Source: an uncultured Candidatus Binatia bacterium (lineage in GTDB: Bacteria > Desulfobacterota > Binatia > Bin18). From it: a stretch of 64,000 nt of DNA. The position numbers and the translations under genes were made by a program. Positions 1-64,000 of the stretch are shown here, one piece after another; the stretch's first letter is position 1, and each line of letters begins with the position of its first letter. The notes beneath the pieces are model-generated. The model ran no database searches. It saw only the letters and a list, made by a program, of their open reading frames with translations, and was not told where the DNA came from. The stretch covers positions 3,417,222 to 3,481,221 of the forward strand of contig OZ241744.1 in NCBI GenBank assembly GCA_965200965.1. The letters run 5' to 3'.

Positions 1-714
1 CGGGAGAAGATTAACAATCTGCTGGAAGAGTTATGTGGTGCGCGGCTCACCTTCAACTACATGCGGGTCGGTGGTGTGGCCTGGGATTTGCCGCCGAATT
101 ATGGCGACAAAGTCGTCGCTTTTGTGGATCAGTTTGAGCCGCTGGTTGACGAGTATAACGACCTCATTTCGTACAACAAGATTTATGTGGAACGCTTGGC
201 CAATGTAGCGGTGGTCAGCAAAGAGGAGGCGGTCAGCTACAACTTGGTCGGACCGAATTTGCGCGCCTGCGGTATCAAGTATGATGTGCGGCGCGATGAG
301 CCGTATTCGATATATTCAGAGTTGGATTTTGATATTCCGGTCGGTACCGGGGAGATGGGCCAACAGGGCGACTGCTTTGACCGCTATATGACCCGTATCC
401 GGGAGCTTAAGGAATGCTGCAAAATTGTGCGCCAATGTCTGGCCATGATGCCCGATGGGCCGGTGTTGGCGAAAGTCCCGCGTAAGCTCAAGCCGCCGGC
501 TGGCGATGTCTATGTGCGGGTCGAAGGCTCGCGGGGCGATATGGGCTGGTATGTGGTCAGTGACGGGACCGAGTTTCCGTACCGGACCAAAATCCGAACC
601 GGCTCGTTTTCTGCCATGAGTATTGTCGATAAAGTCAGTCAGGGCCTGATGATCGCCGACCTGATTGCCCTGATTGCCAGTTTTGATGTGGTCGCGCCGG
701 AGGTTGATCGCTAG
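1..714 (+). CDS. nuoD: NADH-quinone oxidoreductase subunit D, C-terminal part (5' end outside the window)
   Basis: Frame 1 is open from base 1. The translation (REKINNLLEELCGARLTFNYMRVGGV...IRTGSFSAMSIV...DVVAPEVDR) reads as a NuoD/49-kDa subunit C-terminus. It is followed by nuoH. Confidence 0.9.
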   Translation, partial: REKINNLLEELCGARLTFNYMRVGGVAWDLPPNYGDKVVAFVDQFEPLVDEYNDLISYNKIYVERLANVAVVSKEEAVSYNLVGPNLRACGIKYDVRRDEPYSIYSELDFDIPVGTGEMGQQGDCFDRYMTRIRELKECCKIVRQCLAMMPDGPVLAKVPRKLKPPAGDVYVRVEGSRGDMGWYVVSDGTEFPYRTKIRTGSFSAMSIVDKVSQGLMIADLIALIASFDVVAPEVDR

Positions 715-755
715 CCGGCGACCTGGATAAAAGTGGATGAGTAGGGTAGCGCGCT

Positions 756-1943
756 ATGCAAGAACTCTTTGACCGATTACTGGCCAACGGGTGGTTTGCC
801 GGGCTGCCGACAGATGTGGTGTATGCCAGCGGCATGATGGTGTTCGGGCTGGTTCTTGTGTTTGGCTTTGTGCTGCCGATGGTCCCGATCACGGTCTGGC
901 TTGAACGGCGGGTGTGGTCGCGTATTCAGTCACGCATCGGGCCGAACCGGGTTGGCCCCCAAGGGGTGTTGCAGGGTATTGCCGACGGGCTCAAAAATAT
1001 CCTGAAGGAAGACATCGTTCCTGACGCGGCTGACCGTCCTTTGTTCCGGTTTGCCCCCTATCTGCTGGTGTGGGGCTTTGTCGCCACCTTTGTGGTTATC
1101 CCCTTTAGCAGCAGTCTGATCATTGCCGACCTGAATGTGGGGATTCTGTATTTGACGGCTATGACCGCCCTGTCGGTGGTGGGCGTGCTGATGGCGGGCT
1201 GGTCATCAAATAACAAATGGTCGCTGTTAGGCGGTATTCGTTCTGCCGCCCAGGTCATCAGCTACGAAATCCCGGCTGGATTAGCCATTATCCCCACGGT
1301 TCTGCTGGCCGGCACGCTGAGCATGCAGGGCATTATCCACCAGCAGGGCTGGGCCCCGTGGGATTGGTATGCGTTTCATAACCCGTTCACCTTTCTTGCG
1401 GCCCTGATCTTCTATGTGTCGGCTCTGGCAGAGGCGAACCGTACCCCGTTTGACATTCCGGAGGCCGAATCTGAGTTGGTGGCCGGCTTTGCGACCGAGT
1501 ACAGCGGGATGCGTTTTGCGCTGTTCTTCCTGGCCGAATGGGGTACGCTGTATGTGATCGGGGCGGTAATGACGACCCTGTTTCTCGGTGGTTGGCATGT
1601 GCCGATCTGGACCGAGAATGTCGCGCTGCTGAATATTTCGCAGTTCGTGGTGTTTTTCCTCAAGTCCTACTTCTGGGCATTCCTCGCCATGTGGCTGCGG
1701 GCAACGCTGCCGCGTGTTCGGGTCGATCAACTGATGTCGCTGTGTTGGAAGTATTTGGTGCCGCTCGGCTTCATCAATATCGTGGGCACGGCAGTCATCA
1801 TGGTCATCTGGCCGCACGGAAGCAGTTGGCTGCGGTATCTGATGTGTTTGGTGTTTGTCATGATTGTCGTGCAGTTCTTTCGACGGGTCGTTTTCCATAT
1901 CCGGCGTGCCCGGCCTGAACTGTATTTTAACCCGGCCATCTAG
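756..1943 (+). CDS. nuoH: NADH-quinone oxidoreductase subunit H
   Basis: 395-aa polytopic membrane protein with NuoH/ND1-like motifs (ERRVWSRIQSRIGPNRVGPQGVLQ, EAESELVAGF.TEYSGMRFALFFLAEW). Position in the operon fits. Confidence 0.93.
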   Translation: MQELFDRLLANGWFAGLPTDVVYASGMMVFGLVLVFGFVLPMVPITVWLERRVWSRIQSRIGPNRVGPQGVLQGIADGLKNILKEDIVPDAADRPLFRFAPYLLVWGFVATFVVIPFSSSLIIADLNVGILYLTAMTALSVVGVLMAGWSSNNKWSLLGGIRSAAQVISYEIPAGLAIIPTVLLAGTLSMQGIIHQQGWAPWDWYAFHNPFTFLAALIFYVSALAEANRTPFDIPEAESELVAGFATEYSGMRFALFFLAEWGTLYVIGAVMTTLFLGGWHVPIWTENVALLNISQFVVFFLKSYFWAFLAMWLRATLPRVRVDQLMSLCWKYLVPLGFINIVGTAVIMVIWPHGSSWLRYLMCLVFVMIVVQFFRRVVFHIRRARPELYFNPAI

Positions 1944-1952
1944 GAGTGCAGT

Positions 1953-2558
1953 ATGGCGAATACAAGCGTTCATCGTTACTTCAAAAACCTGTCCGAGGCA
2001 GTTAGCACGATTTTTGAGGGGATGAGCATCACCTGTTCGCATTTTGTGCGCAAGCCGTATACCATCCAGTATCCGGACCGAACGCCCGTCAGGGTCCAGG
2101 ATACCCTCCCGCCCCGCTATCGGGGTATTCTGGCAGTTGATCTCGAAATTTGTACTGGTTGCCTGGCCTGCGAGCGGGCGTGTCCGATTGACTGCATTGT
2201 TATTGACGCTCCAAAAGACCCCAAAACCCGCCAGATGGAGTTGGCCCGCTTTGACATTGATATTGCCAAGTGCATGTACTGCGGCTTATGTAGCGAAGCC
2301 TGTCCAACCGGCTCAATTCATCATACGGCCGAGTTTGAAGGTGCCGATTATTCCCTGGAAAGTCTGATCCGCCACTATGTGGCTACCCCGGTCGCGGCCT
2401 ATAAGGCCAAAAAGGGGGAAGAAACCGATCCCGCCATTGCTCCGATTCTGGAACGCGGTCTGGCCTATATCGCGGATTACGCAGAGCCTATTGACATGAA
2501 GAAGTACAAAACTGCCCAACAGGAAGAAGCCGAAAAAGCGACCGACAACGGAGCCTAG
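1953..2558 (+). CDS. nuoI: NADH-quinone oxidoreductase subunit I (2x[4Fe-4S] ferredoxin-type)
   Basis: Two CxxCxxCxxxCP motifs (CTGCLACERACP, CMYCGLCSEACP). Operon context fits. Confidence 0.93.
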   Translation: MANTSVHRYFKNLSEAVSTIFEGMSITCSHFVRKPYTIQYPDRTPVRVQDTLPPRYRGILAVDLEICTGCLACERACPIDCIVIDAPKDPKTRQMELARFDIDIAKCMYCGLCSEACPTGSIHHTAEFEGADYSLESLIRHYVATPVAAYKAKKGEETDPAIAPILERGLAYIADYAEPIDMKKYKTAQQEEAEKATDNGA

Positions 2559-2585
2559 AGCGCGGACAGCCCGAGAGCTACGATT

Positions 2586-3095
2586 ATGAGTGCATTGGTC
2601 TTTTATTTGATTGCCGGGGTGACCATTGGCTCGGCCGCTATTGTTGCCTTTTCACGAAATCTTGTCTATTCGGCCTTTGCCTTACTCGGGACTTTGCTCG
2701 GGGTAGCCGGCCTGTACGCCATGCTGGCGGCTGACTTTGTAGCTGTTGTCCAAGTCCTCACCTATGTCGGTGGGATTCTGGTGTTGCTGATTTTCGCGGT
2801 CATGCTGACCCACCGTATTTCCGATGTCGCGATATCAAACCGCGTGGTCGGGCCGGTCCCGGCACTGCTCTTTGTGGTCCTTGTCGCCGGGGTGATGGGG
2901 ATGTGTGTGATAGAGGCAAACTGGATCCAGTTCGCTACGACATCGGCTGAGCCAACCACCGCGGGTATTGGTCAGGCGTTCTTGGGGCCCTATATTTTGC
3001 CTTTTGAACTGGCATCGGTCGTGCTGTTAGTGGCCCTGGTTGGGGCGATCGTGATATCCCGCAAGGAAATTCGCGGACAGACACCAGCATCGTAA
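2586..3095 (+). CDS. nuoJ: NADH-quinone oxidoreductase subunit J
   Basis: 169-aa hydrophobic protein lying between nuoI and nuoK. ND6-like layout. Confidence 0.88.
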   Translation: MSALVFYLIAGVTIGSAAIVAFSRNLVYSAFALLGTLLGVAGLYAMLAADFVAVVQVLTYVGGILVLLIFAVMLTHRISDVAISNRVVGPVPALLFVVLVAGVMGMCVIEANWIQFATTSAEPTTAGIGQAFLGPYILPFELASVVLLVALVGAIVISRKEIRGQTPAS

Positions 3096-3123
3096 CCGAT
3101 CTCTCACCTCCTACGCTGAACGG

Positions 3124-3453
3124 ATGGTTATGGACGAAGTTCTGCTCGCTATCGGGCTCCGCCACTTTTTGCTCGTCAGTTTGATCATCTTCGCGCTTGG
3201 CCTCTATTGTGTCCTGACCCGCAGAAACGCGATCGGGATTCTGCTCGGTGTGGAGTTGATCCTGAACTCGGCCAATATCAACTATATCGCCTTTTCGCAT
3301 TACTCTTCCGGCCAGTACGACGGTCAGGTGTTCTCGGTCTTTGTAATTATGCTGGCGGCCGCTGAAGCCGTGATCGGCTTAGCGATCGTGCTGGGCATCT
3401 ATCAGAACTTTTCAACCATTGACGTTGAGGCAACCGACCGTCTGCAGGGCTGA
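3124..3453 (+). CDS. nuoK: NADH-quinone oxidoreductase subunit K
   Basis: 109-aa protein with three TM segments (LGVELILNSANINYIAFS, AAAEAVIGLAIVL). An alternative ATG lies at 3130. Confidence 0.9.
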   Translation: MVMDEVLLAIGLRHFLLVSLIIFALGLYCVLTRRNAIGILLGVELILNSANINYIAFSHYSSGQYDGQVFSVFVIMLAAAEAVIGLAIVLGIYQNFSTIDVEATDRLQG

Positions 3454-3456
3454 GCT

Positions 3457-5634
3457 ATGGAGCATCCTGTCCTTGTTTCGTATCTCCGCTGGATCGTCCT
3501 CTTCCCGCTGCTGGGGTCCATCATCAACGGGGTGGGCGGTGCGCTTATCCAAAAACATCTTGGTAAGGCGGCCAATCACCTCATCGCGGTTGGCGCGGTT
3601 GGCATAGCCTTCGTGTTGTCGCTGGTGGCTTTTGTTCAGGTGTACAACCTTGAGCCGGCCCAGCGTTTCCTGCTGGATATCACCCTGCGTTGGATCGACC
3701 TCGGCGACCTGCAAGTGAATATCGCCTTTTGGGTTGATCCGCTGTCCGCGGTCATGATTCTGGTTGTGACCGGTGTTGGCGGGCTGATCCACATCTACTC
3801 CATTGGCTATATGCACGATGATGACGCCTACTGGCGCTTTTTTACCTTCCTGAATTTGTTCACCGCCGCCATGCTGACCCTGGTCTTGGCCGATAATATG
3901 CTGTTGCTCTTTGTCGGCTGGGAGGGAGTTGGTCTGTGTTCATACGCCCTGATCGGCTTCTGGTATAAGGAGCAGGCCAATACTTCGGCGGCCAACAAAG
4001 CCTTTATCGTCAACCGGATCGGCGATGCCGGCTTTACCCTGGGCGTATTCACGATCTTCTGGGCTCTCAGTTCGATGGGTCACGGCTCGGCGGTGTTCCG
4101 CGATATGGAAGCCCATATCGGCGTCCTCACCGATCCGAGTGTGGCGGTTTTCGGCGTGTCTGCCGTGACCCTGGCCGCAGTCTTTCTGTTTATTGGTGCG
4201 GCGGGGAAATCTGCCCAGATTCCGCTCTATGTGTGGCTGCCCGACGCCATGGCCGGGCCGACCCCGGTCAGCGCTCTTATTCATGCGGCAACGATGGTGA
4301 CGGCTGGGGTCTACATGATGTGCCGGCTGCACTTCCTGTTCTCGCTGTCACCGACTGCACTCCAACTCATCGCTACGGTTGGGGCGCTGACCGCGGTGTT
4401 CGCCGCGACTATTGGTCTGGCCCAGAACGACATCAAGAAAGTGCTCGCCTACTCCACCGTCAGCCAGCTGGGCTACATGGTCCTTGGGGTCGGAGTTGGG
4501 GCCTACGCCGCGGCCTTTTTTCACGTCTTTACCCACGCCTTTTTTAAGGCGTGTCTGTTTCTTGGTTCGGGGAGCGTGATTCATGCTATGGGCGACGAGC
4601 AGGACATGCAGAAGATGGGCGGTCTCAAGGACAAGATGCCGACCACCTATTGGACATTCCTGATTTCAACCCTGGCGCTAATGGGGCTGCCGCCTTTCTC
4701 CGGGTTTTTCTCAAAAGACGAAATTCTGTGGAAGACCTTTTCGGGGGGGCATCAGGTCCTGTGGTTTTTAGGATTCCTCGGCGCGGGCATGACCGCTTTC
4801 TACATGGGCCGTCAGGTCTTCCTGGTCTTCTTCGGTGAGAATCGGGCCGACCACCATACCCAAGAGCACCTGCATGAATCTCCGCCGGTGATGACTTACC
4901 CGCTCATTGTCCTGGCCGTTGGAACTGTCCTGGTCGGTCTCCTGGGTATTCCGCACGCCCTAGGTGGCAGTCTGCGCTTTGAGCAGTGGTTGGAGCCGGT
5001 TTTTGCCGGGGCGGGCCACGCCGGCGGGCACGGGCCGGCGGCGCACGGTCACGGAGCACCCGTCATGGAGTATGTCTTGATGCTGGCGTCGGTGGGGATT
5101 GCCCTGTCGGGCGTCCTTCTGTCGGCCAGACTGTACCACTGGAAGACGCTGTCGCCGGACGTGTTCGCGTCGGTGGGCGGGGGACGGCTGTATACGACGA
5201 TTTTTAATAAGTACTACATTGATGAGATATACGCGGCGACCTTCGTCCGCTTTTCGCTCTTTGTGTCGCGGCTGTGGTCGGCCTTTGATCGGATCATCAT
5301 TGACGGCATTGTGGATGGGACGGCCAAGGTCATATCTGGTGTCGGGTCAATTGTTGGCATGTTTGATAGTGGCATTATTGACGGGCTGATCAACGTTGCC
5401 GCCAATGCCACCTTTGCCCTAGGCAATCGTCTCCGCCAAGTCCAAACGGGCGGCATTAATGTCTACTTGTATATGATTGTCGGTGGTGTGGCGGTGGCAC
5501 AGTTCCTGCCGCGTCTGGTGCCTCAGACGCTGATCAATGTCGCTCTCACGCTCATTGTCGTGCTGGCAGTGATCGGTCTGATTGCTCTGTTCGCTCCCCG
5601 CCGCCCTGCCCCGACCCAGGAGAGCACTGTTTGA
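3457..5634 (+). CDS. nuoL: NADH-quinone oxidoreductase subunit L (long form, 725 aa)
   Basis: Antiporter-like subunit motifs (WEGVGLCSYALIGFW, SAQIPLYVWLPDAMAGPTPVSALIHAATMVTAGVY). Confidence 0.93.
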   Translation: MEHPVLVSYLRWIVLFPLLGSIINGVGGALIQKHLGKAANHLIAVGAVGIAFVLSLVAFVQVYNLEPAQRFLLDITLRWIDLGDLQVNIAFWVDPLSAVMILVVTGVGGLIHIYSIGYMHDDDAYWRFFTFLNLFTAAMLTLVLADNMLLLFVGWEGVGLCSYALIGFWYKEQANTSAANKAFIVNRIGDAGFTLGVFTIFWALSSMGHGSAVFRDMEAHIGVLTDPSVAVFGVSAVTLAAVFLFIGAAGKSAQIPLYVWLPDAMAGPTPVSALIHAATMVTAGVYMMCRLHFLFSLSPTALQLIATVGALTAVFAATIGLAQNDIKKVLAYSTVSQLGYMVLGVGVGAYAAAFFHVFTHAFFKACLFLGSGSVIHAMGDEQDMQKMGGLKDKMPTTYWTFLISTLALMGLPPFSGFFSKDEILWKTFSGGHQVLWFLGFLGAGMTAFYMGRQVFLVFFGENRADHHTQEHLHESPPVMTYPLIVLAVGTVLVGLLGIPHALGGSLRFEQWLEPVFAGAGHAGGHGPAAHGHGAPVMEYVLMLASVGIALSGVLLSARLYHWKTLSPDVFASVGGGRLYTTIFNKYYIDEIYAATFVRFSLFVSRLWSAFDRIIIDGIVDGTAKVISGVGSIVGMFDSGIIDGLINVAANATFALGNRLRQVQTGGINVYLYMIVGGVAVAQFLPRLVPQTLINVALTLIVVLAVIGLIALFAPRRPAPTQESTV

Positions 5635-5669
5635 GCGCGGTGACGCTCGGGGAAGCTTGAGGAGTCTCC

Positions 5670-7211
5670 ATGGAAAGTTATGTGCTCACCCTGATTATCT
5701 TCTTCCCCCTGCTGGGGATGGTCGCCCTGTGGTGTCTGCCGAGCCAGGCGCACGAGTTGATCAGAAGGGTTGCCCTGGGGTTTACCATCCCGCCGCTGCT
5801 GTGCGGTTTTTACCTGTATACGGCCTTTGACGGTTCCAATACCGGTCTCCAATTTGTGGTCCAAGTGCCGTGGATTACCTCGTTCAATATTTACTACTTT
5901 GTGGGCGTTGATGGCGTAAGTATCACCATGGTGCTGCTGTCGGTCCTGCTGTGTCCCATCTGCATCCTGGCCTCATGGGGGATTGACCGGGCGGTAAAAG
6001 CCTATTTTGCCCTGTTTTTACTGCTTGACACCGCAATGGTTGGCGTGTTCTGCGCCCTGGACTTCTTCCTGTTCTACATCTTCTGGGAGTTGATGCTGAT
6101 CCCGATGTACTTTCTGATCGGTATCTGGGGCGGGCCGCGTCGAGAGTATGCGGCGATTAAATTTTTTTTGTACACCATGTTTGGCAGCGTGCTGATGCTC
6201 GTGGCCATGCTCGTCTTTTATTTCCAGTCTGACTTCTCTTTTGATCTGACCAAGCTGCCCGAGGCGGCAAAGACATTCGGGACTGATCCGATTCTGTTCG
6301 GCATGACCACGGGTCAGGTCCTGTGGGTTGCGCTCTTCATCAATTTTGCGGTCAAGATTCCGGCCTTTCCTCTGCATACCTGGCTGCCCGATGCGCATGT
6401 CGAAGCTCCGACCGCTATTTCGGTTATTCTGGCCGGGGTGCTGCTGAAAATGGGCACCTACGGCATTTTACGGATTAATTATCCGCTGTTGCCGGCAGAG
6501 ACTTTCTTGTTAGCTCCCTATTTCCTGGCCGCGCTCGGTGCCTGGAATATCATCTACGGGGCGTTCTGCGCACTGGCCCAATGCTTCAATGAGCCGAAAG
6601 ACCTGAAAAAGCTTGTGGCGTATTCCAGTATCAGCCACATGGGCTATGTCATGCTGGGCATGGCCTCCTTTACCCCCCAGGGCATCAACGGGGCGGTGCT
6701 CCAGATGTTTAACCACGGAACGATCACCGCCATGCTCTTCCTGTTGGTCGGGGTGATCTACGATCGTGCCCATCACCGCCGGATCGATGGCTTTGGTGGC
6801 CTTGCCTCGGTCATGCCGGTGTATACCGGGGTTGTGGCCCTGGCCTTCTTTGCCGCGATGGGTTTACCCGGACTGTCGGCCTTTATTTCTGAGGTCCTGG
6901 TACTGCTTGGGGCGTGGCAGAAGTATAAGATCCCCACTATCCTGGGCGCGGTAACCGTCATTTTTACCGCCGCCTATCTGCTCTGGACGATCCAACAGAT
7001 GTTCCTTGGTCAGCCTAGGGATGACTATGAAGAGATACATCTGAGCGAGATCTCGAAGCGCGAACTCAGTACCCTGGTCCCGCTGGGGGCGATTGTGATT
7101 ATCCTTGGGGTCTACCCACACGCCGTCCTGGATTTGATGGATGCATCGCTCCAGCATTTGAACAGTCTTATTGAGGCGGCGGTCTCAGGCAGCGCGGTTG
7201 CGCTTCGTTAG
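5670..7211 (+). CDS. nuoM: NADH-quinone oxidoreductase subunit M
   Basis: Antiporter-like subunit (FPLHTWLPDAHVEAPTAISVILAGVLLKMGTYG). Confidence 0.93.
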   Translation: MESYVLTLIIFFPLLGMVALWCLPSQAHELIRRVALGFTIPPLLCGFYLYTAFDGSNTGLQFVVQVPWITSFNIYYFVGVDGVSITMVLLSVLLCPICILASWGIDRAVKAYFALFLLLDTAMVGVFCALDFFLFYIFWELMLIPMYFLIGIWGGPRREYAAIKFFLYTMFGSVLMLVAMLVFYFQSDFSFDLTKLPEAAKTFGTDPILFGMTTGQVLWVALFINFAVKIPAFPLHTWLPDAHVEAPTAISVILAGVLLKMGTYGILRINYPLLPAETFLLAPYFLAALGAWNIIYGAFCALAQCFNEPKDLKKLVAYSSISHMGYVMLGMASFTPQGINGAVLQMFNHGTITAMLFLLVGVIYDRAHHRRIDGFGGLASVMPVYTGVVALAFFAAMGLPGLSAFISEVLVLLGAWQKYKIPTILGAVTVIFTAAYLLWTIQQMFLGQPRDDYEEIHLSEISKRELSTLVPLGAIVIILGVYPHAVLDLMDASLQHLNSLIEAAVSGSAVALR

Positions 7212-7240
7212 GAGCGCACAGGCCCAAGACCGCGGAGCGT

Positions 7241-8755
7241 ATGATGAATCTTGGAAGTGTTGAGAGCCTTCCGTATTTCTATCCCGAAGGGATTCTCGTC
7301 CTGGCTATTCTTGTCATCTTCGTTGCCGACCTGTTTGTTGAAGAAAAGGAACGGCTGGGGAATATCGCCCTGATTGGTGTGACCCTGGCCCTCGTCTTTA
7401 CCTCTGGACTGTCCGTGTTTGGGTTCCGCTTGATTGCCGGACTCCCCGGGGCTGGCGAAGGCTGGCTGTTTCACCGCATGGTAGCGCTCGACAATTTTGC
7501 AATTTTCTTCAAAGTGATCCTGTCGCTGTCTGCCGTGGGAGCGATATGGATGTCTTTGAGCTCACGAGAGATCGAGGACTCGGATCAAGGCGAGTATTAC
7601 GCCATCCTGTTGGCCAGCACCTTGGGCATGTTTTTCATGGCCTCGGCGACAAATTTGCTGATTGCCTATGTGGCGCTCGAGTTTGTCAGCCTCACCTCGT
7701 ACATCCTGACCGGCTATCTGCGGCATAACCGTCGCTCTGGCGAAGCTGCGCTGAAATATCTGATCTACGGGGGGGTAGCTTCGGGCACAATGATCTATGG
7801 CATGAGCTGGATTTTCGGTCTGGCCGGCAGCCTGGATTATGCCGAGATTAATGCCGCTCTGTTTCAGAGCAACCCCGATCAGCTGACGGTTTTCATTGCG
7901 CTCGTCCTCATTCTGGCCGGTTTTGGCTACAAAATTGCTGCTGTGCCTTTCCATATGTGGGCCCCCGATGTCTATCACGGAGCGCCCATTCCGGTCACCG
8001 CCTTTCTGGCGGTTGGCTCAAAGGCCGGCGGATTCGCGTTGCTGATGCGTTTCTTCTATCCCGCCCTCTCCCAGCTGAACGAAGATGGAGCCTGGCAGTT
8101 CCTGCCTGGAGTGGAATGGCCGCAGTTTATGCTGGTGATCGCCATGATTACCATGACGCTGGGCAATTTAGCCGCGCTTAATCAGGGGAATGTGAAACGC
8201 CTCCTGGCCTACTCCAGCATCGCCCACGCGGGCTATATCCTGATGGGATTTGTGGTCTTGAGCAACGACGGTTTGCGGGCGATGCTGTTCTACCTGATTG
8301 TCTACTATCTGATGACCTTGGGCTCTTTTGTCGTTGTTCTTGTCGTCGCCAATACGACCGGGCGTGAGGACCTTGACGGATTCCGGGGCTTGGCGTGGCG
8401 TGGGGGGACGCTGCCGGCCATTGCGATGGGCATCTTCCTGTTCTCGTTGACAGGTCTACCCCCGCTGGGCGGATTCATTGGCAAGTTTTACTTGTTTGCC
8501 GCGGTCGTCAAAGAAGAGTTTTACTATCTTGCCGTCGTTGGTATCCTCAATAGTGTTGTCTCTCTGTACTACTACGCCCGTATTGTGAGGACGATGTTCC
8601 TTGACGATCCGGTTGGGACAGAGGGCGAGGTGAGGCTCGACCTGCATAACGGCTCAATCTTGGCCCTCCTAAGTGTCGCCACGGTCGTTGTAGGCGTCTA
8701 CTGGGCTCCGGTTTTTGATTTTGCCGACCGCTCAACCCGTTTCTTTCTTGGCTAG
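7241..8755 (+). CDS. nuoN: NADH-quinone oxidoreductase subunit N
   Basis: Antiporter-like subunit (VPFHMWAPDVYHGAPIPVTAFLAVGSKAGGF). Last gene of the nuo block. Confidence 0.92.
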   Translation: MMNLGSVESLPYFYPEGILVLAILVIFVADLFVEEKERLGNIALIGVTLALVFTSGLSVFGFRLIAGLPGAGEGWLFHRMVALDNFAIFFKVILSLSAVGAIWMSLSSREIEDSDQGEYYAILLASTLGMFFMASATNLLIAYVALEFVSLTSYILTGYLRHNRRSGEAALKYLIYGGVASGTMIYGMSWIFGLAGSLDYAEINAALFQSNPDQLTVFIALVLILAGFGYKIAAVPFHMWAPDVYHGAPIPVTAFLAVGSKAGGFALLMRFFYPALSQLNEDGAWQFLPGVEWPQFMLVIAMITMTLGNLAALNQGNVKRLLAYSSIAHAGYILMGFVVLSNDGLRAMLFYLIVYYLMTLGSFVVVLVVANTTGREDLDGFRGLAWRGGTLPAIAMGIFLFSLTGLPPLGGFIGKFYLFAAVVKEEFYYLAVVGILNSVVSLYYYARIVRTMFLDDPVGTEGEVRLDLHNGSILALLSVATVVVGVYWAPVFDFADRSTRFFLG

Positions 8756-8786
8756 CGGGGGAGATGAGCCAGGGCCAGACTGGGAC

Positions 8787-8815
8787 TTGCCTGCGGTGTC
8801 GGACGCAGGTATGAT
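8787..8815 (+). promoter_or_regulatory. Putative sigma70-type promoter for the tRNA cluster (TTGCCT-17 nt-TATGAT)
   Basis: The hexamers and the 17-nt spacer were read directly. The -10 element ends 15 nt before tRNA-Pro. This is a consensus match only. Confidence 0.3.
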
Positions 8816-8830
8816 GGCCCTTCCTCTGGT

Positions 8831-8904
8831 CGGGGCGTAGCGCAGCCTGGTAGCGCACCTGCCTTGGGAGCAGGGGGTCGGCCGTTCAAATCGGCTCGCC
8901 CCGA
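8831..8904 (+). tRNA. tRNA-Pro (anticodon TGG)
   Basis: Hand-folded cloverleaf: acceptor cggggcg/cgccccg, anticodon stem cctgc/gcagg, loop cTTGGga, T-loop ttcaaat. No CCA is encoded. Confidence 0.9.
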
Positions 8905-8952
8905 TGGAAAGAATGTCAGGGATGAGGGTCCTCAGACTCTCGGCTGGTGAGG

Positions 8953-9026
<74 letters not shown>

Positions 9027-9029
9027 TAT

Positions 9030-9103
9030 GGTGGGTGTAGCTCAGTTGGTAGAGCACTTGGTTGTGGCCCAAGTGGTCGAGGGTTCAAGTCCCTTCACTC
9101 ACC
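9030..9103 (+). tRNA. tRNA-His (anticodon GTG), with encoded G-1
   Basis: Acceptor gtgggtg/cactcac with an extra 5' G opposite C73. Anticodon loop ttGTGgc. Confidence 0.9.
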
Positions 9104-9177
9104 CTTTTGGTAAGAGTCTGTTCCGCAGGCCGGACGCATGGTGGAGTTTTGCCTGGGATGAAACAGGCTCTTCCTCT

Positions 9178-9250
<73 letters not shown>

Positions 9251-9293
9251 TCTTTTGACCCGCATTGCCTGGAGAGGGATTGGGGCGTATTCT

Positions 9294-9377
9294 GCGAGAG
9301 TGGCGAAACTGGTAGACGCGCTAGACTTAGGATCTAGTCCGCTTGTGCGGATGGGGGTTCAAGTCCCCCCTCTCGCA
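9294..9377 (+). tRNA. tRNA-Leu (anticodon TAG), long variable arm
   Basis: Acceptor gcgagag/ctctcgc, anticodon stem ctaga/tctag, loop ctTAGga, long extra arm, T-arm ggggg-ttcaagt-ccccc. Confidence 0.9.
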
Positions 9378-9416
9378 CTGCCCTGAGCCCGGCCTGCTCT
9401 CCACAGTGGTTCCAGT

Positions 9417-10748
9417 ATGAAAGTTTCTATTGATTCCGTTGATGCTGTTCAGAAAAAACTCGCTTTTGAGATTCCCGCCGAGCGGGTAAACCAAGAGCTT
9501 GAAAAGGCATATCGGACAGTCCAGCAGCAGGCTCGGCTGAAGGGATTTCGACCCGGAAAGGTCCCCCGGCCTGTTCTCAATCGGTATTTTGGGGAGCAGA
9601 TTGCTCAGGAAGTGAGTTCCTTGCTGGTGCAGGAGTCTTACCCCCGTGCCGTGGAAGAGCACGCCCTGCATGTCGTGACACAGCCCCAGATTGTGACAGA
9701 GAAACTCACCCCCGGTCAGCCGTTTTGCTATTCGGCAACGGTCGAAGTGCGGCCACAGGTGAATATTGCGGACTATGCCGGGATTGCGGTCGAAAAACCG
9801 CGGGAAACGGTGACCGAGGAAGAGGTTGAGGCGTCGCTGCAACGCCTCGCCGAAGCGATGGTCCAACTCGCTCCGGTTACTGACCGGGACCGTGTTGAGG
9901 CTGGCGATGTGGTGACGCTCGATTATGTTGGGCTGCGGGGGGGGCGTCCGGTGCCGGGGTTTGAGGCCAAAGGCCGCCTCGTTGAGATGGGACGTGAGAG
10001 CGTACTGCCTGGCTTTCAGGATAACCTTCTTGGCGCACAACGGGGGAGGGTGCTCCAGTTCCCGGTGTCTCCGCCGCAGCCTGAGGGACAGGCGGGACAG
10101 ACTGAGCCAGCCCCAGAAAGTGCCCAACCCATGCTCTTTCGGACTACCATCCACGACATCGCGCGCAAAGAAATCCCGGTCCTGGATGACGATTTTGCCA
10201 AAGACCACGGCGAGTGCGACACTCTGGAAGAACTCAGAAACAAAATTCGGGACAATCTGCGTCGGGCCGCGGACCGTCGGGCAGAAAATCAGCTCCACGA
10301 GGCGCTCCTGGCCGGGGTGTATGAAAAGAATCCGTTTGAGGTACCGCCCGGTTTAGTGCGTGAACAGCTCCGTCAGCTCTTTGTTGAGGCCGGTATTCAA
10401 AGACCCGAGGAAGACGTGTCGGTCGGGGAGGGCCGCTTGACAGACGAACTGCGTGACCAGTTCACGGTCCGGGCTCGACAAAACGTTCGGGCCGTATTTA
10501 TCGTTGATGCCCTGGTTGAGCAGCTGTCCTTGTCTGTGTCTGAAGAAAGCCTGGGTCAGAAGATTGAGGAACTGTTTTCTGCCAACCCGGAGCAAAAACA
10601 GCAGCTTGAGAATTTCTATGCCAAGGCTGAGAATCGGCAGACTCTGGAGCGTCAGTTGTTACGGGAGAGAGCGATCCAGGCTGTCGTTGCCAAGGCTGAG
10701 ATAAAGCCAGTAGACAAGGCCGTTGCTGGTCTGCTGGAAAAAGACTAG
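9417..10748 (+). CDS. tig: Trigger factor
   Basis: 443 aa. N-terminus [36 protein letters not shown] is typical trigger factor. It sits upstream of clpP-clpX-lon. Confidence 0.93.
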
Positions 10749-10753
10749 GGGGG

Positions 10754-11350
10754 ATGGATCTCGCCATGAACCTGATTCCCATCGTTGTAGAACAAACTGG
10801 CCGCGGGGAACGGGCGTACGATATCTTCTCGCGTCTGCTCAAAGACCGCATCGTCTTTCTCGGCACCGCTGTCACGGATGAGGTCGCTAACCTCATCTCC
10901 GCAGAATTGCTCTTTCTCGAATCTGAGGACCCTGATGAGGATATCCGCTTCTACATCAATTCCCCCGGTGGTTCGGTCACTGCTGGTCTTGCTATCTACG
11001 ATACAATGCAGTACATCGGGCCGGATGTCTCGACTCTGTGCTTGGGCCAGGCGGCCAGTATGGCCGCCTGGTTGCTGGCGGCGGGCGCAAAGGGCAAGCG
11101 CTCTGTCCTGCCGCACGCCCGGGTCATGATTCATCAGCCCCTGGGTGGCGTCCAAGGGCAGGCCGTTGACATTGATATTCAGGCCCGCGAGATGCTACGG
11201 ATACGGGAGCAGATGAATGAAATTCTGGTCAAGCACACCGGACAATCGCTCAAGAAGATTGAGCGTGACACTGACCGGGACTTCTTTTTCGAGAGCAAAC
11301 AAGCCGTGGACTACGGGCTGGTTGATGATGTGGTGGTAAACCGGAAATGA
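10754..11350 (+). CDS. clpP: ATP-dependent Clp protease proteolytic subunit
   Basis: Translation reads [30 protein letters not shown]...[11 protein letters not shown]...MIHQP. An alternative ATG at 10766 (MNLIP) is equally plausible. Confidence 0.94.
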
Positions 11351-11370
11351 CAGAACGGTGAGGAGCGGAT

Positions 11371-12621
11371 ATGGCCAGACAGAGTGACGATCGCCCAGGA
11401 AACTTAGTGTGCTCCTTTTGTGGCAAAAGCCAGGACGAGGTGCGAAAACTCATCGCTGGCCCCACCGTCTATATCTGCGACGAATGTATCGATCTGTGCA
11501 ACGATATCATCGCCGAGGAGTGTGATCAGGAAGAATCCTTTACAGCAACCTCCGCTGTTCCCAAGCCGTCCGAAATTAAACGCGTCCTCGATCAGTATGT
11601 GATTGGCCAGGAGCGGGCCAAGAAGATCCTGTCTGTGGCCGTCCACAACCACTATAAGCGGGTTGACTCGCAAATGGTGGCCAACGACATTGAGCTGCAA
11701 AAGTCGAATATTCTGTTGATTGGCCCCACCGGCTCTGGCAAGACACTTCTGGCCCAAACCTTAGCCCGTTTCTTGCAGGTGCCGTTCACCCTCGGGGATG
11801 CGACCAGCCTGACTGAGGCGGGCTATGTGGGCGAAGATGTTGAGAATATTATTCTGAGCCTGCTCCAGAATGCCGACTACGATGTGGAGAAATGTCAAAA
11901 AGGCATTGTCTACATTGATGAAATAGACAAGGTTGCCCGCAAGGGGGACAATCCCTCCATCACTCGTGATGTGTCAGGGGAAGGCGTCCAACAGGCGCTG
12001 CTCAAAATCATTGAGGGAACGGTCGCCAGTGTCCCACCAAAAGGGGGTAGAAAGCACCCCCAACAAGAGTTTGTCCAGGTCGATACGACGAATATCCTCT
12101 TTATCTGCGGCGGAGCCTTTGTCGGACTTGACGATGTGATCCGCAGCAGGACCGGGGGGAAAAACATGGGCTTCGGGGCCGATGTCAAGGCCAGTTCAAC
12201 TCGGAGCGGGAGTGCCCTGCTTACCGAGGTCCAGCCGGAAGATTTGCTGAAATTCGGCATGATTCCGGAATTTGTGGGTCGCCTGCCCGTCCTGGCAACG
12301 CTTGAGGAGTTGGACGACCAAGCCCTCGTGCGCATCTTGAAAGAGCCAAAAAATGCCCTCGTGCGGCAATATCAAAAGCTATTTGATCTGGAGAATGTCC
12401 ACCTCCGGTTTGAGGAAAAAGCGCTTGAAGCCATTGCCAAAGAAGCCCTGACACGGAAATCCGGGGCCCGAGGTCTGCGGGCGATTATGGAAAACATCAT
12501 GCTTGACGTGATGTACGATATTCCTTCTCAGCCAAACATCCGAGAGGTTGTTATTTCTGAAGAAGTGGTTACACACAATGAACAGCCTCGTATTGAGCGC
12601 AATCTCAAAGCCACCGCATAA
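11371..12621 (+). CDS. clpX: ATP-dependent Clp protease ATP-binding subunit ClpX
   Basis: N-terminal zinc-binding motifs CSFCGK..CDECI, Walker A GPTGSGKT, and [10 protein letters not shown]. Confidence 0.95.
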
Positions 12622-12713
12622 GGCCCGGTCATGGTCTGGCTGGCCGGGGGGGCGAGGATCGTCCCGCACTGGGGCGGTGTGAGAAAAAGGACCATCGCGA
12701 CACAGGAGGGAAC

Positions 12714-15119
12714 ATGCGACTTCCGCTTTTACCCCTGAGGGATATTATCGTTTTTCCGCATATGGTCGTTCCGCTTTTTGTCGGAAGGCAACGCTCTATC
12801 AAGGCCCTTGAGGATGCAGTTGCCGGCGATAAGCTGATTTTTCTGTCCACTCAACGCGACGCTAAGGTCAACGATCCAACTCCCCAGGATATCTATCAGG
12901 TCGGGACCATGGGAACGGTGGTCCAGCTGTTACGCCTGCCAGACGGAACGGTCAAAGTCCTTGTTGAAGGCAAACAGCGGGGACAGATCGTTCAACATGT
13001 TGATCATCCGGACTTCTTCGCCGTTGATGAAGTGGAGGAGATTCCAGAGACGAATAATCGCCCGGCGGAGTTGGACTCGCTGGTGAAGAGTGTGAACTCG
13101 ACATTCGAGAACTATGTCCGGCTCAACAAAAAGATTCCGCCCGAAATGATCATGACCGTGGCGGCGATCAATGACCCCTCCCGTCTGGCGGACACAATCA
13201 TTGCCCACCTCGGCATCAAGCTTGAGGATAAGCAGACGCTGCTGGAGACGATTGACCCAGCCGATCGCCTCGAAAAAGTGCTGGGCTACATGCGCTCTGA
13301 GATTGAGATTCTCGAGGTTGAGCGTCGTATTCGCAATCGGGTCAAAAAGCAGATGGAAAAGACCCAGAAGGAATACTATCTCAACGAGCAGATGCGGGCG
13401 ATCCAAAAAGAACTCGGCGAGAAGGACGAGTTCAAAAACGAACTCCAGGAGCTTGAAGAGAAGATTCGCCAGAAAAAGATGTCGGCCGAGGCACGGGACA
13501 AAATCGAAAAAGAGCTCAAGAAGCTCAAGATGATGTCTCCGATGTCAGCCGAGGCAACGGTTGTCCGCAACTATATTGACTGGCTCTTGTCTCTGCCGTG
13601 GTACGAATACACCGAGGACAAGCTTGACATTCAAGAAGCCGAGAAGATTCTTGAAGAAGACCACTACGGTCTGGAAAAGGTCAAAGAACGGATCCTCGAA
13701 TATCTGGCCGTTCAGAGTCTGGTCGGCCAGATCAAAGGCCCCATCCTGTGTTTTGTGGGTCCTCCCGGAGTTGGGAAAACCTCATTGGGCAAGTCGATTG
13801 CGCGAGCGACCGATCGGAAGTTTGTCCGCGTCTCGCTCGGCGGAGTCCGCGATGAAGCCGAGATCCGTGGACATCGCCGGACATATATCGGGGCGATGCC
13901 GGGCAAAATTATTCAGGGTATGAAAAAGGCCGGCTCTGGTAATCCTGTCTTTCTGCTGGACGAAATTGATAAGATGTCAACCGATTTTCGGGGTGATCCG
14001 TCTGCAGCCTTGATGGAAGTACTTGACCCCGAACAGAACGCCGGCTTCAACGATCACTACCTTGATGTGGATTATGATCTGTCCCAGATCCTCTTTATCT
14101 GCACGGCCAACAATCTCGAACGCATTCCCCGTCCTTTACAGGATCGTATGGAAATCATTCGTCTTCCGGGCTACACGGAATACGAAAAGCTGCATATTGC
14201 CAAACGCTATCTGGTGAAGAAGCAGCGCGACGCCAACGGGCTGACCGAGAAGAATATCGATCTGCCGGACAGCGTGTTGTCCTCGGTCATACGGTCGTAC
14301 ACCAAAGAGTCGGGGGTCAGAAGTCTTGAGCGCGAAATCGGTACACTGTGCCGCAAGGTTGCGGTTGAGGTGGTCAAGAAAGACCGGGAGACGCATATTC
14401 GGCTGAATACCAAAAACTTGCAGAAATACCTCGGCCCACTGAAGTTCCGCGTGAGCAAAGCGGAGCAGGAAGACAAAGTGGGAGTGGTGACTGGCCTGGC
14501 CTGGACCGATGTTGGCGGCGAGTTGTTGGCGACCGAGGTGACGGTCCTGCCGGGCAAGGGCAAACTCACCATTACGGGGAAGATTGGGGATGTTATGCAG
14601 GAGTCTGCCCAGGCCGCGATGAGCTATGTACGCTCACGCTCAGCCGAGCTTGATCTGGATAAAGATTTCTACCAGAACATTGATATCCACCTGCATATTC
14701 CTGAGGGCGCAATTCCAAAAGATGGCCCGTCAGCCGGTGTGACGATGGCCACCTCAATTGTGTCCGCCCTGGCAAAGATCCCGGTCCGCCACGATGTTGC
14801 CATGACTGGAGAGATTACCCTGCGTGGACGGGTCTTACCCATAGGCGGTCTGAAAGAGAAGATTCTGGCCGCCCATCGAGGCGGGCTTAAGCGGGTCATT
14901 ATCCCGGCAGAAAATGAAAAAGATCTCCAGGATGTGCCGGCTCCAATTCTGAAAGCGGTTCAGGTTGAAATGGCTGAGCACGTTGATGAAGTGCTGCGCA
15001 AAGCGCTCGCCCTGAGCGAGCCTGAGCAGTTTCTTATTGCCGGAACCTCGGCCGTTGACCAATCCCTGTATCCGCCAGAACCCGATGTCCCACATCCTTC
15101 GGAGGTGGTGACTCATTAG
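12714..15119 (+). CDS. lon: Lon protease (LonA)
   Basis: 801 aa. Features read: [23 protein letters not shown], Walker [10 protein letters not shown], and the protease motif [14 protein letters not shown]. Confidence 0.95.
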
Positions 15120-15240
15120 GCGGGCAGTCGGATCGCAAGGGCTTTGGGGATTGACACGATGGTGTGGCAGTGGTACTGCTCTCCCCTCCCGGAGAGGAGA
15201 GCCTTCGCTCCGCCACACCCGTCCCTCAAGACTCGCTCAA

Positions 15241-15312
15241 GGGCGGTTAGCTCAGTGGAAGAGCATCGGCCTTACAAGCCGAGGGCCATCCGTTCAAACC
15301 GGATACCGCCCA
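15241..15312 (+). tRNA. tRNA-Val (anticodon TAC)
   Basis: Acceptor gggcggt/accgccc, anticodon stem tcggc/gccga, loop ctTACaa. Confidence 0.9.
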
Positions 15313-15316
15313 GGGT

Positions 15317-15393
15317 GGGGTCGTAGTTCAGCTGGTTAGAACGCCGGCCTGTCACGCCGGAGGTCGCGAGTTCGAGTCTCGTCGGCCCCGCCA
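15317..15393 (+). tRNA. tRNA-Asp (anticodon GTC), CCA encoded
   Basis: Acceptor ggggtcg/cggcccc, anticodon stem ccggc/gccgg, loop ctGTCac, 3' gCCA. It starts only 4 nt after tRNA-Val. Confidence 0.9.
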
Positions 15394-15437
15394 CCTCATC
15401 TCCACTGTTTATTTACAAAGGACGCCAGGGTGCAAGC

Positions 15438-15878
15438 ATGAAGAAAGAGACCTCCACACGTCCACGAAGAGCCGCTCTGGCCGCCCGCCGCTGGTATCTT
15501 GTTGATGCTGAGGGGCAGAGGGTCGGCCGTCTGGCCAGCGCGATTGTCCAAGTCCTGCGCGGAAAAAACAATCCCGCTTTTTCTCCCCATATTGATAACG
15601 GAGACTTTGTCATTGTCATCAATACCGACCAAGTTCGCTTTTCCGGGAATAAGTGGCAGCAGAAAGTCTATTATCGCCATACCGGGTATCCCGGAGGAAT
15701 CCGCCAAATCTCGGCCGAAGAAATGTTAGCAAAACATCCTGAAGCCATTGTGAAAAAGGCGATTATTGGTATGCTGCCCAAAAATGCGCACGGCCGAGCG
15801 CTCGCCACAAAACTGAAAATTTATGCGGGACCTGATCATCCTCACGCCGCCCAGCAACCAATGCCGTTGGCCGTTTGA
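15438..15878 (+). CDS. rplM: 50S ribosomal protein L13
   Basis: Translation reads [25 protein letters not shown]...HTGYPGG. The rplM-rpsI pairing fits. Confidence 0.93.
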
Positions 15879-15892
15879 GGAGAAGCGAAGAC

Positions 15893-16291
15893 ATGGCTGA
15901 GCAAAGGACCGAATATTGGGGAACCGGGAAACGCAAGACCGCGGTTGCCCGCGTCCGCCTTTCTCCTGGAGAGGGTAAGTACACGATTAACCGCCGTGAT
16001 CTGAATACATATTTTGGGCGGGAAACCGTTCGCATGATTGTGCAGCAACCCCTGACCCTGATTCAGGGGCAGGACAAATACGACATTATCGCCAATGTCA
16101 AAGGTGGGGGCAATTCTGCCCAAGCCGCGGCCATTCGGCATGGGATCACCCGCGCCTTGCTGGAGATGAACCCCGATCTGCGCCCGACTTTGAAGAAGGC
16201 CAAGTTCACTACCCGGGATTCCCGCCAAGTCGAACGGAAAAAATACGGAAGACACAAGGCTCGGAAACGGCCGCAATACTCCAAACGGTAA
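15893..16291 (+). CDS. rpsI: 30S ribosomal protein S9
   Basis: Translation reads [19 protein letters not shown]...ending [11 protein letters not shown]. The ATG at 15893 was preferred over the ORF-track ATG at 15875, which overlaps the end of rplM. Confidence 0.92.
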
Positions 16292-16300
16292 AACAGCCTG

Positions 16301-17479
16301 CTAATCAACGCCTAACAGGAGGAAGACTCCATACAGTCCGGCCAATCCATTGGCCAGCCAAGCCGCGAGTTGAGGCGGTATTGCGCCGCTGTGCCCGAGA
16401 GAGACACTGAGCGCCAAAACGATCCAGTAGCCGAACCCTGTTATGAGGGCCAAGCCCAAGACCGTCGGCAGAGTGTGCTGTCTGGAACTGGGAATGGTCA
16501 GGGCAATGCCAATGAATGTCATCACCAGTGCCGCAAACGGCACGGCGCTTTTGAGGTGTAAATCAACCAGGTACTCGCTCGTATCAAGTCCTTTTCGCTG
16601 GAGGCCGCGAATATACCTGCGGAGTTGCTCTGAAGAGAACTCCTCGGCTTTCATGTCGATCAGTGAAAAGTCTTCTGGTGTTTCCTGGAACTGGAGATTC
16701 AGCCCCTGGAGTTGGGCGTGCTCCTCACCGGTCAACGATGTTTCCTGAACTGCGGTGAGTTGCCACTTGTCTTCCTTCCACTCTGCCCTGGCGATTTCGA
16801 CCAGGGAGCGTACGCGAAAGCGCTGGTCAAGCGTATACATGGTCAGCCCTGAGATAATTTTTTTCTGCGAATCAAAATGTTCAATATGGTAAAAGGCACC
16901 GTCCCCGCGGTACCAGAAGCCATGTTCGTGAAAGAGCCCTTTGAACGGCCGTTGTTTAATTTCAACCGTGTTAATGTAACGGGAATGGTGAAAGGCGGCC
17001 GGGACGACCCACTCGTTCCAGGCTCTGACGGCCAAGCTCAAAAGACCAGCCGTCAGGAGGAGCGGGAGCGTCATTTGCCACGGACTCATGCCACACGCTT
17101 TGAGCGCGATCAGCTCACGGTTTTTTGACAGCAAACCGCAGCCAATGAGAGCCCCGGCCAGGGCTGCGGCTGGGGCAGCCTGGGTCACGAAGAGGGGAAT
17201 TTTGAACACAAGATAGCGGACAGTTGCTGACACCGAAGCGCCGTACCTGATGAAGTTATCGAGCCGATCAAAAAAATCGACCAGCAAGGACAGGCCAAGC
17301 AATAAGACCAGGGTGAACAGGAAAAAGCGTAGATACTCAATGCACAGGTAGAAGCTCACAAGACGTGTCAGCCCGAAATGGCCAAGGAGTGGGGAGAAGC
17401 CGGCCCAAGCGTTTACGGGCGGGCTATCGGCAGCCAGGCTTCTGGTTTTGGGACGGAGCTTCGTTTCCATATCGGACAT
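16301..17479 (-). CDS. lptG: LPS export ABC permease, LptF/LptG family (LptG-like)
   Basis: Six-TM YjgP/YjgQ-type layout with a large periplasmic loop, paired with a second copy upstream. The start is uncertain. The maximal ORF overlaps the end of lptF by 67 nt, and an internal GTG near ...LTRLVSFY is plausible. Confidence 0.8.
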   Translation of the reverse strand: MSDMETKLRPKTRSLAADSPPVNAWAGFSPLLGHFGLTRLVSFYLCIEYLRFFLFTLVLLLGLSLLVDFFDRLDNFIRYGASVSATVRYLVFKIPLFVTQAAPAAALAGALIGCGLLSKNRELIALKACGMSPWQMTLPLLLTAGLLSLAVRAWNEWVVPAAFHHSRYINTVEIKQRPFKGLFHEHGFWYRGDGAFYHIEHFDSQKKIISGLTMYTLDQRFRVRSLVEIARAEWKEDKWQLTAVQETSLTGEEHAQLQGLNLQFQETPEDFSLIDMKAEEFSSEQLRRYIRGLQRKGLDTSEYLVDLHLKSAVPFAALVMTFIGIALTIPSSRQHTLPTVLGLALITGFGYWIVLALSVSLGHSGAIPPQLAAWLANGLAGLYGVFLLLGVD

Positions 17480-18594
17480 TTGAAAAGGGGCTTTTCCTGC
17501 CGGGCGCGCTCAAAGAGGTAGAGGCCGACAATCCCCAGTATGATGTTCGGCAGCCACAGGGCGATGCCCGGTGGAAGGACTGCCTTTTTGCCGAGCGCTT
17601 CCCCCACGGTGAGCAGCAGATAGTAGGTAAACAAGACCGCCATTGTCAAGGCACAGCCGTGCGAGTGTTGCGCTCCTCTGATCTGGAGGCTCAGGGGAAG
17701 TGCGAGAAAGCTGAAGACCACGCAGGCAAACGGCACGGACAGGCGACGGTGCAGTTCTATCAGGGCGTCATGTTTCTGCTTTGTGTGGGCTTCGCTTTGG
17801 GCGATCGTATTGAGCAGCTGTCCGAACAACATTTCTTTTGGCTTCCACACCGGCTCTTTCACATTGGCCAGGATCGCGCTGACATTCAGGCTCACATCAT
17901 AGACAGAAAAATGGGTGGTATGATAGACACGGCCGGGCTGTTCAAAGCTGTGGAGTGAGCCATCCATCAAACGGAATGTCAGGGTTTCCCGATCCTCTGC
18001 GGTCAGAATGGTCCCGCGTTCGGCAAAGATCGTATGCTGGCTCTGGGCGTACCGATTGTCGGCAATCATGATGCCTTCCAGGTGCGTGCCTGGTGGCCGA
18101 ACTTCTTCCGCATAAATGACGAGTCCAGCAAAGTCAGTGTTAAACGTTTTCTCTTTCAAGCCAGCCGAGGCGTGGGTTGTCGCAATCATATGCAGTGCCC
18201 GTTTGAGGGCGGCGTTACTCCAGGGGCGGACATAGAGGGTGAGGATAGATGTGATACACAGCAGGACGGCCGCGAATATCCAGACGGGAATCACGATCTG
18301 AAACAGACTGATCCCACAACTCTTGAGCGCGATCAATTCCCGGTCCGCGGACAGCCGTCCAAGCCCCCATAACAGGGCTAATAAGAAGGCCATCGGAACG
18401 GTGATCTCAAAAAAGGCGGGTAAAATATAGGCGAAAGTTTCGAGCAGTTGGGAAACCGGAACCCCCCGATTTACAACCAGGTCAACGAGTTTGAGGCTAC
18501 GAAGGATAAACAGCAGAATGGTAAAAATCAGCAGGCCGATGAGAAATGGGGGCACGACCTCACGAGAGACATAACGAAAGAGGATGCGGCCCAT
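17413..18594 (-). CDS. lptF: LPS export ABC permease, LptF/LptG family (LptF-like)
   Basis: N-terminus MGRILFRYVSREVVPPFLIGL is typical of LptF. The ATG at 18594 was preferred over the TTG at 18603. Confidence 0.82.
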   Translation of the reverse strand: MGRILFRYVSREVVPPFLIGLLIFTILLFILRSLKLVDLVVNRGVPVSQLLETFAYILPAFFEITVPMAFLLALLWGLGRLSADRELIALKSCGISLFQIVIPVWIFAAVLLCITSILTLYVRPWSNAALKRALHMIATTHASAGLKEKTFNTDFAGLVIYAEEVRPPGTHLEGIMIADNRYAQSQHTIFAERGTILTAEDRETLTFRLMDGSLHSFEQPGRVYHTTHFSVYDVSLNVSAILANVKEPVWKPKEMLFGQLLNTIAQSEAHTKQKHDALIELHRRLSVPFACVVFSFLALPLSLQIRGAQHSHGCALTMAVLFTYYLLLTVGEALGKKAVLPPGIALWLPNIILGIVGLYLFERARQEKPLFKCPIWKRSSVPKPEAWLPIARP

Positions 18595-19345
18595 GACTGT
18601 CAATCCTAGAAAAAAAAGGCAGGCTTGTAAACCAAGAACCGTGTATGGGCTTCATCCGGTTCGGGAGTATCTCCGGGCTGCGCCTGAGACGATGCAGCAT
18701 ATTTTCCTCTCGCCGAATCTGAAGCGATCACTGATCGACACCCTGGCCCGTCAACACGCTATTCCTTTGTCGTATGAAGCCCCCTCTTTTTTTCATACCT
18801 TGGCTCCAGACGGCGGACATCAGGGGGCCGCCGCTCACTTACAGCCTTTTCCCTACACCCCGCTGCCCCACATCCTGGAGCACCACGCCAACCTGCTCCT
18901 GGTACTCGACAGTATTCTTGATCCCCGCAACCTCGGGGCTCTTTTACGCACCGCTGAGGCGGCAGAGGTCGGGGGCGTGGTGCTCCCCCGGCGGCGGGTC
19001 GCTCCTCTTTCTGCCGTTGTTGAAAAAACCGCGGCAGGGGCAAGCGCGTATCTGCCGATCTGCCAGGTCAGCAATCTTGCTCGCTCGCTGGATGCTATCC
19101 AGGCCGCGGGCTATTGGCTGGTTGGACTTGCCCCCGAAGCACCCCAAACCTTGTATGACTTAGGTCCGCAGCGCAATATCGCGCTGGTGCTTGGGGGAGA
19201 GGAAAAAGGGCTGAGGCGTGTGGTGCGGGCCCGGTGCGATTGTCTGGTTGCGCTTCCCATGCGGGGGGAAATCGGGTCCTTGAATGTGGCCGTGGCTGGG
19301 GCTATTGCCCTGTATGAGATTTTACGCAGAAATCTGACGAAGTAG
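18584..19345 (+). CDS. rlmB: SpoU/TrmH-family RNA 2'-O-methyltransferase (RlmB-like)
   Basis: Motifs read: VYGLHPVREYL, LVLDSILDPRNLGALLRTAEA, LVLGGEEKGLR, IGSLNVAVAGAIALYE. The start is uncertain (ATG 18584 or 18593, or GTG 18641). Confidence 0.85.
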   Translation: MRPMTVNPRKKRQACKPRTVYGLHPVREYLRAAPETMQHIFLSPNLKRSLIDTLARQHAIPLSYEAPSFFHTLAPDGGHQGAAAHLQPFPYTPLPHILEHHANLLLVLDSILDPRNLGALLRTAEAAEVGGVVLPRRRVAPLSAVVEKTAAGASAYLPICQVSNLARSLDAIQAAGYWLVGLAPEAPQTLYDLGPQRNIALVLGGEEKGLRRVVRARCDCLVALPMRGEIGSLNVAVAGAIALYEILRRNLTK

Positions 19346-19397
19346 GGCCGCTCTTTCAGGCGGTTTGGAGGCGGTGAGATGCCCACCTTGACGCTAC

Positions 19398-19426
19398 TTG
19401 ACTTGTCCGGGGAAACGGGCTAGGCT
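19398..19426 (+). promoter_or_regulatory. Putative sigma70-type promoter (TTGACT-17 nt-TAGGCT) upstream of the tRNA-tuf block
   Basis: Hexamers and spacer were read directly. This is a consensus match only. Confidence 0.3.
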
Positions 19427-19499
19427 GCATCGTCTGTCTGCGAACTGAAATATACCTTCCCGTAGTGGGAGGTTGACGGCTGGAAAAATACTCTCTACT

Positions 19500-19571
19500 G
19501 CTGGCGTAGCTCAACGGTAGAGCAGCTGATTTGTAATCAGCAGGTTGTAGGTTCAAGTCCTATCGCCAGCT
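19500..19571 (+). tRNA. tRNA-Thr (anticodon TGT)
   Basis: Acceptor gctggcg/cgccagc, anticodon stem gctga/tcagc, loop ttTGTaa. Confidence 0.9.
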
Positions 19572-19605
19572 TTCTCCTGAGTGGCAAGGAGAGTCAATAT
19601 GGTGC

Positions 19606-19688
19606 GGAGAGGTGCCCGAGCGGCCAAAGGGAGCAGACTGTAAATCTGCCGGCGTATGCCTTCGAAGGTTCGAATCCTTCCCTCTCCA
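19606..19688 (+). tRNA. tRNA-Tyr (anticodon GTA), long variable arm
   Basis: Acceptor ggagagg/cctctcc, anticodon stem gcaga/tctgc, loop ctGTAaa. The core closely resembles E. coli tRNA-Tyr as I recall it. Confidence 0.9.
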
Positions 19689-19710
19689 TTCCTCAGGGAC
19701 GAATCCCAGG

Positions 19711-19787
19711 GCGGGAATAGCTCAGTTGGCTAGAGCGCGAGCCTTCCAAGCTCGGGGTCGCGGGTTCGAGTCCCGTTTCCCGCTCCA
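19711..19787 (+). tRNA. tRNA-Gly (anticodon TCC), CCA encoded
   Basis: Acceptor gcgggaa/ttcccgc, anticodon stem cgagc/gctcg, loop ctTCCaa, 3' tCCA. Confidence 0.9.
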
Positions 19788-19853
19788 TGCGCCTCACAGG
19801 ATGAGCCGAAGGACTTCCCAGTTGCGCCTGCATGTGCTTACGATCACGCAAGG

Positions 19854-19926
19854 GCCCAGGTAGCTCAGCAGGTAGAGCACGTCCTTGGTAAGGACGAGGT
19901 CGGCGGTTCAACCCCGCTCCTGGGCT
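19854..19926 (+). tRNA. tRNA-Thr (anticodon GGT)
   Basis: Acceptor gcccagg/cctgggc, anticodon stem cgtcc/ggacg, loop ttGGTaa. The Thr-Tyr-Gly-Thr-tuf order matches the thrU-tyrU-glyT-thrT-tufB arrangement known from E. coli. Confidence 0.9.
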
Positions 19927-19939
19927 GATTTTTTGCTGA

Positions 19940-21173
<1,234 letters not shown>

Positions 21174-21199
21174 ATGTCGTGGTCACTCCGTGACGATGT

Positions 21200-21274
21200 G
21201 GGTCAGTAGCTCGAATTGGATAGAGCACCGGACTCCAAATCCGGGGGTTGCAGGTTCGAAGCCTGCCTGACCCG
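21200..21274 (+). tRNA. tRNA-Trp (anticodon CCA)
   Basis: Acceptor gggtcag/ctgaccc, anticodon stem ccgga/tccgg, loop ctCCAaa. It sits in the usual place before secE. Confidence 0.9.
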
Positions 21275-21346
21275 CTTTCCCGCTCCCGACGCCGACCGTT
21301 TCAGAAAAGTCTCAGCTTATGAGAACAGACAGAGGAGACCGGCAAA

Positions 21347-21556
21347 GTGAGTAGCGCGATACGGGCCGGCTTTGCCACCGCTCGGGCATTTCTGCAAGAA
21401 GCCTGGGCCGAGTTGCAACGGGTGCATTGGCCCGCCCAAAAGGAAGTCCGGGCAGCAACCTGGGTGGTGTTGGTTCTGGTGAGTATTGTTGCGCTCTACC
21501 TGTTCGTTGTTGATGCTTTTCTCGCTTGGCTCTTACGCCTGCTGCTTGGCTATTAA
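21347..21556 (+). CDS. secE: Preprotein translocase subunit SecE
   Basis: 69 aa with a GTG start and a single C-terminal TM helix (FLQEAWAELQRVHWP...VVLVLVSIVALYLFVVD). It lies immediately upstream of nusG. Confidence 0.85.
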   Translation: MSSAIRAGFATARAFLQEAWAELQRVHWPAQKEVRAATWVVLVLVSIVALYLFVVDAFLAWLLRLLLGY

Positions 21557-21583
21557 GTCTTCATCGGGATGACAGGCTACGCT

Positions 21584-22120
21584 ATGGCCAAGCAATGGTA
21601 CATTGTCCATACCTACTCCGGGTATGAGTGGAAAGCCAAGGCAGCTCTTGAAGAACGCATCCGTACGCTCGGCAAGGAAGACCTGTTCGGCGATGTCCTG
21701 GTTCCCGAAGAGCAGGTGGTTGAGCTTGTCAAAGGCCACAAACGGACCTCGGCCCGCAAGTTTTTTCCCAGCTACATCCTGGTCCAGATGGAGATGAGTA
21801 ACGAGACTTGGCATGTTGTCAAATCAACGCCGAAAGTCACCGGCTTTGTCGGAGGCTTTGATCCCCAAACCATCCCCCCGGTGTCTGAGGCCGAGGTGGC
21901 AGCGATTCGGAACCAGGTCCAGGAAGGGGCCCTACGACCAAAGCCCAAGGTTTTGTACGAGGTTGGTGATGGGGTGAAGGTAGTGGACGGACCTTTTCAG
22001 GATTTCACCGGCAAGGTTGAAGAGGTCAAGCCGGGCAAAGGAAAATTGCGGGTGTTGATCAGCATCTTCGGTCGGGCAACCCCGGTTGAACTCGACTTGG
22101 TACAAGTCGAGAAAACCTGA
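21584..22120 (+). CDS. nusG: Transcription termination/antitermination factor NusG
   Basis: Starts [19 protein letters not shown] region is present near the C-terminus ([21 protein letters not shown]). Confidence 0.93.
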
Positions 22121-22136
22121 AGGAGGCACAGGAGAA

Positions 22137-22562
22137 ATGGCAAAGAAGGTGATGACTGAGGTCAAGTTGCAGATTCCTGCCGGACAGGCGACTCCCAGTC
22201 CGCCGGTTGGACCTGCGCTTGGGCAGCGGGGGGTCAATATCATGGAATTCTGCAAGGCGTTTAACGCCAAGACGCAGGCTCAACAGGGGCTGATCATTCC
22301 TGTTGTGATCACCGTCTATGCAGACCGTTCTTTTTCTTTTATTACCAAGACCCCCCCGGCTTCCGTCCTGATTAAGAAAGCGATGGGGATTGAAAAGGGT
22401 TCCCAGGAGCCGGCCAAGGATATTATCGGGTCAATCTCGCGTGCCCAGATAGAAGAGATCGCAAAGACAAAGATGCCCGATCTGAATGCCAGTGATATTG
22501 AGGGAGCCCGAAAAATCATTGAAGGAACAGCCCGGAGCATGGGCGTCAGCGTGGTGGACTGA
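22137..22562 (+). CDS. rplK: 50S ribosomal protein L11
   Basis: Translation reads [35 protein letters not shown]. The internal ATG at 22137 was chosen over the extended ORF. Confidence 0.95.
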
Positions 22563-22563
22563 T

Positions 22564-23265
22564 ATGGCAAAGAAAAGTAAAGGATACCGGGCCGCGGTCG
22601 AGAAAGTTGATCGTGAACAACGCTACCCTTTGGCGCAAGCCGTCGGCATGGTCAAGGGAACCGCCCGGGCGAAATTTGACGAAACGGTGGAGATTGCGGT
22701 CCGGCTTGGGGTTGACCCGCGCAAGGCCGATCAAAACGTGCGGGGCACGGTGGTGTTGCCGCACGGAACAGGAAAATCCGTTCGGGTGGCCGTCTTTGCC
22801 AAAGGCGACAAAGCCCGCGAGGCCGAAGAGGCGGGTGCCGATGTCGTTGGAGCCGAGGAGTTGGTGGCGCGGATTACCGACGAAGGCTGGCTTGAGTTTG
22901 ACAAGGCGGTGGCTACGCCAGACCTGATGGGTGTGGTTGGCCGGATTGGAAAAATCCTCGGACCCCGGGGCTTGATGCCCAACCCCAAAGTCGGGACGGT
23001 GACTACGGATGTTGCTCAGACCGTTCGTGATCTCAAGGGCGGAAAGGTTGAGTATCGGGTCGATAAAGTTGGCAATGTCCATATCCCGGTCGGAAAAGCG
23101 TCGTTCAGCGAACAACAACTGCTTGAAAATGCCAGTTCGCTGATTGAGGGTTTAGTTCGGGCCAAGCCGGCTTCTGCACGGGGGACCTACCTCCAAGGCG
23201 TGTGCCTCAGTACCACCATGGGGCCTGGTGTGCGGGTGGAGCCATCAACGGTCCAGCGTGGCTAG
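22564..23265 (+). CDS. rplA: 50S ribosomal protein L1
   Basis: Starts [16 protein letters not shown]. Also contains [24 protein letters not shown]. Confidence 0.95.
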
Positions 23266-23315
23266 CCGTATTCCTCAGACCGGCAGGGCACCGACACAAG
23301 GGGAGGGCGAGCATT

Positions 23316-23873
23316 ATGGAGCGTTACGAGAAAGAGCAAGCTGTTGCCGACTTACACGGGGTCTTTCAGAATGTCCACACCGCGGTGATCGCTGAATACA
23401 AGGGCCTCAGCGTTGCCGACTTACACGCGCTGCGATGCGAGTTGAGAGAGGTCGGAGGCGAGTACCGGGTCGCAAAAAATACCCTGGTCTCCTTAGCGGT
23501 TGAAGGAACTCCGTATCTCTCACTCAGAGAGTTGCTCACAGGCCAAAATGGTCTGGTGCTCGGCTACGGTGAGGCTGTTGACTTGGCCAGAGCCGTGACG
23601 CGCTACGCCAAAGACCATCAGAAGTTTACCGTCAAAGGCGGGGTCACTGAAGGGCAGTTCCTGGACGCCCCCCAGGTTGAGGCGCTGGCCAGTTTGCCGA
23701 GCCGGGACGTATTGCGGGCGCAACTGCTCGGCGTGCTGTCTCAGACCGCCACGCAACTGGTGGGCGTGCTTGCCGCTCCCGCCTCGCAGCTGGCCCGTGT
23801 CCTTGATGCAAGGAGGGCAGAGGGCGACGCTCAAGCCACACCCCCGGCGTCAGCGAATGGAGCGGACGCCTGA
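23316..23873 (+). CDS. rplJ: 50S ribosomal protein L10
   Basis: Translation MERYEKEQAVADLHGVFQNVHTAVIAEYKGLSVADLHALR is typical of L10. It precedes rplL. Confidence 0.92.
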   Translation: MERYEKEQAVADLHGVFQNVHTAVIAEYKGLSVADLHALRCELREVGGEYRVAKNTLVSLAVEGTPYLSLRELLTGQNGLVLGYGEAVDLARAVTRYAKDHQKFTVKGGVTEGQFLDAPQVEALASLPSRDVLRAQLLGVLSQTATQLVGVLAAPASQLARVLDARRAEGDAQATPPASANGADA

Positions 23874-23906
23874 GGGTGATACAGACAACGGAGAAAGGAG
23901 AAACGC

Positions 23907-24299
23907 ATGGCTCTCAGCGCCGAAAAGATGGAAGAGCTTGTCTCAACCCTGTCTGATTTGACCATTCTCGAGGTCTCGGATTTGGTCAAACATCTGGAGG
24001 AAAAATGGGGGGTGAGTGCAGCCGCCCCGGTTGTTGTGGCGGGTGGTAGTGCGCCGGCTGGCGATGCGCCGGCCGAGGCTGAAGAGAAGGACGAGTTTGA
24101 TGTTGTTCTGACCGGCCCTGGCGAAAAGAAGATCCAGGTTATCAAAGCCGTCCGGGAAATCACCGGTCTCGGGCTGAAAGAGGCCAAAGAACTGGTTGAT
24201 AACGCGCCCAAGCCGATCAAGGAAGGGATTACAAAGGCCGAAGCCGAAGAACTCCAGAAAAAGCTTGAAGAAGCCGGGGGATTGGTGGAACTGACATAA
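23907..24299 (+). CDS. rplL: 50S ribosomal protein L7/L12
   Basis: 130 aa, with [24 protein letters not shown]. Confidence 0.96.
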
Positions 24300-24329
24300 G
24301 GGCGTCTGCGCCAAAGGAGAAAAGGGGAG

Positions 24330-27300
24330 ATGACCTTGCAGCTGGCAGATAATTTCCGCTTCCGCCGGAAGTTCGGCCAAATCGGCGAAATCACCCAGAT
24401 TCCACACCTGCTGGAGATCCAACGGCTCTCGTATGAGAAATTCCTCCAGGGGGAGCCAGGCCCGGAAGAACGGATGGAATCCGGGCTTCACGGGGTCTTT
24501 CGCTCGGTTTTTCCGATCAAGGATTTCAATGAAACCGCTTCTCTGGAGTTTGTGAGTTATACGCTTGGAGAGCCAAACTACACGGTGGAGGAATGCCATC
24601 AGCGCGGGATGACCTATGCCGCCCCCCTGAAAGTGACCATCCAACTTGTTCTTTGGGATGTTGATCCGCGGACAGAAGCCCGCACGATCAAAAATGTCAA
24701 GGAGCAGGAAGTCTATTTTGGCGAGATCCCGCTGATGGCCTCGTATGGCACGTTCATGGTGAATGGGACCGAGCGGGTTATTGTGAGCCAGTTGCACCGC
24801 TCGCCCGGGGTCTTCTTCGATCACGATAAGGGCAAGACCCACCCCAGTGGAAAATTCCTCTATTCCGCCCGGATCATTCCGTCCCGGGGATCGTGGATTG
24901 ACTTTGAGTTTGACCCGAAAGACATCCTGTATGTCCGTATTGACCGCCGCCGCAAGTTCCACGCAACGGTGTTGCTGCGGGCTTTGGGGATGACGGTCGA
25001 GGACCTGCTCACCTACTTTTATCCGACCGATACCATTACTGTTGAGGGCGGTCGTGCCACCAAAAAATTCCAGCCGCAGCTCCTGCTCGGTCTGCGCGCG
25101 ACCCACGATGTCCGACATCCGAAAACCCAGGAGGTGCTGGTCAAAGAAGGACGCCGGTTCACCCGTAACGCGATCAGACAGATGGAGGCCGCCGAGGTTG
25201 AGCAGATCCCGATTGGCCTTGGAGAGATTGCAGGCTCGGTCACAGCCCATGATGTGCTTGACCCGGAGACACAGGAAGTCCTGCTTGAGTGCAACCAGGA
25301 GTTGAGCCAGGACGACCTTGACCGCCTGATTGAGCGCAAGGTCTCGACCATAGAGACATTCTGTATTGACGAGTCCCCCATTGGTCCATCCCTGCGGAAG
25401 ACCTTGCTCCAGGACATCCAGGACAAAATTGTTTCTCCCGAAGAGGCCAAGAAGGAGATTTATCGTCGCCTCCGTCCCGGAGATCCGCCAGCGGCCGAGG
25501 CGGTAGGGGTTTTCTTTGAAAACCTGTTCTTCAACGCCGAGCGTTACGATCTGTCCAAGGTTGGCCGCCTCAAACTCAACTATAAACTCCAACGTGATAC
25601 TCCGCTCGATCTGGGGACCCTGCGCAAAGAGGATATCCTTGAGGTCGCACGGTATCTGTTTGAGTTAAAAAACGGCAACGGGGTCGTTGATGATATTGAC
25701 CATCTTGGCAACCGGCGGGTGCGGGCGGTCGGGGAGTTGGTTGAGAATCAGTTCCGGATTGGCCTGGTCCGCATGGAGCGGGCGGTCAAAGAGCGCATGA
25801 GCCTCCAGGATGTCGAGACCCTGATGCCCCAGGAACTGGTCAACTACAAGCCTGTGTCGGCCGCGCTGAAGGAATTTTTTGGATCGAGCCAGTTGTCGCA
25901 GTTCATGGACCAGACCAACCCCTTGTCTGAAGTGGCCCATAAGCGGCGTCTGTCGGCCCTCGGACCGGGCGGCTTGACCCGGGAGCGGGCCGGTTTTGAG
26001 GTCCGGGATGTGCATCCGACCCACTATGGACGGGTGTGTCCTATCGAGACACCCGAAGGGCCGAATGTCGGGCTTATTGCAAGCCTGTCAACCTACGCCC
26101 GGGTGAATGAATTCGGCTTTATTGAGACGCCGTACCGCAAAGTTGAGGATGGTCGGGTGACGCAGGATGTGCAGTATTTGTCTGCCCTTGAAGAAGAGAC
26201 GCAGACTATTGCCCCGGCCGACGCCCCAATTGACGAGGACGGGCGGTTTATCCCAGACCGCCAAGGCCAGGTTTCTTCCCGCCAGCGCGGCGAACCTGAG
26301 CAGGTCCAGCCTGATCAGGTCCAGTTGATGGACGTGTCTCCCACCCAGTTGGTGAGTGTTGCCGCGGCCCTGATTCCCTTTCTGGAACATGACGATGCGA
26401 ACCGCGCCCTGATGGGTTCGAACATGCAGCGCCAGGCAGTTCCCCTGCTGCGAACCGAAGCGCCGCTGGTTGGCACTGGGATGGAACAGGTCGTTGCCCG
26501 GGATTCCGGCGTGACGGTCGTCGCCCGCCGGAGCGGCTTTGTTGAAAGTGTCGATTCCAGACGTGTTGTGATTAAGGCGGATACGCCGCTCACTGCCGGC
26601 GATGCCACGGTCGATATCTACCCGCTCATCAAGTACCAGCGTTCCAATCAGAACACCTGTGTGAACCAGCGGCCGATCGTCAAAGTTGGCGACTCTATCA
26701 AGGCCGGCGATGTGATTGCCGATGGACCGGCCACCGACATGGGGGAGTTGGCCCTGGGCAGGAATGTCCTGGTCGCGTTCATGATCTGGGAGGGCTACAA
26801 TTTTGAAGACTCCATCCTGGTCAGCGAGCGTATGTTACGCGAGGATGTGTTCACTTCGGTGCATATTGAAGAATTTGAATGCGTTGCCCGCGACACCAAA
26901 CTCGGTCCAGAAGAGATCACCCAGGATATCCCGAATGTCGGTGAAGAAGCCCTCAAGGACCTTGACGGCAGCGGTATTGTCAGGATCGGCGCTGAGGTGA
27001 GGCCGGGCGACATTCTGGTCGGCAAGATCACACCCAAAGGCGAGACCCAGCTCTCTCCCGAAGAGAAGCTGCTCCGCGCCATCTTCGGCGAAAAAGCCGG
27101 AGAAGTCCGCGATACCTCGCTGCGTATCCCTCCCGGTGTTGAGGGCACGGTGATCAATGCGCGCGTCTTCTCTCGCAAGGGGGTGGAGAAAGATGAGCGG
27201 AGCCAGAGCATTGAGGACGAAGAGGTTGAGCGACTCCGCAGAGACCAGGAAGATGAAATCCGGATTGTCCAGGAGAGCACATTCGGAAAAGTCCGCGACC

Positions 27301-28448
27301 TGACGCTGGGCAAAGTTCTGACCGTTCGGATCCGCGACGAGGAGACCCGGAAGGTCCTGTTTCCCAAAGGCCACGAGATTAGCGAAGAGGTGCTGCGGGC
27401 CATTCCCCCCGCATACTGGGGCCGGCTCAGGCTTGGCGATGAGGCGATTGAGGACGAACTGAGCCAGAGCGTCGCCGCCATGCTGGAGCAGATTGGCCGG
27501 ATTCGTGAAGAGTCTGAGAAGAAGGTTGAGAAGCTCCGCGGTGGGGACGAGCTGGCACCCGGCGTCACCAGGATGGTGAAAGTCTTTGTCGCCATGAAAC
27601 GCAAACTCCAGGCCGGCGATAAGGTGGCTGGGAGACACGGCAACAAAGGCGTACTGTCCCGGATTGTGCCCGAAGAAGATATGCCGTATCTGGCCGACGG
27701 GACCCCGGTTGATGTCGTCCTCAACCCGCTGGGCATGCCCTCACGGATGAATCTCGGGCAGATTCTTGAGACCCATCTCGGCTGGGCCGTGCGGGGCCTC
27801 GGCGAGCAGATGGGCAACAGCCAGCCGACGCAGTGCAAAGACCGCCGTGCCCGACTCCAGGATGTCTATGACAACAAAGACCTTGTTGACACAATTCAAG
27901 CCTTGCCGGCGTCTGATCTGAACCGCCTGATTGAGCGCGCCCAGACCGGGGTGCATGTGGCAACGCCCGTGTTCGACGGTGCTCCGGAAAAAGAAATTTC
28001 TGACCTGCTGCAAAAGGCCGGCTTGCCCGAATCTGGACAAACCGTGCTCTATGACGGGCGAACCGGCGAGCGTTTCGATGGAGATATAACGGTTGGGGTG
28101 ATGTACATCCTGAAGCTCCACCATCTTGTTGAGGACAAAATCCACGCCCGCTCTACCGGCCCCTATTCGCTGGTGACCCAGCAGCCCTTGGGCGGCAAGG
28201 CCCAGTTTGGCGGACAGCGGCTGGGAGAGATGGAAGTGTGGGCTCTTGAAGCCTATGGTGCGGCCTATAGTCTGCAAGAAATGCTGACGGTCAAGTCGGA
28301 CGATGTGGCCGGTCGGACCCGTATCTATGAGGCGATTGTGAAAGGAGACAATGTACTGGAACCAGGGCTTCCCGAATCGTTCAATGTCATGGTCCGAGAA
28401 CTGCAAAGCTTAGCGCTCAACGTCGAACTGCTTGAGGACGACGAATAG
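24330..28448 (+). CDS. rpoB: DNA-directed RNA polymerase subunit beta
   Basis: 1372 aa. Motifs read: [28 protein letters not shown] and [17 protein letters not shown]. Confidence 0.97.
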
Positions 28449-28467
28449 AGTACGCTGGGGGGGAAAG

Positions 28468-31400
28468 ATGGAAGATCTTCTTGGCCTTTTTGAGAAGCCT
28501 CAGAATCCGGTCCGTTTTAATGCTATCCGGGTCGCGCTGGCCCCTCCCGATATGGTTCGTTCCTGGTCGCACGGAGAGGTCAAGAAGCCTGAAACCATCA
28601 ACTACCGCACATTCAAGCCCGAGCGCGACGGCCTGTTCTGCGCCAAAATTTTTGGTCCGACCAAAGATTACGAGTGTAACTGCGGCAAGTACAAACGGAT
28701 GCGTCACCGTGGGGTCGTGTGTGAAAAGTGTGGTGTTGAGGTGATTCAGTCCAAAGTACGCCGGGAGCGGATGGGGCATATCCCCCTGGCCAGCCCTGTC
28801 ACCCATATCTGGTTCCTCAAAAGCCTGCCGAGCCGGATTGGCACCCTGCTGGATATGACGCTCAAGGATCTTGAACGGGTCCTGTATTTTGAGTCGTATA
28901 TTGTGACCGACCCGCTCCAGACGCCGCTGAGCAAGAAACAGGTCCTGTCCGAAACCCGCTACCGGACACTGCTTGAGGAGTTCGGTTCTGGCAGTTTTCA
29001 GGCTGGAATGGGAGCCGAGGCGATCCGGCTGTTGTTACAGGAGTTGAATCTGGAAAAACTGGCCGAAGAGTTGCGCGCCGAGCTGATGGAAACGGGGAGC
29101 GAGGCGCGCCGCAAAAAGATCACCAAACGCCTCAAGGTCATCAACGCGTTTCGGCACTCCGGCAATCTGCCCGAATGGATGATCCTGGAAGTGGTTCCGG
29201 TCATTCCTCCCGACCTCCGCCCCCTCGTGCCTCTGGACGGCGGGCGCTTTGCCACCTCCGACCTGAATGATCTGTATCGGCGGGTGATCAACCGCAATAA
29301 CCGCCTCAAACGCCTGATTGAGTTGAGCGCGCCCGACATCATTGTTCGCAATGAAAAGCGGATGCTCCAAGAGGCAGTTGATGCCTTGTTTGACAATGGC
29401 CGGCGCGGGAAGCCCTTGACCGGGCCCAGTAAACGGCCGCTCAAGTCCCTGTCCGATATGCTCAAAGGCAAAGGCGGACGTTTTCGGCAGAACCTGCTCG
29501 GCAAACGGGTGGACTATTCGGGCCGGTCCGTCATTGTGATCGGTCCCGAGTTGCGCCTGCATCAGTGCGGGTTGCCCAAGCATATGGCCTTGGAACTGTT
29601 CAAGCCCTTTATCTACAACAAGCTCGAAGAACGGGGCTATACTACGACCATCAAGAGCGCCAAAAAGATGCTGGAACAAGAGCGCCCGGAAGTCTGGGAT
29701 ATCCTGGACGAGGTTATCAAGGAGCATCCGGTTCTGCTCAACCGTGCCCCAACCCTGCACCGGCTGGGCATCCAGGCGTTTGAGCCCGTCCTGATTGAGG
29801 GCAAGGCAATTCAACTCCATCCCCTGGTCTGCACGGCCTATAACGCCGATTTTGACGGCGACCAGATGGCGGTTCATGTGCCCCTCTCGGTCGAAGCCCA
29901 GGTCGAAGCCCGTACCCTGATGATGTCAACCAATAACATCCTGTCACCCACCCACGGCAGGGCGGTTATCGCCCCGACCCAGGATATTGTGATGGGCCTG
30001 TATACCATGACCCGTGAGCGGCCCGGGGCAAAAGGTGAGGGGAAAATCTTCAGCGGTCCAGACGAAGTTCGTATTGCCTACGATCAGGGTCAGGTCGCAC
30101 TCCAGGCTCAGATCAGGGTCCGCATGGACGGACAACTGGTCGAGACAACGGTCGGGCGGATCGTGCTGTATGATATCGTGCCGCCTGAGATTCCGTTTTC
30201 TGAAGTCAACCGGACGATGAAGAAAAAGGAGTTGGGCAGCCTGCTGGACAGCGCCTTTCGCAAAGCCGACAACAAAGCCACCGTCATTTTTGCCGATCGT
30301 CTGAAGGATATGGGCTTTGAGTACGCAACCAAAGCCGGAATCTCATTCGATATTCGAGACATGGTGATCCCCAAGAAAAAAGAGGAACTGCTCAACACCG
30401 CCCAGGCGGATATCCAGGAGATCCAGGAGCAGTACTACAAGGGGCTTATCACCGATGGCGAGCGTCATAACAAAGTCGTTGATACCTGGGTCACGGTCAC
30501 CGATGAGGTGGCCGATAAAATGCGCATCGGTTTTCGGGAGGATCGTCAGGGATTCAACCCTGTCTTCATGATGGCTGACTCGGGGGCGCGGGGTAGCACC
30601 CAGCAGATGCGCCAACTGGCCGGGATGCGCGGGCTGATGGCAAAGCCATCCGGCGAGATCATTGAAACGCCGATCACTGCCAACTTCACAGAGGGACTGT
30701 CTGTCTTGCAATACTTCATTTCAACCCACGGGGCACGCAAGGGTCTTGCCGACACCGCCCTGAAAACAGCCAACTCGGGCTATCTGACCCGCCGTCTGGT
30801 TGATGTGGCCCAAGACTGCATCATCAGCGAACACGACTGCGGCACAATTGACGGCATTGAGATGGGCCCGCTGGTTGAAGGCGGAGAAATCATTGAGGGG
30901 CTGGGCGAGCGCGTCCTCGGCCGGGTTGCCCTTGATGATATCCGCGATTCGTTCTCCAACGAAGTCTTCGTTCCGGCCAACGAAGAGATTGACGAGGAGC
31001 GGGTGCAGCGGATTGAAGACACCGGTATTGAAAAGCTCTCGATTCGCTCGGCTTTGACGTGTCAGAGCCGACGCGGGGTGTGCATCAAGTGCTATGGGCG
31101 TGACTTGGCGCGTGGGCGTATGGTCAACATCGGTGAAGCGGTTGGCATCATGGCGGCCCAGTCAATTGGCGAGCCCGGCACCCAGCTTACGATGCGGACC
31201 TTCCACATCGGTGGAGCGGCCAGTGACGAGGCAAAAATAGCGGACCGGTCCACCCGCAACGGGGGGACGCTGCGCTATATTGCTCTCAAGACGGTCAGCA
31301 ACCGTGAGGGCGATCAGGTCGTCACGAATCGGAACGGTAAGGTCGCTATTGTGGACAGTTCATCAGGTCAGGATCGGGAGTTGGAGCGTCATTCGATTGA

Positions 31401-33153
31401 GTACGGGGCGAAGCTCAAGAAAAAGGACGGGTCCACAGTCGAACCGAAGGAACTGATTGCGGAGTGGAACCCCTACATGGTTCCTATCCTGACCGAGGTC
31501 GCCGGCACGATCAAATTCGTTGACATCAGTGAAGGCATTAATATGGAGGAGAAGGTTGATGAGGCTGGTTTATCGACCCGGGTCATCATCCCAATTCAGA
31601 CTGATTCGTTGGCTGAGAAGATACACTCTTGTACCGAGGAGATAACCAAACTGGAGGAGGAGCAACATCCAGAGGAGATTCGTAAGAAGTACACAGGGAG
31701 GATAAGAAGTCAGAAAACCAAGAGGGCTGCTCTGCAGGACGAGTTGAAGCAGATGCAAAAACCCAAGCCTCCTGATGTTGAGTGGTTTTTCGGGCTTCAG
31801 ATACACTCTTGTACCGAGGAGATAACCAAACTGGAGGAGGAGCAACATCCAGAGGAGATTCGTAAGGCGTACACACGGAGGATAGAAAGCAAGAGGGCTA
31901 CTCTGAAGGGCGAGTTGGAGCGGATTCGTAAGGCGTACACACGGAGGATAGAAAGCAAGAGAGCTACTCTGCGCGAACGGGAGGACGAGTTGGAGCAGAT
32001 GCAAAAACTCAAGCCTCCTGATATTGAGTGGTTTTTCGGGCTTCAAATGCTTGAGGAGATACGCTCTTGTACCGAGGAGATAACCAAACTGGAGGAGGAG
32101 CAACAGGAGGAGATTCGTAAGGCGTACACACGGAGGATAGAAAGCAAGAGAGCTACTCTGCGCGAACGGGAGGACGAGTTGGAGCAGATGCAAAAACTCA
32201 AGCCTCGCATCTTGATCAAGGACGATAAGGGGAAAACAGCCAAGCTGCCCAGCGGTCCTGATGCGGTCTATACGCTTTCTGCTGGTACCCGTGTTGACGT
32301 GGTTGAGGGCCAGCAGGTTGAAGCGGGTGACGTGCTGGCCAGGATTCCTCGAACCACTTCACGCAAGACGAAAGATATTACGGGCGGTCTGCCTCGAGTG
32401 GCAGATCTGTTTGAAGCCCGAAAACCCAAGGAATTTGCCGTCATCAGCGAAATTGATGGCATGGTGTCTTTTGGCAAGGATACCAAAGGCAAGCAGAAGG
32501 TTGTCATCACGCCGGATGTGGGAGATCCGCGTGACTATCTTATCCCGCGTGGAAAACATATCAGTGTCCGCGAGGGTGATTATGTCCGGGCCGGCGACCC
32601 CCTGATGGACGGCTCGCCCAATCCGCACGACATCCTTGGCGTGCTCGGAGAAAAGGAACTCGCCAAGCGGTTGGTTGATGACGTGCAGGAGATTTATCGC
32701 TTGCAGGGTGTCCATATGCACGACAAGCATATTGAGGTCATCATTCGCCAGATGATGCGCCGGGTGGCTGTCACCCAGGTCGGCGATTCTGATTTTCTGC
32801 TTGGCGAGCAGGTCGAAAAATGGCGATTCCAGGAGGAGGTCGAAAAGGTCCTGGCCGAGCAAGGTCAACCGCCCGAGGCGAAATCACTCCTCATGGGTAT
32901 CACCAAGGCCAGTCTATCGACCGACAGCTTTATTTCCGCGGCTTCATTCCAGGAAACGACCAAGGTGCTGACCGAAGCCGCCATCAATGGGAAGGTCGAT
33001 ATGTTGTCGGGGCTCAAAGAAAACGTCATTATGGGCCGACTGATCCCAGCCGGGACCGGCAACCCCAGTTATACTGCAATTGAGGCCGAGACTGTCGAAG
33101 CGCCGGGTGATGAAGAACAGGGTCAACTGCCGCCGATAGTTGAGGCGTCGTAA
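28468..33153 (+). CDS. rpoC: DNA-directed RNA polymerase subunit beta-prime (1561 aa, with a repeat insertion of about 195 aa)
   Basis: Catalytic [12 protein letters not shown], zinc motif CNCGKY..CEKCG, and trigger-loop arms FHIGGAAS / [19 protein letters not shown]. The ATG at 28468 (MEDLLGLF) was chosen. Confidence 0.97.
31621..32206 (+). repeat. In-frame tandem repeat array inside rpoC (three imperfect units plus an internal 63-nt duplication)
   Basis: 31621-31686 matches 31801-31866 exactly (66 nt, period 180). 31924-32017 matches 32113-32206 exactly (94 nt, period 189). The encoded units read [22 protein letters not shown]...QMQK.KPPD.EWFFGLQ. Confidence 0.9.
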
Positions 33154-33164
33154 GTGGAGAAGAC

Positions 33165-33536
33165 ATGCCGACAATTCAGCAACTCGTCCGAAAAGGCCGG
33201 GAGCAGCAGCGCGAGAAGTTGACTGCGCCGGCCCTGCAAGCCTGTCCGCAACGCCGTGGGGTGTGTACGCGGGTATACACCACAACGCCCAAGAAGCCCA
33301 ACTCGGCTCTGAGAAAAGTGGCCCGGGTGCGGCTCACGAATGGGATTGAAGTCACGGCCTATATCCCAGGTATCGGACATAACCTCCAGGAACACTCCGT
33401 CGTCCTCATTCGCGGCGGACGGGTGAAGGACTTACCCGGGGTGCGTTACCATATCGTGCGCGGTACCCTCGATTCGATTGGAGTCCAGGAACGCAAACAG
33501 AGCCGCTCGAAATACGGAGCAAAGCGACCCAAATAG
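33165..33536 (+). CDS. rpsL: 30S ribosomal protein S12
   Basis: Translation reads [12 protein letters not shown]...[16 protein letters not shown]. Confidence 0.97.
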
Positions 33537-33555
33537 GCCGCAAGAAGAGGGACCA

Positions 33556-34026
33556 ATGCCACGCAAAGGACCAGCCCCAAGGCGAGAAGTGCTTCCCGAC
33601 CCCAAATATCACGATACGGCGGTGTCAAAATTCGTGAATATGATGATGCAGAACGGCGCAAAAGGGGTGGCTGAAAAAATTCTGTACAGCGCAATGGAAC
33701 TAAGCGGAACGCGGAGTGGTGAAGACGCACTCGAAATCTTCAAACGGGCTTTAGAAAACGTGAAGCCCATTGTGGAGGTTCGCTCGCGTCGAGTAGGCGG
33801 CGCAACCTACCAAGTGCCTGTTGAGGTCCGTCAAGTGCGGCGCAACTCTCTGGCCATGCGCTGGCTCGTCCAGTCCGCGCGCAGCAGACCCGAGAAAGGG
33901 ATGAAAGAGAAGCTCGCCGCAGAGTTGTATGAAGCCTCACAGAACAGGGGTGGGGCGGTGAAAAGGCGAGAAGATACGCATCGGATGGCAGAGGCAAATA
34001 GGGCGTTTGTCCACTATCGGTGGTAA
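33556..34026 (+). CDS. rpsG: 30S ribosomal protein S7
   Basis: Starts [20 protein letters not shown] and ends [10 protein letters not shown]. The internal ATG at 33556 was chosen. Confidence 0.96.
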
Positions 34027-34074
34027 AGATGGGCACGGGCGGGCTCTTTCCAGTCGGTATGGGGTACAGGCTAG

Positions 34075-34102
34075 TTGACTCTTGTGAAATAGTCCGTACA
34101 AT
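34075..34102 (+). promoter_or_regulatory. Putative strong sigma70-type promoter (TTGACT-16 nt-TACAAT) in the rpsG-tuf spacer
   Basis: Both hexamers are near consensus and were read directly. It lies about 145 nt upstream of the tuf copy-2 ATG. Confidence 0.4.
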
Positions 34103-34197
34103 TGCCATCCCTTGAGCGGAGCGTTGGGAAGAGAGCAGGGGACAGGAAACGGCCGCTGAGCGAAGAGAATCCGACCTCTGTCACAGGGATTCCTCCC

Positions 34198-35431
<1,234 letters not shown>

Positions 35432-35486
35432 CAGGAGCCTGCACTCGGCTGAGATCTTTCTTGCTAGAAACAATGGGGCCGTTTGC

Positions 35487-35804
35487 ATGAACATCATGAA
35501 CGAAAAGATCCGGATCCGCTTAAAAGCGTACGATCACCGTGTCTTGGACCAGTCTGTCAAAGAGATTGTCGAGACGGTGAAGCGGACCGGGGGGAGGGTA
35601 GCCGGCCCCATTCCTCTACCGACACATACAGAGCGCTTCACAGTAAACCGCTCTCCGCATGTGGATAAAAAGTCGCGTGAACAATTTGAAATCCGGACCC
35701 ATAAACGCCTCTTGGATATCCTTGATCCTACCCAGCAGACGATTGATGCGCTGGGAAAACTTGAACTAGCCGCCGGCGTTGATGTGGAAATCAAGCTTGA
35801 GTAA
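35487..35804 (+). CDS. rpsJ: 30S ribosomal protein S10
   Basis: Translation reads [17 protein letters not shown]...[20 protein letters not shown]. An alternative ATG lies at 35496. Confidence 0.95.
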
Positions 35805-35813
35805 GGAAGTGCT

Positions 35814-36446
35814 ATGAATGGCCTCATCGGCCGCAAACTGGGCATGAGTCAGGTTTTTATAGAACAGGGGACGCTGGTTCCGGTGACTGTTATCCAGACG
35901 GGACCCTGCACGGTCGTCCAAAAGAAAACCGACCAAAAAGACGGCTACACCGCGCTCCAGCTCGGCTTTGGCAGCCGCAAACCTCAGCGGGTGAGCAAAC
36001 CCGTCCTGGGTCACTGCCGCGCCTCCGGGACGGGCCCGTTTGAGGTGTTACGCGAGTTTCGGACTGCTGACGTTGACCAGTACGAAGTCGGACACCAGAT
36101 AACCGCTGAGCAAATTTTTCAGCCTGGGGAACGGATCGTCGTTGTTGGCAAGACAAAGGGGCGAGGTTATACCGGTGTCATAAAACGCCACGGCATGGGT
36201 GGCGCTCCCGCCAGCCATGGCACCCATGAATACTTTCGGCACGGCGGTTCCATTGGGAACTGTGCATATCCGGGCAAAATTTTTAAGGGCAAGGCCATGG
36301 CCGGCCAGTATGGCGACAGTTGTACGACGATCCAGAATCTCCGTATTGTTGACATTCGCCCCCAAGAGCATCTGGTCCTCGTCCACGGGGCCATACCGGG
36401 CGCGCGCGGTGGCATAGTCACGCTCAGCAAAACACACAAGGGATAA
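35814..36446 (+). CDS. rplC: 50S ribosomal protein L3
   Basis: Starts [15 protein letters not shown]. Also contains [16 protein letters not shown]. Confidence 0.95.
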
Positions 36447-36451
36447 GAGCG

Positions 36452-37093
36452 GTGGACGCGCAAGCAGTACGGATTCCGGTGCTCTCTCCTGAGCGCGAGG
36501 CGGTCGGTGAAATCGAACTCCCCTCCGTTGTTGTGTCGCAACCCCCGCGCGAGCATCTCCTGTATGAAGTGGTCAAGATGCAGCGTGCCAATAGGCGGGC
36601 TGGAACAGCCTCTACAAAGACGCGCGGACAAGTCCGCGGCGGAGGGAAAAAGCCGTGGCGCCAGAAAGGGACTGGTCGGGCGAGATCTGGCAGCCGCCGC
36701 TCCCCGTTGTGGGTCGGGGGAGCAACCGTCTTTGGCCCGCAGCCACGCTCGTACGCCTACCGCCTGCCCCGGAGTGCGCGTCGCACCGCCCTGTGTGCCG
36801 CCCTGGCCCACAAACAGCGCGATGGCAACCTGACTGTTGTCAACCAGATCGCCCTGCCCGAACCGAAAACCAGATACATGGTGGAGTTTTTATCCGGCCT
36901 GGAACTCAAAGGCGGCGTCCTGGTCGTGATTGTCGATGCGGATCAGACGCTCGAACGGGCGGCCCGGAATCTGCCCCACGTCAAAGTCTTACGCTGTATT
37001 GGTCTCAATGTGTACGACCTCTTGCGCTATCAGCACTGTCTGTTCACCCAAGCGGCACTTGAGCAGATCAGCCAAAGGCTGACAACACCATGA
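36452..37093 (+). CDS. rplD: 50S ribosomal protein L4
   Basis: GTG start. Contains RGGGKKPWRQKGTGRARSGSRRSPLWVGGATVFGP. Confidence 0.94.
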   Translation: MDAQAVRIPVLSPEREAVGEIELPSVVVSQPPREHLLYEVVKMQRANRRAGTASTKTRGQVRGGGKKPWRQKGTGRARSGSRRSPLWVGGATVFGPQPRSYAYRLPRSARRTALCAALAHKQRDGNLTVVNQIALPEPKTRYMVEFLSGLELKGGVLVVIVDADQTLERAARNLPHVKVLRCIGLNVYDLLRYQHCLFTQAALEQISQRLTTP

Positions 37094-37383
37094 GTCGGAA
37101 TCTCTACACCGTTCTCGCCTCCCCGCTGATTACCGAAAAGGCGACCCTGGTCAATGCACTCGGCAACCAGGCAGTCTTTAAGGTGGACCCTCGGGCTAAC
37201 AAAATCGCGATCAAGAACGCCGTTGAGCAGCTCTTTCAGGTCAAAGTGATCCAAGTGCGAACCATCCAGTATATGGGCAAAAAGCGACGAGTTGGACGCT
37301 CGGTCGGACGCAAACCGGCCTGGAAAAAGGCGTATGTGACCCTGGCCGCCGGGGACACGATTGATTTCTTTGAAGGAGCCTAG
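37090..37383 (+). CDS. rplW: 50S ribosomal protein L23
   Basis: 97 aa (PLITEKAT...[22 protein letters not shown]). Overlaps the rplD stop by 4 nt. Confidence 0.94.
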
Positions 37384-37386
37384 CCG

Positions 37387-38208
37387 ATGGCGATCCGTGT
37401 TTACAAACCGACCTCACCCGGCCGTCGCTCGCAGAGCGTATCGAGTTCCCGAGAATTGGGCAAAAATTCGCCCGAACGTTCTCTGCTCGCTCCGCTCCAT
37501 AAGCGCGGTGGCCGCAACAACCGCGGTCGTCTCACCAATCTGCACCGGGGCGGCGGCCATAAACGGCGCTATCGGATTATCGACTTCCACCGCGCAAAAG
37601 ATGGCATCCCGGCCACAGTCGCCTCCATTGAATATGATCCCAACCGTTCTGCCCATATCGCTCTGCTCCACTACCGGGACGGCGAGAAACGCTACATTCT
37701 CGCTCCAGTTGGACTCACTGTTGGTAGCCAAGTGATATCCGGAGAGGGGGCCGATATCCAGCCTGGCAATACCCTGTCGCTGCGCAATATCCCGCTTGGA
37801 ACCCTCGTCCATAACATTGAGATGAAGATCGGGGCCGGCGGACAGCTGGCACGCGGGGCGGGCACCTCGGCCCAGTTGATGGCCAAAGAGGGTGACTATA
37901 CGACGCTCAAAATGCCGTCTGGAGAGATGCGGCTGATCCATCAGCGGTGTCGGGCGACCATAGGTCAGATCGGCAATACCGACCACGAAAATGTGAGCTA
38001 TGGAAAAGCCGGGCGTTCACGCTGGTTTGGTATCCGACCGCATGTGCGCGGTATTGCCATGAATCCTATTGATCACCCCCACGGTGGCGGTGAAGGACAG
38101 AGCAAAGGCAACCACCCCCAGAGCCCGTGGGGGGTGTTGGCCAAAGGTCATAAAACCCGCCAGAACCCGCGGACCGATAAGTACATCGTGCAGAAGAGAA
38201 AGAAATAG
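37387..38208 (+). CDS. rplB: 50S ribosomal protein L2
   Basis: Motifs read: [24 protein letters not shown] and [12 protein letters not shown]. Confidence 0.96.
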
Positions 38209-38211
38209 CTT

Positions 38212-38493
38212 ATGCCACGCTCGGTGAAAAAAGGTCCCTTTGTGGATGACCACCTGATGAAAAAGGTGCAGGCCGTACTGGACAGCGGAGACCGGAAGGT
38301 TATTCGGACTTGGTCTCGGCGTTCAACCATCATTCCAGAGATGATCGGCTGTACCTTTGCCGTCCATAACGGTCGCCGGTTTATCCCGGTCTATGTCACT
38401 GAAAATATGGTCGGTCATAAGTTCGGTGAATTTTCTCCGACCCGCACATTTTATGGCCATGCTGGTGACCGAAAAGGCGAGAGAAGGCGATAG
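38212..38493 (+). CDS. rpsS: 30S ribosomal protein S19
   Basis: Starts [15 protein letters not shown]. Also contains [27 protein letters not shown]. Confidence 0.96.
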
Positions 38494-38506
38494 CTAGGGA
38501 CCCGCT

Positions 38507-38842
38507 ATGGAAACAAAAGCCATCGCCCGCCAAGTGCGGATGTCCGCCCGCAAAGCCCGCTTGGTTGCCGACCTGATCCGCGGCAAACGGGTTGAAGAAG
38601 CACTGCTCGTTTTGCGTTTCACCCCTAAGAAGGCGGCCAGCATTCTGGCCAAGACTCTCCGTTCCGCTATTGCCAACGCCACCGATACCCAAAACGTTGA
38701 TCCTGACGACTTGTACGTCAAACGGGTCTACATAGACGGCGGCGCTACGCTGAAACGTTTTCGGCCACGGGCCCATGGGCGGGCCACACCGATTCGGAAA
38801 CGCACCAGCCACTTCACGGTTGTTGTTGACGAAGGAAAATAA
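38507..38842 (+). CDS. rplV: 50S ribosomal protein L22
   Basis: Translation reads [34 protein letters not shown]. Confidence 0.95.
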
Positions 38843-38851
38843 GAGAAACGC

Positions 38852-39514
38852 ATGGGCCAGAAAGTTCACCCCAAAGGATTTCGTCTTGGCGTGCTGGAGA
38901 GTTGGGAATCCCGCTGGTTTGCCGAGAAAGAATACGCCGACCTGTTGCACGAAGACCTCCGCCTCCGGTCCTTTATCAAGAAGCGTCTCTACCACGCAGG
39001 TCTGGCCAAGATTGAGATCGAACGGGCGGCCAATAAAGCCAAAATCAATATCTATACCTCGCGGCCGGGTATCGTGATCGGTAAAAAAGGGGCCGAGATT
39101 GATAAGCTCAAGTCGGAGTTGTCGGGTTTGACCGAGCGCGAGGTCTATCTCAATATCCACGAAGTGCGCCGGCCCGATCTCGACGGTCAGCTCGTAGCTG
39201 AAAACGTGGCACTCCAACTCGAGCGCCGGGTCGCGTTCCGTCGGGCGATGAAAGAGAGCGTTGCGCGGACGATCCGGATGGGTGCCCAGGGAGTCAAGGT
39301 TCGGTGTTCGGGTCGGCTGGCCGGGGCGGAAATTGCTCGGACCGAATGGTACCGGGAGGGCCGCGTTCCCCTCCATACCCTGCGGGCCGATATCAGCTAT
39401 GGCACGGCAGAAGCCAAGACGACATACGGGATTATTGGGGTCAAGGTGTGGATTTTTCGCGGAGAGGTCCTCACCCGTGAAGAGGAGCAGCAACGCAACG
39501 CGGTGGGTGCCTGA
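38852..39514 (+). CDS. rpsC: 30S ribosomal protein S3
   Basis: Starts [13 protein letters not shown]. Also contains [28 protein letters not shown]. Confidence 0.96.
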
Positions 39515-39547
39515 AGCGATTCGGCCGAGGAAGAAGAGATTTGCTCA

Positions 39548-39976
39548 ATGCTTGCTCCCAAAAAAGTCCGATATCGGAAACACCACCGGGGAAAGATGCG
39601 CGGTACCGCAGGGCGCGGCAACTCCCTGGCTTTCGGAGAATACGGCTTACAATCAACCGAACTGGGCTGGATCACCGCCCGCGAAATTGAGGCGGCCCGG
39701 ATTGCGCTTACCCGCCATGCCCGACGTGGCGGGCAAATCTGGATCAGGGTCTTTCCCCACAAACCAGTAAGCAAAAAGCCCGCCGAAACCCGGATGGGAA
39801 AAGGCAAGGGCGGCCCGGAGTTCTGGGTTGCGGTGGTCAAGCCCGGCCATATGATATTTGAGATGGAAGGGGTGCCTGAAGAGCTTGCCCGCGAAGCCCT
39901 GCGGCTCGCCTCGCACAAGCTGTCGGTCGGCACCCAAATTCGAGACCGGAGTGAGACCCCCTATGCGAGCCAGTGA
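39548..39976 (+). CDS. rplP: 50S ribosomal protein L16
   Basis: Starts [19 protein letters not shown]. Also contains [19 protein letters not shown]. Confidence 0.96.
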
Positions 39977-40175
39977 GATACGGGACTTCACAGAAGACGA
40001 GGCCCGCCAAAAAGAGCGCGAGCTGTCCGAAGAACTTTTCCGGCTCCGTATGCGAAAAGGGACCGGCCAGGTTGATAACCCTATGCAGATACGCAAATTC
40101 CGCCGCGACTTGGCCCGGCTGAAAACCATTCAACACGAACGCGCGCGCGCTCAGGCCGGGCCGGCGGAAGAGTAG
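39963..40175 (+). CDS. rpmC: 50S ribosomal protein L29
   Basis: 70 aa ([30 protein letters not shown]). The internal ATG at 39963 overlaps the end of rplP. Confidence 0.9.
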
Positions 40176-40182
40176 GCAAACC

Positions 40183-40440
40183 GTGGCTGGACATAGAAAA
40201 ACACGCCAAGGAACCGTCGTCAGCGATAAGATGGACAAGACCGTCGTCGTGCGGGTAGAGCGCTTGGTGCAACACCCCATGTACCGCAAATACGTCCGTC
40301 AGCGAAAAAAATATAAAGTGCATGACCCTGAGAACCGTTGTCGCTTTGGAGATCAGGTTTCCATTATTGAAACACGGCCGCTGAGCAGAGAGAAAAACTG
40401 GCGGGTTCAGACAATTCTCAGACCGGCAAAGGTGGATTGA
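40183..40440 (+). CDS. rpsQ: 30S ribosomal protein S17
   Basis: GTG start. Translation reads [31 protein letters not shown]...HDPEN. Confidence 0.94.
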
Positions 40441-40458
40441 GGGATAAAGGAGTCCGGG

Positions 40459-40827
40459 ATGGTCCAGGTTGAAACCGTGCTTGATGTCGCCGATAACTCC
40501 GGCGCTCGTGCGGTCCGCTGTATCCGTGTCCTGGGCGGAACGCGGCGGCGCTACGCCTCTGTTGGTGATGAGATCATCGTTTCGGTGCGCGAGGCACAGC
40601 CCAACACCAAGGTCAAAAAGGGCGATATCATGCGCGCCGTCATTGTCAGGACAGCTAAGGAAATTGGGCGGCCAGACGGATCGTATATCCGCTTTGATAC
40701 AAACTCGGCGGTGTTGCTTGACAACCAACGTGAGCCGATTGGGACGCGTATTTTTGGGCCGGTCGCTCGGGAACTGCGCGCCAAGCGTTTTATGAAAATC
40801 ATTTCGCTGGCCCCCGAGGTGCTCTAA
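40459..40827 (+). CDS. rplN: 50S ribosomal protein L14
   Basis: Starts [17 protein letters not shown] and ends [10 protein letters not shown]. Confidence 0.96.
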
Positions 40828-40848
40828 GACGCACCCGAGAAGACACAC

Positions 40849-41388
40849 ATGGCACGCCTCAAAGACCTCTATCGCAACCAAGTGTTGTCTGCCCTCAAGC
40901 AAGAGTTGGGCTATCGCAATATCATGCAAGTCCCGCAGTTGAAAAAGATCGCCCTCAATATGGGTTTGGGAGACGCCGTCCAGAACGCCAAGCTGATCGA
41001 AAGCGGGGTGGCCGAGTTGAGCCTGATTGCCGGCCAGAAGCCGGTGGTGACAAAGGCCCATAAATCTATCGCCAATTTTAAACTGCGCGAGGGTACGCCT
41101 ATTGGCTGTGCGGTGACCTTGCGTGGCGAGATGATGTACGAATTTTTTGACCGCCTCGTCAATGTCGCCCTGCCCCGGGTACGGGACTTTCGTGGCGTTT
41201 CTGACCGCGCTTTTGATGGGCGCGGCAACTACTCGCTGGGGATCCGGGAGCATACTATTTTTCCTGAGATTAATCTGGATAAGGTTGAACAGGTCAAAGG
41301 CTTGACCGTCACCATGGTTACCTCGGCCCAGACCGACGCAGAGGGGCGTGCCCTGTTGCGGACCATGGGGATGCCCTTTCGGAGTTAA
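40849..41388 (+). CDS. rplE: 50S ribosomal protein L5
   Basis: Starts [12 protein letters not shown] and contains [18 protein letters not shown]. It starts 21 nt after rplN, so there is no rplX between them. Confidence 0.95.
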
Positions 41389-41389
41389 T

Positions 41390-41575
41390 ATGGCGCGTAC
41401 ATGTCTGCGGATAAAAGCTGAACGCAAACCACGATTCAAGGTCCGCCAGTACAACCGCTGTCCCTTATGTGGACGCTCGCGCGGTTTTTATCGGCGCTTT
41501 CAGATGTGCCGCCTATGTCTGCGGGATCTGGCGCTGATAGGACAGATCCCTGGACTGACCAAGGCCAGTTGGTAG
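41390..41575 (+). CDS. rpsN: 30S ribosomal protein S14, zinc-binding short (type Z) form
   Basis: 61 aa with CPLCGR...CRLC. Confidence 0.93.
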
Positions 41576-41583
41576 AGGAAGGT

Positions 41584-41979
41584 ATGATCGCAGACCCGAT
41601 TGCAGACATGTTGACCTGTATGCGGAACGCGCTGCATGCACGCAAAGAGCGTGTGGATTTTCCTTGGTCGCACATCAAGGAGGCGATCGCGGCGGTGATG
41701 AAGCAGGAAGGCTATATTACCGACATGAGCACTGTCCAAGACGGTCCCCGCCGGATATTGCGGGTTCAGCTCAAATACGACGCGGGCAGTCGTCCGGCCT
41801 TGCTCGGACTGCAGCGCGTGAGTAAACCGAGCCTGCGCAAATACGTTGGAGCGGGCGAGATTGCTCTGGTGCGCAACGGCCTTGGGGTCAGTATTCTCTC
41901 GACCTCACATGGCGTACTTGTCGATCGTGAGGCGCGCAAACGGCACCTTGGCGGGGAGATCTTGTGCAGTCTGTGGTAA
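41584..41979 (+). CDS. rpsH: 30S ribosomal protein S8
   Basis: Starts MIADPIADMLTCMRNAL and ends GGEILCSLW. Confidence 0.95.
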   Translation: MIADPIADMLTCMRNALHARKERVDFPWSHIKEAIAAVMKQEGYITDMSTVQDGPRRILRVQLKYDAGSRPALLGLQRVSKPSLRKYVGAGEIALVRNGLGVSILSTSHGVLVDREARKRHLGGEILCSLW

Positions 41980-41998
41980 AGCGGAAGAGAGGAGCGTC

Positions 41999-42547
41999 AT
42001 GCCGGGTATTGGACGTTGGCCCGTGCCTGTTCCGGACTCAGTAAGAGTGTATGAACACGCTGGAACTGTGACTGCCGAAGGCCCAAAAGGTAAACTGGAC
42101 TTCAGCGTTGACCCCTGCCTGTCTGTCCAGATCACGCCGGGACAGGTGACGATAAGGCGTCAGGACGACTCCCGCAAAGCCAAAGCCCTGCATGGTCTGA
42201 CGCGGAAGTTGATTGCTAATATGGTCCAGGGCGTGAGCAGCGGGTTTTCGCGTATGCTCGAGGTCAACGGCGTAGGGTATCGGGCCGAGAGCACGGACGA
42301 TAGCATCGCCTTCACCCTTGGCTATTCTCACCCCATTATCTTTCAGCTGCCCCCGGGTATTCGGGCCAAGATTGAGCGACAGACCGAGATCACACTTGAA
42401 GGGATTGATAAACAACTGTTGGGCGAGGTCGCGGCCGCCATTCGCCGCCTCCGTCCGCCCGAACCGTATAAAGGCAAAGGCATCAAATACGCAGAAGAGC
42501 GAATTCGGAGAAAAGCCGGCAAAACTGCCGCCGGAGGAGCGCAATAG
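41999..42547 (+). CDS. rplF: 50S ribosomal protein L6
   Basis: Translation reads GIGRWPVPVPDSVRV...GPKGKLDF...PEPYKGKGIKYAEE. Confidence 0.94.
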   Translation: MPGIGRWPVPVPDSVRVYEHAGTVTAEGPKGKLDFSVDPCLSVQITPGQVTIRRQDDSRKAKALHGLTRKLIANMVQGVSSGFSRMLEVNGVGYRAESTDDSIAFTLGYSHPIIFQLPPGIRAKIERQTEITLEGIDKQLLGEVAAAIRRLRPPEPYKGKGIKYAEERIRRKAGKTAAGGAQ

Positions 42548-42551
42548 GACG

Positions 42552-42917
42552 ATGGCGCGGACACATATCCGGGAACACGGCAGACTGATCCGGAAAAAGC
42601 GGGTTCGTCGAGGCGTGCGAGGAACAGACAAGCGTCCTCGTTTGAGCGTCTACCGGAGCAGCAAACACCTGTATGTCCAGGTGATTTCCGACCAGAGTGG
42701 GCACACCCTGCTAGCCGCCTCAACCCTGTCGAAGGAGTTTGACCAAACCAGGAAAGCCGCCGACATTGATGCGGCCAAGGAAGTTGGGATGCTGATTGCC
42801 CGCAAGTGCCACGAACGGGGTATTGAACGCGTTGTTTTTGACCGCAACGGCTTTCGGTACCACGGACGAATTCGGGCGGTTGCCGAAGCCGCCCGCGAGG
42901 CTGGATTGCAATTCTAA
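42552..42917 (+). CDS. rplR: 50S ribosomal protein L18
   Basis: Translation reads [26 protein letters not shown]...[11 protein letters not shown]. Confidence 0.94.
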
Positions 42918-42927
42918 GGAGCAGAGT

Positions 42928-43449
42928 GTGACTCCCGCTGATGAACGAATCAATGCCGATAAACTCGATATTAAAGAGCGTGTTGTCCATATCAACCGGG
43001 TCAGCAAGGTGGTCAAAGGAGGGCGGCGCTTCAGCTTCAGCGCGGTTGTCGTGGCTGGGGACGGAGAGGGTCATGTCGGCTATGGACTCGGAAAGGCGCA
43101 TGAAGTTCCGGAAGCCATTCGCAAAGGGGTGGAAAAGGCAAAAAAAGCGTTGATTCATGTGCCGCTCATTGAGGGAACGCTGCCCTGCGAGGTGATTGGC
43201 CGACACGGAGCCGGACGGGTCCTGTTGAAACCGGCTTCACCGGGGACCGGCCTGATCGCCGGCGGTGGAGTCCGAGCTGTCATGGAACTGGCCGGGGTGC
43301 GCAACGCGCTCACAAAATGCCTGGGCTCCACTAACTCTCACAACTCGGTCCGGGCTACCCTGGAAGCGTTGCGTAGTCTGGCCCTGCCCGAACAGGTTGC
43401 CGAACGTCTGGGAAAGAGCGTTAGGGAATTACAGGGCGAAGTGTTATGA
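42928..43449 (+). CDS. rpsE: 30S ribosomal protein S5
   Basis: GTG at 42928 is preceded by AAGGAG. Translation reads [36 protein letters not shown]. Confidence 0.93.
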
Positions 43450-43643
43450 GTGAAACACCGGCCGTGCTGGAAATTACGCTCAAGCGGAGCGGGATCGGTC
43501 GCACCCGTCGCCAACGTGAGACGCTGCGTGGTCTTGGCCTGACTCGCCGAGAAAAGACCGTAGTACGCAACAATTCACCCTCACTGCAGGGCATGATTCG
43601 AAAGGTCCATCATCTTATTGAGGTACGGGCGCATGGATCTTAG
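43446..43643 (+). CDS. rpmD: 50S ribosomal protein L30
   Basis: 65 aa ([25 protein letters not shown]). Confidence 0.92.
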
Positions 43644-44070
43644 TCATCTCAAACCGGCCGCCGGGTCAACAAAAAACCGCAAACGGATCGGCCGTGGGCC
43701 CGGCTCGGGTCAGGGCAAGACCGCTGGGCGGGGCCATAAGGGCGAGGGCTCGCGCTCCGGGGCCACGCTGTCGCCCGGCTATGAGGGCGGTCAAATGCCG
43801 CTTGCTCGACGCCTGCCCAAGCGTGGGTTTCATAACCCGTTTCGGACCGAGTATCAGGTCGTCAACCTGCGGAGTCTCGAACGTTTTGAGGCGGGAACGC
43901 GCGTTGACGCCGAGGTGCTGCGCCGGTCGGGCTTGGTTCGGGGCAAGAAAAAGATCAAAATCTTGGCAAACGGCGAGCTCGCCAAAGCGTTGACCGTTAG
44001 AGCCGACGCCTTTAGCCGACAGGCGCGGGAGAAAATCACCGCTGCCGGAGGAGTGGCTGAGGTCGGATAA
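43633..44070 (+). CDS. rplO: 50S ribosomal protein L15
   Basis: Translation reads [37 protein letters not shown]. Confidence 0.94.
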
Positions 44071-44072
44071 TC

Positions 44073-45383
44073 ATGCTCGAAGGTTTTCAAAACGCTGCCA
44101 AAATTGCAGAACTGCGCCGCCGCCTGTTTTTCACCCTGGGCATGTTGGCGGTGTACCGCATTGGTGTGGCTATCCCCACGCCGGGCATTGACGGAGAAGC
44201 GCTGGCCACCTTTTTTGAACAAGCGGCGAGCAGCGTCTTTGGTCTGGTCAATCTCTTCTCCGGCGGAGCCCTGGAGCGCTTTTCAATCTTTGCGCTGGGC
44301 ATTATGCCCTACATCAGCGCTTCCATCATCCTGCAACTCCTGACCGTCGTAGTTCCAACCCTCGAACGCCTGTCCAAGGAGGGTGAGCTGGGCCGACGAA
44401 AAATCACCCAGTACACGCGCTACAGTACAGTTGGGCTGTCGCTGCTGCAAAGCTTTTTCATCAGCGTCGGCCTGGAGCAGATCCAGGCTCCGGGCGGCAG
44501 TTCGGTGGTATTTGAGCCCGGTTGGGGGTTCCGCATCATGGCCATGATTACTCTCACCGCTGGCACGGCTTTTATCATGTGGTTGGGCGAGCAGATTACC
44601 GAGCGGGGCATTGGCAACGGTATCTCCCTGGTCATTTTTGCCGGTATCGTGGCCAGTATTCCCTCAGCGGTGACCGCGACCACCGAATTTGTACGCGAGG
44701 GCGAACTGGGTATTCTGACCGTGGTCCTGCTGCTGGTGGGCATGGTGGCCATCGTTGGGGCGGTGATCTTCATGGAACGCTCCCAGCGTCGCATCCCGGT
44801 TCAGTACGCAAAACGGATGGTCGGGCGAAAGGTTTACGGTGGTCAGAGTTCGCATTTGCCGCTGAAGATCAATACCGCTGGGGTCATTCCGCCGATTTTC
44901 GCCTCTTCTGTTCTCATCTTTCCGGTGACCATAGCCGGATTCTCCGAGCATCCGTGGGCGCAAACCGTGGCTGATATCCTGGCTCCGGGGAGCGCGCTCT
45001 ACAATCTGGCGTATGTCGCCATGATTATCTTCTTCTGTTATTTTTATACCGCGGTGGTCTTTAACCCCACCGATGTTGCCGACAACATGAAGAAATATGG
45101 GGGGTTTATCCCTGGTATTCGACCGGGCCAGCGGACGGCCGAGTACATTGACCGGGTGCTGAGTCGCATCACCCTTAGCGGCGCAATCTATGTGGCCATT
45201 ATTTGCGTGATTCCCAATCTGCTGATCAGTTCCTTTAACGTGCCCTTCTTCTTTGGCGGCACAGCGCTGCTGATTGTCGTTGGTGTTGCCCTCGATACGG
45301 TGGGCCAGATGGAAACCCAGATCATGATGCGGAACTATGACGGGTTTATGAAACGGGGCCGCATTCGGGGCCGAAGAGGATAG
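44073..45383 (+). CDS. secY: Preprotein translocase subunit SecY
   Basis: 436 aa and 10 TM segments (LGIMPYISASIILQLL, GEQITERGIGNGISL). Confidence 0.96.
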   Translation: MLEGFQNAAKIAELRRRLFFTLGMLAVYRIGVAIPTPGIDGEALATFFEQAASSVFGLVNLFSGGALERFSIFALGIMPYISASIILQLLTVVVPTLERLSKEGELGRRKITQYTRYSTVGLSLLQSFFISVGLEQIQAPGGSSVVFEPGWGFRIMAMITLTAGTAFIMWLGEQITERGIGNGISLVIFAGIVASIPSAVTATTEFVREGELGILTVVLLLVGMVAIVGAVIFMERSQRRIPVQYAKRMVGRKVYGGQSSHLPLKINTAGVIPPIFASSVLIFPVTIAGFSEHPWAQTVADILAPGSALYNLAYVAMIIFFCYFYTAVVFNPTDVADNMKKYGGFIPGIRPGQRTAEYIDRVLSRITLSGAIYVAIICVIPNLLISSFNVPFFFGGTALLIVVGVALDTVGQMETQIMMRNYDGFMKRGRIRGRRG

Positions 45384-45404
45384 GCACGGTCCGCACCCCC
45401 CATT

Positions 45405-46172
45405 ATGATCTTCCTCAAGTCGCCACACGAAATCGCACTCATGCGCAAAGCCAACCGGATCGTGAGCGAGGTCCTGGCGGAGTTACGGGAAGAGGTGCGG
45501 CCCGGCGTCTCCACAGGCGACCTCGATCGCCGGGCCGCGGAGTTGATTCGGAAAAAGGGGGTGCGGTCCGCCTTCAAAGGCTATACCATGCGGAACGGAG
45601 CCGTGCCGTTTCCGGCCACGATCTGCGTGTCGATAAACGACGAGGTGGTGCATGGGATTCCGCAGAACACCCGGATCATCCACGACGGCGACTTGGTGAG
45701 TCTTGACTTTGGCGTCATCTTTGAGGAGTTTTATGGGGACGCTGCTATCTCCTTCGTGCTTGGCTCCGGCCAGGAGCGGGTCCACAAACTCCTGACCACA
45801 ACGGCCGAGTCGCTTGAAGCAGGCATCGCCCAGGCCCAGGTCGGCAACCGGCTCGGCGATGTGTCAGCCGCAATCCAGGAGCGCGTTGAACGGGCGGACT
45901 TTTCCATTGTGCGTGAGTTTGTCGGCCACGGTGTAGGGCGACGCCTGCATGAGGACCCTGCCGTGCCCAACTATGGCCCAAGAAATCGCGGGGTTCGTCT
46001 CCGCGAGGGCATGGTTCTGGCCATTGAACCTATGGTCACGATGGGACGGGCGGAGGTTACGATGAAAGACGACGGCTGGACTGCGGTGACACAAGACGGC
46101 AGCTTGTCGGCTCATGTTGAGCACTCGATTGCAATTACCGAGCGTGGGCCACAGGTCCTGAGCCAACTCTAA
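45405..46172 (+). CDS. map: Type I methionine aminopeptidase
   Basis: Motifs read: KSPHEIALMRKANRIV, GDLVSLDFG, GHGVGRRLHE, and EHSIAIT. Confidence 0.94.
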   Translation: MIFLKSPHEIALMRKANRIVSEVLAELREEVRPGVSTGDLDRRAAELIRKKGVRSAFKGYTMRNGAVPFPATICVSINDEVVHGIPQNTRIIHDGDLVSLDFGVIFEEFYGDAAISFVLGSGQERVHKLLTTTAESLEAGIAQAQVGNRLGDVSAAIQERVERADFSIVREFVGHGVGRRLHEDPAVPNYGPRNRGVRLREGMVLAIEPMVTMGRAEVTMKDDGWTAVTQDGSLSAHVEHSIAITERGPQVLSQL

Positions 46173-46180
46173 GATCGTCA

Positions 46181-46227
46181 AGGTGAATCATCTTGCCTTC
46201 CTCTCGACCGGCTAAGATGATTCACCT
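46181..46227 (+). other. Perfect 14-bp inverted repeat (aggtgaatcatctt / aagatgattcacct) with a 19-nt loop, between map and rpmJ
   Basis: Read directly. The right arm ends 4 nt before the GGAGGAGG that precedes the rpmJ ATG. There is no U-tract. Confidence 0.6.
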
Positions 46228-46244
46228 GTAGGGAGGAGGCGTGT

Positions 46245-46358
46245 ATGAAGGTTCGGGCCTCAGTCAAAAAGATGTGTCGGAAGTGCAAGCTGATTCGCCG
46301 CTTTGGAAAAGTGCGCGTTATTTGTGAGAATCCGCGCCACAAACAACACCAGGGCTAG
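46245..46358 (+). CDS. rpmJ: 50S ribosomal protein L36
   Basis: 37-aa ORF not in the track (below its size cut-off): [38 protein letters not shown] strong SD precedes it. Confidence 0.93.
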
Positions 46359-46384
46359 CACCGGCGAGGACAGGGAGAAGAACT

Positions 46385-46765
46385 ATGGCACGAGTCGCCG
46401 GGATCGAATTGCCCCGGAATAAGCGGATCGAAATCGGTCTGACCTACATCCACGGAATTGGCCGCAAGACGGCAGCCGACATCCTTGCTGCGGCCAGTGT
46501 CCCACCGGAGCGGAACACCGATGAGTTAAGCGATGATGAGGTCGCCACTATTCGCCGTGTTCTTGAGGAAAGCTATCGGGTTGAGGGCGACCTGCGCCGG
46601 GACGTGACCGGGAATATCAAGCGCTACATTGATATCGGCTCTCACCGGGGCATCCGTCACCGCAAGAACCTGCCGGTCCGAGGCCAGCGGACCAAGACAA
46701 ACTCGCGGACGCGGAAAGGCCCGAAACGTACGGTGGCTGGGAAAAAGCAGGTGCCGGCCCGCTAG
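46385..46765 (+). CDS. rpsM: 30S ribosomal protein S13
   Basis: Starts [26 protein letters not shown]. Also contains [13 protein letters not shown]. Confidence 0.96.
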
Positions 46766-46790
46766 TCCGCAGTTGTAAGGAGAACATGGC

Positions 46791-47189
46791 ATGGCCAGAG
46801 CCGGCGAGCGTGCTTCGACACGCAGGAAACGCATTAAGCGGTCTGTCCCGGAAGGTGTCGTTCACATCTACTCAACCTTCAACAACACCATTGTGACCAT
46901 CACCGACACCCAGGGGAACTCCGTAGCCTGGGCCAGCTCGGGCAGTGTGGGCTTCAAAGGCTCACGCAAAGGCACCCCGTATGCCGCCCAAATGGCGGCT
47001 GAAAGCGCGGCTCGGAAAGCGGCTGATGCCGGGATGCGTTCCGTTCAGGTGCATGTAAAGGGACCAGGGGCGGGGCGGGAATCGGCCCTGCGCTCGCTTC
47101 AAGCCACCGGGTTTGCCGTAAGCGTCATCCGGGATGTCACCCCGATTCCGCATAATGGGTGCCGTCCTCCAAAACAGCGGCGGGTATGA
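46791..47189 (+). CDS. rpsK: 30S ribosomal protein S11
   Basis: Translation reads [20 protein letters not shown]...[14 protein letters not shown]. Confidence 0.96.
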
Positions 47190-47298
47190 GACGGCTGAGG
47201 AAGACAGGCGAGTCACAGGGCACAGGGCAAAACCCATACGGGAGAGAGTGAGCTACCCCTAAGCTCCCCACCGAGGTATACGGAAGCTGGAGGATTTT

Positions 47299-47931
47299 GT
47301 GGCGCGATACAGCGGGCCAGTCTGTCGCCTGTGCAGGCGAGAGGGAATTAAGCTCTTCCTCAAGGGAGAGCGCTGCTATACTGATAAGTGTGCGATAGAA
47401 CGGCGGAGTTATCCGCCGGGACAGCACGGCCAGGGACGGGGGCGGAAGGCAACCGAGTATAGTATCCAGTTGCGCGAGAAGCAAAAGCTCAAACGCATCT
47501 ACGGAGCCCTGGAGAAGCCCTTTCGGCGAATGTTCTCCTTAGCCGAACGCCAACATGGCGTCACTGGAGAGAATCTGCTGTTGCTCTTAGAGCGCCGTCT
47601 TGACAATACGGTGTACCGGATGGGATTTGCGACCTCCCGCTCAGAAGCTAGGCAGCTCGTCCAGCACGGCCACTTTCTGGTCAACAACCGTCGCGTGACC
47701 ATCCCCTCCTACATGGTCGCCGTCGGTGATGAGGTCCAGGTCCGGGAGACCAGTCGCAAAATCACCCGTATCCAGGAAGCGGCCGAGTTGGCCCAACGCC
47801 GCGGCGTGCCAGAATGGCTAGAGGTTGAGAAGGATACATTTGTTGGCAAAATGAAAGCTCTTCCCGAACGAGCCGAGCTCACCGTTCCGGTCAACGAACA
47901 ACTGATTGTTGAGCTCTACTCAAAGGTCTAG
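47299..47931 (+). CDS. rpsD: 30S ribosomal protein S4
   Basis: GTG start after GGAGGA. Translation reads [24 protein letters not shown]...S4 domain [15 protein letters not shown]. Confidence 0.95.
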
Positions 47932-47951
47932 CGTCACGGTGACGGGGTATT

Positions 47952-48164
47952 ATGACATCTCTGACTTTCTTTGTAGCGGCGTCGCTGCTCGCATACTACC
48001 TTCAGTTACTCCTGATCGGTGGTAGACTGTTCATGATGCATCGAGCCGGCCTGCGACGCGATCGGCAACTTGATGTCATGGAGGCCGGGTCGCAGGCACG
48101 GTCTCGCGCTTTGGACGAGCAGACTCAGTTATTGCGCGAGGCGACTCAGTCGCTAGCGGAGTAG
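47952..48164 (+). CDS. Hypothetical 70-aa protein: N-terminal TM helix plus a charged helical tail
   Basis: ORF only, with no family recognised. It reads SLTFFVAASLLAYYLQLLLIGG, then RRDRQLDVMEAGSQARSRALDEQTQLLREATQ. It lies inside the rpsD-rpoA insertion and has a weak RBS. Confidence 0.35.
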   Translation: MTSLTFFVAASLLAYYLQLLLIGGRLFMMHRAGLRRDRQLDVMEAGSQARSRALDEQTQLLREATQSLAE

Positions 48165-48334
48165 AACCGGTCATTGGAGAGCCGGGTGCTGGGAGAGCTA
48201 CTGCGGCGGACGGGATAACTGAAACGGCCGGGTTGTTTGATCAGCCCCGTATGTTAACGCCAAAACGGCGGTTCGGTGCTATTGCCGCCGCATAATCTGT
48301 ATGGGCGACACCACGACAGCGGAGGAACATCTCT

Positions 48335-49006
48335 ATGGCAACACCTGGGAAAATGAGCGTTGAGAAGGGAAGGAAGTTTGAGGACTGGTGCGAGGACCAT
48401 ATCCGCGACGAAGTGTTTCCTAACGAGGACTATTTCAGAATCAAGCGCCAACATCATCCCGGCGGGAATTTGGAGAGGGTGGACTTTCACGTCCAGCTCA
48501 AGAAAAAACCTGGAAACCAAGGTTTGGTCATTGAGTGTAAGAATTATGGGAAATCTTCACTGGAATTGAGAAAGGCGATTCGTCAAGTAAAGGAATATAA
48601 GAAGGCTACTGGGGCAAAGTGGGCGATGATATGGATAAGCAACGAGAGTGTGCCTTCCCCCGAATTTTTGAAGGATGCCAGCGATGCCGGAATTGAAGTT
48701 CATCAAATCGATATGTCTTTTATCCAGAAAGTGCCGATATTGAGGAACTTCAGAAAGAAACACAGGATCCTGAATCGGAATAAGGAGGATGCCACATACA
48801 TCGATCGCATGCACCGCGAATTAGCGGAGTATCTTGCAGAGGAGAACCAATCTAGCATAGCGGAAGCTCTGAATGAGATGGAAATGGAAGTCGAGAGGGA
48901 CTATAGAGCCTTTCTTGAACTCGTCGATATACCGGACGAGATGGGTGTTACGGAGGACTCTGGAGACTTCCTTTCTTCCCCGCATATGCAACCTGAAAGA
49001 GCCACA
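48335..49006 (+). CDS. Mrr-like PD-(D/E)xK (restriction-endonuclease fold) domain plus an acidic linker. There is no stop codon, and it is in frame with rpoA
   Basis: GGAGG at 48321-48325 lies 9 nt before the ATG. Motif order: FEDW helix, ERVDFHV (D), LVIECKNY (ExK), then ...[31 protein letters not shown]. Sampled 60-nt lines give 35-53% GC. The track ORF 48335..50026 runs continuously into alpha. Confidence 0.6.
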
Positions 49007-50026
49007 ATGCAGAAGATTGATCTCATCAAGCCCGAGGAAATCATCGTTGATAAAGAAACCCTGACCGCAACCTATGGTCGCTTTACCGGGGAGCCTTTTG
49101 AGCGCGGGTTTGGCCTAACCCTGGGGAATGCCTTGCGTCGGGTCTTACTCTCCTCGCTGACCGGCGCGGCCATTACCAAGGTGCGCATCAACGGGGTCCT
49201 GCACGAGTTCTCAACCGTGTCCGGCATGACGGAAGATGTCACCGACCTCTTACTAAACCTCAAAGAAATCCGCTTCCGCCTTGAGGACACCGACCAGGAG
49301 ACGATCCGGCTTGACGTGCAAGGCCAAGGGGAGGTCACCGCGGCCGACCTGAAAACCGATGCCCAGGTCGAGATCCTGAATCCTGACAAGCACTTGGCCA
49401 GCCTCGGTAAAGACGCCAGCCTCGAGTTTGAAGCCGTCGTCCAAACCGGCCGGGGATATGTGACTACCGAGCAGCACAAATCTGAGGACGACCCCCTTGG
49501 CACAATTCCGCTGGACGCGGCATTTTCTCCGGTGCGCAGGGTCAATATCACAGTCACCAACGCGCGCGTAGGCCAACGGACCGATTATGAGCGGCTGGCC
49601 CTTGAAGTGTGGACCGACGGCAGCCTGAGACCAGAAAAAGCGGTTGCGGAGGCGGCCCGGATTATTCAAGACCAGTTCAGCGTTTTTGTCGGCCCAAGTG
49701 AGGAACAGGAATGGCGGGCCGAGACCAGGGAAGAGCCGGCTGGGGTCGTGAATGAAAATCTGCTGCGGCCGATTGAAGAATTGAACCTGTCGGTGCGGTC
49801 TGCCAACTGTCTCCAGAGCGCCGACCTGCGCTATGTCGGCGAACTCGTCCAGCGCACCGAGCCAGAGTTGCTCAAGACCAAGAACTTTGGTCGAAAGTCC
49901 CTGAACGAAATCAAGGATACCCTCCAGAACATGGGGCTTGAGTTGGGTCTTCAACTCGGCGATTTTCCTTCGCGCGAAGAGTTGGACCGTAGGCGAGCAG
50001 AATACGAGCCAGAACTCAGTTCCTAG
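49007..50026 (+). CDS. rpoA: DNA-directed RNA polymerase subunit alpha (canonical 339-aa form from the internal ATG)
   Basis: Starts [11 protein letters not shown]. Contains [20 protein letters not shown] and the C-terminal domain motif [14 protein letters not shown]. Length and N-terminus match ordinary alpha subunits. Confidence 0.92.
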
Positions 50027-50060
50027 ATTTCAGGCACTCTGGGACACGAGATACACAGTC

Positions 50061-50438
50061 ATGCGACACCTCAAAACCGGACGAAAACTGAACCGCACCG
50101 CGGCTCATCGTCGAGCGCTGATCCGCAACCTGCTCAAGGCGCTCATCCAGCGTGAGCAAATCCAGACGACCGACGCCAAGGCCAAAGAACTCCGCCGTTG
50201 GGCTGACCGTATTGTCACCTTGGGCAAGCGGAATACCCTGCACGCCCGCCGTCTGGCCTACGCGCAATTAGGCAGCCGGGCCTTAGTCTCGCGTGTATTT
50301 GACGACATTGCCCCCCGTTTTGAAAATCGTGTCGGCGGATATACCCGCATTATCAAGCTTGGCCCTCGACGTGGCGACGCGGCTCCGCTATCCTTAATTG
50401 AGTTCACCGAACGCGAGGCAGAGCCGGCAACCGACTAA
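50061..50438 (+). CDS. rplQ: 50S ribosomal protein L17
   Basis: Translation reads [24 protein letters not shown]. The internal ATG at 50061 was chosen. Confidence 0.95.
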
Positions 50439-50520
50439 AGGTCAGAGCCGAACGGCGGTGTGAGAGGCGAGCCAGCCGTGGGGGCGGGCCCGCCCGAGTG
50501 TTGGAGGAGGGGAGGAGCAG

Positions 50521-51165
50521 ATGGCACAACGACATTATCGCTTACAGGTGAATGTGCTTGAAGGAAGCATGCTGGTGGTGAGTTGCCTGTTTGCTTCTTT
50601 GCTCATTTTTGTCTTTGGGGTCTATGTCGGGAAAGAGGTTCAAGCCCAGAAAACGTTCAAACAGGCCAAACCGCTTCGTGTGCCTGTCGGGGGGGTAAAA
50701 ACCGCTCTCCTTGACCGGTCGCCTGCCTCTCCGCTCGGTCCTCGGCCTGTAGTCTCAACCCGGGAACGAGCGATCCCACACCGCGTTCAGCAGCCCAAAC
50801 CCATCTCGCTGCCGGCTGCCGCCGTCCTGGCCAAAGCTGGACCCCCTGCTTCCTCCGAGGCCAAGCCCCGGACTAGACCCACGACCCGAGAACGGCCGGC
50901 GGCCGCGCCTCCTCCAAAACCACCCGCCAAACCGAGACCGTGGAGCGTTCAGGTCCAGGCTACGACCCGGGAGAAAACGGCTCGGCGCACAGCGCAACGC
51001 CTGCGTCAGCAGGGCTACAGCCCCTCGCTCAGCAAGGTCATCCGACAGGGCAAGGTGTGGTACCGGGTCCGGGTCGGGCCTTTTACCGAGAGAGAAGCCA
51101 AGGCCGCGATCTCGCGCTTTCGACGCCAGAAAATGTTTGCCCAAGCCTACCCCGTTTCGCACTAA
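50521..51165 (+). CDS. SPOR-domain protein (N-terminal TM helix, Pro/Ala-rich linker, C-terminal SPOR domain)
   Basis: The C-terminus (WSVQVQATTREKTARRTAQRLRQQGY...VWYRVRVGPFTEREAKAA) has a SPOR-like pattern. Confidence 0.75.
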   Translation: MAQRHYRLQVNVLEGSMLVVSCLFASLLIFVFGVYVGKEVQAQKTFKQAKPLRVPVGGVKTALLDRSPASPLGPRPVVSTRERAIPHRVQQPKPISLPAAAVLAKAGPPASSEAKPRTRPTTRERPAAAPPPKPPAKPRPWSVQVQATTREKTARRTAQRLRQQGYSPSLSKVIRQGKVWYRVRVGPFTEREAKAAISRFRRQKMFAQAYPVSH

Positions 51166-51168
51166 GAT

Positions 51169-52188
51169 ATGACGGTACGAGAGGCCATCGCCCGTGTGGT
51201 CAGCGGCCATGACCTGAGCGAACAGGAGATGGCCGCCGTCACCGCCGAACTCATGGACGGTCAGGCCACCCCGGCCCAAATCGGTGCCCTCCTGACCGGC
51301 CTCCACATGAAGGGCGAGGTCGTCGCCGAGATTGCCGGTGCGGCCCGGGTGATGCGAGACCGTGCCAGCCGGGTTGAGCCACCCGGACCGGTGATTGATA
51401 CCTGTGGCACAGGTGGGGACGGCTGCCACACCTTTAATATCTCTACCGCGGCGGCCTTTGTCGTTGCTGCGGCTGGCGGCAGTGTGGCCAAGCACGGCAA
51501 CCGTGCCATGTCCGGGCCGGTTGGTGGCGCGGATGTCCTGCAAACGCTCGGGGCGCGTGTCGAACTGAGGCCCGACCAGGTTGCCCATTGTTTGCGGACG
51601 GTCGGCTTTGGCTTCTTCCTGGCACCGGCCTTTCACCGGGCGATGCGCTACGCCGCTGGGCCGCGTCGAGAAATCGGAGTTCGGACGATCTTCAACCTGC
51701 TCGGCCCGCTGACCAATCCGGCCAGGGCTGAACACCAGCTCATCGGCGTTTTTGCCCGTCGCTGGGCGGTACCGTTGGCCGAAGCCTTAGGCCGTCTGGG
51801 GAGCAGCCATGCGCTGGTCGTACATGGCGCGGACGGCCTTGATGAACTCTCGCTGTCCAGTCCTAGCCATGTTGCCGAGTGGGTTGAGGGGCGGGTGAAG
51901 ACCTACACGATTCAGCCCCAGGAGTTTGGCTTCTCCCCCTGCCGGTTGTCCGACCTCCAGGTGCGTAGCGCCCAGGAATCGGCCGCGGTCATCCGCCACA
52001 TCTTTGCCGGCCAACCCGGGCCGGCGCGGGATATTGTGTGTCTCAACGCCGGAGCCGCGCTGTACGCCGGCGATCTCGTCCCGTCTGTGAGCGCAGGCGT
52101 CAGCCGGGCCCAAGCCACCATCGACAGCGGGGCCGTGGCGCGGACCCTTGACGGCTATATTTCTCTGAGCCTCACGGAAGCGATATGA
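51169..52188 (+). CDS. trpD: Anthranilate phosphoribosyltransferase
   Basis: Motifs read: DTCGTGGDG..TFNISTAAAFV and KHGNRA.S. Confidence 0.93.
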   Translation: MTVREAIARVVSGHDLSEQEMAAVTAELMDGQATPAQIGALLTGLHMKGEVVAEIAGAARVMRDRASRVEPPGPVIDTCGTGGDGCHTFNISTAAAFVVAAAGGSVAKHGNRAMSGPVGGADVLQTLGARVELRPDQVAHCLRTVGFGFFLAPAFHRAMRYAAGPRREIGVRTIFNLLGPLTNPARAEHQLIGVFARRWAVPLAEALGRLGSSHALVVHGADGLDELSLSSPSHVAEWVEGRVKTYTIQPQEFGFSPCRLSDLQVRSAQESAAVIRHIFAGQPGPARDIVCLNAGAALYAGDLVPSVSAGVSRAQATIDSGAVARTLDGYISLSLTEAI

Positions 52189-52964
52189 TTCTTGATGACA
52201 TTGTTGCCCACAAACGGGCTGAACTGGCCGTCCGCAAACAGACGCTTTCCCTCGCCCAACTGCAAGACTCGGCCCACTTCCGGGCAGTACCGACCGCGTT
52301 TTTGCCGGCGCTTCAGCGCCACCCCGGCCGGGCAATTATCGCTGAGGTGAAAAAAGCTTCGCCGTCAAAAGGCGTTATCCGGACTGATTTTGATCCCTTG
52401 CGGCTGGCGCGGACCTACGCCGCGGCCGGTGCCGCGGCCATCTCGGTGCTGACCGATCAGAAGTTTTTTCAGGGCCATCTGGACTATTTGGCCCTGATTC
52501 GCCGCCACCTCAATCTGCCGCTGCTGCGCAAGGACTTTGTGTTTGATCCCTACCAGGTGTATGAAGCCCGGTCGTATGGGGCGAGCGCCATCCTCCTGAT
52601 CGTCGCCATTTTGTCAGACACCCAACTCCAGGAGTTAGCGGCCCTGGCCGACGCTCTGGGGCTAGATTGTCTTGTTGAGGTACACGACGAGGCAGAACTC
52701 GAACGCGCCCTGGCCGGCAAGGTCTCCCTGCTCGGCATCAATAATCGAGACCTGCGGACGTTCCAGACCAGCATTGAGACGAGCGAGCGCCTGCTGCAGT
52801 CCATTCCAGCCGGGGTGACTGTTGTATCAGAGAGCGGCCTGTCGCAGGCCGGGCAACTGGCCCGGCTCGAAGCGCAGGGCGTCAGAGCGTTTTTGATCGG
52901 TGAGACCTTTACGGCCGCCCCAGACCCAGGCGAACCCCTCCGGGCGATGCTGGCCGCTCCATGA
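52185..52964 (+). CDS. trpC: Indole-3-glycerol-phosphate synthase
   Basis: Motifs read: IIAEVKKASPSKG, LRKDFVFDPYQVYEAR and GINNRDLRTF. Overlaps trpD by 4 nt. Confidence 0.93.
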   Translation: MILDDIVAHKRAELAVRKQTLSLAQLQDSAHFRAVPTAFLPALQRHPGRAIIAEVKKASPSKGVIRTDFDPLRLARTYAAAGAAAISVLTDQKFFQGHLDYLALIRRHLNLPLLRKDFVFDPYQVYEARSYGASAILLIVAILSDTQLQELAALADALGLDCLVEVHDEAELERALAGKVSLLGINNRDLRTFQTSIETSERLLQSIPAGVTVVSESGLSQAGQLARLEAQGVRAFLIGETFTAAPDPGEPLRAMLAAP

Positions 52965-52982
52965 GCCGCCCCTCAGTACCAG

Positions 52983-53603
52983 ATGAGTATCCGGGTCAAG
53001 ATCTGTGGCATCACCACAGTTGAAGACGCCCGTCTGGCGGTTGAGGCTGGTGCCGATCTGATTGGCCTCAACTTCTACCCGCCCAGCCCGCGGAGTGTGT
53101 CCGAGCAAACCGCCCGTGTCATCTGTGCGCTCCTCCCGCCTCCGGTCTGGCGGGTCGGGGTTTTTGTGAATGCTCAGCGAGAGTGCGTGGCAACACTGGC
53201 TGAGCAGCTCGGTCTGCACGCCCTCCAGTTCCACGGCGATGGAACCCCAGCAGAGTGCAGCGGCTGGCGGCAGAAAACGATCAAAGCCGTGCGTATCGGC
53301 TCTCAGCCGCTCTCCCCGGACTGGCAGGCCCATCCGGCCGACTATCTGCTGCTTGACACCTACCATCCGGGCCGATACGGAGGGACCGGGGTCAGCTTTG
53401 CCTGGTCACGGTTGGCCGCGCTGACCGAAGACCAGCGCAAGCGCCTTATTCTGGCCGGCGGCCTCACGCCTGAGAATGTCGCCGCCGCAATCCGTGCCGT
53501 GCGGCCCTGGGCGGTTGATGTTGCCAGCGGTGTAGAGAACGCCCCGGGCCACAAAGACCCCGACAAACTCCGCGCCTTTATTCAGTATGCCAAGACAGCC
53601 TGA
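52983..53603 (+). CDS. trpF: Phosphoribosylanthranilate isomerase
   Basis: Motifs read: [18 protein letters not shown] and [10 protein letters not shown]. Confidence 0.9.
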
Positions 53604-54795
53604 CAGCCGTGGTCATTTTGGTCCGTATGGGGGCCGGTATGTTGCCGAAACCCTGATGCCGGCGCTGATTGAGCTCGAGGACTTGTACCGTCGGTCTCGG
53701 CGCGACCCAAGGTTTCAGGCCGAGTTGCGCGCCCTGCGTCAAGAATATGTCGGCCGTCCAACCCCCCTGACCTTTGCCGAGCGTCTGACCCAGCGTCTGG
53801 GCGGGGCCAAGGTCTATCTCAAGCGAGAAGACCTGTGTCACACCGGGGCGCACAAAATCAACAACACCATCGGCCAAGCCCTGTTGGCCAAACGGATGGG
53901 CAAGCGGCGGCTGATTGCCGAGACCGGGGCCGGCCAGCACGGCGTGGCGACCGCCACGGTTGCCGCCCTGTTTGGCTTTGAGTGTGAGGTCTTCATGGGC
54001 AGCGATGATATTGTGCGCCAGGCACCAAATGTCTTTCGGATGCGCCTGCTCGGTGCCAGGCTGCGTGAGGTGGCCGCGGGGACACGCACCCTCAAAGACG
54101 CCATGAACGAGGCCCTGCGAGACTGGATCACCCGGGTCAGCTCCACGTTTTATGTGATTGGAACCGTGGCCGGGCCGCACCCCTATCCCATGCTGGTCCG
54201 CGACTTTCAGTCGGTGATTGGCCGCGAGACCAAGCGACAGATACGCACCCAGACCGGCCGTTTGCCCGGCTATCTGATTGCCTGTGTCGGCGGCGGCAGC
54301 AACGCGATGGGTTTATTCTCCCCCTTTGTGTCGGCACCTCAGGTGCGCATGATCGGGGTCGAGGCCGGTGGCCTGGGGTCTGGACAGAACGCCGCCTCGA
54401 TCAACGGTGCCCATGTCGGTGTCCTGCACGGCAGCAAGAGTTATGTGCTCCAAGACGAAATGGGCCAGATTCAGGACACCTATTCCCTGGCCCCCGGCCT
54501 GGACTATCCCGGGGTGGGACCAGAGTTGAGCTATCTGAACGATCAGAGGCGCGTCCGGTATGTCACGGTCACGGACGACGAAGCCGTTGCCGCCATTCAG
54601 CTGCTCGCCGAAACAGAGGGTATCATCCCTGCCCTGGAGAGCGCCCACGCCATTGCCTACGCGGCCTCTCTGGCCCCGCGCCTGCGGCCCGAGGAGACCG
54701 TGGTGATTAACGTGTCGGGGCGGGGTGACAAAGACCTGGAGAGCGTCGCCCGCTATGTGGAACAGTCACGCCACACTGGAGAGGGGAGGGAATGA
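53587..54795 (+). CDS. trpB: Tryptophan synthase beta chain
   Basis: Motifs read: [31 protein letters not shown] and GGGSNAMG. Confidence 0.95.
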
Positions 54796-55619
54796 CGCGG
54801 ATCACCGACACCTTTGCCGCCCTGCGCGCGCACCGGCAAGCCGCGCTCATTCCCTATATTACGGCCGGCGATCCTGACCTGGAGACTACTTTTGCGCTCG
54901 TCCATGAACTGGCCCGGCAGGGGGCCGATATGATTGAACTCGGCGTACCCTTTTCTGATCCAATGGCCGACGGGCCAACCCACCAACGGGCGGCTGAACG
55001 CGCCCTCCAGAGCGGCACTTCGCTGGCCGGTATTCTTGAGTTAGTCCAGCGCCTCCGCCGGTCGCTTGACCTGCCGATCATTCTGTTCAGCTACTATAAT
55101 CCGATCTTTCGCTATGGCGGCCACCGCTTTGCCGGCGACGCGCAGGCCGCGGGGGTGGACGGCGTGTTATGCGTAGACCTGCCTCCCGAGGAGGCCCCTG
55201 AACTCAAGCGCGAGACCGACGGGTGCGATATTGACCTCATCTTCCTGCTCGCGCCGACCAGCTCCCTAGACCGGGCCAGCACCGTCCTCAGCCACGCCCG
55301 CGGCTTTGTCTATTATGTTGCCGTGACCGGCGTGACCGGTGCCCGCGCCTCGCTGCCGGCCGATTTATCAGGCATGGTGCGGCGGCTCCGGGCCGTTTCG
55401 CCGGTTCCGGTTGGCGTAGGATTTGGCATCTCGTCGCCCCAGCACGCGGCCGAAGTGGCCCAGATTGCCGACGCCGTTATTGTCGGCAGCGCCATATCGC
55501 AGGTTATTGAGACCCATCAGGGACAGGCTGCTCTCCTCCCCCAGGTCGGGCAATTTGTCGCCAGCCTCAAACACGCCCTGTGCCAGTCGGCCAGCCCGGA
55601 CGCGACTGGCACGAGATAG
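54792..55619 (+). CDS. trpA: Tryptophan synthase alpha chain
   Basis: Motifs read: [30 protein letters not shown] and [10 protein letters not shown]. Confidence 0.94.
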
Positions 55620-55659
55620 GAGGCCAGGGAGGAGCGGTGGAGAATGGCAGGAGACAAAG

Positions 55660-56481
55660 ATGGAACTGAAAGTCATGCTGTATCAGGTCACAGACGGCAT
55701 TGCGACCCTGACCCTCAACCGTCCGCGGCGGCGGAATGCGTGGACCGGACGGATGCACGCCGAATACCGCTGTGCGTTGGAGCGGGCCGATCGCGACCCC
55801 GCGGTGGGGGCGATTGTTGTCACCGGGGCTGGTGACACCTTCTGCGTTGGCGCAGACTCCCGGGCCTTGGAGGGGCATGTGGACAAGGGTGGCTATGATC
55901 CGGGCACGCCGCAGGACATGGCCCGGCCCGGCTATGGTGTGCGGCCGGAGTTTGACGCGGATTTTGCCTGTCAGTTTGGCATGACGAAGCCGGTGATTGC
56001 GGCTATAAACGGGGCCGCGGCCGGGGTCGGCTTGGTCATCGCCTGTTATGCCGACCTGCGTTTTGCCGTGACCGGTGCCAAGTTGACAACGGCCCACGGC
56101 AAGCTGAACCTGCCGGCCGAGTTTGGCCTGTCGTGGCTGTTACCGCGTTTGATCGGACTGACCAGGGCCAACGATGTGCTGCTGTCGAGCCGCGTGTTTT
56201 TGACCGATGAGGCCTATGAGATGGGGCTGGTGAATGCAGTCCTGGCAGCCGACGAGTTGCTGCCGCATACCTATGCCTATGCACAGCATCTGCTCGCCAG
56301 CGTTTCCCCCGGATCGCTGCGGGCGACAAAGCGCCAGATTTATGCCGATCTGCACCGGGATGCCAAATCAGCCGTTGAGAGTGCCAACAGCCTGATTCGA
56401 GAAATGGCCAAACAGGACGATTATGCCGAAGGCGTAGCCGCTTTTGTGGAAAAGCGCCTGCCACGCTGGTCTGGTTCGTAA
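55660..56481 (+). CDS. Enoyl-CoA hydratase/isomerase (crotonase) family protein
   Basis: Translation reads GIATLTLNRPRRRNAW...IVVTGAGDTFCVGAD...AAINGAAAGVGL. The internal ATG at 55660 follows the trpA stop. Confidence 0.85.
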   Translation: MELKVMLYQVTDGIATLTLNRPRRRNAWTGRMHAEYRCALERADRDPAVGAIVVTGAGDTFCVGADSRALEGHVDKGGYDPGTPQDMARPGYGVRPEFDADFACQFGMTKPVIAAINGAAAGVGLVIACYADLRFAVTGAKLTTAHGKLNLPAEFGLSWLLPRLIGLTRANDVLLSSRVFLTDEAYEMGLVNAVLAADELLPHTYAYAQHLLASVSPGSLRATKRQIYADLHRDAKSAVESANSLIREMAKQDDYAEGVAAFVEKRLPRWSGS

Positions 56482-56547
56482 GACGAGCCCGCGCGGGGCC
56501 AGTCAGGGCCGCTCCTTGGGGCCAGGACTCTTCTATACCAAGCCGGC

Positions 56548-57114
56548 CTAGTCCTGGTGGCCGGTCTCCCTGCCCGGCCTTGGGGACTGGGGGAGCGGTG
56601 AGCCTGCCACACCGGCAGTGGAGGGCTTGACCCGCTCGCTCATCTCCATTGAGACCCACATCACCCCGGCACTCAGGGCGATGCTCAGGACGGTGAAGAG
56701 TTGGATGCGTTTGAGCAGCCCGGGTAGCTTTTGCGGATCAAAGACCTCACCCCGCAGTTCAATGCGCACCAGGCGATGGCCCATGCCAAGCGTGGCCGAG
56801 GTACTGACAAGAATCAGCACGAAGACCAACAGCAACTTCAGGCCCAACACGCCGCCCAACAGGGCAAAAAACTGCGGGCCGAGTTGTTGCTTATACGAGG
56901 TCAGGTTGAACGCGCCGGTCATAATAAGAACGCCCAGCGCGCCAATGCTGAGCGGATTGTAGGATTTGAGCCCCTGGGCCAGAAACTGCTGCTTTTCCGC
57001 CGGCGAGGAAATCCGGGCGGCCATCGGCAGCAGGACGACAAGCACGGTAACGGCGCTGCCCACAAAAACAGTAATCGCCAGCAGGTGGAGCCACAGGGTG
57101 AGTTGGTCGGTCAT
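56548..57114 (-). CDS. Hypothetical integral membrane protein (about 4 TM helices)
   Basis: Hydrophobic segments run from MTDQLTLWLHLLAITVFVGSAV. No family was recognised. The internal ATG at 57114 was chosen because the N-terminal extension is non-hydrophobic and Arg-rich. Confidence 0.55.
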   Translation of the reverse strand: MTDQLTLWLHLLAITVFVGSAVTVLVVLLPMAARISSPAEKQQFLAQGLKSYNPLSIGALGVLIMTGAFNLTSYKQQLGPQFFALLGGVLGLKLLLVFVLILVSTSATLGMGHRLVRIELRGEVFDPQKLPGLLKRIQLFTVLSIALSAGVMWVSMEMSERVKPSTAGVAGSPLPQSPRPGRETGHQD

Positions 57115-57170
57115 CTGGCCGGCTGTTAAACCAGAGGCCGCGGAACATGTAAATGCCCGAGCTTCCTCCG

Positions 57171-57199
57171 TTGACACCGAAAACCGGGGCCGATATCCT
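57171..57199 (+). promoter_or_regulatory. Putative sigma70-type promoter (TTGACA-17 nt-TATCCT) upstream of nuoF
   Basis: Read directly. It lies 91 nt upstream of the nuoF ATG, in a divergent intergenic region. This is a consensus match only. Confidence 0.35.
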
Positions 57200-57289
57200 C
57201 CCCGTGACGCCTGAGATGCGAATCCGGGGCCGTTTTGAGCGGCTGCCGTTCGCCGATTGGGCACAAGCCGATACAACGAGGCAAAAAAC

Positions 57290-58579
57290 ATGGCTGACCG
57301 AATACTCCTGCGCCACCTTGATGTTCCAGACATTCGCAAACTTGAGGTCTATGTTGAACACGGCGGGTATGAAGCGGCCCAAAAAGCCCTCGCCAACCTC
57401 AGCCCGCAGGATGTCACCGCCCAGGTCAAAGACGCCAATCTGCGCGGCCGGGGTGGGGCCGGATTTGTGGCCGGGATGAAATGGGGCTTTTTGCCAAAAG
57501 ACTCGGATAAACCGGTGTACCTGTGCGCCAATGCGGATGAGAGCGAACCGGGGACCTTCAAAGACCGGGCGCTGATTGAATGGAATACGCACACCTTGCT
57601 TGAAGGCATTGTGATTTCCGCCTACGCCATCAATGCCCATACGGCCTATATCTATATTCGGGGAGAGTTTGCCCTTGGTGCCAAACGACTCCATGAGGCA
57701 ATTGAGGCGGCCTATGCCGGTGGCTTTTTGGGAAAGAACATCTTTGGCAGCGGCTTTGACCTTGATGTGTATGTCCACCGTGGGGCGGGAGCCTATATCT
57801 GCGGCGAAGAAACCGGATTGATTCAATCCCTTGAGGGCAAGCGTGCTTATCCGCGCATCAAACCGCCCTTTCCTGCGGTGTACGGTCTGTTCGGCTGTCC
57901 GACGATTGTCCAGAACGTCGAAACCCTGGCCTGTGTGCCGTCCATCATCCACAAGGGCCCGGTTTGGTTCAAGGCCATTGGTCCAGAGACCGGCCCGGGT
58001 CCCAAGATATACTGTGTGAGCGGCCACGTTGAAAAGCCGGGCCTGTACGAGTTGCCGATGGGCATGTCGCTGCGCGAGCTGATCTACGACTATGCCGGCG
58101 GCATTCAGGGCGGAAAACACCTGAAAGCCGTCATGCCCGGCGGCTCGTCGTTTCCCATCCTCACCCCGGATGAAATCGACGTGAACATGGACTTTGATTC
58201 CATGCGGGCGATCGGTGCCTTTCTGGGCACGGCCGGGATCATTGTCATGGACGAAGACACCTGCATGGTCCAGGCGCTCGAAATCATTGACCGCTTCTAC
58301 CATCACGAATCGTGCGGGCAGTGTTCGCCGTGTCGAGAGGGTACCGGCTGGCTGCACAAGCTGCTCGTCCGCCTTGAAGAGGGCAACGGCCAACCCGAGG
58401 ATATTGACCTGCTCGATCAGATTTGCACCAACATGACCGGTAATACCGTGTGTGTGCTGGCCGATGCCGCGGCCATGCCGACCCGGAGCTACCTGAGCAA
58501 GTTCCGTGACGAATTTGTCGCCCATATCACCCAGGGCGGGTGTCCGCTGCGGAACGACAGGCAGCCTCGGGCTGCGTGA
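57290..58579 (+). CDS. nuoF: NADH-quinone oxidoreductase subunit F (NADH/FMN-binding, 51-kDa type)
   Basis: Motifs read: LRGRGGAGF..G.KW, GAGAYICGEETGLI.SLEGK, and the N3 cluster motif ESCGQCSPCREG. Confidence 0.93.
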   Translation: MADRILLRHLDVPDIRKLEVYVEHGGYEAAQKALANLSPQDVTAQVKDANLRGRGGAGFVAGMKWGFLPKDSDKPVYLCANADESEPGTFKDRALIEWNTHTLLEGIVISAYAINAHTAYIYIRGEFALGAKRLHEAIEAAYAGGFLGKNIFGSGFDLDVYVHRGAGAYICGEETGLIQSLEGKRAYPRIKPPFPAVYGLFGCPTIVQNVETLACVPSIIHKGPVWFKAIGPETGPGPKIYCVSGHVEKPGLYELPMGMSLRELIYDYAGGIQGGKHLKAVMPGGSSFPILTPDEIDVNMDFDSMRAIGAFLGTAGIIVMDEDTCMVQALEIIDRFYHHESCGQCSPCREGTGWLHKLLVRLEEGNGQPEDIDLLDQICTNMTGNTVCVLADAAAMPTRSYLSKFRDEFVAHITQGGCPLRNDRQPRAA

Positions 58580-58586
58580 GGTGTGT

Positions 58587-60203
58587 ATGCCAAACATTGA
58601 GATTGACGGGCAGGAGATTACAGTCGAGGCTGGGCTTAACCTCATACAGGCGGCCGAGCGGCTGGGTATTGAGGTGCCCCACTATTGCTACCATCCGGGT
58701 CTCAGCATCTCGGGCAACTGCCGGATGTGCCTGGTTGAAATTGAAAAAATGCCCAAGCTGCAAATCGCCTGCAACACGCGGGTGAATGAGGGCATGGTCA
58801 TCCGTACCACCAGCCCCAAGGTCAAGGCCGCCCAGGCCGCGGTGCTGGAGTTCCTTTTGATCAACCACCCGGTGGACTGCCCTATCTGTGACCAAGCCGG
58901 CGAGTGCAAGCTGCAAGACTACTACATGGACTATGGGGCGTATAAGAGCCGGATGCCGCTTGAGGCCAAGGCCGCAAAAGACAAGGCGGTCGAGATCGGC
59001 CCCCAGGTCATGCTTGACCAGGAACGCTGCATTCTGTGTGCCCGCTGCACCCGCTTTCTGGATGAAGTCACCAAGACCGGCGAGTTGGGGATTTTTGAGC
59101 GGGGCGACCACTGCAAGATCGACCTGTTCCCCGGCAAAACGCTGGACAACCCATACTCAATGAATGTCGTTGATGTGTGTCCGGTCGGTGCTCTGACGGC
59201 CAAAGATTTTCGGTTTCAGGCCCGCGTCTGGTACCTGGAGAAGACCGCATCTATCTGTACCCGCTGCGAGACCGGCTGCAATATCGACATCTACCACCGC
59301 CGCGGCCGGATGTACCGTTTTCGGCCCCGTCAGAATATGGAGGTCAACGAGTTCTGGATGTGTGACGAAGGCCGGCTGTCCTACCGGGCCTTGCAGCAGG
59401 AGAGCCGCATCCTCCAGCCGCTGGTCCGGGCCGAGACGGCGTTTCGTCAGACCTCCTGGGACGGTGCCTTGCAGCAGCTTGTTGAGATTCTCAGGCACGC
59501 CGCGGCCGAGGGCGGCCGCGGCGCGGTAGCTGCCCTCATCGGGGCCAAGGCCAGCAACGAAGAAGCCTATCTGTTAGCGCGTATTCTCAGACACCAACTG
59601 GGTACGCACCAAGTCGCCGGCCTGTCGTGGTCACCCGACATGGCCGCCCACGACGGTCTGCTGATCCGGGCGGATAAGAACCCCAACACGCGCGGACTCA
59701 AAACCCTGGGCTTGCTGAACGGGGGTGGTGAGGCCGAGCAGATTCTGTACGCCGCCGACCAGGGCACAATCAAAATCCTGTTTGTATTTGGCATCGACCT
59801 TGTTGCTGCGGTGGGCCAGGCCACAGCCGAGGCCGCCCTGGCCGGGGTCAAGCTCATCCTGCTGGATACCGACTACACCGATACGACCGAGTATGCCGAC
59901 TTGGTGCTGCCGATCGCTGCCGCTCCCGAAACCGACGGAAGCTGCATCAACTATGCCGGTCGGGTCCAGCGCTTACGCCAAGCCTTCCCTCCGCCGGGCC
60001 AAGTCAAGACCGGCTGGGAGGCGCTGGCACTGCTCAGCACCAGGCTCGGCGGCCCGGACAGCGTATCGATCAGCGAAGTGTTTGCCGAACTGACCGCCGC
60101 GGTGCCGGCCCTGGCCGGACTGACCTACGGCAAGATCGGCCCCCACGGCCTCCCCCTGCCGGCCCTCCAGCCCGAACCCAACGCAGCCGAAGCGCTGGCA
60201 TAG
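58587..60203 (+). CDS. nuoG: NADH-quinone oxidoreductase subunit G-like protein (short form, 538 aa)
   Basis: N-terminal 2Fe-2S/4Fe-4S region (CYHPGLSISGNCRMCLVE, HPVDCPICDQAGEC.LQD, RCILCARCTRF), then a molybdopterin-oxidoreductase-like domain that is much shorter than in E. coli NuoG. Confidence 0.85.
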   Translation: MPNIEIDGQEITVEAGLNLIQAAERLGIEVPHYCYHPGLSISGNCRMCLVEIEKMPKLQIACNTRVNEGMVIRTTSPKVKAAQAAVLEFLLINHPVDCPICDQAGECKLQDYYMDYGAYKSRMPLEAKAAKDKAVEIGPQVMLDQERCILCARCTRFLDEVTKTGELGIFERGDHCKIDLFPGKTLDNPYSMNVVDVCPVGALTAKDFRFQARVWYLEKTASICTRCETGCNIDIYHRRGRMYRFRPRQNMEVNEFWMCDEGRLSYRALQQESRILQPLVRAETAFRQTSWDGALQQLVEILRHAAAEGGRGAVAALIGAKASNEEAYLLARILRHQLGTHQVAGLSWSPDMAAHDGLLIRADKNPNTRGLKTLGLLNGGGEAEQILYAADQGTIKILFVFGIDLVAAVGQATAEAALAGVKLILLDTDYTDTTEYADLVLPIAAAPETDGSCINYAGRVQRLRQAFPPPGQVKTGWEALALLSTRLGGPDSVSISEVFAELTAAVPALAGLTYGKIGPHGLPLPALQPEPNAAEALA

Positions 60204-60268
60204 GGCTTGCCACGATGCTGCCTCCCCTCCGTGCGGTTCCTGCTTACGCCCAGATACGGTACTGAGCC

Positions 60269-61045
60269 GTGCGTATTGCTACCTGGAACGTCAATTCCAT
60301 CCGCGCCCGCAAAGATCGGACCCTGGCTTGGCTGGAGGAGCACCGGCCCGAGGTGGTGTGCCTGCAAGAAACCAAAGTAAGCGATGACATCTTCCCCCGG
60401 GCCGAGTTTGAAGCCTTGGGCTATCAGGTCACGGCCTGCGGACAAAAGAGCTATAACGGAGTGGCCCTACTCTCCCGTGTCACGCCGACCGAGGTAGTGC
60501 GGCGATTTGACGACGATGACGAGCAGCCCGAGGCCCGTTTTCTCTCCGCCCGGATTGCCGGGGTGCATGTCATCTGCGTCTATGTGCCAAACGGCCAGAC
60601 GGTCGGCAGCGACAAATACCGCTACAAGCTGGCTTGGCTCGGCCAGCTCCAGCGCCATCTCGATCGGCACTGCGACCCCGACCAGCCCCTCGCCCTGTGC
60701 GGCGACCTGAATATCGCGCCCGGCGATCGTGATGTGTGCGATCCGCCAGCCTGGGCCGAGACCGTGTTGTGCGCGCCGGCTGTCCGGGACGCCTTCCGGC
60801 GGCTGTGCGGCTGGGGGCTGCACGATGCCTTCCGCCTCCACCATGAGGCGGGCAAACTCTACACTTGGTGGGACTACCGGCAGCTCGCCTTTCAGAAGAA
60901 CCAGGGCTTGCGCATTGACCATATTCTCGTCACCCCGGCCCTGGCCCGACGCTGCGCCGGGGCGCAGATCGACCGCCAGGCACGCAAGGGCGAGGGGGCT
61001 TCAGACCACGCCCCTGTCCTTGCTGACTTCTCGGATAACAGCTAG
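60269..61045 (+). CDS. xth: Exodeoxyribonuclease III
   Basis: GTG start. Motifs read: RIATWNVNSIRAR, VVCLQETK, GDLNIAP, RIDHILV and SDHAPV. Confidence 0.93.
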   Translation: MRIATWNVNSIRARKDRTLAWLEEHRPEVVCLQETKVSDDIFPRAEFEALGYQVTACGQKSYNGVALLSRVTPTEVVRRFDDDDEQPEARFLSARIAGVHVICVYVPNGQTVGSDKYRYKLAWLGQLQRHLDRHCDPDQPLALCGDLNIAPGDRDVCDPPAWAETVLCAPAVRDAFRRLCGWGLHDAFRLHHEAGKLYTWWDYRQLAFQKNQGLRIDHILVTPALARRCAGAQIDRQARKGEGASDHAPVLADFSDNS

Positions 61046-61122
61046 AAAGGACAACATGGCTGTGTCAACCCGCCACAGAACTGAAAGATACTATCAACAC
61101 AGACACAAGGAGTCTGGTTATA

Positions 61123-61578
61123 TTGTCTCTTATCACTGGAGGAATCTATCCAACCCTATGGATTCAGAAACATTGTTCAAGCATTGAAAGAATCACGAAG
61201 GCGAAGATTGCAGATGAAACATTCATTATATGGCTTGCTGTTTGTCTTGGACTCAACTACACCCTCGCCTACTGGGGTACCGAACTGGGCCTTGAACCGG
61301 GCCTCGCCCTCAGGCGCATAGAGGACCTTGCAGGGCTTGCATGGTTAGGTCTCCTTATTTATTGGTCTTTCAAGGCAAGAAACGCTCTCCAAGAGTATGC
61401 GTTGACCGAACTCAGGATTGATTTGAAAATGAATGTATTGCACACAGTTCTGTTTGATATCTTCTACATAAATTATTGTATCAACGACTTACCTGAAGAG
61501 TATCGGCGGCAACAGGTCCTAAACTCCCGAATGGATAAGGACGAGGGACCAGATGGTGAAGATGATGACACGCGGTGA
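61123..61578 (+). CDS. Hypothetical membrane protein in a low-GC patch (N-terminus resembles the DUF4234-type TGGIY..W motif)
   Basis: TTG start 10 nt after AAGGAG. It has two or three hydrophobic segments and an acidic tail. A sampled 60-nt line is 38% GC. The family call is from memory only. Confidence 0.45.
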   Translation: MSLITGGIYPTLWIQKHCSSIERITKAKIADETFIIWLAVCLGLNYTLAYWGTELGLEPGLALRRIEDLAGLAWLGLLIYWSFKARNALQEYALTELRIDLKMNVLHTVLFDIFYINYCINDLPEEYRRQQVLNSRMDKDEGPDGEDDDTR

Positions 61579-61596
61579 AGCGGTCCCCTGGTGTCT

Positions 61597-62454
61597 TCAG
61601 TTCTTGCCAATCTTGCCAATCAACTCATCGCCGGTTCTGTTGACATAGGCGAGCCAGTCGGCCTCGGTTTTTGCCGCCTTAAACGGAATCAGCCGGTCCA
61701 CGCCGAGTTCGGCAAAGCGTTTGACCGTGTTGGCATCGAGCCGCCCCTTGGGCGTCACGCTGATCTCCAGTGCGCCTAACTCGGCGGGACGCGCGACCTG
61801 TTGGGCAGCGTGTTTGATGCCCAACAGGCATTGGGCGGTGGCCTCGACATCAAGGGCAAAGCCAAACCAGCCCGTGCCGTGGCGCACGCTGCGTTTGTAG
61901 GCTTGTGGGGTATGGCCGCCAAAGACCACCGGCGGGTGGGGCTTCTGAAGCGGTTGGGGACGAGACTGAATATCGCTGAACGAGACAAACTCACCCCGGT
62001 GGGCCGGCTCGTCCTGGGTCCAGACGGCTTTCATGGCTCGCAGATAGTCAATGGAACGCGGGCCTTTGTGGCTGAACGGAATGCCGAGCGCGTCAAACTC
62101 CGGCTTGAGATAGCCGATGCCCAGACCAAAGATGAGCCTCCCGCCAGACACCACGTCAAGGCTGGCCAGCTCTTTGGCCAGCACCAGGGGATTCCGCTGG
62201 GGCAGGATGATGATGCCAGTGCCCAGCTTGATCGTTCGGGTCTGCCCGGCCAGAAAGGCCAGGGTAACGGTCGGGTCAAGCATCGGGTAGTGAGGTGGGA
62301 GCGGGGAGGGCGGGGCCTGAGGATCGGGCAAGACCACATGCTCACCGGTCCAGATTGATTCAAAACCGGCCGCTTCAGCCGCCTGGGCGACCCGCACCGA
62401 GGCTGCCGGGTCACTGGCGATGCCCATATTGATGCCAAACAGTCCAAATTTCAT
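61597..62454 (-). CDS. Luciferase-like monooxygenase (LLM) family oxidoreductase, probably F420-dependent class
   Basis: Translation reads MKFGLFGINMG...AEAAGFESIWTGEHVV...LGTGIIILPQRNPLVLAKE.ASLDVVSGGRL.FGLG.G. The ATG at 62454 was chosen. Confidence 0.8.
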   Translation of the reverse strand: MKFGLFGINMGIASDPAASVRVAQAAEAAGFESIWTGEHVVLPDPQAPPSPLPPHYPMLDPTVTLAFLAGQTRTIKLGTGIIILPQRNPLVLAKELASLDVVSGGRLIFGLGIGYLKPEFDALGIPFSHKGPRSIDYLRAMKAVWTQDEPAHRGEFVSFSDIQSRPQPLQKPHPPVVFGGHTPQAYKRSVRHGTGWFGFALDVEATAQCLLGIKHAAQQVARPAELGALEISVTPKGRLDANTVKRFAELGVDRLIPFKAAKTEADWLAYVNRTGDELIGKIGKN

Positions 62455-62615
62455 ACGCGCTCCCTCCTGCTCGGGTCTTCTCCTGGACGCCGGGAGCCTA
62501 GCCGGTTCTCGCGTGCCGCGCAAGATTGCCGGCCACACCGCGAGGTGTTCTTGGACCGTGCCTGGCGTTGCATTCCAGTGAAAAAATTGTCAGGTTAGAG
62601 GCTTTGGAGGAAGCC

Positions 62616-63497
62616 ATGTCACACACGGTCAATTACATCACCCGCATCACCAACACCTATGCCAAGCTCGGCTACAAGCCCTACACATGGGTCCACAACC
62701 CCCACCCGCCGCCGTGGGTACCGCTGGGCAAGCCGCTGTCCGAATGCCGGCTGGGTTTGATCGCCTCCGGCGGGCTGTACATGACGGGTCAGATCGCCTT
62801 CCACTTCAAAGACGACCTGTCGTTCCGGGCGATTCCCACCGATGTGGATACGCGCGAGCTGCGCACCGCCCACTTTGCCTATGACCAGACCGACGCCCGC
62901 AAAGATCCCAATGTGGTTTTTCCCATTGACCCCCTGCGCCGGCTGGTCAAAGAGGGTGCGCTTGGCGGGCTGGCCACCCATGCCTACACCTTTATGGGCG
63001 GTATTTATTCGTCCCGGCGGGTGCGTGACGAGCTGGCCCCGCAGCTGACCGAGCGTCTGCTGGCCGAGCGGGTTGACGCCGCGCTGCTGGTCCCGGTTTG
63101 ACCGGTATGTCATCAGTCCGTGGGACTGATCGCCCGCCACGCCGAGGCCGCCGGCATCCCGACCCTGAGCATGGGCAGCGCCCTGGACATCATGCGGGCA
63201 GTAAACCCGCCGCGGGCCGCCTTTCTCGATTTTCCCCTGGGCCATACCATCGGCGAGCCGCACCAACCAGCCCTCCAGCGCGCCATTCTGCTCCAGGCGC
63301 TGGACGGCTTCATGTCTCTGACCACGCCGGGCAGCATCAAGCGCCTACCCTTCCGCTGGTCACAGGGGGACGGCTGGAAAGAGACAGCCTCAAACGACGG
63401 CGACACCCGCACCGAGCGCTACGACACGCCGCAGTACCAGATGGAAGAAGACCGCCGGCTGGCCGAGCAGAAGAGTTGCGAGACCTGTTCGGTCTGA
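62616..63497 (+). CDS. Putative selenoprotein (in-frame UGA at 63099-63101, U-P-V-C motif), resembling the GrdB/PrdB selenoprotein-B reductase family
   Basis: Track ORFs 62526..63101 and 63120..63497 share one frame. Only the TGA separates them. GGAGG precedes the ATG at 62616, and a SECIS-like hairpin follows the TGA. The family call is from memory. Confidence 0.65.
63109..63133 (+). promoter_or_regulatory. SECIS-like hairpin downstream of the in-frame UGA
   Basis: atcagtcc (63112-63119) pairs perfectly with ggactgat (63123-63130) around the apical gtg. The stem extends through a C/C mismatch. The apical G lies 19 nt after the UGA. Confidence 0.55.
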
Positions 63498-63514
63498 AGG
63501 AGGGTGGGATAAGG

Positions 63515-64000
63515 ATGCGAGAGATGCGCACCACAGCCCTGATCACGGGTGTGGCCCTGGCCGGCCTGCTGCTACTGGCCGGTGTGGCGCGGGCCGACGG
63601 CGACCGCCGCGGCTTCTATATCGGGGGTGAACTGGGTCTGGCCAACGGCCTGTCTTCGGATTCCTTTCTGTCGGGCATCAGCCACCCGACCCGCTGCGAT
63701 ACCCTGCTGTACGCCGACCCGAGCCAAGCCCCCCAAGACGCCCGCTGCACGACCCGGGAGCCGAGAAAAATCTACACAACCGACTTTGAGCCGGGCATCG
63801 GCTTTGCCGGGGCGGTCAGTGCCGGCTACGCCCTGGAGGCCGGGCTGCGCTTTGAAATTGAGTATCTGTACCGCACCCAGGGCGGCGACGCTTCAACCCT
63901 GCCGGCGGCCCGGGGCAATGAGACGACCCAGACCAAGTCGAATGAGTGGCTCAGGCCGCCGGCGGCCCGCTTTGCCAACTTTCACAGCCACCAAGTCTTT
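63515..64000 (+). CDS. Secreted / outer-membrane beta-barrel-like protein, N-terminal part (3' end outside the window)
   Basis: My own translation: MREMRTTALITGVALAGLLLLAGVARA|DGDRRGFYIGGELGLA...GFAGAVSAGYALEAGLRFEIEYLYR. It shows a signal peptide and alternating beta-strand pattern. The frame stays open to the window end. Confidence 0.6.
   Translation, partial: MREMRTTALITGVALAGLLLLAGVARADGDRRGFYIGGELGLANGLSSDSFLSGISHPTRCDTLLYADPSQAPQDARCTTREPRKIYTTDFEPGIGFAGAVSAGYALEAGLRFEIEYLYRTQGGDASTLPAARGNETTQTKSNEWLRPPAARFANFHSHQVF

Follow-up and report, generated by a model that had tools for sequence, protein, structure and literature searches.

Results

Position of the block within rpoC

The window, by which we mean the whole 64-kb stretch of DNA analysed, contains rpoC in its usual context, rpoB-rpoC-rpsL-rpsG-tuf. 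The rpoC ORF extends from 28432/28468 to 33153 on the forward strand, and the 1561-aa form starting at the ATG at 28468 is identical to the database protein P0001. The N-terminal arm of the trigger loop (FHIGGAAS), which is invariant in an alignment of 40 sequences, ends at S919, and the C-terminal arm starts at K1302 (Table 1). The 382 aa between the arms comprise ~190 aa of an E. coli-like SI3 and ~195 aa of an extra block. The first-pass annotation had put this distance at about 375 aa; the large spacer is confirmed and only the figure had to be changed.

Table 1 Features of rpoC and of the insert in SI3 (window coordinates)
Feature	Coordinates	Strand	Basis
rpoC (RNA polymerase beta'), 1561 aa	28468..33153	+	ORF list; Pfam Rpb1 domains 1–5; identity to P0001
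Trigger-loop N-terminal arm, 24 aa (aa 896–919)	31153..31224	+	Match to PDB beta' chains starting at residue 919
SI3 N-terminal part, beta' aa 920–1050	31225..31617	+	phmmer to PDB beta' chains; AF2 strands E31–147; Foldseek 2AUK/4IQZ
Antisense ORF over the insert, 207 aa	31570..32193	-	ORF list; low-complexity translation
Nested insert, beta' aa 1051–1246, 196 aa, charged tandem repeat, predicted all-helical	31618..32205	+	Repeats, alignment, AF2; not in P0003/L003
Repeat unit 1, 60 aa, older unit type, nearest to the L002 units	31621..31800	+	Repeat families; comparison with P0002
Repeat unit 2, 82 aa, holding the nested duplication	31801..32046	+	tblastn of the unit against the window; repeat families
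Nested 66-nt (22-aa) direct duplication in unit 2, copies from 31851 and 31917	31851..31982	+	66-nt spacing; protein sequence
Linker MLEE between units 2 and 3, 4 aa	32047..32058	+	
Repeat unit 3, 49 aa, truncated	32059..32205	+	98% identical to the unit 2 copy over 101 nt
SI3 C-terminal part, beta' aa 1247–1301	32206..32370	+	Second phmmer stretch; AF2 strands E353–400
Trigger-loop C-terminal arm, 21 aa (aa 1302–1322)	32371..32433	+	PDB beta' alignment; 40-sequence alignment

The flanks of the block aligned to E. coli beta' 919–1062 in a phmmer search against PDB, and to 919–1057 and 1072–1173 in the Pseudomonas and Xanthomonas chains among the PDB matches listed. The gap in these alignments indicates that the block replaces a loop of ~10–14 aa inside SI3. 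This loop lies directly after the SI3 beta-ribbon, at E. coli beta' ~1063–1073; its N-side limit comes from the PDB alignment, and on the C side we take it to end so as to comprise ~D1063–D1073 (11 residues). In the window, the SI3 N-terminal part closes with the equivalent of the beta-ribbon (strands at ~31540–31590), followed by the beginning of the first helix. The block thus lies between both trigger-loop arms with the PDB beta' alignment holding on either side, as had been claimed from the letters alone, and the alignment to E. coli and close relatives that had been called for places the insertion after the ribbon. The flanks adopt an E. coli SI3-like fold (Foldseek TM 0.80–0.84, normalised to 2AUK/4IQZ). 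The outer ~190 aa, earlier judged SI3-like at about 185 aa, have this fold, whereas the 196-aa block is predicted to be all-helical and matches neither SBHM nor any other Pfam family; the host domain is therefore SI3, and the block is a module of another type. The antisense ORF over the insert was judged not to be a gene; we attribute it to the repeats and the purine richness of the sense strand, which has an AT skew of +0.32 and a GC skew of +0.26 across the insert.

Repeat anatomy of the block

The block consists of three imperfect 60-aa units and a nested 22-aa duplication. The repeat search returned a 96-nt direct-repeat family with three copies, at 31619, 31799 and 32057, and a 101-nt family with four copies, at 31671, 31851, 31917 and 32106 (spacings of 180, 66 and 189). 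The unit copies are 93–98% identical to each other, a 37-mer taken from the unit occurs three times vs 0 expected, and no other local family of direct repeats of 40 nt or more occurs in the 64-kb window. Three imperfect copies of ~60 aa were what the first reading had described; the internal duplication that it had given as 21 aa is also present, with a length of 66 nt, that is 22 aa. Tandem Repeats Finder reported no repeat over the block because the units differ by indels. The insert is entered at AEK/IHSC and left at KLKP/RIL, where the KLKP that ends unit 3 is directly joined to the SI3 strand RILIK.

Presence and absence among strains

Four other assemblies have the block at the same junction, one of them with rearranged units. 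The architecture of the window is shared with P0001, a protein of a 3.62-Mb contig, and with the metagenome contigs L001 and L085. In a further contig, L084, the repeat of the block is interrupted by a scaffold gap of 100 N, and L002 carries the rearranged version, of 105 aa, at the same junction (TD(S/P)L...QKLKPRI). Insert length thus differs by strain (196 vs about 105 aa), as does unit number; nested duplications arose independently in both lineages, and every indel in the block keeps the reading frame. The closest relative, P0003/L003, is without the insert: it retains the ancestral loop DFRDxNxRP and is 98.1% identical to the window over 11.3 kb outside SI3. The block is also missing from all 80 genomes that were taken to represent Binatia and neighbouring lineages. 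It is polymorphic within what seems to be one species.

Repeats of 180 nt at 93–98% identity are hard for short reads, and L084 has its gap there, so an assembly artefact or chimera had to be considered. The block was, however, found in five independent assemblies from different samples, three of which are contiguous with the same unit order and with point differences between them; the frame is open in all, and a divergent variant has the same junctions. An artefact is extremely improbable on these data, and the doubt about a chimera raised in the first-pass annotation can be laid aside. Further surface insertions, in rpoB, also differ between these strains.

Base composition and searches for a source

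The GC content of the block is 48–51%, close to the 47–50% noted before. The contrast with 65% just downstream had been overstated: downstream rpoC has 55–57%, and 65% is reached only in tuf (~34350–34650). GC2 is 34.7 in the insert vs 38.9, and GC3 is 60.7 vs 69.0, so that the contrast is due partly to the Glu/Lys/Arg-rich composition (GC2) and partly to lower GC3. The codons of the insert are atypical for rpoC: Ile is encoded by ATA in 10 of 15 cases, compared with 1 of 80 in the remaining gene, and Arg by AGR in 9 of 22, compared with 2 of 89.

An exhaustive HMMER search of 1.84 billion representative proteins revealed no homologue of the block; the sole match in this library, P0124 (E 1.8e-4), is a repetitive ORF that bears no relation to it. 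No Pfam domain, Hint included, matched the block and no relative was found in PDB. Scanning genome, metagenome and viral contigs with the unit alignment gave pattern matches only, none of which was confirmed. The null result of an insert-only search of 5.8 billion proteins was not counted, because that search also missed the identical P0001, which local phmmer matched to the insert at 4e-113. Within the 64-kb window with the insert masked, tblastn and sensitive blastn found no source of the units (best E 0.29); the best match, 18 of 19 nt in reverse complement at 32410–32428, was judged to be chance. The literature yielded no description of such a block either, in keeping with the first-pass annotation, which knew of none.

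Atypical codons, a GC3 below that of the host gene and presence/absence polymorphism among near-identical genomes would suit a foreign or mobile in-frame element, such as an intein, an RPE- or MITE-like palindrome, a DGR variable region or a captured domain. Against an intein, there is no Hint match, and the junctions AEK/IHSC and KLKP/RIL do not show the intein pattern of Cys/Ser on the N-terminal side and His-Asn plus Cys/Ser/Thr on the C-terminal side. Inverted arms in the block are at most 13 nt long at 85% complementarity, no inverted repeat is significant, and no further copy exists in the window (protein or DNA) or in the genome, metagenome and viral collections, which argues against an RPE- or MITE-like element. 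C>T and G>A account for most of the SI3 changes among strains (10 of 14 in the flanks), with changes at A sites in the minority; this spectrum is not the adenine-specific one of a DGR, and no second, template copy lies within the 64-kb window. A structured RNA was likewise rejected, with no Rfam match at E ≤ 1 on either strand of 31300–32500. We consider a foreign or mobile origin very improbable.

Divergence of SI3

In this subclade the SI3 flanks are 63–80% identical, vs 94–98% for the rest of beta'. SI3 as a whole is, by these alignments, a hypervariable island, sharply bounded within a locus that is otherwise 98–99% identical. Its pN/pS is about 1 or higher, and that of the insert is about 1.0–1.4 among strains, from few and mostly nonsynonymous sites; the remaining beta' has 0.23–0.37 (Fisher p 0.0003–0.007 for SI3 plus insert vs the rest). 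In the N-flank of SI3, close pairs differ at 8–13 nonsynonymous and 0 synonymous positions, and pN (0.028–0.045) exceeds the synonymous divergence of the remaining gene (0.014–0.023). In more distant pairs, pN/pS of SI3 is 0.5–1.4, not clearly above 1.

The two insert-bearing lineages differ by 37% in the SI3 flanks, and their inserts by a pS of about 0.29. Persistence in two such diverged lineages implies that the block is not brand new, and selection could explain the persistence. The insert shows few substitutions (at most 13 per close pair), so purifying selection may exist at some positions. On the tree built from the remainder of the gene, the insert occurs in a patchy pattern suggestive of allele exchange. 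Between the window and L003, synonymous divergence in SI3 was 0.20–0.31, as against 0.05, and the best-aligned 50-codon block of SI3 held about 2 synonymous and 9 nonsynonymous differences. The high synonymous value partly reflects multi-hit codons and alignment near indels, and we rest no claim of recombination on it.

These data raise the question of diversifying selection, in which SI3 and the arm would be an exposed target of antagonists that bind RNA polymerase (phage or plasmid proteins, toxins) and the arm a fast-evolving shield or decoy. The sharp bounds of the island in a near-identical locus, the wholly nonsynonymous N-flank differences, the patchy insert and the varying rpoB surface insertions would all fit, as would an unrelated polymorphic insert of ~212 aa that lies 9–10 aa away in other Binatia. 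The nonsynonymous excess is marginal, however (our own Poisson estimate gives p about 0.02 for the best pair, uncorrected), the distant pairs do not sustain it, relaxed constraint would give a similar picture, and no antagonist is known for this phylum. We regard diversifying selection as unlikely. It is distinctly unlikely that the trigger-loop-borne SI3 is a surface-antigen-like hotspot of diversifying selection and allele exchange driven by factors that bind RNA polymerase close to the secondary channel, with the arm and, independently in sister lineages, the ~212-aa insert as adaptive shields of variable length or as cis gates of the channel that retune trigger-loop dynamics.

Predicted structure of the block

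The block is 45% charged and net-neutral. AF2 placed helices at query positions 152–172, 174–201, 215–228, 235–286 and 293–349, of which the last two are 52 and 57 residues long with pLDDT of about 66–83; pTM was 0.40, and pLDDT in unit 1 was below 55. Enrichment at heptad positions a/d was 0.353, compared with 0.25 ± 0.034 in composition shuffles, 3 of 500 of which reached it. Of the marks of a coiled coil or helical hairpin, long predicted helices and heptad a/d periodicity were found. The block is predicted to be all-helical with heptad-like periodicity, in line with the long helices first read from its charge pattern. Three long helices alone would not, in this model, return the chain to its starting point. 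The motifs SCTEEI, KLE.EQ, EEI, DEL and QKLKP are invariant across all units of both lineages, which counts against weak constraint on the block.

Such an arm might be a dedicated module, which would either dock a regulator or act in cis as a coiled coil of the Gre/DksA kind, gating or entering the nearby secondary channel and tuning pausing or cleavage. It adjoins the ribbon that in E. coli (1046–1061) docks between the rim helices and beta-SI1 when SI3 is closed (Bao & Landick); the coiled coils of secondary-channel factors are likewise anchored at the rim helices (PMC10895346), and in cyanobacteria an extended SI3 can stretch to far-off regions of the enzyme (PMC10120043). Window-type strains conserve, in their full units, the turn motif PPD(I/V)EWFFGLQ, which contains acidic and aromatic residues. 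This motif is, however, mostly deleted in L002 (TKLKGPLIEK). Variable unit number and length, relatives of the same species without the arm, a pN/pS of about 1, rare codons and the lack of homologues in the representative proteins, Pfam and PDB also speak against a dedicated role, which we find quite improbable. We do not think that the block is a dedicated, conserved binding module.

Discussion

A probable tandem-repeat expansion on an SI3 loop

We think it probable, though by no means certain, that the block arose recently in rpoC by in-frame expansion of a tandem repeat, is confined to its lineage and is tolerated as a helical arm on an exposed loop of SI3. The repeat anatomy would be explained by one insertion event in the loop after the SI3 beta-ribbon, followed by repeated duplication and deletion in multiples of three (segments of 9, 33, 66 and 180 nt), through slippage or unequal crossing-over in the purine-rich GAG/GAA tract. 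The predicted product is an all-alpha appendage that departs from SI3 one residue past the beta-ribbon and returns to it at the strand that follows; neither the SBHM fold of the domain nor the two arms of the trigger loop would be disrupted. The appendage would be tolerated because the loop is solvent-exposed, and in this subclade SI3 would have lost most of its amino-acid constraint or come under diversifying selection.

The nonsynonymous excess, the gain, loss and rearrangement of units and the atypical codons fit a young, weakly constrained appendage, which accounts for the data at least as well as the docking arm or pausing modulator. Being rigidly attached to SI3, the appendage should have to swing with it in each nucleotide-addition cycle. 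Its effect would be modulatory at most: added bulk at the base of the docking ribbon would bias the equilibrium of open, closed and swiveled SI3 and, through this equilibrium, the folding of the trigger loop as well as pausing.

SI3 and the trigger loop move together each time a nucleotide is added; the E. coli domain is essential and determines pausing behaviour. Here, ~200 residues of unrelated helical repeat appear to be tolerated on this moving part, and their presence varies among genomes that are 98% identical at the locus. In one clade, SI3 can form a hypervariable island within a gene that ranks among the most conserved. The strains offer a natural experiment on the load and shape change that the trigger-loop/SI3 machinery can bear, and E. 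coli beta' ~1063–1073 becomes a candidate permissive site for engineering. If the variation is adaptive, it would point to undiscovered factors that target SI3. Moreover, rpoC is a widely used phylogenetic marker, and a repeat region of this kind would mislead rpoC alignments and break short-read assemblies.

Comparison with known systems

The host domain resembles SI3 of E. coli (beta'In6 or G non-conserved domain; 2AUK, 4IQZ) in its position between the trigger-loop arms, in its fold of two SBHMs and in sequence, which aligns on both sides of the insert; the difference is that 196 helical residues replace a loop of ~11 residues. Helical insertions occur elsewhere in RNA polymerase, namely the antiparallel coiled coil of actinobacterial beta' i1 on the clamp and E. 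coli beta SI2/beta-i9. Like the predicted arm, they are hairpin-type insertions of long helices on the surface of the large subunits, but they lie at other sites uncoupled from the trigger loop, are conserved within their phyla and have no tandem repeats.

Recursive insertion into SI3 has a precedent in cyanobacteria, whose Si3 comprises 645 aa and eight SBHMs (PMC10895346, PMC10120043). The elongated Si3 there still permits trigger-loop cycling. Its modules, however, are SBHM/HABAS beta-domains, ancient and phylum-wide, whereas that of Binatia is an orphan alpha-helical tandem repeat and polymorphic.

A parallel within Binatia is the second insert of about 212 aa (P0032, P0039 and others; L035, L042). 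It lies in the same domain at the other end of the same strand, is similar in size and likewise comes and goes between beta' proteins that are nearly identical; unlike the block, it is non-repetitive and has a conserved hydrophobic stretch. It is probably helical, although AF2 modelled it alone at a pLDDT of 40. Kinship between the two inserts, hinted at by BLASTP (E 0.015), was not upheld by hhalign (probability 0.3%). According to the literature consulted, every known trigger-loop insertion is built of SBHM beta-domains, and the block in the window is the first non-SBHM trigger-loop insertion that we could find.

The block replaces a short loop inside SI3

The rpoC gene of the window, encoding RNA polymerase beta', lies in the usual rpoB-rpoC-rpsL-rpsG-tuf cluster, and its product is identical to database protein P0001, encoded on a 3.62-Mb contig. 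Both trigger-loop arms are intact and canonical, with 382 residues between them. When the protein was compared with PDB using phmmer, the N-side flank through GLSTRVII aligned to E. coli beta' 919-1062, and the C-side alignment restarted at about residue 1072 of Pseudomonas and Xanthomonas beta'. The block therefore takes the place of a short loop inside SI3, the insertion domain between the trigger-loop arms; we take the E. coli counterpart to be D1063-D1073 (DSAERTAGGKD). The first-pass annotation had placed the block in SI3, and the alignment of PDB beta' chains on both sides bears this out: the domain that hosts it is a genuine SI3.

A repeat search identified two families, one of 96 nt in three copies and one of 101 nt in four copies spaced 180, 66 and 189 nt apart. 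A 37-mer of the repeat unit occurred three times and was absent from shuffles, confirming at the DNA level the tandem repeat that had been read by eye. The 64-kb window has no other local direct-repeat family of 40 nt or longer. Unit 2 owes its length to a nested duplication, which had been noticed earlier and proved to be one residue longer than the 21 claimed.

Features of the rpoC region and neighbouring genes in the window
Feature	Position	Strand	Remarks
rpoC (beta')	ATG 28468 (or TTG 28432)-33153	+	1561 aa; all five Rpb1 Pfam domains
Repeat unit 1	31621-31800		60 aa
Repeat unit 2	31801-32046		82 aa
Nested duplication in unit 2	31851-31982		22 aa
Linker between units 2 and 3			four residues
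Repeat unit 3, truncated	32059-32205		49 aa; terminal KLKP joins SI3 strand RILIK directly
Antisense ORF	31570-32193	-	207 aa; overlaps the insert exactly; translation low-complexity
Low-identity island (SI3)	31225-32370		sharply bounded
rpoB tandem repeat	26295-26324		15 nt, two copies
tRNA cluster Thr-Tyr-Gly-Thr	19500-19927		precedes first tuf
tuf, first copy	19988-21166		392 aa; followed by a Trp tRNA
tuf, second copy	34246-35424		392 aa

The block was also said to be poorer in GC than its surroundings. This held (48-51%), but rpoC downstream has 55-57% rather than 65%. The lower GC is due in part to a Glu/Lys/Arg-rich composition and in part to a lower GC3 (60.7 versus 69.0 in the rest of rpoC). 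Ile is encoded by ATA at 10 of 15 positions in the block versus 1 of 80 in the rest of the gene, and Arg by AGR at 9 of 22 versus 2 of 89; codon usage was still atypical when each unit position was counted once. These rare codons point to a block on which the translational selection that shapes the rest of rpoC has not acted for long. The antisense ORF is in all likelihood no gene but a side effect of a sense strand that is purine-rich and repeated. Twelve tRNA genes occur in the window, and its two tuf copies, one behind a tRNA cluster, follow the common tufA/tufB arrangement.

The block recurs across assemblies within a narrow lineage

Two close strain variants from different metagenome samples, P0121 (contig L001) and P0122 (L085), have the same unit order as the window and carry scattered substitutions within the block and outside it. 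In a fourth sample (L084) the block is present with a 100-N scaffold gap in its middle, a typical short-read outcome at a true repeat. The more divergent relative P0002 (L002) shares both junctions exactly (TDPLDGK before the block, QKLKPRISLKD at its end); its version spans 105 aa, with independent internal duplications of its own and a deletion that takes out most of the turn motif. The shared unit order across samples and the P0002 version both speak against an assembly artefact, which we consider extremely improbable. That the junctions coincide favours one insertion event, after which the block was continually remodelled in frame.

Similarity of beta' groups the organism with MAGs labelled Candidatus Binatia (phylum Binatota). 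The closest relative, P0003 (L003, a 3.60-Mb contig), lacks the block and keeps the ancestral loop VIVDFRDQNLRPRILLKDD, which agrees with the Binatia consensus. Outside SI3, however, L003 and the window share 98.1% identity across 11.3 kb (rpoB, rpoC, rpsL, rpsG, tuf, rpsJ and rplC), so the block is a presence/absence polymorphism among organisms resembling one species at this locus. The repeat was found in none of the 80 representative genomes returned by an SI3-flank scan; the arm-to-arm distance was standard (203-212 aa) in 78, and two carry a different SI3 insert.

An exhaustive HMMER search of the insert against 1.84 billion representative proteins gave one match only, which was junk (E 1.8e-4). 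No relative was found in Pfam, PDB sequences or Rfam, nor when the repeat-unit alignment was scanned against genome, metagenome and viral contigs, and the window holds no source sequence in any frame or strand. Word-indexed protein searches with the insert or an insert-centred query missed even the identical P0001, which local phmmer of the insert recovers at 4e-113; their negatives are unreliable for low-complexity or repetitive queries. The block is an orphan restricted to a narrow lineage, and a mobile or foreign element appears very improbable.

SI3 is a hypervariable island

In the subclade of P0001-P0006 and P0029, identity is 63-80% in the SI3 flanks versus 94-98% in the rest of the protein, while in other Binatia the two values are close (for example, 86% versus 91%). 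Other subclade members have different SI3 indels, such as N-linker insertions in P0006 and P0029. SI3 as a whole is therefore a hypervariable island in this subclade, of which the repeat is one expression, and this is an unexpected population-genetic context for the block. When the low-identity island was compared with the rest of 24468-37000, nucleotide identity to L003 was 84.8% within it and 98.1% over the 11.3 kb around it. In rpoC, identity also falls less steeply, to 90-93%, at about 30300-30900.

Among three close strains, the insert showed 4-10.5 nonsynonymous and 1-2.5 synonymous differences per pair (pN/pS 1.0-1.4) and the SI3 N-flank 8-13 and 0, versus a pN/pS of 0.23-0.37 in the rest of beta'. 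SI3 plus insert differed significantly from the remainder (Fisher p 0.0003-0.007), and pN of the N-flank (0.028-0.045) was higher than synonymous divergence elsewhere in the gene (0.014-0.023). Such ratios would be compatible with diversifying selection against hypothetical SI3-binding antagonists, a reading we regard as unlikely; the evidence for omega above 1 is marginal. Of 14 flank differences between close strains, 10 are C>T or G>A, and all are nonsynonymous.

Synonymous divergence between the window and L003 was 0.20-0.31 in SI3 versus 0.05, but was not elevated in the best-aligned stretch, and we do not take it as a sign of recombination. Presence of the insert is discordant with the rest-of-gene tree, in which the nearest neighbours of P0002 are P0006 and P0004, both without the insert, a pattern suggesting that SI3 alleles were exchanged or that divergence accelerated.

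Other Binatia carry a second SI3 insert of ~212 aa, unrelated to the block and 9-10 residues downstream of its site (junctions RPRISIKDD/V(K/R)...AFKTVN/KTAKLPSG; equivalent window position about 32230, after RILIKDD). It occurs at loci L035 (OZ246887.1) and L042 (CBDBEO010000004.1), and P0032, P0033, P0039-P0055, P0119 and P0123 are listed with it. P0007 and P0031 lack it yet are 99-100% identical to P0032 in the rest of the protein. Its AlphaFold2 model, at a pLDDT of only 40, suggests helices, and it has a conserved hydrophobic stretch, IRSTP(I/V)xVAAGLI, odd for an RNA polymerase surface.

The rpoB product measures 1372 aa in the window and L085, 1369-1386 aa in L001, L003 and L084, and 1521 aa in L002. 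The latter (PANK22-1 SAMN12290759 scaffold_2602, about 2400-2900; window equivalent around 27300-27400) has a ~150-aa insert with the motif IIECKHH, which weakly resembles an Mrr_cat / PD-(D/E)xK nuclease (E 0.0024, short of the Pfam cut-off); a nuclease-like domain within the beta subunit would be unusual. The short rpoB repeat of the window lies at a spot that varies between strains, where L003 has a 22-aa tandem duplication in two copies (EEETQT(I/T)APA(D/N)...). In this lineage, the surface insertions of both large subunits are hotspots for indels.

Predicted structure and functional setting

We modelled beta' residues 895-1344 with AlphaFold2 from a 40-sequence alignment (mean pLDDT 64.7, pTM 0.40). 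The SI3 flanks formed beta-strands matching E. coli SI3 crystal structures (TM 0.80-0.84, normalised to target), and the block was all helical (1046-1066, 1068-1095, 1109-1122, 1129-1180 and 1187-1243), with turns coinciding with (K/L)KPPD(V/I)EWFF motifs. The last two helices, which span 52 and 57 residues, have a block pLDDT of about 66-83, and unit 1 is below 55; in this model of pTM 0.40, three long helices alone cannot bring the chain back to its start. The block is 45% charged with zero net charge, and only 3 of 500 composition shuffles reached its heptad a/d enrichment. The earlier guess of long, heptad-patterned helices is thus supported, and the block is predicted to be helical on an intact SI3 fold.

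Bao & Landick describe an E. coli SI3 beta-ribbon (beta' 1046-1061) that slots between the rim helices and beta-SI1 in the closed state of SI3 and nears another part of SI1 in the swiveled state. This ribbon aligns to the two strands that directly precede the block, which puts the attachment point of the arm one residue past the ribbon base. According to the literature, SI3 has to change position during each nucleotide-addition cycle, and elongation and pausing are inhibited when its movement is restricted; the arm must therefore travel with SI3. It would be well placed to bias, or be constrained by, closed/swiveled docking. A dedicated docking or gating module seems improbable. That the block stays in frame is uninformative on function, given that the essential C-terminal arm of the trigger loop is encoded downstream of it.

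Origin and comparison with known insertions

We propose that one insertion, then slippage or unequal crossing-over, gave rise to the block, that it may be tolerated because the loop is exposed, and that its effect on SI3 and trigger-loop dynamics would be modulatory at most. The block is probably, though far from certainly, a tolerated, fast-evolving helical appendage; on present evidence the earlier suggestion of a docking arm or pausing modulator is the less likely reading when set against an appendage under weak constraint. The block is a genuine curiosity, carried by an uncultured organism on a moving part that is central to the mechanism of the enzyme.

Helical hairpin insertions occur elsewhere in RNA polymerase, as actinobacterial beta' i1 and E. 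coli beta SI2, which are off the trigger loop and have no tandem repeats. Our literature search turned up no trigger-loop insertion described as helical or repetitive. The one structural feature described as common to all trigger-loop insertions is the SBHM repeat, the beta-domain that builds SI3, and the block differs in having none. Cyanobacterial SI3 provides a precedent for recursive insertion into SI3 (PMC10895346, PMC10120043), but the domains nested there are of the SBHM/HABAS type and are old and conserved, unlike the Binatia block.

Follow-up and report, generated by a model that had tools for sequence, protein, structure and literature searches.

On balance, the open reading frame at 48335..50026 on the + strand, known to us from sequence, is probably a genuine and inherited in-frame gene fusion, in which a restriction-type nuclease precedes the alpha subunit of RNA polymerase. 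The frame lies in what we call the window, the whole 64-kb stretch of DNA analysed here; it opens with ATG, runs for 563 aa without a stop, and consists of 224 extra codons followed by a complete rpoA gene. The remaining frames of the 672-nt extension are broken up and hold short ORFs only. The first-pass annotation had read the same stretch as an Mrr-like nuclease ORF continuing in frame into rpoA, and its reading of the letters was accurate: the single frame, the normal alpha start at ATG 49007, the TGA at 48994-48996 that lies out of frame 10 nt before it, a ribosome-binding site of the extension's own 8 nt before ATG 48335, and the motifs FEDW (residues 15-18), ERVDFHV (with D50) and LVIECKNY (with E67 and K69) are all in place. 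The claim of a fusion also draws support, at the level of sequence, from the relatives. A public protein collection holds the exact 563-aa protein and eight 563-aa variants differing by 1-5 residues, the latter assembled independently (as ENA scaffolds, in Logan run assemblies and on 3.6 Mb contigs), so that the frame is found in nine assemblies of the species. When the rpsD-rpoA junction was compared across relatives, fused ORFs appeared at the same site in six other Candidatus Binatia loci (L009, L013, L014, L015, L016 and L017), always in the order rpsD, insert, rpoA, rplQ, SPOR and trpD. In none of the 15 sequenced alleles, all of them metagenome-assembled, does a stop codon separate the nuclease and alpha parts. 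Two apparent exceptions among the proteins were rejected: P0009, a 339-aa cluster member that looked like an unfused strain, comes from a contig that starts 18 nt upstream of the alpha ATG, and P0046 (467 aa), which looked like a truncated nuclease, reflects a gene caller that started late in a 559-codon frame open from position 253 of L017.

That the extension is a PD-(D/E)xK nuclease, proposed at first from its motifs, is supported by the family matches of its relatives, by conservation of the motif and by structural matches. The expected match to Pfam Mrr_cat (PF04471) held for many relatives and fell just short for the window copy itself, which scores 15.8-19.1 bits against a cut-off of 21; the fused relatives L009 (33.5 bits) and L016 (22.1 bits) lie above the threshold, and of the 17 aligned sequences 13 are hits to the model, with a best E-value of 1.8e-11. 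An exhaustive phmmer search with the extension returned 16 relatives that stand alone and are 130-230 aa long, the best with E = 1e-13. A word-index homologue search with the 224-aa extension found no relatives, the word-index search with a 22-sequence profile found only three proteins, and direct PDB sequence searches gave chance-level matches only. In the alignments D50 and K69 are invariant, and position 67 is Glu in all fused forms and Asp or Glu in the stand-alone ones; all three residues are intact in 7/7 fused loci, the host alphas of which are only 66-70% identical. The AlphaFold model of the domain (pLDDT 80.7) has the element order H-E-E-E-H-E-H-E, contains the alpha-beta-beta-beta-alpha-beta core of the restriction-endonuclease fold, and carries the catalytic residues in the proper order on strands E49-55 and E63-69. 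Its top Foldseek matches in the PDB are EcoT38I, PaqCI, the FokI cleavage domain, the Avs4 nuclease, Cdn1/Card1/Can2, MspJI and BamHI, and its viral matches carry restriction endonuclease annotation. When the full-length product was modelled, the nuclease was again predicted with confidence (pLDDT 84-96 across the domain), as an independent unit joined to alpha by a low-confidence linker. No reader domain of the Type IV (Mrr-like) kind, Mrr_N or other, was found in the 224-aa extension, for which Pfam gives only weak nuclease-family matches. Together, the sequence relatives and the models support reading the extension as an Mrr_cat-type PD-(D/E)xK domain with its predicted catalytic residues intact.

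The alpha part is complete, as had been claimed. Residues 225-563 carry the three alpha Pfam domains, RNA_pol_L at 86.8 bits, RNA_pol_A_bac at 126.2 bits and RNA_pol_A_CTD at 90.3 bits, all far above their cut-offs, so that the N-terminal dimerisation and insert domains and the C-terminal domain are all present, and over 339 aa it is 86% identical to unfused Binatia alphas. No second rpoA was found in the 64-kb window. The gene order is rpsM-rpsK-rpsD-rpoA-rplQ, and the position of rplQ downstream places the fusion in the normal alpha operon. The interval between rpsD and the fusion contains a small ORF, shortened in the window by an in-frame TAG, the relic of its old C-terminus extending to 48218. 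Counterparts occupy the equivalent position in L015 (76 aa) and L016 (91 aa), and L014 has only a relic. The ORF is absent from L009, L013, L017 and the unfused L012 and L018, is without a match in Pfam or PADLOC, and may belong to the ancestral insert. The non-coding leader that follows contains a hairpin (48266-48271 paired with 48285-48290); from rpsD to the fusion start the + strand showed no terminator-like site, and there was no Rfam match within 46000-50500. The features are collected in Table 1.

Table 1. Features of the rpsD-rpoA region, in window coordinates
Feature	Position	Strand	Basis or remark
rpsD (ribosomal protein S4), 210 aa, upstream conserved flank	47299..47931	+	ORF; Ribosomal_S4 and S4 Pfam in syntenic loci
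Small ORF, 70 aa, hydrophobic N-terminal helix and coiled-coil-like tail	47952..48164	+	homologous ORFs in L015, L016
Conserved non-coding leader of the fusion gene	48219..48320	+	aligns with L014, partly L016
Shine-Dalgarno GGAGGA (48321-48326) and ATG start of the fusion (48335-48337)	48321..48337	+	anti-SD pairing, relatives
Mrr_cat-type PD-(D/E)xK nuclease domain, residues ~10-130	48362..48724	+	homologues, Pfam, AlphaFold/Foldseek, motif
Catalytic-type residues D50, E67, K69	48482-48484, 48533-48535, 48539-48541	+	ordered motif
Linker, ~95 aa	48725..48994	+	helical at residues ~127-195, disordered at ~196-224
rpoA ribosome-binding-site relic (GAAAGAG, read as Glu-Arg) and alpha ATG (49007-49009)	48995..49009	+	homology to L009, L018
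Complete RNA polymerase alpha, 339 codons and stop	49007..50026	+	three Pfam domains
rplQ (ribosomal protein L17), downstream flank	50061..50438	+	ORF; 125-131-aa Ribosomal_L17 genes in all related loci

The translation signals at the two starts differ. The Shine-Dalgarno sequence of the fusion start pairs with the anti-SD at -9.5 kcal/mol, comparable to rpsM, rpsK and rpsD (-8.2 to -9.3), and GTGAGGTG followed by six bases and ATG is common to the fusion starts of L009, L013, L014 and L017; in L015 the same position reads ATGAGGTG. The linker is predicted, at low confidence, to form helices at H127-147, H153-169 and H172-195, part of this helical stretch being common to other type-A cassettes (type-A alignment A4), and residues 196-235 have a pLDDT near 30. 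At its end lies a relic that corresponds by homology to two sequences, CCTGGAAGAnnnACA-ATG in L009 and the 5' UTR of the unfused L018 allele; in the fused alleles this stretch is translated. By this homology the final linker codons are the former rpoA ribosome-binding site, now read as coding sequence, and the pairing at ATG 49007 has decayed to only -2.1 kcal/mol. In 4/7 loci the canonical alpha start codon is itself mutated, to ACG in L013 and L014, GCG in L017 and ATA in L015, and its loss in these four lineages implies that there the fusion protein would be the working alpha. In L015 the 70 codons upstream contain no in-frame start preceded by an SD-like sequence. In L013, L017 and L014 an in-frame GTG preceded by SD-like AAGGAG or AGGAGG lies 29-32 codons upstream of the junction, and a nuclease-free alpha could be the product of these GTG starts.

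The canonical alpha ATG is kept in the window and all nine strains of its species, as it is in L009 and L016, and a normal 37-kDa alpha may therefore be made as well as the long form, an alternative already raised by the first-pass annotation. It could even be argued that in the window the long fusion is minor or absent and that the working alpha starts at ATG 49007, in which case the locus would hold two overlapping genes. The conserved ATG speaks for such an arrangement, as does the similarly weak SD (GGAAGA at -4.9 kcal/mol) of unfused relatives such as L018. Nevertheless, all 15 sequenced alleles are free of stops between the parts, the SD at 49007 is far weaker than that at the upstream start, ribosomes that initiate at 48335 necessarily continue into alpha, the ATG is wholly lost in the four related loci, and no promoter-like or terminator-like site was found on the + strand inside the insert. 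We regard two products of this kind as possible, although the balance of the evidence leans away from them.

Comparison of fused and unfused alleles shows how changeable the insert is. The flanks of L009 and L013 are 98-99% identical, whereas their nucleases are only 25% identical, and the homology between these two loci ends 8 nt past the rpsD stop codon. L012, with a flank identity of 94-97%, is without the insert, and between the filled L009 and the empty L012 the replaced segment reaches into the first ~8 codons of rpoA; the unfused allele of L018 resembles a deletion scar. The G+C content of the window extension is 0.44-0.49, against 0.57-0.60 in rpsD and rpoA, and across all hosts the insert has 0.43-0.48. 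For the nucleases of L009 and L016, stand-alone proteins rank as closer relatives than the other fused ones do, a relationship taken from best-hit ranking and not from a tree, since ~130 aa at 25-45% identity are unresolvable in this respect; stand-alone relatives of the nuclease adjoin IS1595 and IS3 transposases. Between L013 and L017 dN/dS is 0.31 in the N-terminal part (nuclease 0.33, linker 0.28) and 0.13 in alpha, and dS is 0.094 in the N-terminal part against 0.268 in alpha (Fisher p = 0.0007), a difference which indicates that the cassette was shared more recently than the host gene. At the codon level the nuclease module and its linker are under purifying selection, and these comparisons of alleles show the module behaving as a swappable, horizontally exchanged and hypervariable cassette, which the first-pass annotation had not anticipated.

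Presence/absence polymorphism at one conserved site, combined with horizontal spread, is what a homing element would show, and the insert could be a mobile gene of selfish character, whether homing-endonuclease-like or of another kind, with the rpsD-rpoA junction as its target, its read-through into rpoA being tolerated and without any role in transcription. Decay of the alpha start would then make the insert undeletable for the host, an 'addiction by fusion'. Such a hitch-hiker would explain why both the presence and the type of insert vary at a single fixed site in a highly conserved operon, why the inserts are low in G+C and younger than their flanks, why the L009/L012 replacement runs into rpoA, as expected from co-conversion, why L018 looks like a scar, and why transposases sit beside the stand-alone relatives. 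There is also a precedent in I-Ssp6803I, a PD-(D/E)xK protein of ~150 aa that acts as a homing endonuclease. What speaks against it is that the catalytic triad is kept, under purifying selection, in 7/7 copies, which is not the decay that follows fixation of a homing element, and that three unrelated nuclease lineages are all in frame and stop-less, where neutral tolerance predicts mostly separate genes with stops. Nor were structural marks of mobility seen: at the insert boundaries there are no terminal inverted repeats and no target-site duplication, the insert holds no transposase ORF, the Pfam scan (E up to 10) gave no Hint or intein family, and there was no Rfam intron match. A transposon-type origin was rejected on the absence of terminal repeats. 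Taking both sides together, we think a purely selfish insert rather unlikely.

Searches of other collections added no further relatives. A search with a single cassette query, the type-A alignment, gave no matches in JGI metagenomes or among the viral contigs of IMG/VR, and tblastn with a single cassette query each found no relatives in phage and plasmid collections. The only match in a scan of metagenomes for the junction DNA pattern, L020, was rejected as an unrelated chance match.

The N-terminal domain might alternatively be a catalytically inactive module that serves the polymerase structurally or in DNA binding, comparable to the jaw of RPB5. Foldseek does match RPB5 chains as well (probability 0.8-0.98, TM 0.33-0.43), and the acidic residues E16 and E20 of helix 1 vary among the fused forms. 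On the other hand, the invariance of D50, E67 and K69 across alphas that have diverged to the extent given above is not readily accounted for by such a module, and a fixed structural part would not be expected to swap between strains or to be missing in sister genomes, which makes this reading improbable. Finally, a sequencing or assembly artefact, in which a 1-nt indel masks a stop such as TGA 48994-48996 and there are actually two genes, could appeal to the proximity of that TGA to the alpha ATG and to data that come wholly from metagenome assemblies, but we reject it as barely conceivable, since the frame is identical in nine independent assemblies of the species from differing samples and assemblers, recurs in six diverged loci that differ in linker length (510-582 aa), some of them on contigs of 1.96 to 6.04 Mb with names suggestive of long-read assemblies (L009, L014, L016), and has junction codons that are conserved as codons.

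The explanation that we prefer is that the rpoA leader contains a low-GC, stop-less gene encoding a small Mrr_cat-type PD-(D/E)xK nuclease. Translation would begin at the strong SD and ATG 48335 and pass through the nuclease, a ~95-aa tether with a helical first and a disordered second part, and the former rpoA ribosome-binding site into full-length alpha. The RNA polymerase core contains alpha as a dimer. Every enzyme would therefore bear a pair of nuclease domains, flexibly tethered to the N-terminal domains of alpha, and domains paired in this way would have the geometry required by those nucleases of this fold that depend on dimerisation. The site is shared by at least three nuclease lineages, which are exchanged between genomes through recombination in the conserved flanks (rpsD and rpoA) and sometimes deleted, with purifying selection keeping the cassettes catalytically intact. 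The role would most likely be of the conflict type, a restriction-like nuclease directed against foreign DNA, with the polymerase serving it as carrier and as the platform for dimerisation; the first-pass annotation had proposed that such a fusion could act in defence or in surveillance. We consider it somewhat more probable than the contrary that the alpha produced bears a tethered nuclease, with two such nucleases to each polymerase, and that their role lies in conflict, be it defensive or selfish; that the protein is produced, that it assembles into polymerase and what it cleaves is what we infer here. In PADLOC-DB neither the 224-aa extension nor the small upstream ORF had a match with an E-value of 1 or below, which counts against a defence role. 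The explanation has a further difficulty in the toxicity to be expected if every polymerase bears a constitutively dimerised nuclease, unless this is regulated. A more specific version is more tentative, and we would sooner doubt than assert it: the polymerase would be armed, the tethered nuclease pair cutting DNA engaged by the host polymerase as a transcription-coupled and strain-variable immune effector. The trigger might be phage factors that modify or hijack the polymerase, and cassette exchange at the 5' end of rpoA would take the place of defence islands.

The proposed fusion has parallels among known systems. With the Mrr/Type IV catalytic domain it shares the fold and the ordered D...(D/E)xK motif, and many of its relatives match the family model, but it is without an Mrr_N or any other DNA- or modification-sensing domain and has RNA polymerase alpha as its sole partner. 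The FokI cleavage domain, the N-terminal nuclease of Avs4 and Card1/Can2/Cdn1 are likewise small, non-specific-looking PD-(D/E)xK modules linked to a larger protein that controls proximity; there, DNA-recognition domains, STAND ATPases or CARF sensors act as carriers, whereas here the carrier would be a constitutive dimer and a subunit of an essential housekeeping enzyme. Inteins and free-standing homing endonuclease genes resemble the insert in being mobile nucleases with a fixed conserved site, patchy presence, horizontal spread and deletion scars. Unlike them, the nuclease is fused in frame with no Hint domain and would hence be kept in the host protein, all its copies keep the catalytic residues under purifying selection, and unrelated lineages share the site. 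Among polymerase subunits, the N-terminal jaw domain of eukaryotic and archaeal RPB5 has a restriction-endonuclease-like fold that is ancient, fixed and catalytically inactive; RPB5 is thus also a polymerase subunit with a PD-(D/E)xK-like fold and is matched by Foldseek, but it is a different subunit, and the domain described here has a catalytic triad, is recently acquired and varies between strains. The natural rpoB-rpoC fusion of Helicobacter illustrates that core subunits tolerate synthesis as larger fusion polypeptides; it joins two polymerase subunits, while the Binatia fusion would add a foreign enzymatic domain.

Full-text literature searches found no description of a nuclease-RNA polymerase alpha fusion, and we know of no bacterial RNA polymerase core subunit with a catalytic nuclease domain. 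Whatever the function, the 5' end of an essential gene is here a site of cassettes exchanged by recombination, with unrelated nuclease alleles between strains that are 98-99% identical, an unusual hypervariability within the most conserved operon of the genome, and it offers a natural example of a gene rendered undeletable through fusion to an essential partner. If the fusion is the working alpha, these bacteria would transcribe with a polymerase bearing two DNA-cutting domains, which would raise the questions of how the cell's own DNA is spared, whether the trigger is foreign DNA or an attack on the polymerase, and whether the polymerase itself may act as the tracking device of a restriction system.

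The gene upstream of rplQ and downstream of rpsM, rpsK and rpsD in the window's alpha operon, which is otherwise normal, is a single ORF of 563 codons with an ATG start in the window ORF listing. Its final 339 codons encode a complete RNA polymerase alpha subunit in which all three Pfam alpha domains are far over threshold. The first 224 codons form an extra N-terminal part, with its own GGAGGA 8 nt upstream and a G+C of 0.44-0.49, vs 0.57-0.60 in the flanking genes. The ORF listing and the Pfam domains agree with the first-pass annotation, which had claimed these two parts and whose motifs and coordinates for the ORF were all present in the sequence. A hidden 1-nt indel or artefact, the concern voiced there, is ruled out: an identical 563-aa protein is found in the public protein collection, and its 90% cluster includes nine variants of this length, 1-5 residues apart, whose samples and assemblers differ (ENA scaffolds, Logan run assemblies and two 3.6-Mb contigs). 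All evidence is genomic, and the sequences are metagenome assemblies. Within the window species substitutions are few and mostly synonymous.

Two apparent exceptions were rejected. The contig behind a 339-aa cluster member starts 18 nt ahead of the alpha ATG, and the 467-aa P0046, from the wider homologue search, reflects a late gene call in a fully open frame. A same-species short-read contig, L001 (Logan SRR18249232), stops exactly at that point, which is the cassette boundary; mixed alleles in the sample may have broken the assembly graph. The cluster of the 563-aa product (P0005) also contains a 50-aa histidyl-tRNA synthetase-like fragment, evidently a clustering oddity of the collection.

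A genome scan with alpha placed the organism in Candidatus Binatia and gave two loci with alphas 86% identical to the window's: L009, with a nuclease-alpha ORF of 510/514 aa, and L012, with a plain 341-aa alpha 63 nt downstream of rpsD. Further long forms of 559, 582, 510, 467, 528 and 532 aa came from a homologue search with the 563-aa product, in which about 113 of the best 120 matches were unfused alphas of 336-359 aa. All long forms share the synteny rpsD-insert-rpoA-rplQ-SPOR-trpD, and several lie on 0.4-6 Mb contigs, which from the contig names alone we infer to be long-read assemblies. Fused ORFs at the same rpsD-rpoA junction in relatives bear out the proposed fusion.

As read from sequence and structural modeling, the extension is a predicted Mrr_cat-type nuclease domain plus a tether. 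Against Pfam, the window domain alone was sub-threshold for Mrr_cat (15.8-19.1 bits, cut-off 21), as it was for the PD-(D/E)xK models HSDR_N, HSDR_N_2 and PDDEXK_9. When 1.84 billion representative proteins were searched exhaustively with phmmer, 16 relatives emerged (best E = 1e-13), all small (131-228 aa) and aligning to residues 12-145. Mrr_cat is matched by 13 of the 17 aligned sequences (best E-value 1.8e-11), in which D50 and K69 never vary and position 67 is D or E throughout; in the HMM check the window domain itself fell short and most of the aligned sequences matched. By transitive homology the domain is placed with the Mrr_cat catalytic domains, and it is predicted to work like them. 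The AlphaFold model of residues 1-152 has a restriction-endonuclease core (pLDDT 80.7), with EcoT38I, PaqCI, the FokI cleavage domain, the Avs4 nuclease, Cdn1/Card1/Can2 and MspJI as best PDB matches; eukaryotic RPB5 is also among the matches, and the viral structure matches carry restriction endonuclease annotation. Modeled at full length, the protein has a confident nuclease domain (pLDDT 84-96), low-confidence helices over residues 127-195 and disorder over residues 196-235. The Mrr_cat matches of the relatives, the invariant residues and the modeled core uphold the original PD-(D/E)xK call.

In all fused loci the codons directly before alpha are CCT GGA AGA nnn ACA or close variants. The same sequence in the unfused allele L018, CCTGGAAGATACACC, is an untranslated leader bearing the rpoA ribosome-binding site, so in the fusion an upstream ORF without a stop is read through the former rpoA leader into alpha. 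At the canonical alpha start the codon is ATG in the window, L009 and L016, ACG in L013 and L014, GCG in L017 and ATA in L015. L015 lacks any in-frame start (ATG, GTG or TTG) accompanied by an SD-like sequence in the 70 codons upstream; there, alpha would be obtainable only as the fusion. L013, L017 and L014 have in-frame GTGs after AAGGAG or AGGAGG, 29-32 codons upstream of the junction and inside the helical linker, which could serve as secondary internal starts for an alpha with a 30-residue leader and without the nuclease. It had also been proposed that the window makes both a long and a short alpha. The second ATG is indeed kept, but its anti-SD pairing is only -2.1 kcal/mol, vs -9.5 kcal/mol at the upstream start, a value similar to those of neighbouring ribosomal protein genes. 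The insert contains no promoter-like or terminator-like site on the + strand.

L018 (L019 is identical) encodes an unfused 342-aa alpha, and its two cassette ends persist on either side of a 14-codon remnant, in the order GTGAGTGGGT-ATG-GCA, 14 in-frame codons, then CCTGGAAGATACACC-ATG. It has the appearance of a scar left by in-frame deletion in a fused allele, and initiation at the upstream ATG, if it occurs, may give its alpha a leader of 16 residues. The fused alphas all start xDLIKP, two residues shorter than the usual Binatia MQ(D/E)SWRDLIKP (P0043-P0161, L009-L018), as do three unfused proteins, P0049, P0158 and P0161; this suggests either that the cassette takes the first ~8 rpoA codons along when it moves or that the three unfused proteins represent scar alleles.

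On these alignments the nuclease module is a hypervariable, exchanged cassette. L009 and L013 have 98-99% DNA identity across rpsD, alpha and a further 1.5 kb in either direction, against only 25% identity between the two nuclease domains; homology is lost 8 nt past the rpsD stop and returns 15-35 nt before alpha codon 1. L012, without the insert, has flanks 94-97% identical to both. The nucleases of the window, L013/L017, L014 and L015 form a type A group (41-55% identical) that conflicts with host relationships: the window nuclease is closest to that of L015, though the L015 alpha is only 67% identical, while L014 has flanks 92% identical to the window and a nuclease only 41% identical. Both the L009 and the L016 nuclease have their best relatives among stand-alone proteins rather than other fused forms, and thus at least three lineages of a rare family have turned into stop-less fusions at the same site. 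Insert G+C is 0.43-0.48 in all, in hosts of 0.52-0.61. The 5' end common to L009, L013, L014 and L017 is GTGAGGTG, six bases, then ATG, and that of L015 has ATGAGGTG; no terminal repeats were found at the insert. Stand-alone relatives adjoin IS1595 and IS3 transposases, and one lies downstream of an HTH_3 gene.

D50, E67 and K69 are retained in all fused forms, whose host alphas are only 66-70% identical. Between L013 and L017, dN/dS is 0.31 for the N-part as a whole (dS 0.094), 0.33 for the nuclease domain (dS 0.087), 0.28 for the linker (dS 0.107) and 0.13 for alpha (dS 0.268). The lower dS of the N-part (Fisher p = 0.0007) implies that the cassette was shared more recently than the host gene.

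Further features were noted (see table). The small ORF between rpsD and the fusion gene, which has no family match, combines a hydrophobic helix at the N-terminus with QT(R/K)xLE-type repeats after it. Conserved versions ending in LLRRTG occur in L015 and L016; the window copy is shortened by an in-frame TAG, L014 has only a relic and the remaining loci have no copy. The ORF could be an ancestral cassette partner, e.g. an inhibitor or membrane anchor, now decaying. A conserved non-coding block with a hairpin, upstream of the fusion start and common to L014 and partly to L016, had no Rfam match and no + strand promoter or terminator call. The stand-alone nucleases of L007 and L006 each lie next to IS elements, ~40 nt after a small upstream gene (an HTH_3/Xre protein and an 86-aa ORF without family, respectively), which hints at a mobile two-gene module, controller or antitoxin plus nuclease, as the cassette source.

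Positions of the features discussed
Feature	Sequence	Position	Strand
Fusion ORF	window	48335..50026	+
Canonical alpha start (ATG)	window	49007	+
Small ORF	window	47952-48218	+
In-frame TAG	window	48162-48164	
Small ORF	L015	3681-3911	
Small ORF	L016	3627-3902	
Conserved non-coding block	window	48219-48320	
Hairpin arm CGGCGG	window	48266-48271	
Hairpin arm CCGCCG	window	48285-48290	
Remnant with cassette ends	L018	2928-3003	
Contig end at cassette boundary	L001	1-18	
Region of stand-alone nuclease	L007	30-764	
Region of stand-alone nuclease	L006	5701-6432	

Taken together, the comparisons show a real in-frame fusion that recurs and is under selection, joining an intact-looking restriction-type nuclease domain to what is, at the normal locus, the only detectable rpoA. 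They also show that several lineages have lost the separate alpha start and that the nuclease is exchanged like a cassette. N-terminally tagged alpha is functional, and the fusion protein would be produced and assembled into polymerase; because alpha is a dimer, each core enzyme would carry two tethered nuclease domains. The main rival is that the insert is a selfish homing-type or 'addictive' element and the fusion is merely tolerated. The population behaviour of the cassette is similar to that of inteins and free-standing homing genes, from which it differs in being without a splicing device. Three independent stop-less fusions, intact catalytic residues and purifying selection reaching the linker argue against pure tolerance. 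Nor is the fusion protein a Type IV restriction enzyme, since it is without a reader domain; the nearest structural parallel within a polymerase is the inactive PD-(D/E)xK-like jaw of RPB5. Full-text literature searches turned up neither a nuclease-alpha fusion nor cassette exchange at rpoA. Against a defence role stand the absence of matches to known defence models (PADLOC-DB) and of phage, plasmid or viral relatives (one cassette query per collection), the fact that no regulator of the nuclease was identified, and the toxicity to be expected of a constitutively paired nuclease. Rapid turnover, horizontal exchange and low G+C would point to a conflict-related role, and the reading we favour is that these Binatia may carry a polymerase-borne restriction or defence nuclease.

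What the first reader, a model, noticed from the sequence alone, without database searches (positions are those of the whole stretch)
62616..63497. Likely selenoprotein: in-frame UGA, U-P-V-C redox motif and a SECIS-like hairpin, split into two ORFs by the track
ORFs 62526-63101 and 63120-63497 are in the same frame, and TGA 63099-63101 is the only stop between them. Reading through gives ...AALLVPV-U-PVCHQSVGLIARHAEAAGIPTLSMG..., which is a U-x-x-C motif.

Ten nucleotides after the UGA, an 8-bp perfect stem (63112-63119 / 63123-63130) begins, with a G/U-containing apex. The apical G lies 19 nt from the UGA, within the range I recall for bacterial SECIS elements.

The protein resembles, from memory, the selenoprotein-B (GrdB/PrdB, Gly_reductase) family. 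It sits next to an LLM-type oxidoreductase with no other grd/prd genes visible. It may therefore be one of the poorly characterised stand-alone GrdB-like reductases.
Basis: partly seen in the sequence, partly recalled or inferred. Interest (0 to 1): 0.6.

Follow-up and report, generated by a model that had tools for sequence, protein, structure and literature searches.

The report
Stand-alone PrdB-like selenoprotein gene
The two adjacent ORFs are one gene for a selenocysteine-containing relative of the proline/glycine reductase B proteins; this selenoprotein family is already known but biochemically uncharacterised, and gene callers routinely cut it in half at the UGA.

Summary

**Gene structure**
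- Window 62616-63497 (+) is a single 293-codon gene.
- The in-frame TGA at 63099-63101 encodes selenocysteine in a U-P-V-C motif.
- It is followed by an 8-bp, 3-nt-loop SECIS hairpin (63112-63130).

**Evidence**
- The TGA is kept in 98 of 100 homologous loci, from Candidatus Binatia (the closest relatives) to Acidobacteriota, Pseudomonadales, Entotheonella and others. Two loci have TGC.
- The downstream half is under purifying selection.
- The hairpin shows compensatory changes. It is absent from the one Cys and one Thr variant whose DNA was folded.
- The Sec aligns exactly with the Sec of a GrdB-type gene that lies next to grdE in a relative.
- The genome carries selA, tRNA-Sec(UCA), selB and a Sec-containing selD.

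**Classification**
- It is not a true D-proline or glycine reductase subunit. It scores below the PrdB and selenoprotein-B cut-offs.
- The 99%-complete genome has no PrdA/GrdE-type or GrdA gene.
- It belongs to the "PrdB" UxxC family already catalogued in marine metagenomes (Zhang and Gladyshev, 2005 and 2008). Its function is unknown.

**One new lead**
This gene and three of its four paralogous groups repeatedly sit next to luciferase-like (LLM) oxidoreductases.

Verdict: real, and a new member of a known kind. Interest is modest.

The parts
62606..62611 (+). Shine-Dalgarno-like GGAGGA, 4 nt upstream of the start codon
   Evidence: Read directly from the sequence.
62616..63497 (+). Complete selenoprotein gene: 293 codons plus the terminal TGA. 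It encodes a stand-alone PrdB/GrdB-family protein.
   Evidence: Translation is. Orthologues match over residues 1-293 at 70-89% identity, each with exactly one TGA. Pfam PF07355 scores 44.9 bits and TIGR04483 scores 164 bits. The AlphaFold2 model has mean pLDDT 91.5.
63099..63101 (+). In-frame TGA read as selenocysteine (U162), first residue of the U-P-V-C motif
   Evidence: TGA in 98 of 100 homologous loci and TGC in 2. Most full-length database homologues have Cys here. It falls in the same column as the Sec of a GrdB-type gene next to grdE. In the model it sits at the N-cap of helix 163-178, after strand 155-159.
63108..63110 (+). TGT codon for Cys165, the presumed resolving cysteine of the UxxC motif
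   Evidence: Invariant in the 20-sequence alignment A1, as are H166 and Q167.
63109..63133 (+). SECIS hairpin. Upper stem 63112-63119 / 63123-63130 (8 bp), loop GUG 63120-63122, and two lower pairs 63109-63110 / 63132-63133 across a C/C mismatch.
   Evidence: Fold. Over 86 distinct homologous sequences, 98.5% of cells are paired. Compensatory changes are U-A to C-G (11 sequences), G-C to A-U (4) and U-A to A-U (1). Slid controls reach 43% or less. Synonymous sites in the stem are frozen, while the wobble bases in the loop and after the stem vary. The hairpin is lost in the Thr variant and the Cys variant examined. Paralogues and a GrdB-type gene keep a hairpin at the same offset with other sequences.
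63495..63497 (+). True stop codon (TGA) of the gene
   Evidence: Orthologues stop within a few codons of this point with TGA, TAG or TAA.
61597..62454 (-). Divergently transcribed luciferase-like (LLM) oxidoreductase gene, a possible functional partner
   Evidence: PF00296 at 167.5 bits. It is in the same position in the genus's orthologous loci, apart from one (L022) where none was scored. LLM genes also flank paralogous groups A', B2 and C and orthologues in other lineages.

Best explanation
**What it is.** Window 62616-63497 is one gene for a 293-residue selenoprotein of the GrdB/PrdB (PF07355) superfamily.

**How the UGA is read.** During translation SelB-GTP-Sec-tRNA(Sec) is recruited by the hairpin that begins 10 nt downstream. 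Its loop starts with a conserved GU. UGA 63099-63101 is therefore decoded as selenocysteine instead of terminating. This step is inferred from sequence and comparative data, not measured.

**How the protein probably works.** It carries U162-P-V-C165 at the N-terminus of an alpha-helix. By analogy with GrdB/PrdB it most likely acts as a reductase: the selenol attacks a substrate carbon or heteroatom. Cys165 then resolves the adduct into an intramolecular Se-S bond. That bond is re-reduced by a thiol or flavin electron donor. This mechanism is an inference by homology.

**How it differs from the characterised enzymes.** Proline and glycine reductases need a pyruvoyl/GrdE-type partner or GrdA. 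This genome has neither, so the substrate and partner must be different.

**Candidate partner.** The recurrent neighbours are luciferase-like (F420/FMN-type) oxidoreductases. They are the best candidate for a functional partner, but this is only a lead.
For: **The UGA is kept and the reading frame continues**
- One TGA is kept in every orthologue of 7/7 same-genus genomes, and nearly every match in the 34 of 41 related genomes that have one carries an in-frame TGA. Matches run across residues 1-293.
- 98 TGA against 2 TGC in 100 loci from many phyla.
- The downstream half is conserved: median 61.8% amino-acid identity, against 67.7% upstream. Synonymous changes are plentiful, e.g. 37 synonymous to 14 non-synonymous in L023.

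**The hairpin is a conserved structure**
- Covariation is seen in the hairpin: 98.5% of cells paired and 3 compensatory pairs.
- The hairpin has decayed in the Thr (ACA) variant, although the SVGLIA peptide is kept. It is absent from the Cys variant.
- A GrdB-type gene next to grdE has its Sec in the same column and an 8-bp, 3-nt-loop hairpin at the same offset.

**The organism uses selenocysteine**
- Sec machinery: selA, tRNA-Sec(tca), selB, and selD with U in AAGUAGK.

**Family and fold**
- Family: PF07355 at 44.9 bits; TIGR04483 at 164 bits over positions 16-234 of 238.
- The model is confident (pLDDT 91.5). U162 sits at a helix N-cap.

**No classical partner**
- No PF09338 or PF04723 match in G000 or G002. 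PF09338 does ring next to GrdB-type genes in G017, G025 and G035.

**LLM adjacency**
- Adjacent LLM genes: A in relatives 8/24, A' 2/5, C 8/13, B 3/17.
- The literature lists a 'PrdB' UxxC selenoprotein family (PMC1088965, PMC2398784, PMC13188914).
Against: - There is no direct evidence of selenium incorporation, transcription or read-through.
- No Rfam SECIS family matched, even at E <= 10.
- The single-sequence fold energy is not exceptional.
- The loop is only 3 nt, shorter than in the E. coli fdhF SECIS (from memory).
- The catalytic mechanism is inferred only from homology to PrdB/GrdB, and the protein fails their specific family cut-offs.
- LLM genes are very abundant in these genomes: 77 in 3.6 Mb here and 80-230 candidates in relatives. 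Most orthologues outside Binatia have no LLM neighbour (11/80). The partnership may therefore be partly coincidental and is certainly not universal.
- Related genomes are not independent samples.
Confidence: 0.88

Rival explanations
1. The TGA is a genuine stop. The locus is then two separate small genes (161 aa and about 125 aa), or a pseudogene split by a nonsense mutation.
For: Gene callers in ENA, JGI, NCBI and Logan report hundreds of 161-aa products ending at this TGA. A GTG at 63120 could start a second ORF.
Against: - The TGA is at the same column in 98 of 100 loci across phyla, and the same frame continues after it.
- Full-length homologues have Cys there, with no break.
- The 18 nt between the TGA and the GTG are conserved as coding sequence (P-V-C-H-Q-S), including the invariant C165/H166/Q167.
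- The downstream half is under purifying selection.
- A pseudogene would not keep one identical nonsense codon for this long.
Confidence: 0.03
2. The TGA is an assembly or sequencing error for TGC/TGT, and the protein is an ordinary Cys-containing homologue.
For: Cys forms of the family exist (L099, L101, P0006-P0011 and others).
Against: - The same TGA appears in independent assemblies of 7 same-genus genomes and of dozens of other taxa.
- Sec forms share the hairpin, which the Cys form examined lacks.
Confidence: 0.01
3. It is the selenoprotein subunit (PrdB) of a bona fide D-proline reductase or of a glycine/betaine/sarcosine reductase. JGI annotations of its homologues say so.
For: The best NCBIfam hit is TIGR04483 PrdB: 164 bits with full-length coverage of the model. 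JGI names many homologues 'D-proline reductase (dithiol) PrdB'. The UxxC motif is shared (PMC13188914).
Against: - 164 bits is far below the equivalog cut-off of 300, and TIGR01918 scores 58.1 against a cut-off of 65.45.
- There is no PrdA/GrdE (PF09338) and no GrdA (PF04723) in a 99.3%-complete single-contig genome or in G002. The same PF09338 search finds grdE next to long GrdB-type genes in G017, G025 and G035.
- The motif is UPVCHQS, not the UxxCxxC described for GrdB (PMC13188914) and seen in the GrdB-type relative.
- The neighbours are LLM, exonuclease III and an outer-membrane beta-barrel protein, not prd or grd genes.
Confidence: 0.04
4. The UGA is read through by a mechanism other than Sec, for example near-cognate Trp/Cys insertion or a reassigned code.
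For: None specific. The downstream frame is plainly coding.
Against: - TGA is used as an ordinary stop in this genome, including by this gene itself and by neighbours.
- tRNA-Sec and selA/B/D are present.
- A conserved, covarying hairpin sits at the SECIS distance.
- The column is Cys in the non-TGA homologues.
Confidence: 0.02

Closest known systems
Environmental 'Proline reductase PrdB' UxxC selenoprotein family (Zhang and Gladyshev: Sargasso Sea 2005, PMC1088965; GOS 2008, PMC2398784; also reported in Anaeromyxobacter and Geobacter uraniumreducens, PMC1794560)
   Same: - A short PrdB-sized protein with Sec in a UxxC motif and Cys homologues.
- Abundant in non-clostridial, largely aerobic environmental bacteria: 42 genes in the Sargasso Sea data and 235 in GOS.
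- The Pseudomonadales, Myxococcota and Acidobacteriota homologues found here fit that description.
- Function unknown.
   Different: I could not align this gene to the published sequences directly, so identity of the family is inferred from motif, size, Pfam assignment and taxa. Those papers do not discuss the missing PrdA partner, the LLM neighbourhood or members from Binatia.
PrdB, selenoprotein subunit of clostridial D-proline reductase (TIGR04483; C. difficile PrdB has Sec151, PMC11229817)
   Same: - Same fold family and about the same core length; model positions 16-234 of 238 are aligned.
- UxxC motif with the Sec at the equivalent place: residue 162 minus an offset of 14 gives about model position 148.
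- The Sec is presumably the nucleophile.
   Different: - It scores 164 bits against a cut-off of 300.
- It has an extra ~30 N-terminal and ~45 C-terminal residues.
- No PrdA pyruvoyl proprotein is found in the genome. prdC/D/E/F/H were not searched.
- The organism is a Binatia-type bacterium, not a Stickland fermenter.
GrdB/GrdF/GrdH, substrate-specific selenoprotein B of glycine/sarcosine/betaine reductase (PF07355, TIGR01918)
   Same: - Homologous C-terminal domain: window residues 76-229 match HMM positions 263-417.
- The Sec is in the same alignment column as in a GrdB-type gene next to grdE.
- The SECIS hairpin has the same geometry and offset.
   Different: - It lacks the ~260-residue N-terminal part of GrdB.
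- The motif is UxxC, not UxxCxxC.
- No GrdA, GrdE or other partner genes are present.
- It scores below the TIGR01918 cut-off.
Bacterial SECIS elements recognised by SelB (E. coli fdhF type; GpU recognition in the Moorella SelB-SECIS structure; both from memory)
   Same: A hairpin within the coding sequence immediately 3' of the UGA. The stem starts about 10-11 nt after the UGA, and a conserved G-U opens the apical loop.
   Different: The loop is only 3 nt and no bulged U is evident. No Rfam SECIS model matched. SelB binding was not tested.

Membership tests
Bacterial selenoprotein gene (UGA decoded as Sec) | In-frame UGA conserved among orthologues, with a conserved coding frame downstream | tested here: met
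   (98 of 100 loci have TGA). One search shows purifying selection downstream.
Bacterial selenoprotein gene (UGA decoded as Sec) | Cys in homologues at the Sec column | tested here: met
   Cys in 15 of 19 full-length database homologues and Thr in 4. TGC in L099 and L101.
Bacterial selenoprotein gene (UGA decoded as Sec) | SECIS stem-loop just 3' of the UGA, supported by covariation | tested here: met
   Paralogues and a GrdB-type gene keep a hairpin at the same offset. No Rfam family matched.
Bacterial selenoprotein gene (UGA decoded as Sec) | selA, selB, selD and tRNA-Sec present in the genome | tested here: met
Bacterial selenoprotein gene (UGA decoded as Sec) | Selenium physically present in the protein | not testable with these tools
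   Needs 75Se labelling or mass spectrometry.
Pfam PF07355 GRDB superfamily | Score above the gathering threshold (22 bits) | tested here: met
   44.9 bits, but only residues 76-159 align to HMM positions 263-345.
TIGR04483 D-proline reductase PrdB (equivalog) | Score at or above the curated cut-off of 300 bits | tested here: not met
   164.1 bits.
TIGR04483 D-proline reductase PrdB (equivalog) | A PrdA pyruvoyl proprotein (PF09338) encoded in the genome or operon | tested here: not met
   No match in G000 (99.3% complete, one contig) or in G002. The positive control rings in G017, G025 and G035.
TIGR04483 D-proline reductase PrdB (equivalog) | Accessory prd genes (prdC, prdD/E, prdF, prdH) | not tested
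   Not searched. None is visible among the neighbours annotated.
TIGR01918 glycine/betaine/sarcosine/D-proline reductase selenoprotein B subfamily | Score at or above the cut-off of 65.45 bits | tested here: not met
   58.1 bits.
GrdB of glycine reductase | UxxCxxC motif and GrdA/GrdE partners | tested here: not met
   The motif is U-P-V-C-H-Q-S. No PF04723 or PF09338 match. The PF04723 search had no positive control.
Environmental 'PrdB' UxxC selenoprotein family (Zhang and Gladyshev) | PrdB-like protein with a UxxC Sec motif in non-clostridial environmental bacteria | tested here: inconclusive
   Motif, size, Pfam assignment and taxa agree (PMC1088965, PMC2398784). No direct sequence comparison with the published set was possible.

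The most novel reading that the evidence does not exclude
The stand-alone PrdB-like selenoproteins (this gene, its A' and B2 relatives and the 388-aa C paralogues) may form a distinct enzyme class. It would work without any pyruvoyl/GrdE-type subunit. Instead it would team up with luciferase-like (F420- or FMN-dependent) oxidoreductases. In group C an Amidohydro_2 enzyme would also take part. Together they would carry out a so far undescribed selenol-dependent bond-cleavage or redox reaction in aerobic or facultative soil and marine bacteria.
Probability: 0.2. Interest if true: 0.6.

Novelty: new member of a known kind. Interest (0 to 1): 0.3.

Why it matters
**Annotation.** This is a systematic error. 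Hundreds of database entries for this family stop at 161 residues, including NCBI records named 'selenoprotein B family protein'. The real product is about 293 residues with a Sec active site.

**Biology.**
- The 'PrdB' family ranks among the most widespread bacterial selenoprotein families (PMC9312934). Yet outside Clostridia it has no known partner or substrate.
- In this complete genome it occurs without PrdA/GrdE or GrdA, so it cannot be doing Stickland-type proline or glycine reduction.
- The repeated LLM neighbourhood gives a concrete, testable starting point for finding its function.

**RNA structure and protein sequence.** The locus is also a clear example of a SECIS element constraining protein sequence:
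- CHQSVGL(I/V)A is nearly invariant in the Sec forms of this orthologue group.
- The same segment is variable in Cys forms.
- The hairpin decays once Sec is replaced.

Tried and rejected
- **Rfam.** A scan of 62500-63600 at E <= 10 gave no SECIS family, only chance-level hits (Actino-ugpB at E 0.39, dauA, MEG3).
- **Single-sequence fold.** The energy against shuffles was not significant. The structure claim rests on the comparative evidence instead.
- **Solved structures.** A PDB sequence search found nothing at E <= 1. Foldseek of the confident model against the PDB found no match at E <= 0.001, with TM 0.32 or lower. No structural analogy could be drawn.
- **Universal conserved neighbour.** None was found across 81 diverse loci. 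Loci with a given neighbour within the 6-kb flanks: enoyl-CoA hydratase 16, LLM 13, acyl-CoA dehydrogenase 13, and lineage-specific genes otherwise. CoA-transferase plus nitroreductase (Cys form) and a CoA ligase (Thr form) are single observations.
- **An LLM gene flagged '1 TGA'.** The match at G000 424503-425345 only runs past its normal stop codon. It is not a selenoprotein.
- **Promoter, terminator and operator scans.** Scans of 62300-63800 and of the 161-bp divergent intergenic region gave nothing above chance.
- **Literature.** Searches for 'PrdB-like' selenoprotein, Binatota with selenocysteine, and selenoprotein B with LLM found no paper on this subfamily or on the association.
- **Earlier findings of this scan.** Nothing relevant.

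Full report
**1. The observation**

The sequence is as described. One search lists ORFs 62526..63101 and 63120..63497 on the + strand in one frame. Translating 62616-63497 with TGA read as U gives a 293-residue product, with a single internal TGA at 63099-63101 and the terminal TGA at 63495-63497. The local sequence is ...VDAALLVPV-U-PVCHQSVGLIARHAEAAGIPTLSMG....

The start is ATG 62616, preceded by GGAGGA at 62606-62611. It coincides with the start of the 161-aa fragments that gene callers report for this family.

The hairpin is real. 63112-63119 (AUCAGUCC) pairs with 63123-63130 (GGACUGAU) around a GUG loop, and two further pairs (63109-10 / 63132-33) lie below a C/C mismatch. Taken alone, the 55-nt stretch folds no better than shuffles (z = -0.09). 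A single-sequence view therefore cannot show significance.

**2. Is the UGA decoded?**

*The organism has the machinery.* The window lies in a single-contig 3.62-Mb genome that is 99.3% complete. It encodes:
- selA (582 bits), with a tRNA-Sec (anticodon tca) immediately beside it;
- selB (366 bits);
- directly downstream of selB, a selD (396 bits) that itself carries an in-frame UGA in the motif AAG-U-AGK.

*The UGA and both halves are conserved.* The read-through protein was searched in 41 related genomes, reading through stops. Orthologues were found in all 7 same-genus genomes, and 23 of 24 same-family genomes held a match. The top 24 matches run over essentially the full length at 70-89% identity, each with exactly one TGA.

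A scan of species-representative genomes identified the closest relatives as Candidatus Binatia/Binatota MAGs (82-87% identity). It also found the family in many other groups:
- Entotheonella
- Deferrimicrobia
- Acidobacteriota (Thermoanaerobaculia, Multivorans)
- Pseudomonadales
- Myxococcota
- Chloroflexota
- Actinomycetes
- others

Of 100 loci examined, 98 have TGA at the column and two Desulfobacterales have TGC.

Among full-length proteins in the large protein database, the column is Cys in 15 of 19 aligned homologues and Thr in 4. C165, H166 and Q167 are invariant.

The 131 codons after the UGA are conserved almost as well as the 161 before it (median amino-acid identity 61.8% against 67.7%). 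They also show the excess of synonymous change expected of a translated frame, for example 37 synonymous to 14 non-synonymous differences against L023.

*The hairpin is under selection as RNA.* In 86 distinct Sec-type sequences:
- 98.5% of pair cells are standard pairs, against 43% or less when the 3' arm is slid.
- Three pairs show changes on both sides.
- The commonest is U-A to C-G in 11 sequences. It couples a synonymous His change (CAU to CAC) to an Ile-to-Val change (AUx to GUx) on the other arm.
- Another couples Gln CAG to CAA with Leu CUG to UUG.
- Synonymous positions inside the stem are otherwise frozen, while the wobble base of the loop Val codon and of the unpaired Ile codon vary freely.

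Nature supplies two controls:
- A variant with Thr (ACA) in place of Sec keeps the SVGLIA peptide, but its 3' arm has drifted to GGC CUC and the hairpin is gone.
- The Cys form examined has no hairpin, and Cys forms have a variable peptide after CHQ.

Four paralogous Sec-containing groups in the same bacterial class each keep a hairpin at the same offset with a different sequence. I call them A', B1, B2 and C.

A long GrdB-type gene lying next to a grdE-type gene in relative G025 has its Sec in exactly the same alignment column. It also has an 8-bp, 3-nt-loop hairpin (AUCGUUGC-GGG-GCAACGAU) at the same distance.

No Rfam SECIS family matched. I take that as a limit of the library rather than evidence against.

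**3. What the protein is**

- Pfam places residues 76-159 in GRDB (PF07355, 44.9 bits, cut-off 22).
- The best NCBIfam model is PrdB, TIGR04483. It covers model positions 16-234 of 238 but scores 164 bits against a cut-off of 300.
- The broader selenoprotein-B subfamily TIGR01918 scores 58.1 against 65.45.
- So it is a PrdB-sized member of the superfamily, with about 30 extra N-terminal and 45 extra C-terminal residues. It is not an equivalog of any characterised enzyme.

The AlphaFold2 model built from 20 homologues is confident (mean pLDDT 91.5, pTM 0.92). It puts U162 at the N-cap of helix 163-178, directly after strand 155-159. This is the classic setting of a redox-active CxxC-type motif. 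No solved structure resembles it by sequence or by fold.

The characterised relatives need partners:
- PrdB works with the pyruvoyl protein PrdA (PMC11229817).
- GrdB works with GrdE and GrdA (PMC13188914).

Neither PF09338 nor PF04723 is found in this genome or in a complete same-genus genome. The same PF09338 search does find grdE-type genes next to the long GrdB-type genes of G017, G025 and G035, so the negative result is meaningful.

In the window, the neighbours are:
- a NuoG-like protein;
- exonuclease III;
- a small hypothetical protein;
- a divergently transcribed luciferase-like (LLM) oxidoreductase (61597-62454, minus strand);
- an outer-membrane beta-barrel protein downstream.

**4. 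Likely mechanism**

Shown or strongly supported: Sec insertion at 162, directed by the 63109-63133 hairpin.

Inferred by homology: Sec162 is the nucleophile and Cys165 resolves the intermediate to a Se-S bond, which is then re-reduced. The many invariant polar residues suggest a real substrate pocket rather than a simple redox carrier. They are D66, D67, R71, H86, D97, H166, Q167, R174, E177, R200 and D205.

The substrate is unknown, and without a pyruvoyl partner it cannot be assumed to be an amino acid.

**5. A lead on function**

No neighbour is universal across 81 diverse loci. LLM-family genes recur in several independent arrangements, however:
- divergent upstream of the orthologue in this genus;
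- co-directional downstream in G025, in a clade of 'delta proteobacterium' MAGs and in an actinomycete;
- co-directional upstream in an Anaerolineaceae MAG and in group A';
- an Amidohydro_2, Sec-protein, LLM string for the 388-aa group C paralogue, including the copy in this genome;
- LLM genes on both sides of group B2.

Counts of loci with an adjacent LLM are 8/24 (A in relatives), 2/5 (A'), 8/13 (C), 3/17 (B) and 11/80 (A in diverse taxa).

The background is high. This genome has 77 LLM genes, about 2% of its genes, and relatives have 80-230 candidates. That gives roughly 4-8% chance adjacency per locus. Related genomes are also not independent. I therefore rate the association as a lead, not a finding.

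**6. Comparison with what is known, and novelty**

A 'Proline reductase PrdB' UxxC family is well documented:
- It was the third most abundant selenoprotein family in the Sargasso Sea data (42 genes, PMC1088965).
- It had 235 members in GOS (PMC2398784).
- It is reported in Anaeromyxobacter and Geobacter uraniumreducens (PMC1794560).

The present gene fits that family by motif, size, Pfam assignment and the taxa of its homologues. It is therefore a new member of a known kind, found in a Binatia-type genome.

Three points are not in those papers, as far as my searches reached:
- the explicit demonstration that the family occurs without any PrdA/GrdE/GrdA gene in a complete genome;
- the covarying SECIS, with its natural decay controls;
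- the LLM neighbourhood.

**7. Verdict**

This is a genuine selenoprotein gene, mis-split by ORF callers. Confidence that it is a Sec-decoding gene is about 0.9; the catalytic mechanism and the proposed partner are much less certain. Interest is modest (0.3). The family is known, so the value lies in correcting the annotation and in a testable hint about function.

Noticed in passing
Outside the window: G000:C1 about 980400-981600 (-), locus L045/L138: There is a second GrdB-like selenoprotein gene in the same genome (about 388 aa, motif LTPV-U-PLCTRT). It has its own hairpin (GCGUAC-CGUGA-GUACGC) at the same offset. It sits in a co-directional string of Amidohydro_2, Sec protein, LLM oxidoreductase. 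The arrangement is conserved in several relatives.
   Followed up: partly
Outside the window: G000:C1:3226676-3227602 (+), locus L009: selD lies directly downstream of selB and itself contains an in-frame UGA in the motif AAG-U-AGK. The organism's selenophosphate synthetase is therefore a selenoprotein too.
   Followed up: partly
L126:8001-9044 (protein P0003); also P0005, P0013, P0017: Some close homologues have Thr (codon ACA in L126) where this gene has Sec. In L126 the SVGLIA peptide is kept but the SECIS 3' arm has decayed. These look like post-Sec derivatives with a TxxC motif, and whether they are still active is unknown.
   Followed up: partly
Whole genome G000 and relatives: The luciferase-like (PF00296) family is extraordinarily expanded: 77 matches in 3.62 Mb here, and 80-230 first-look candidates in related genomes.
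   Followed up: partly
Databases: Hundreds of ENA, JGI, NCBI and Logan entries for this family are exactly 161-163 aa, because they are truncated at the Sec codon. Some are named 'D-proline reductase (dithiol) PrdB' or 'selenoprotein B family protein'. The annotation error is systematic.
   Followed up: yes
window about 20024-20905 and 34282-35400 (+): The selB model gave two strong EF-Tu-like matches (192-193 bits) inside the window, which suggests two tuf copies. tRNA-like hits lie just upstream of the first, at window about 19606-19784.
   Followed up: no
L127:6880-9684 (Desulfobacterales Cys form): The Cys-containing homologue overlaps the stop of an upstream family III CoA-transferase gene and is followed by a nitroreductase gene. 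This is a different operon context from the Sec forms.
   Followed up: no
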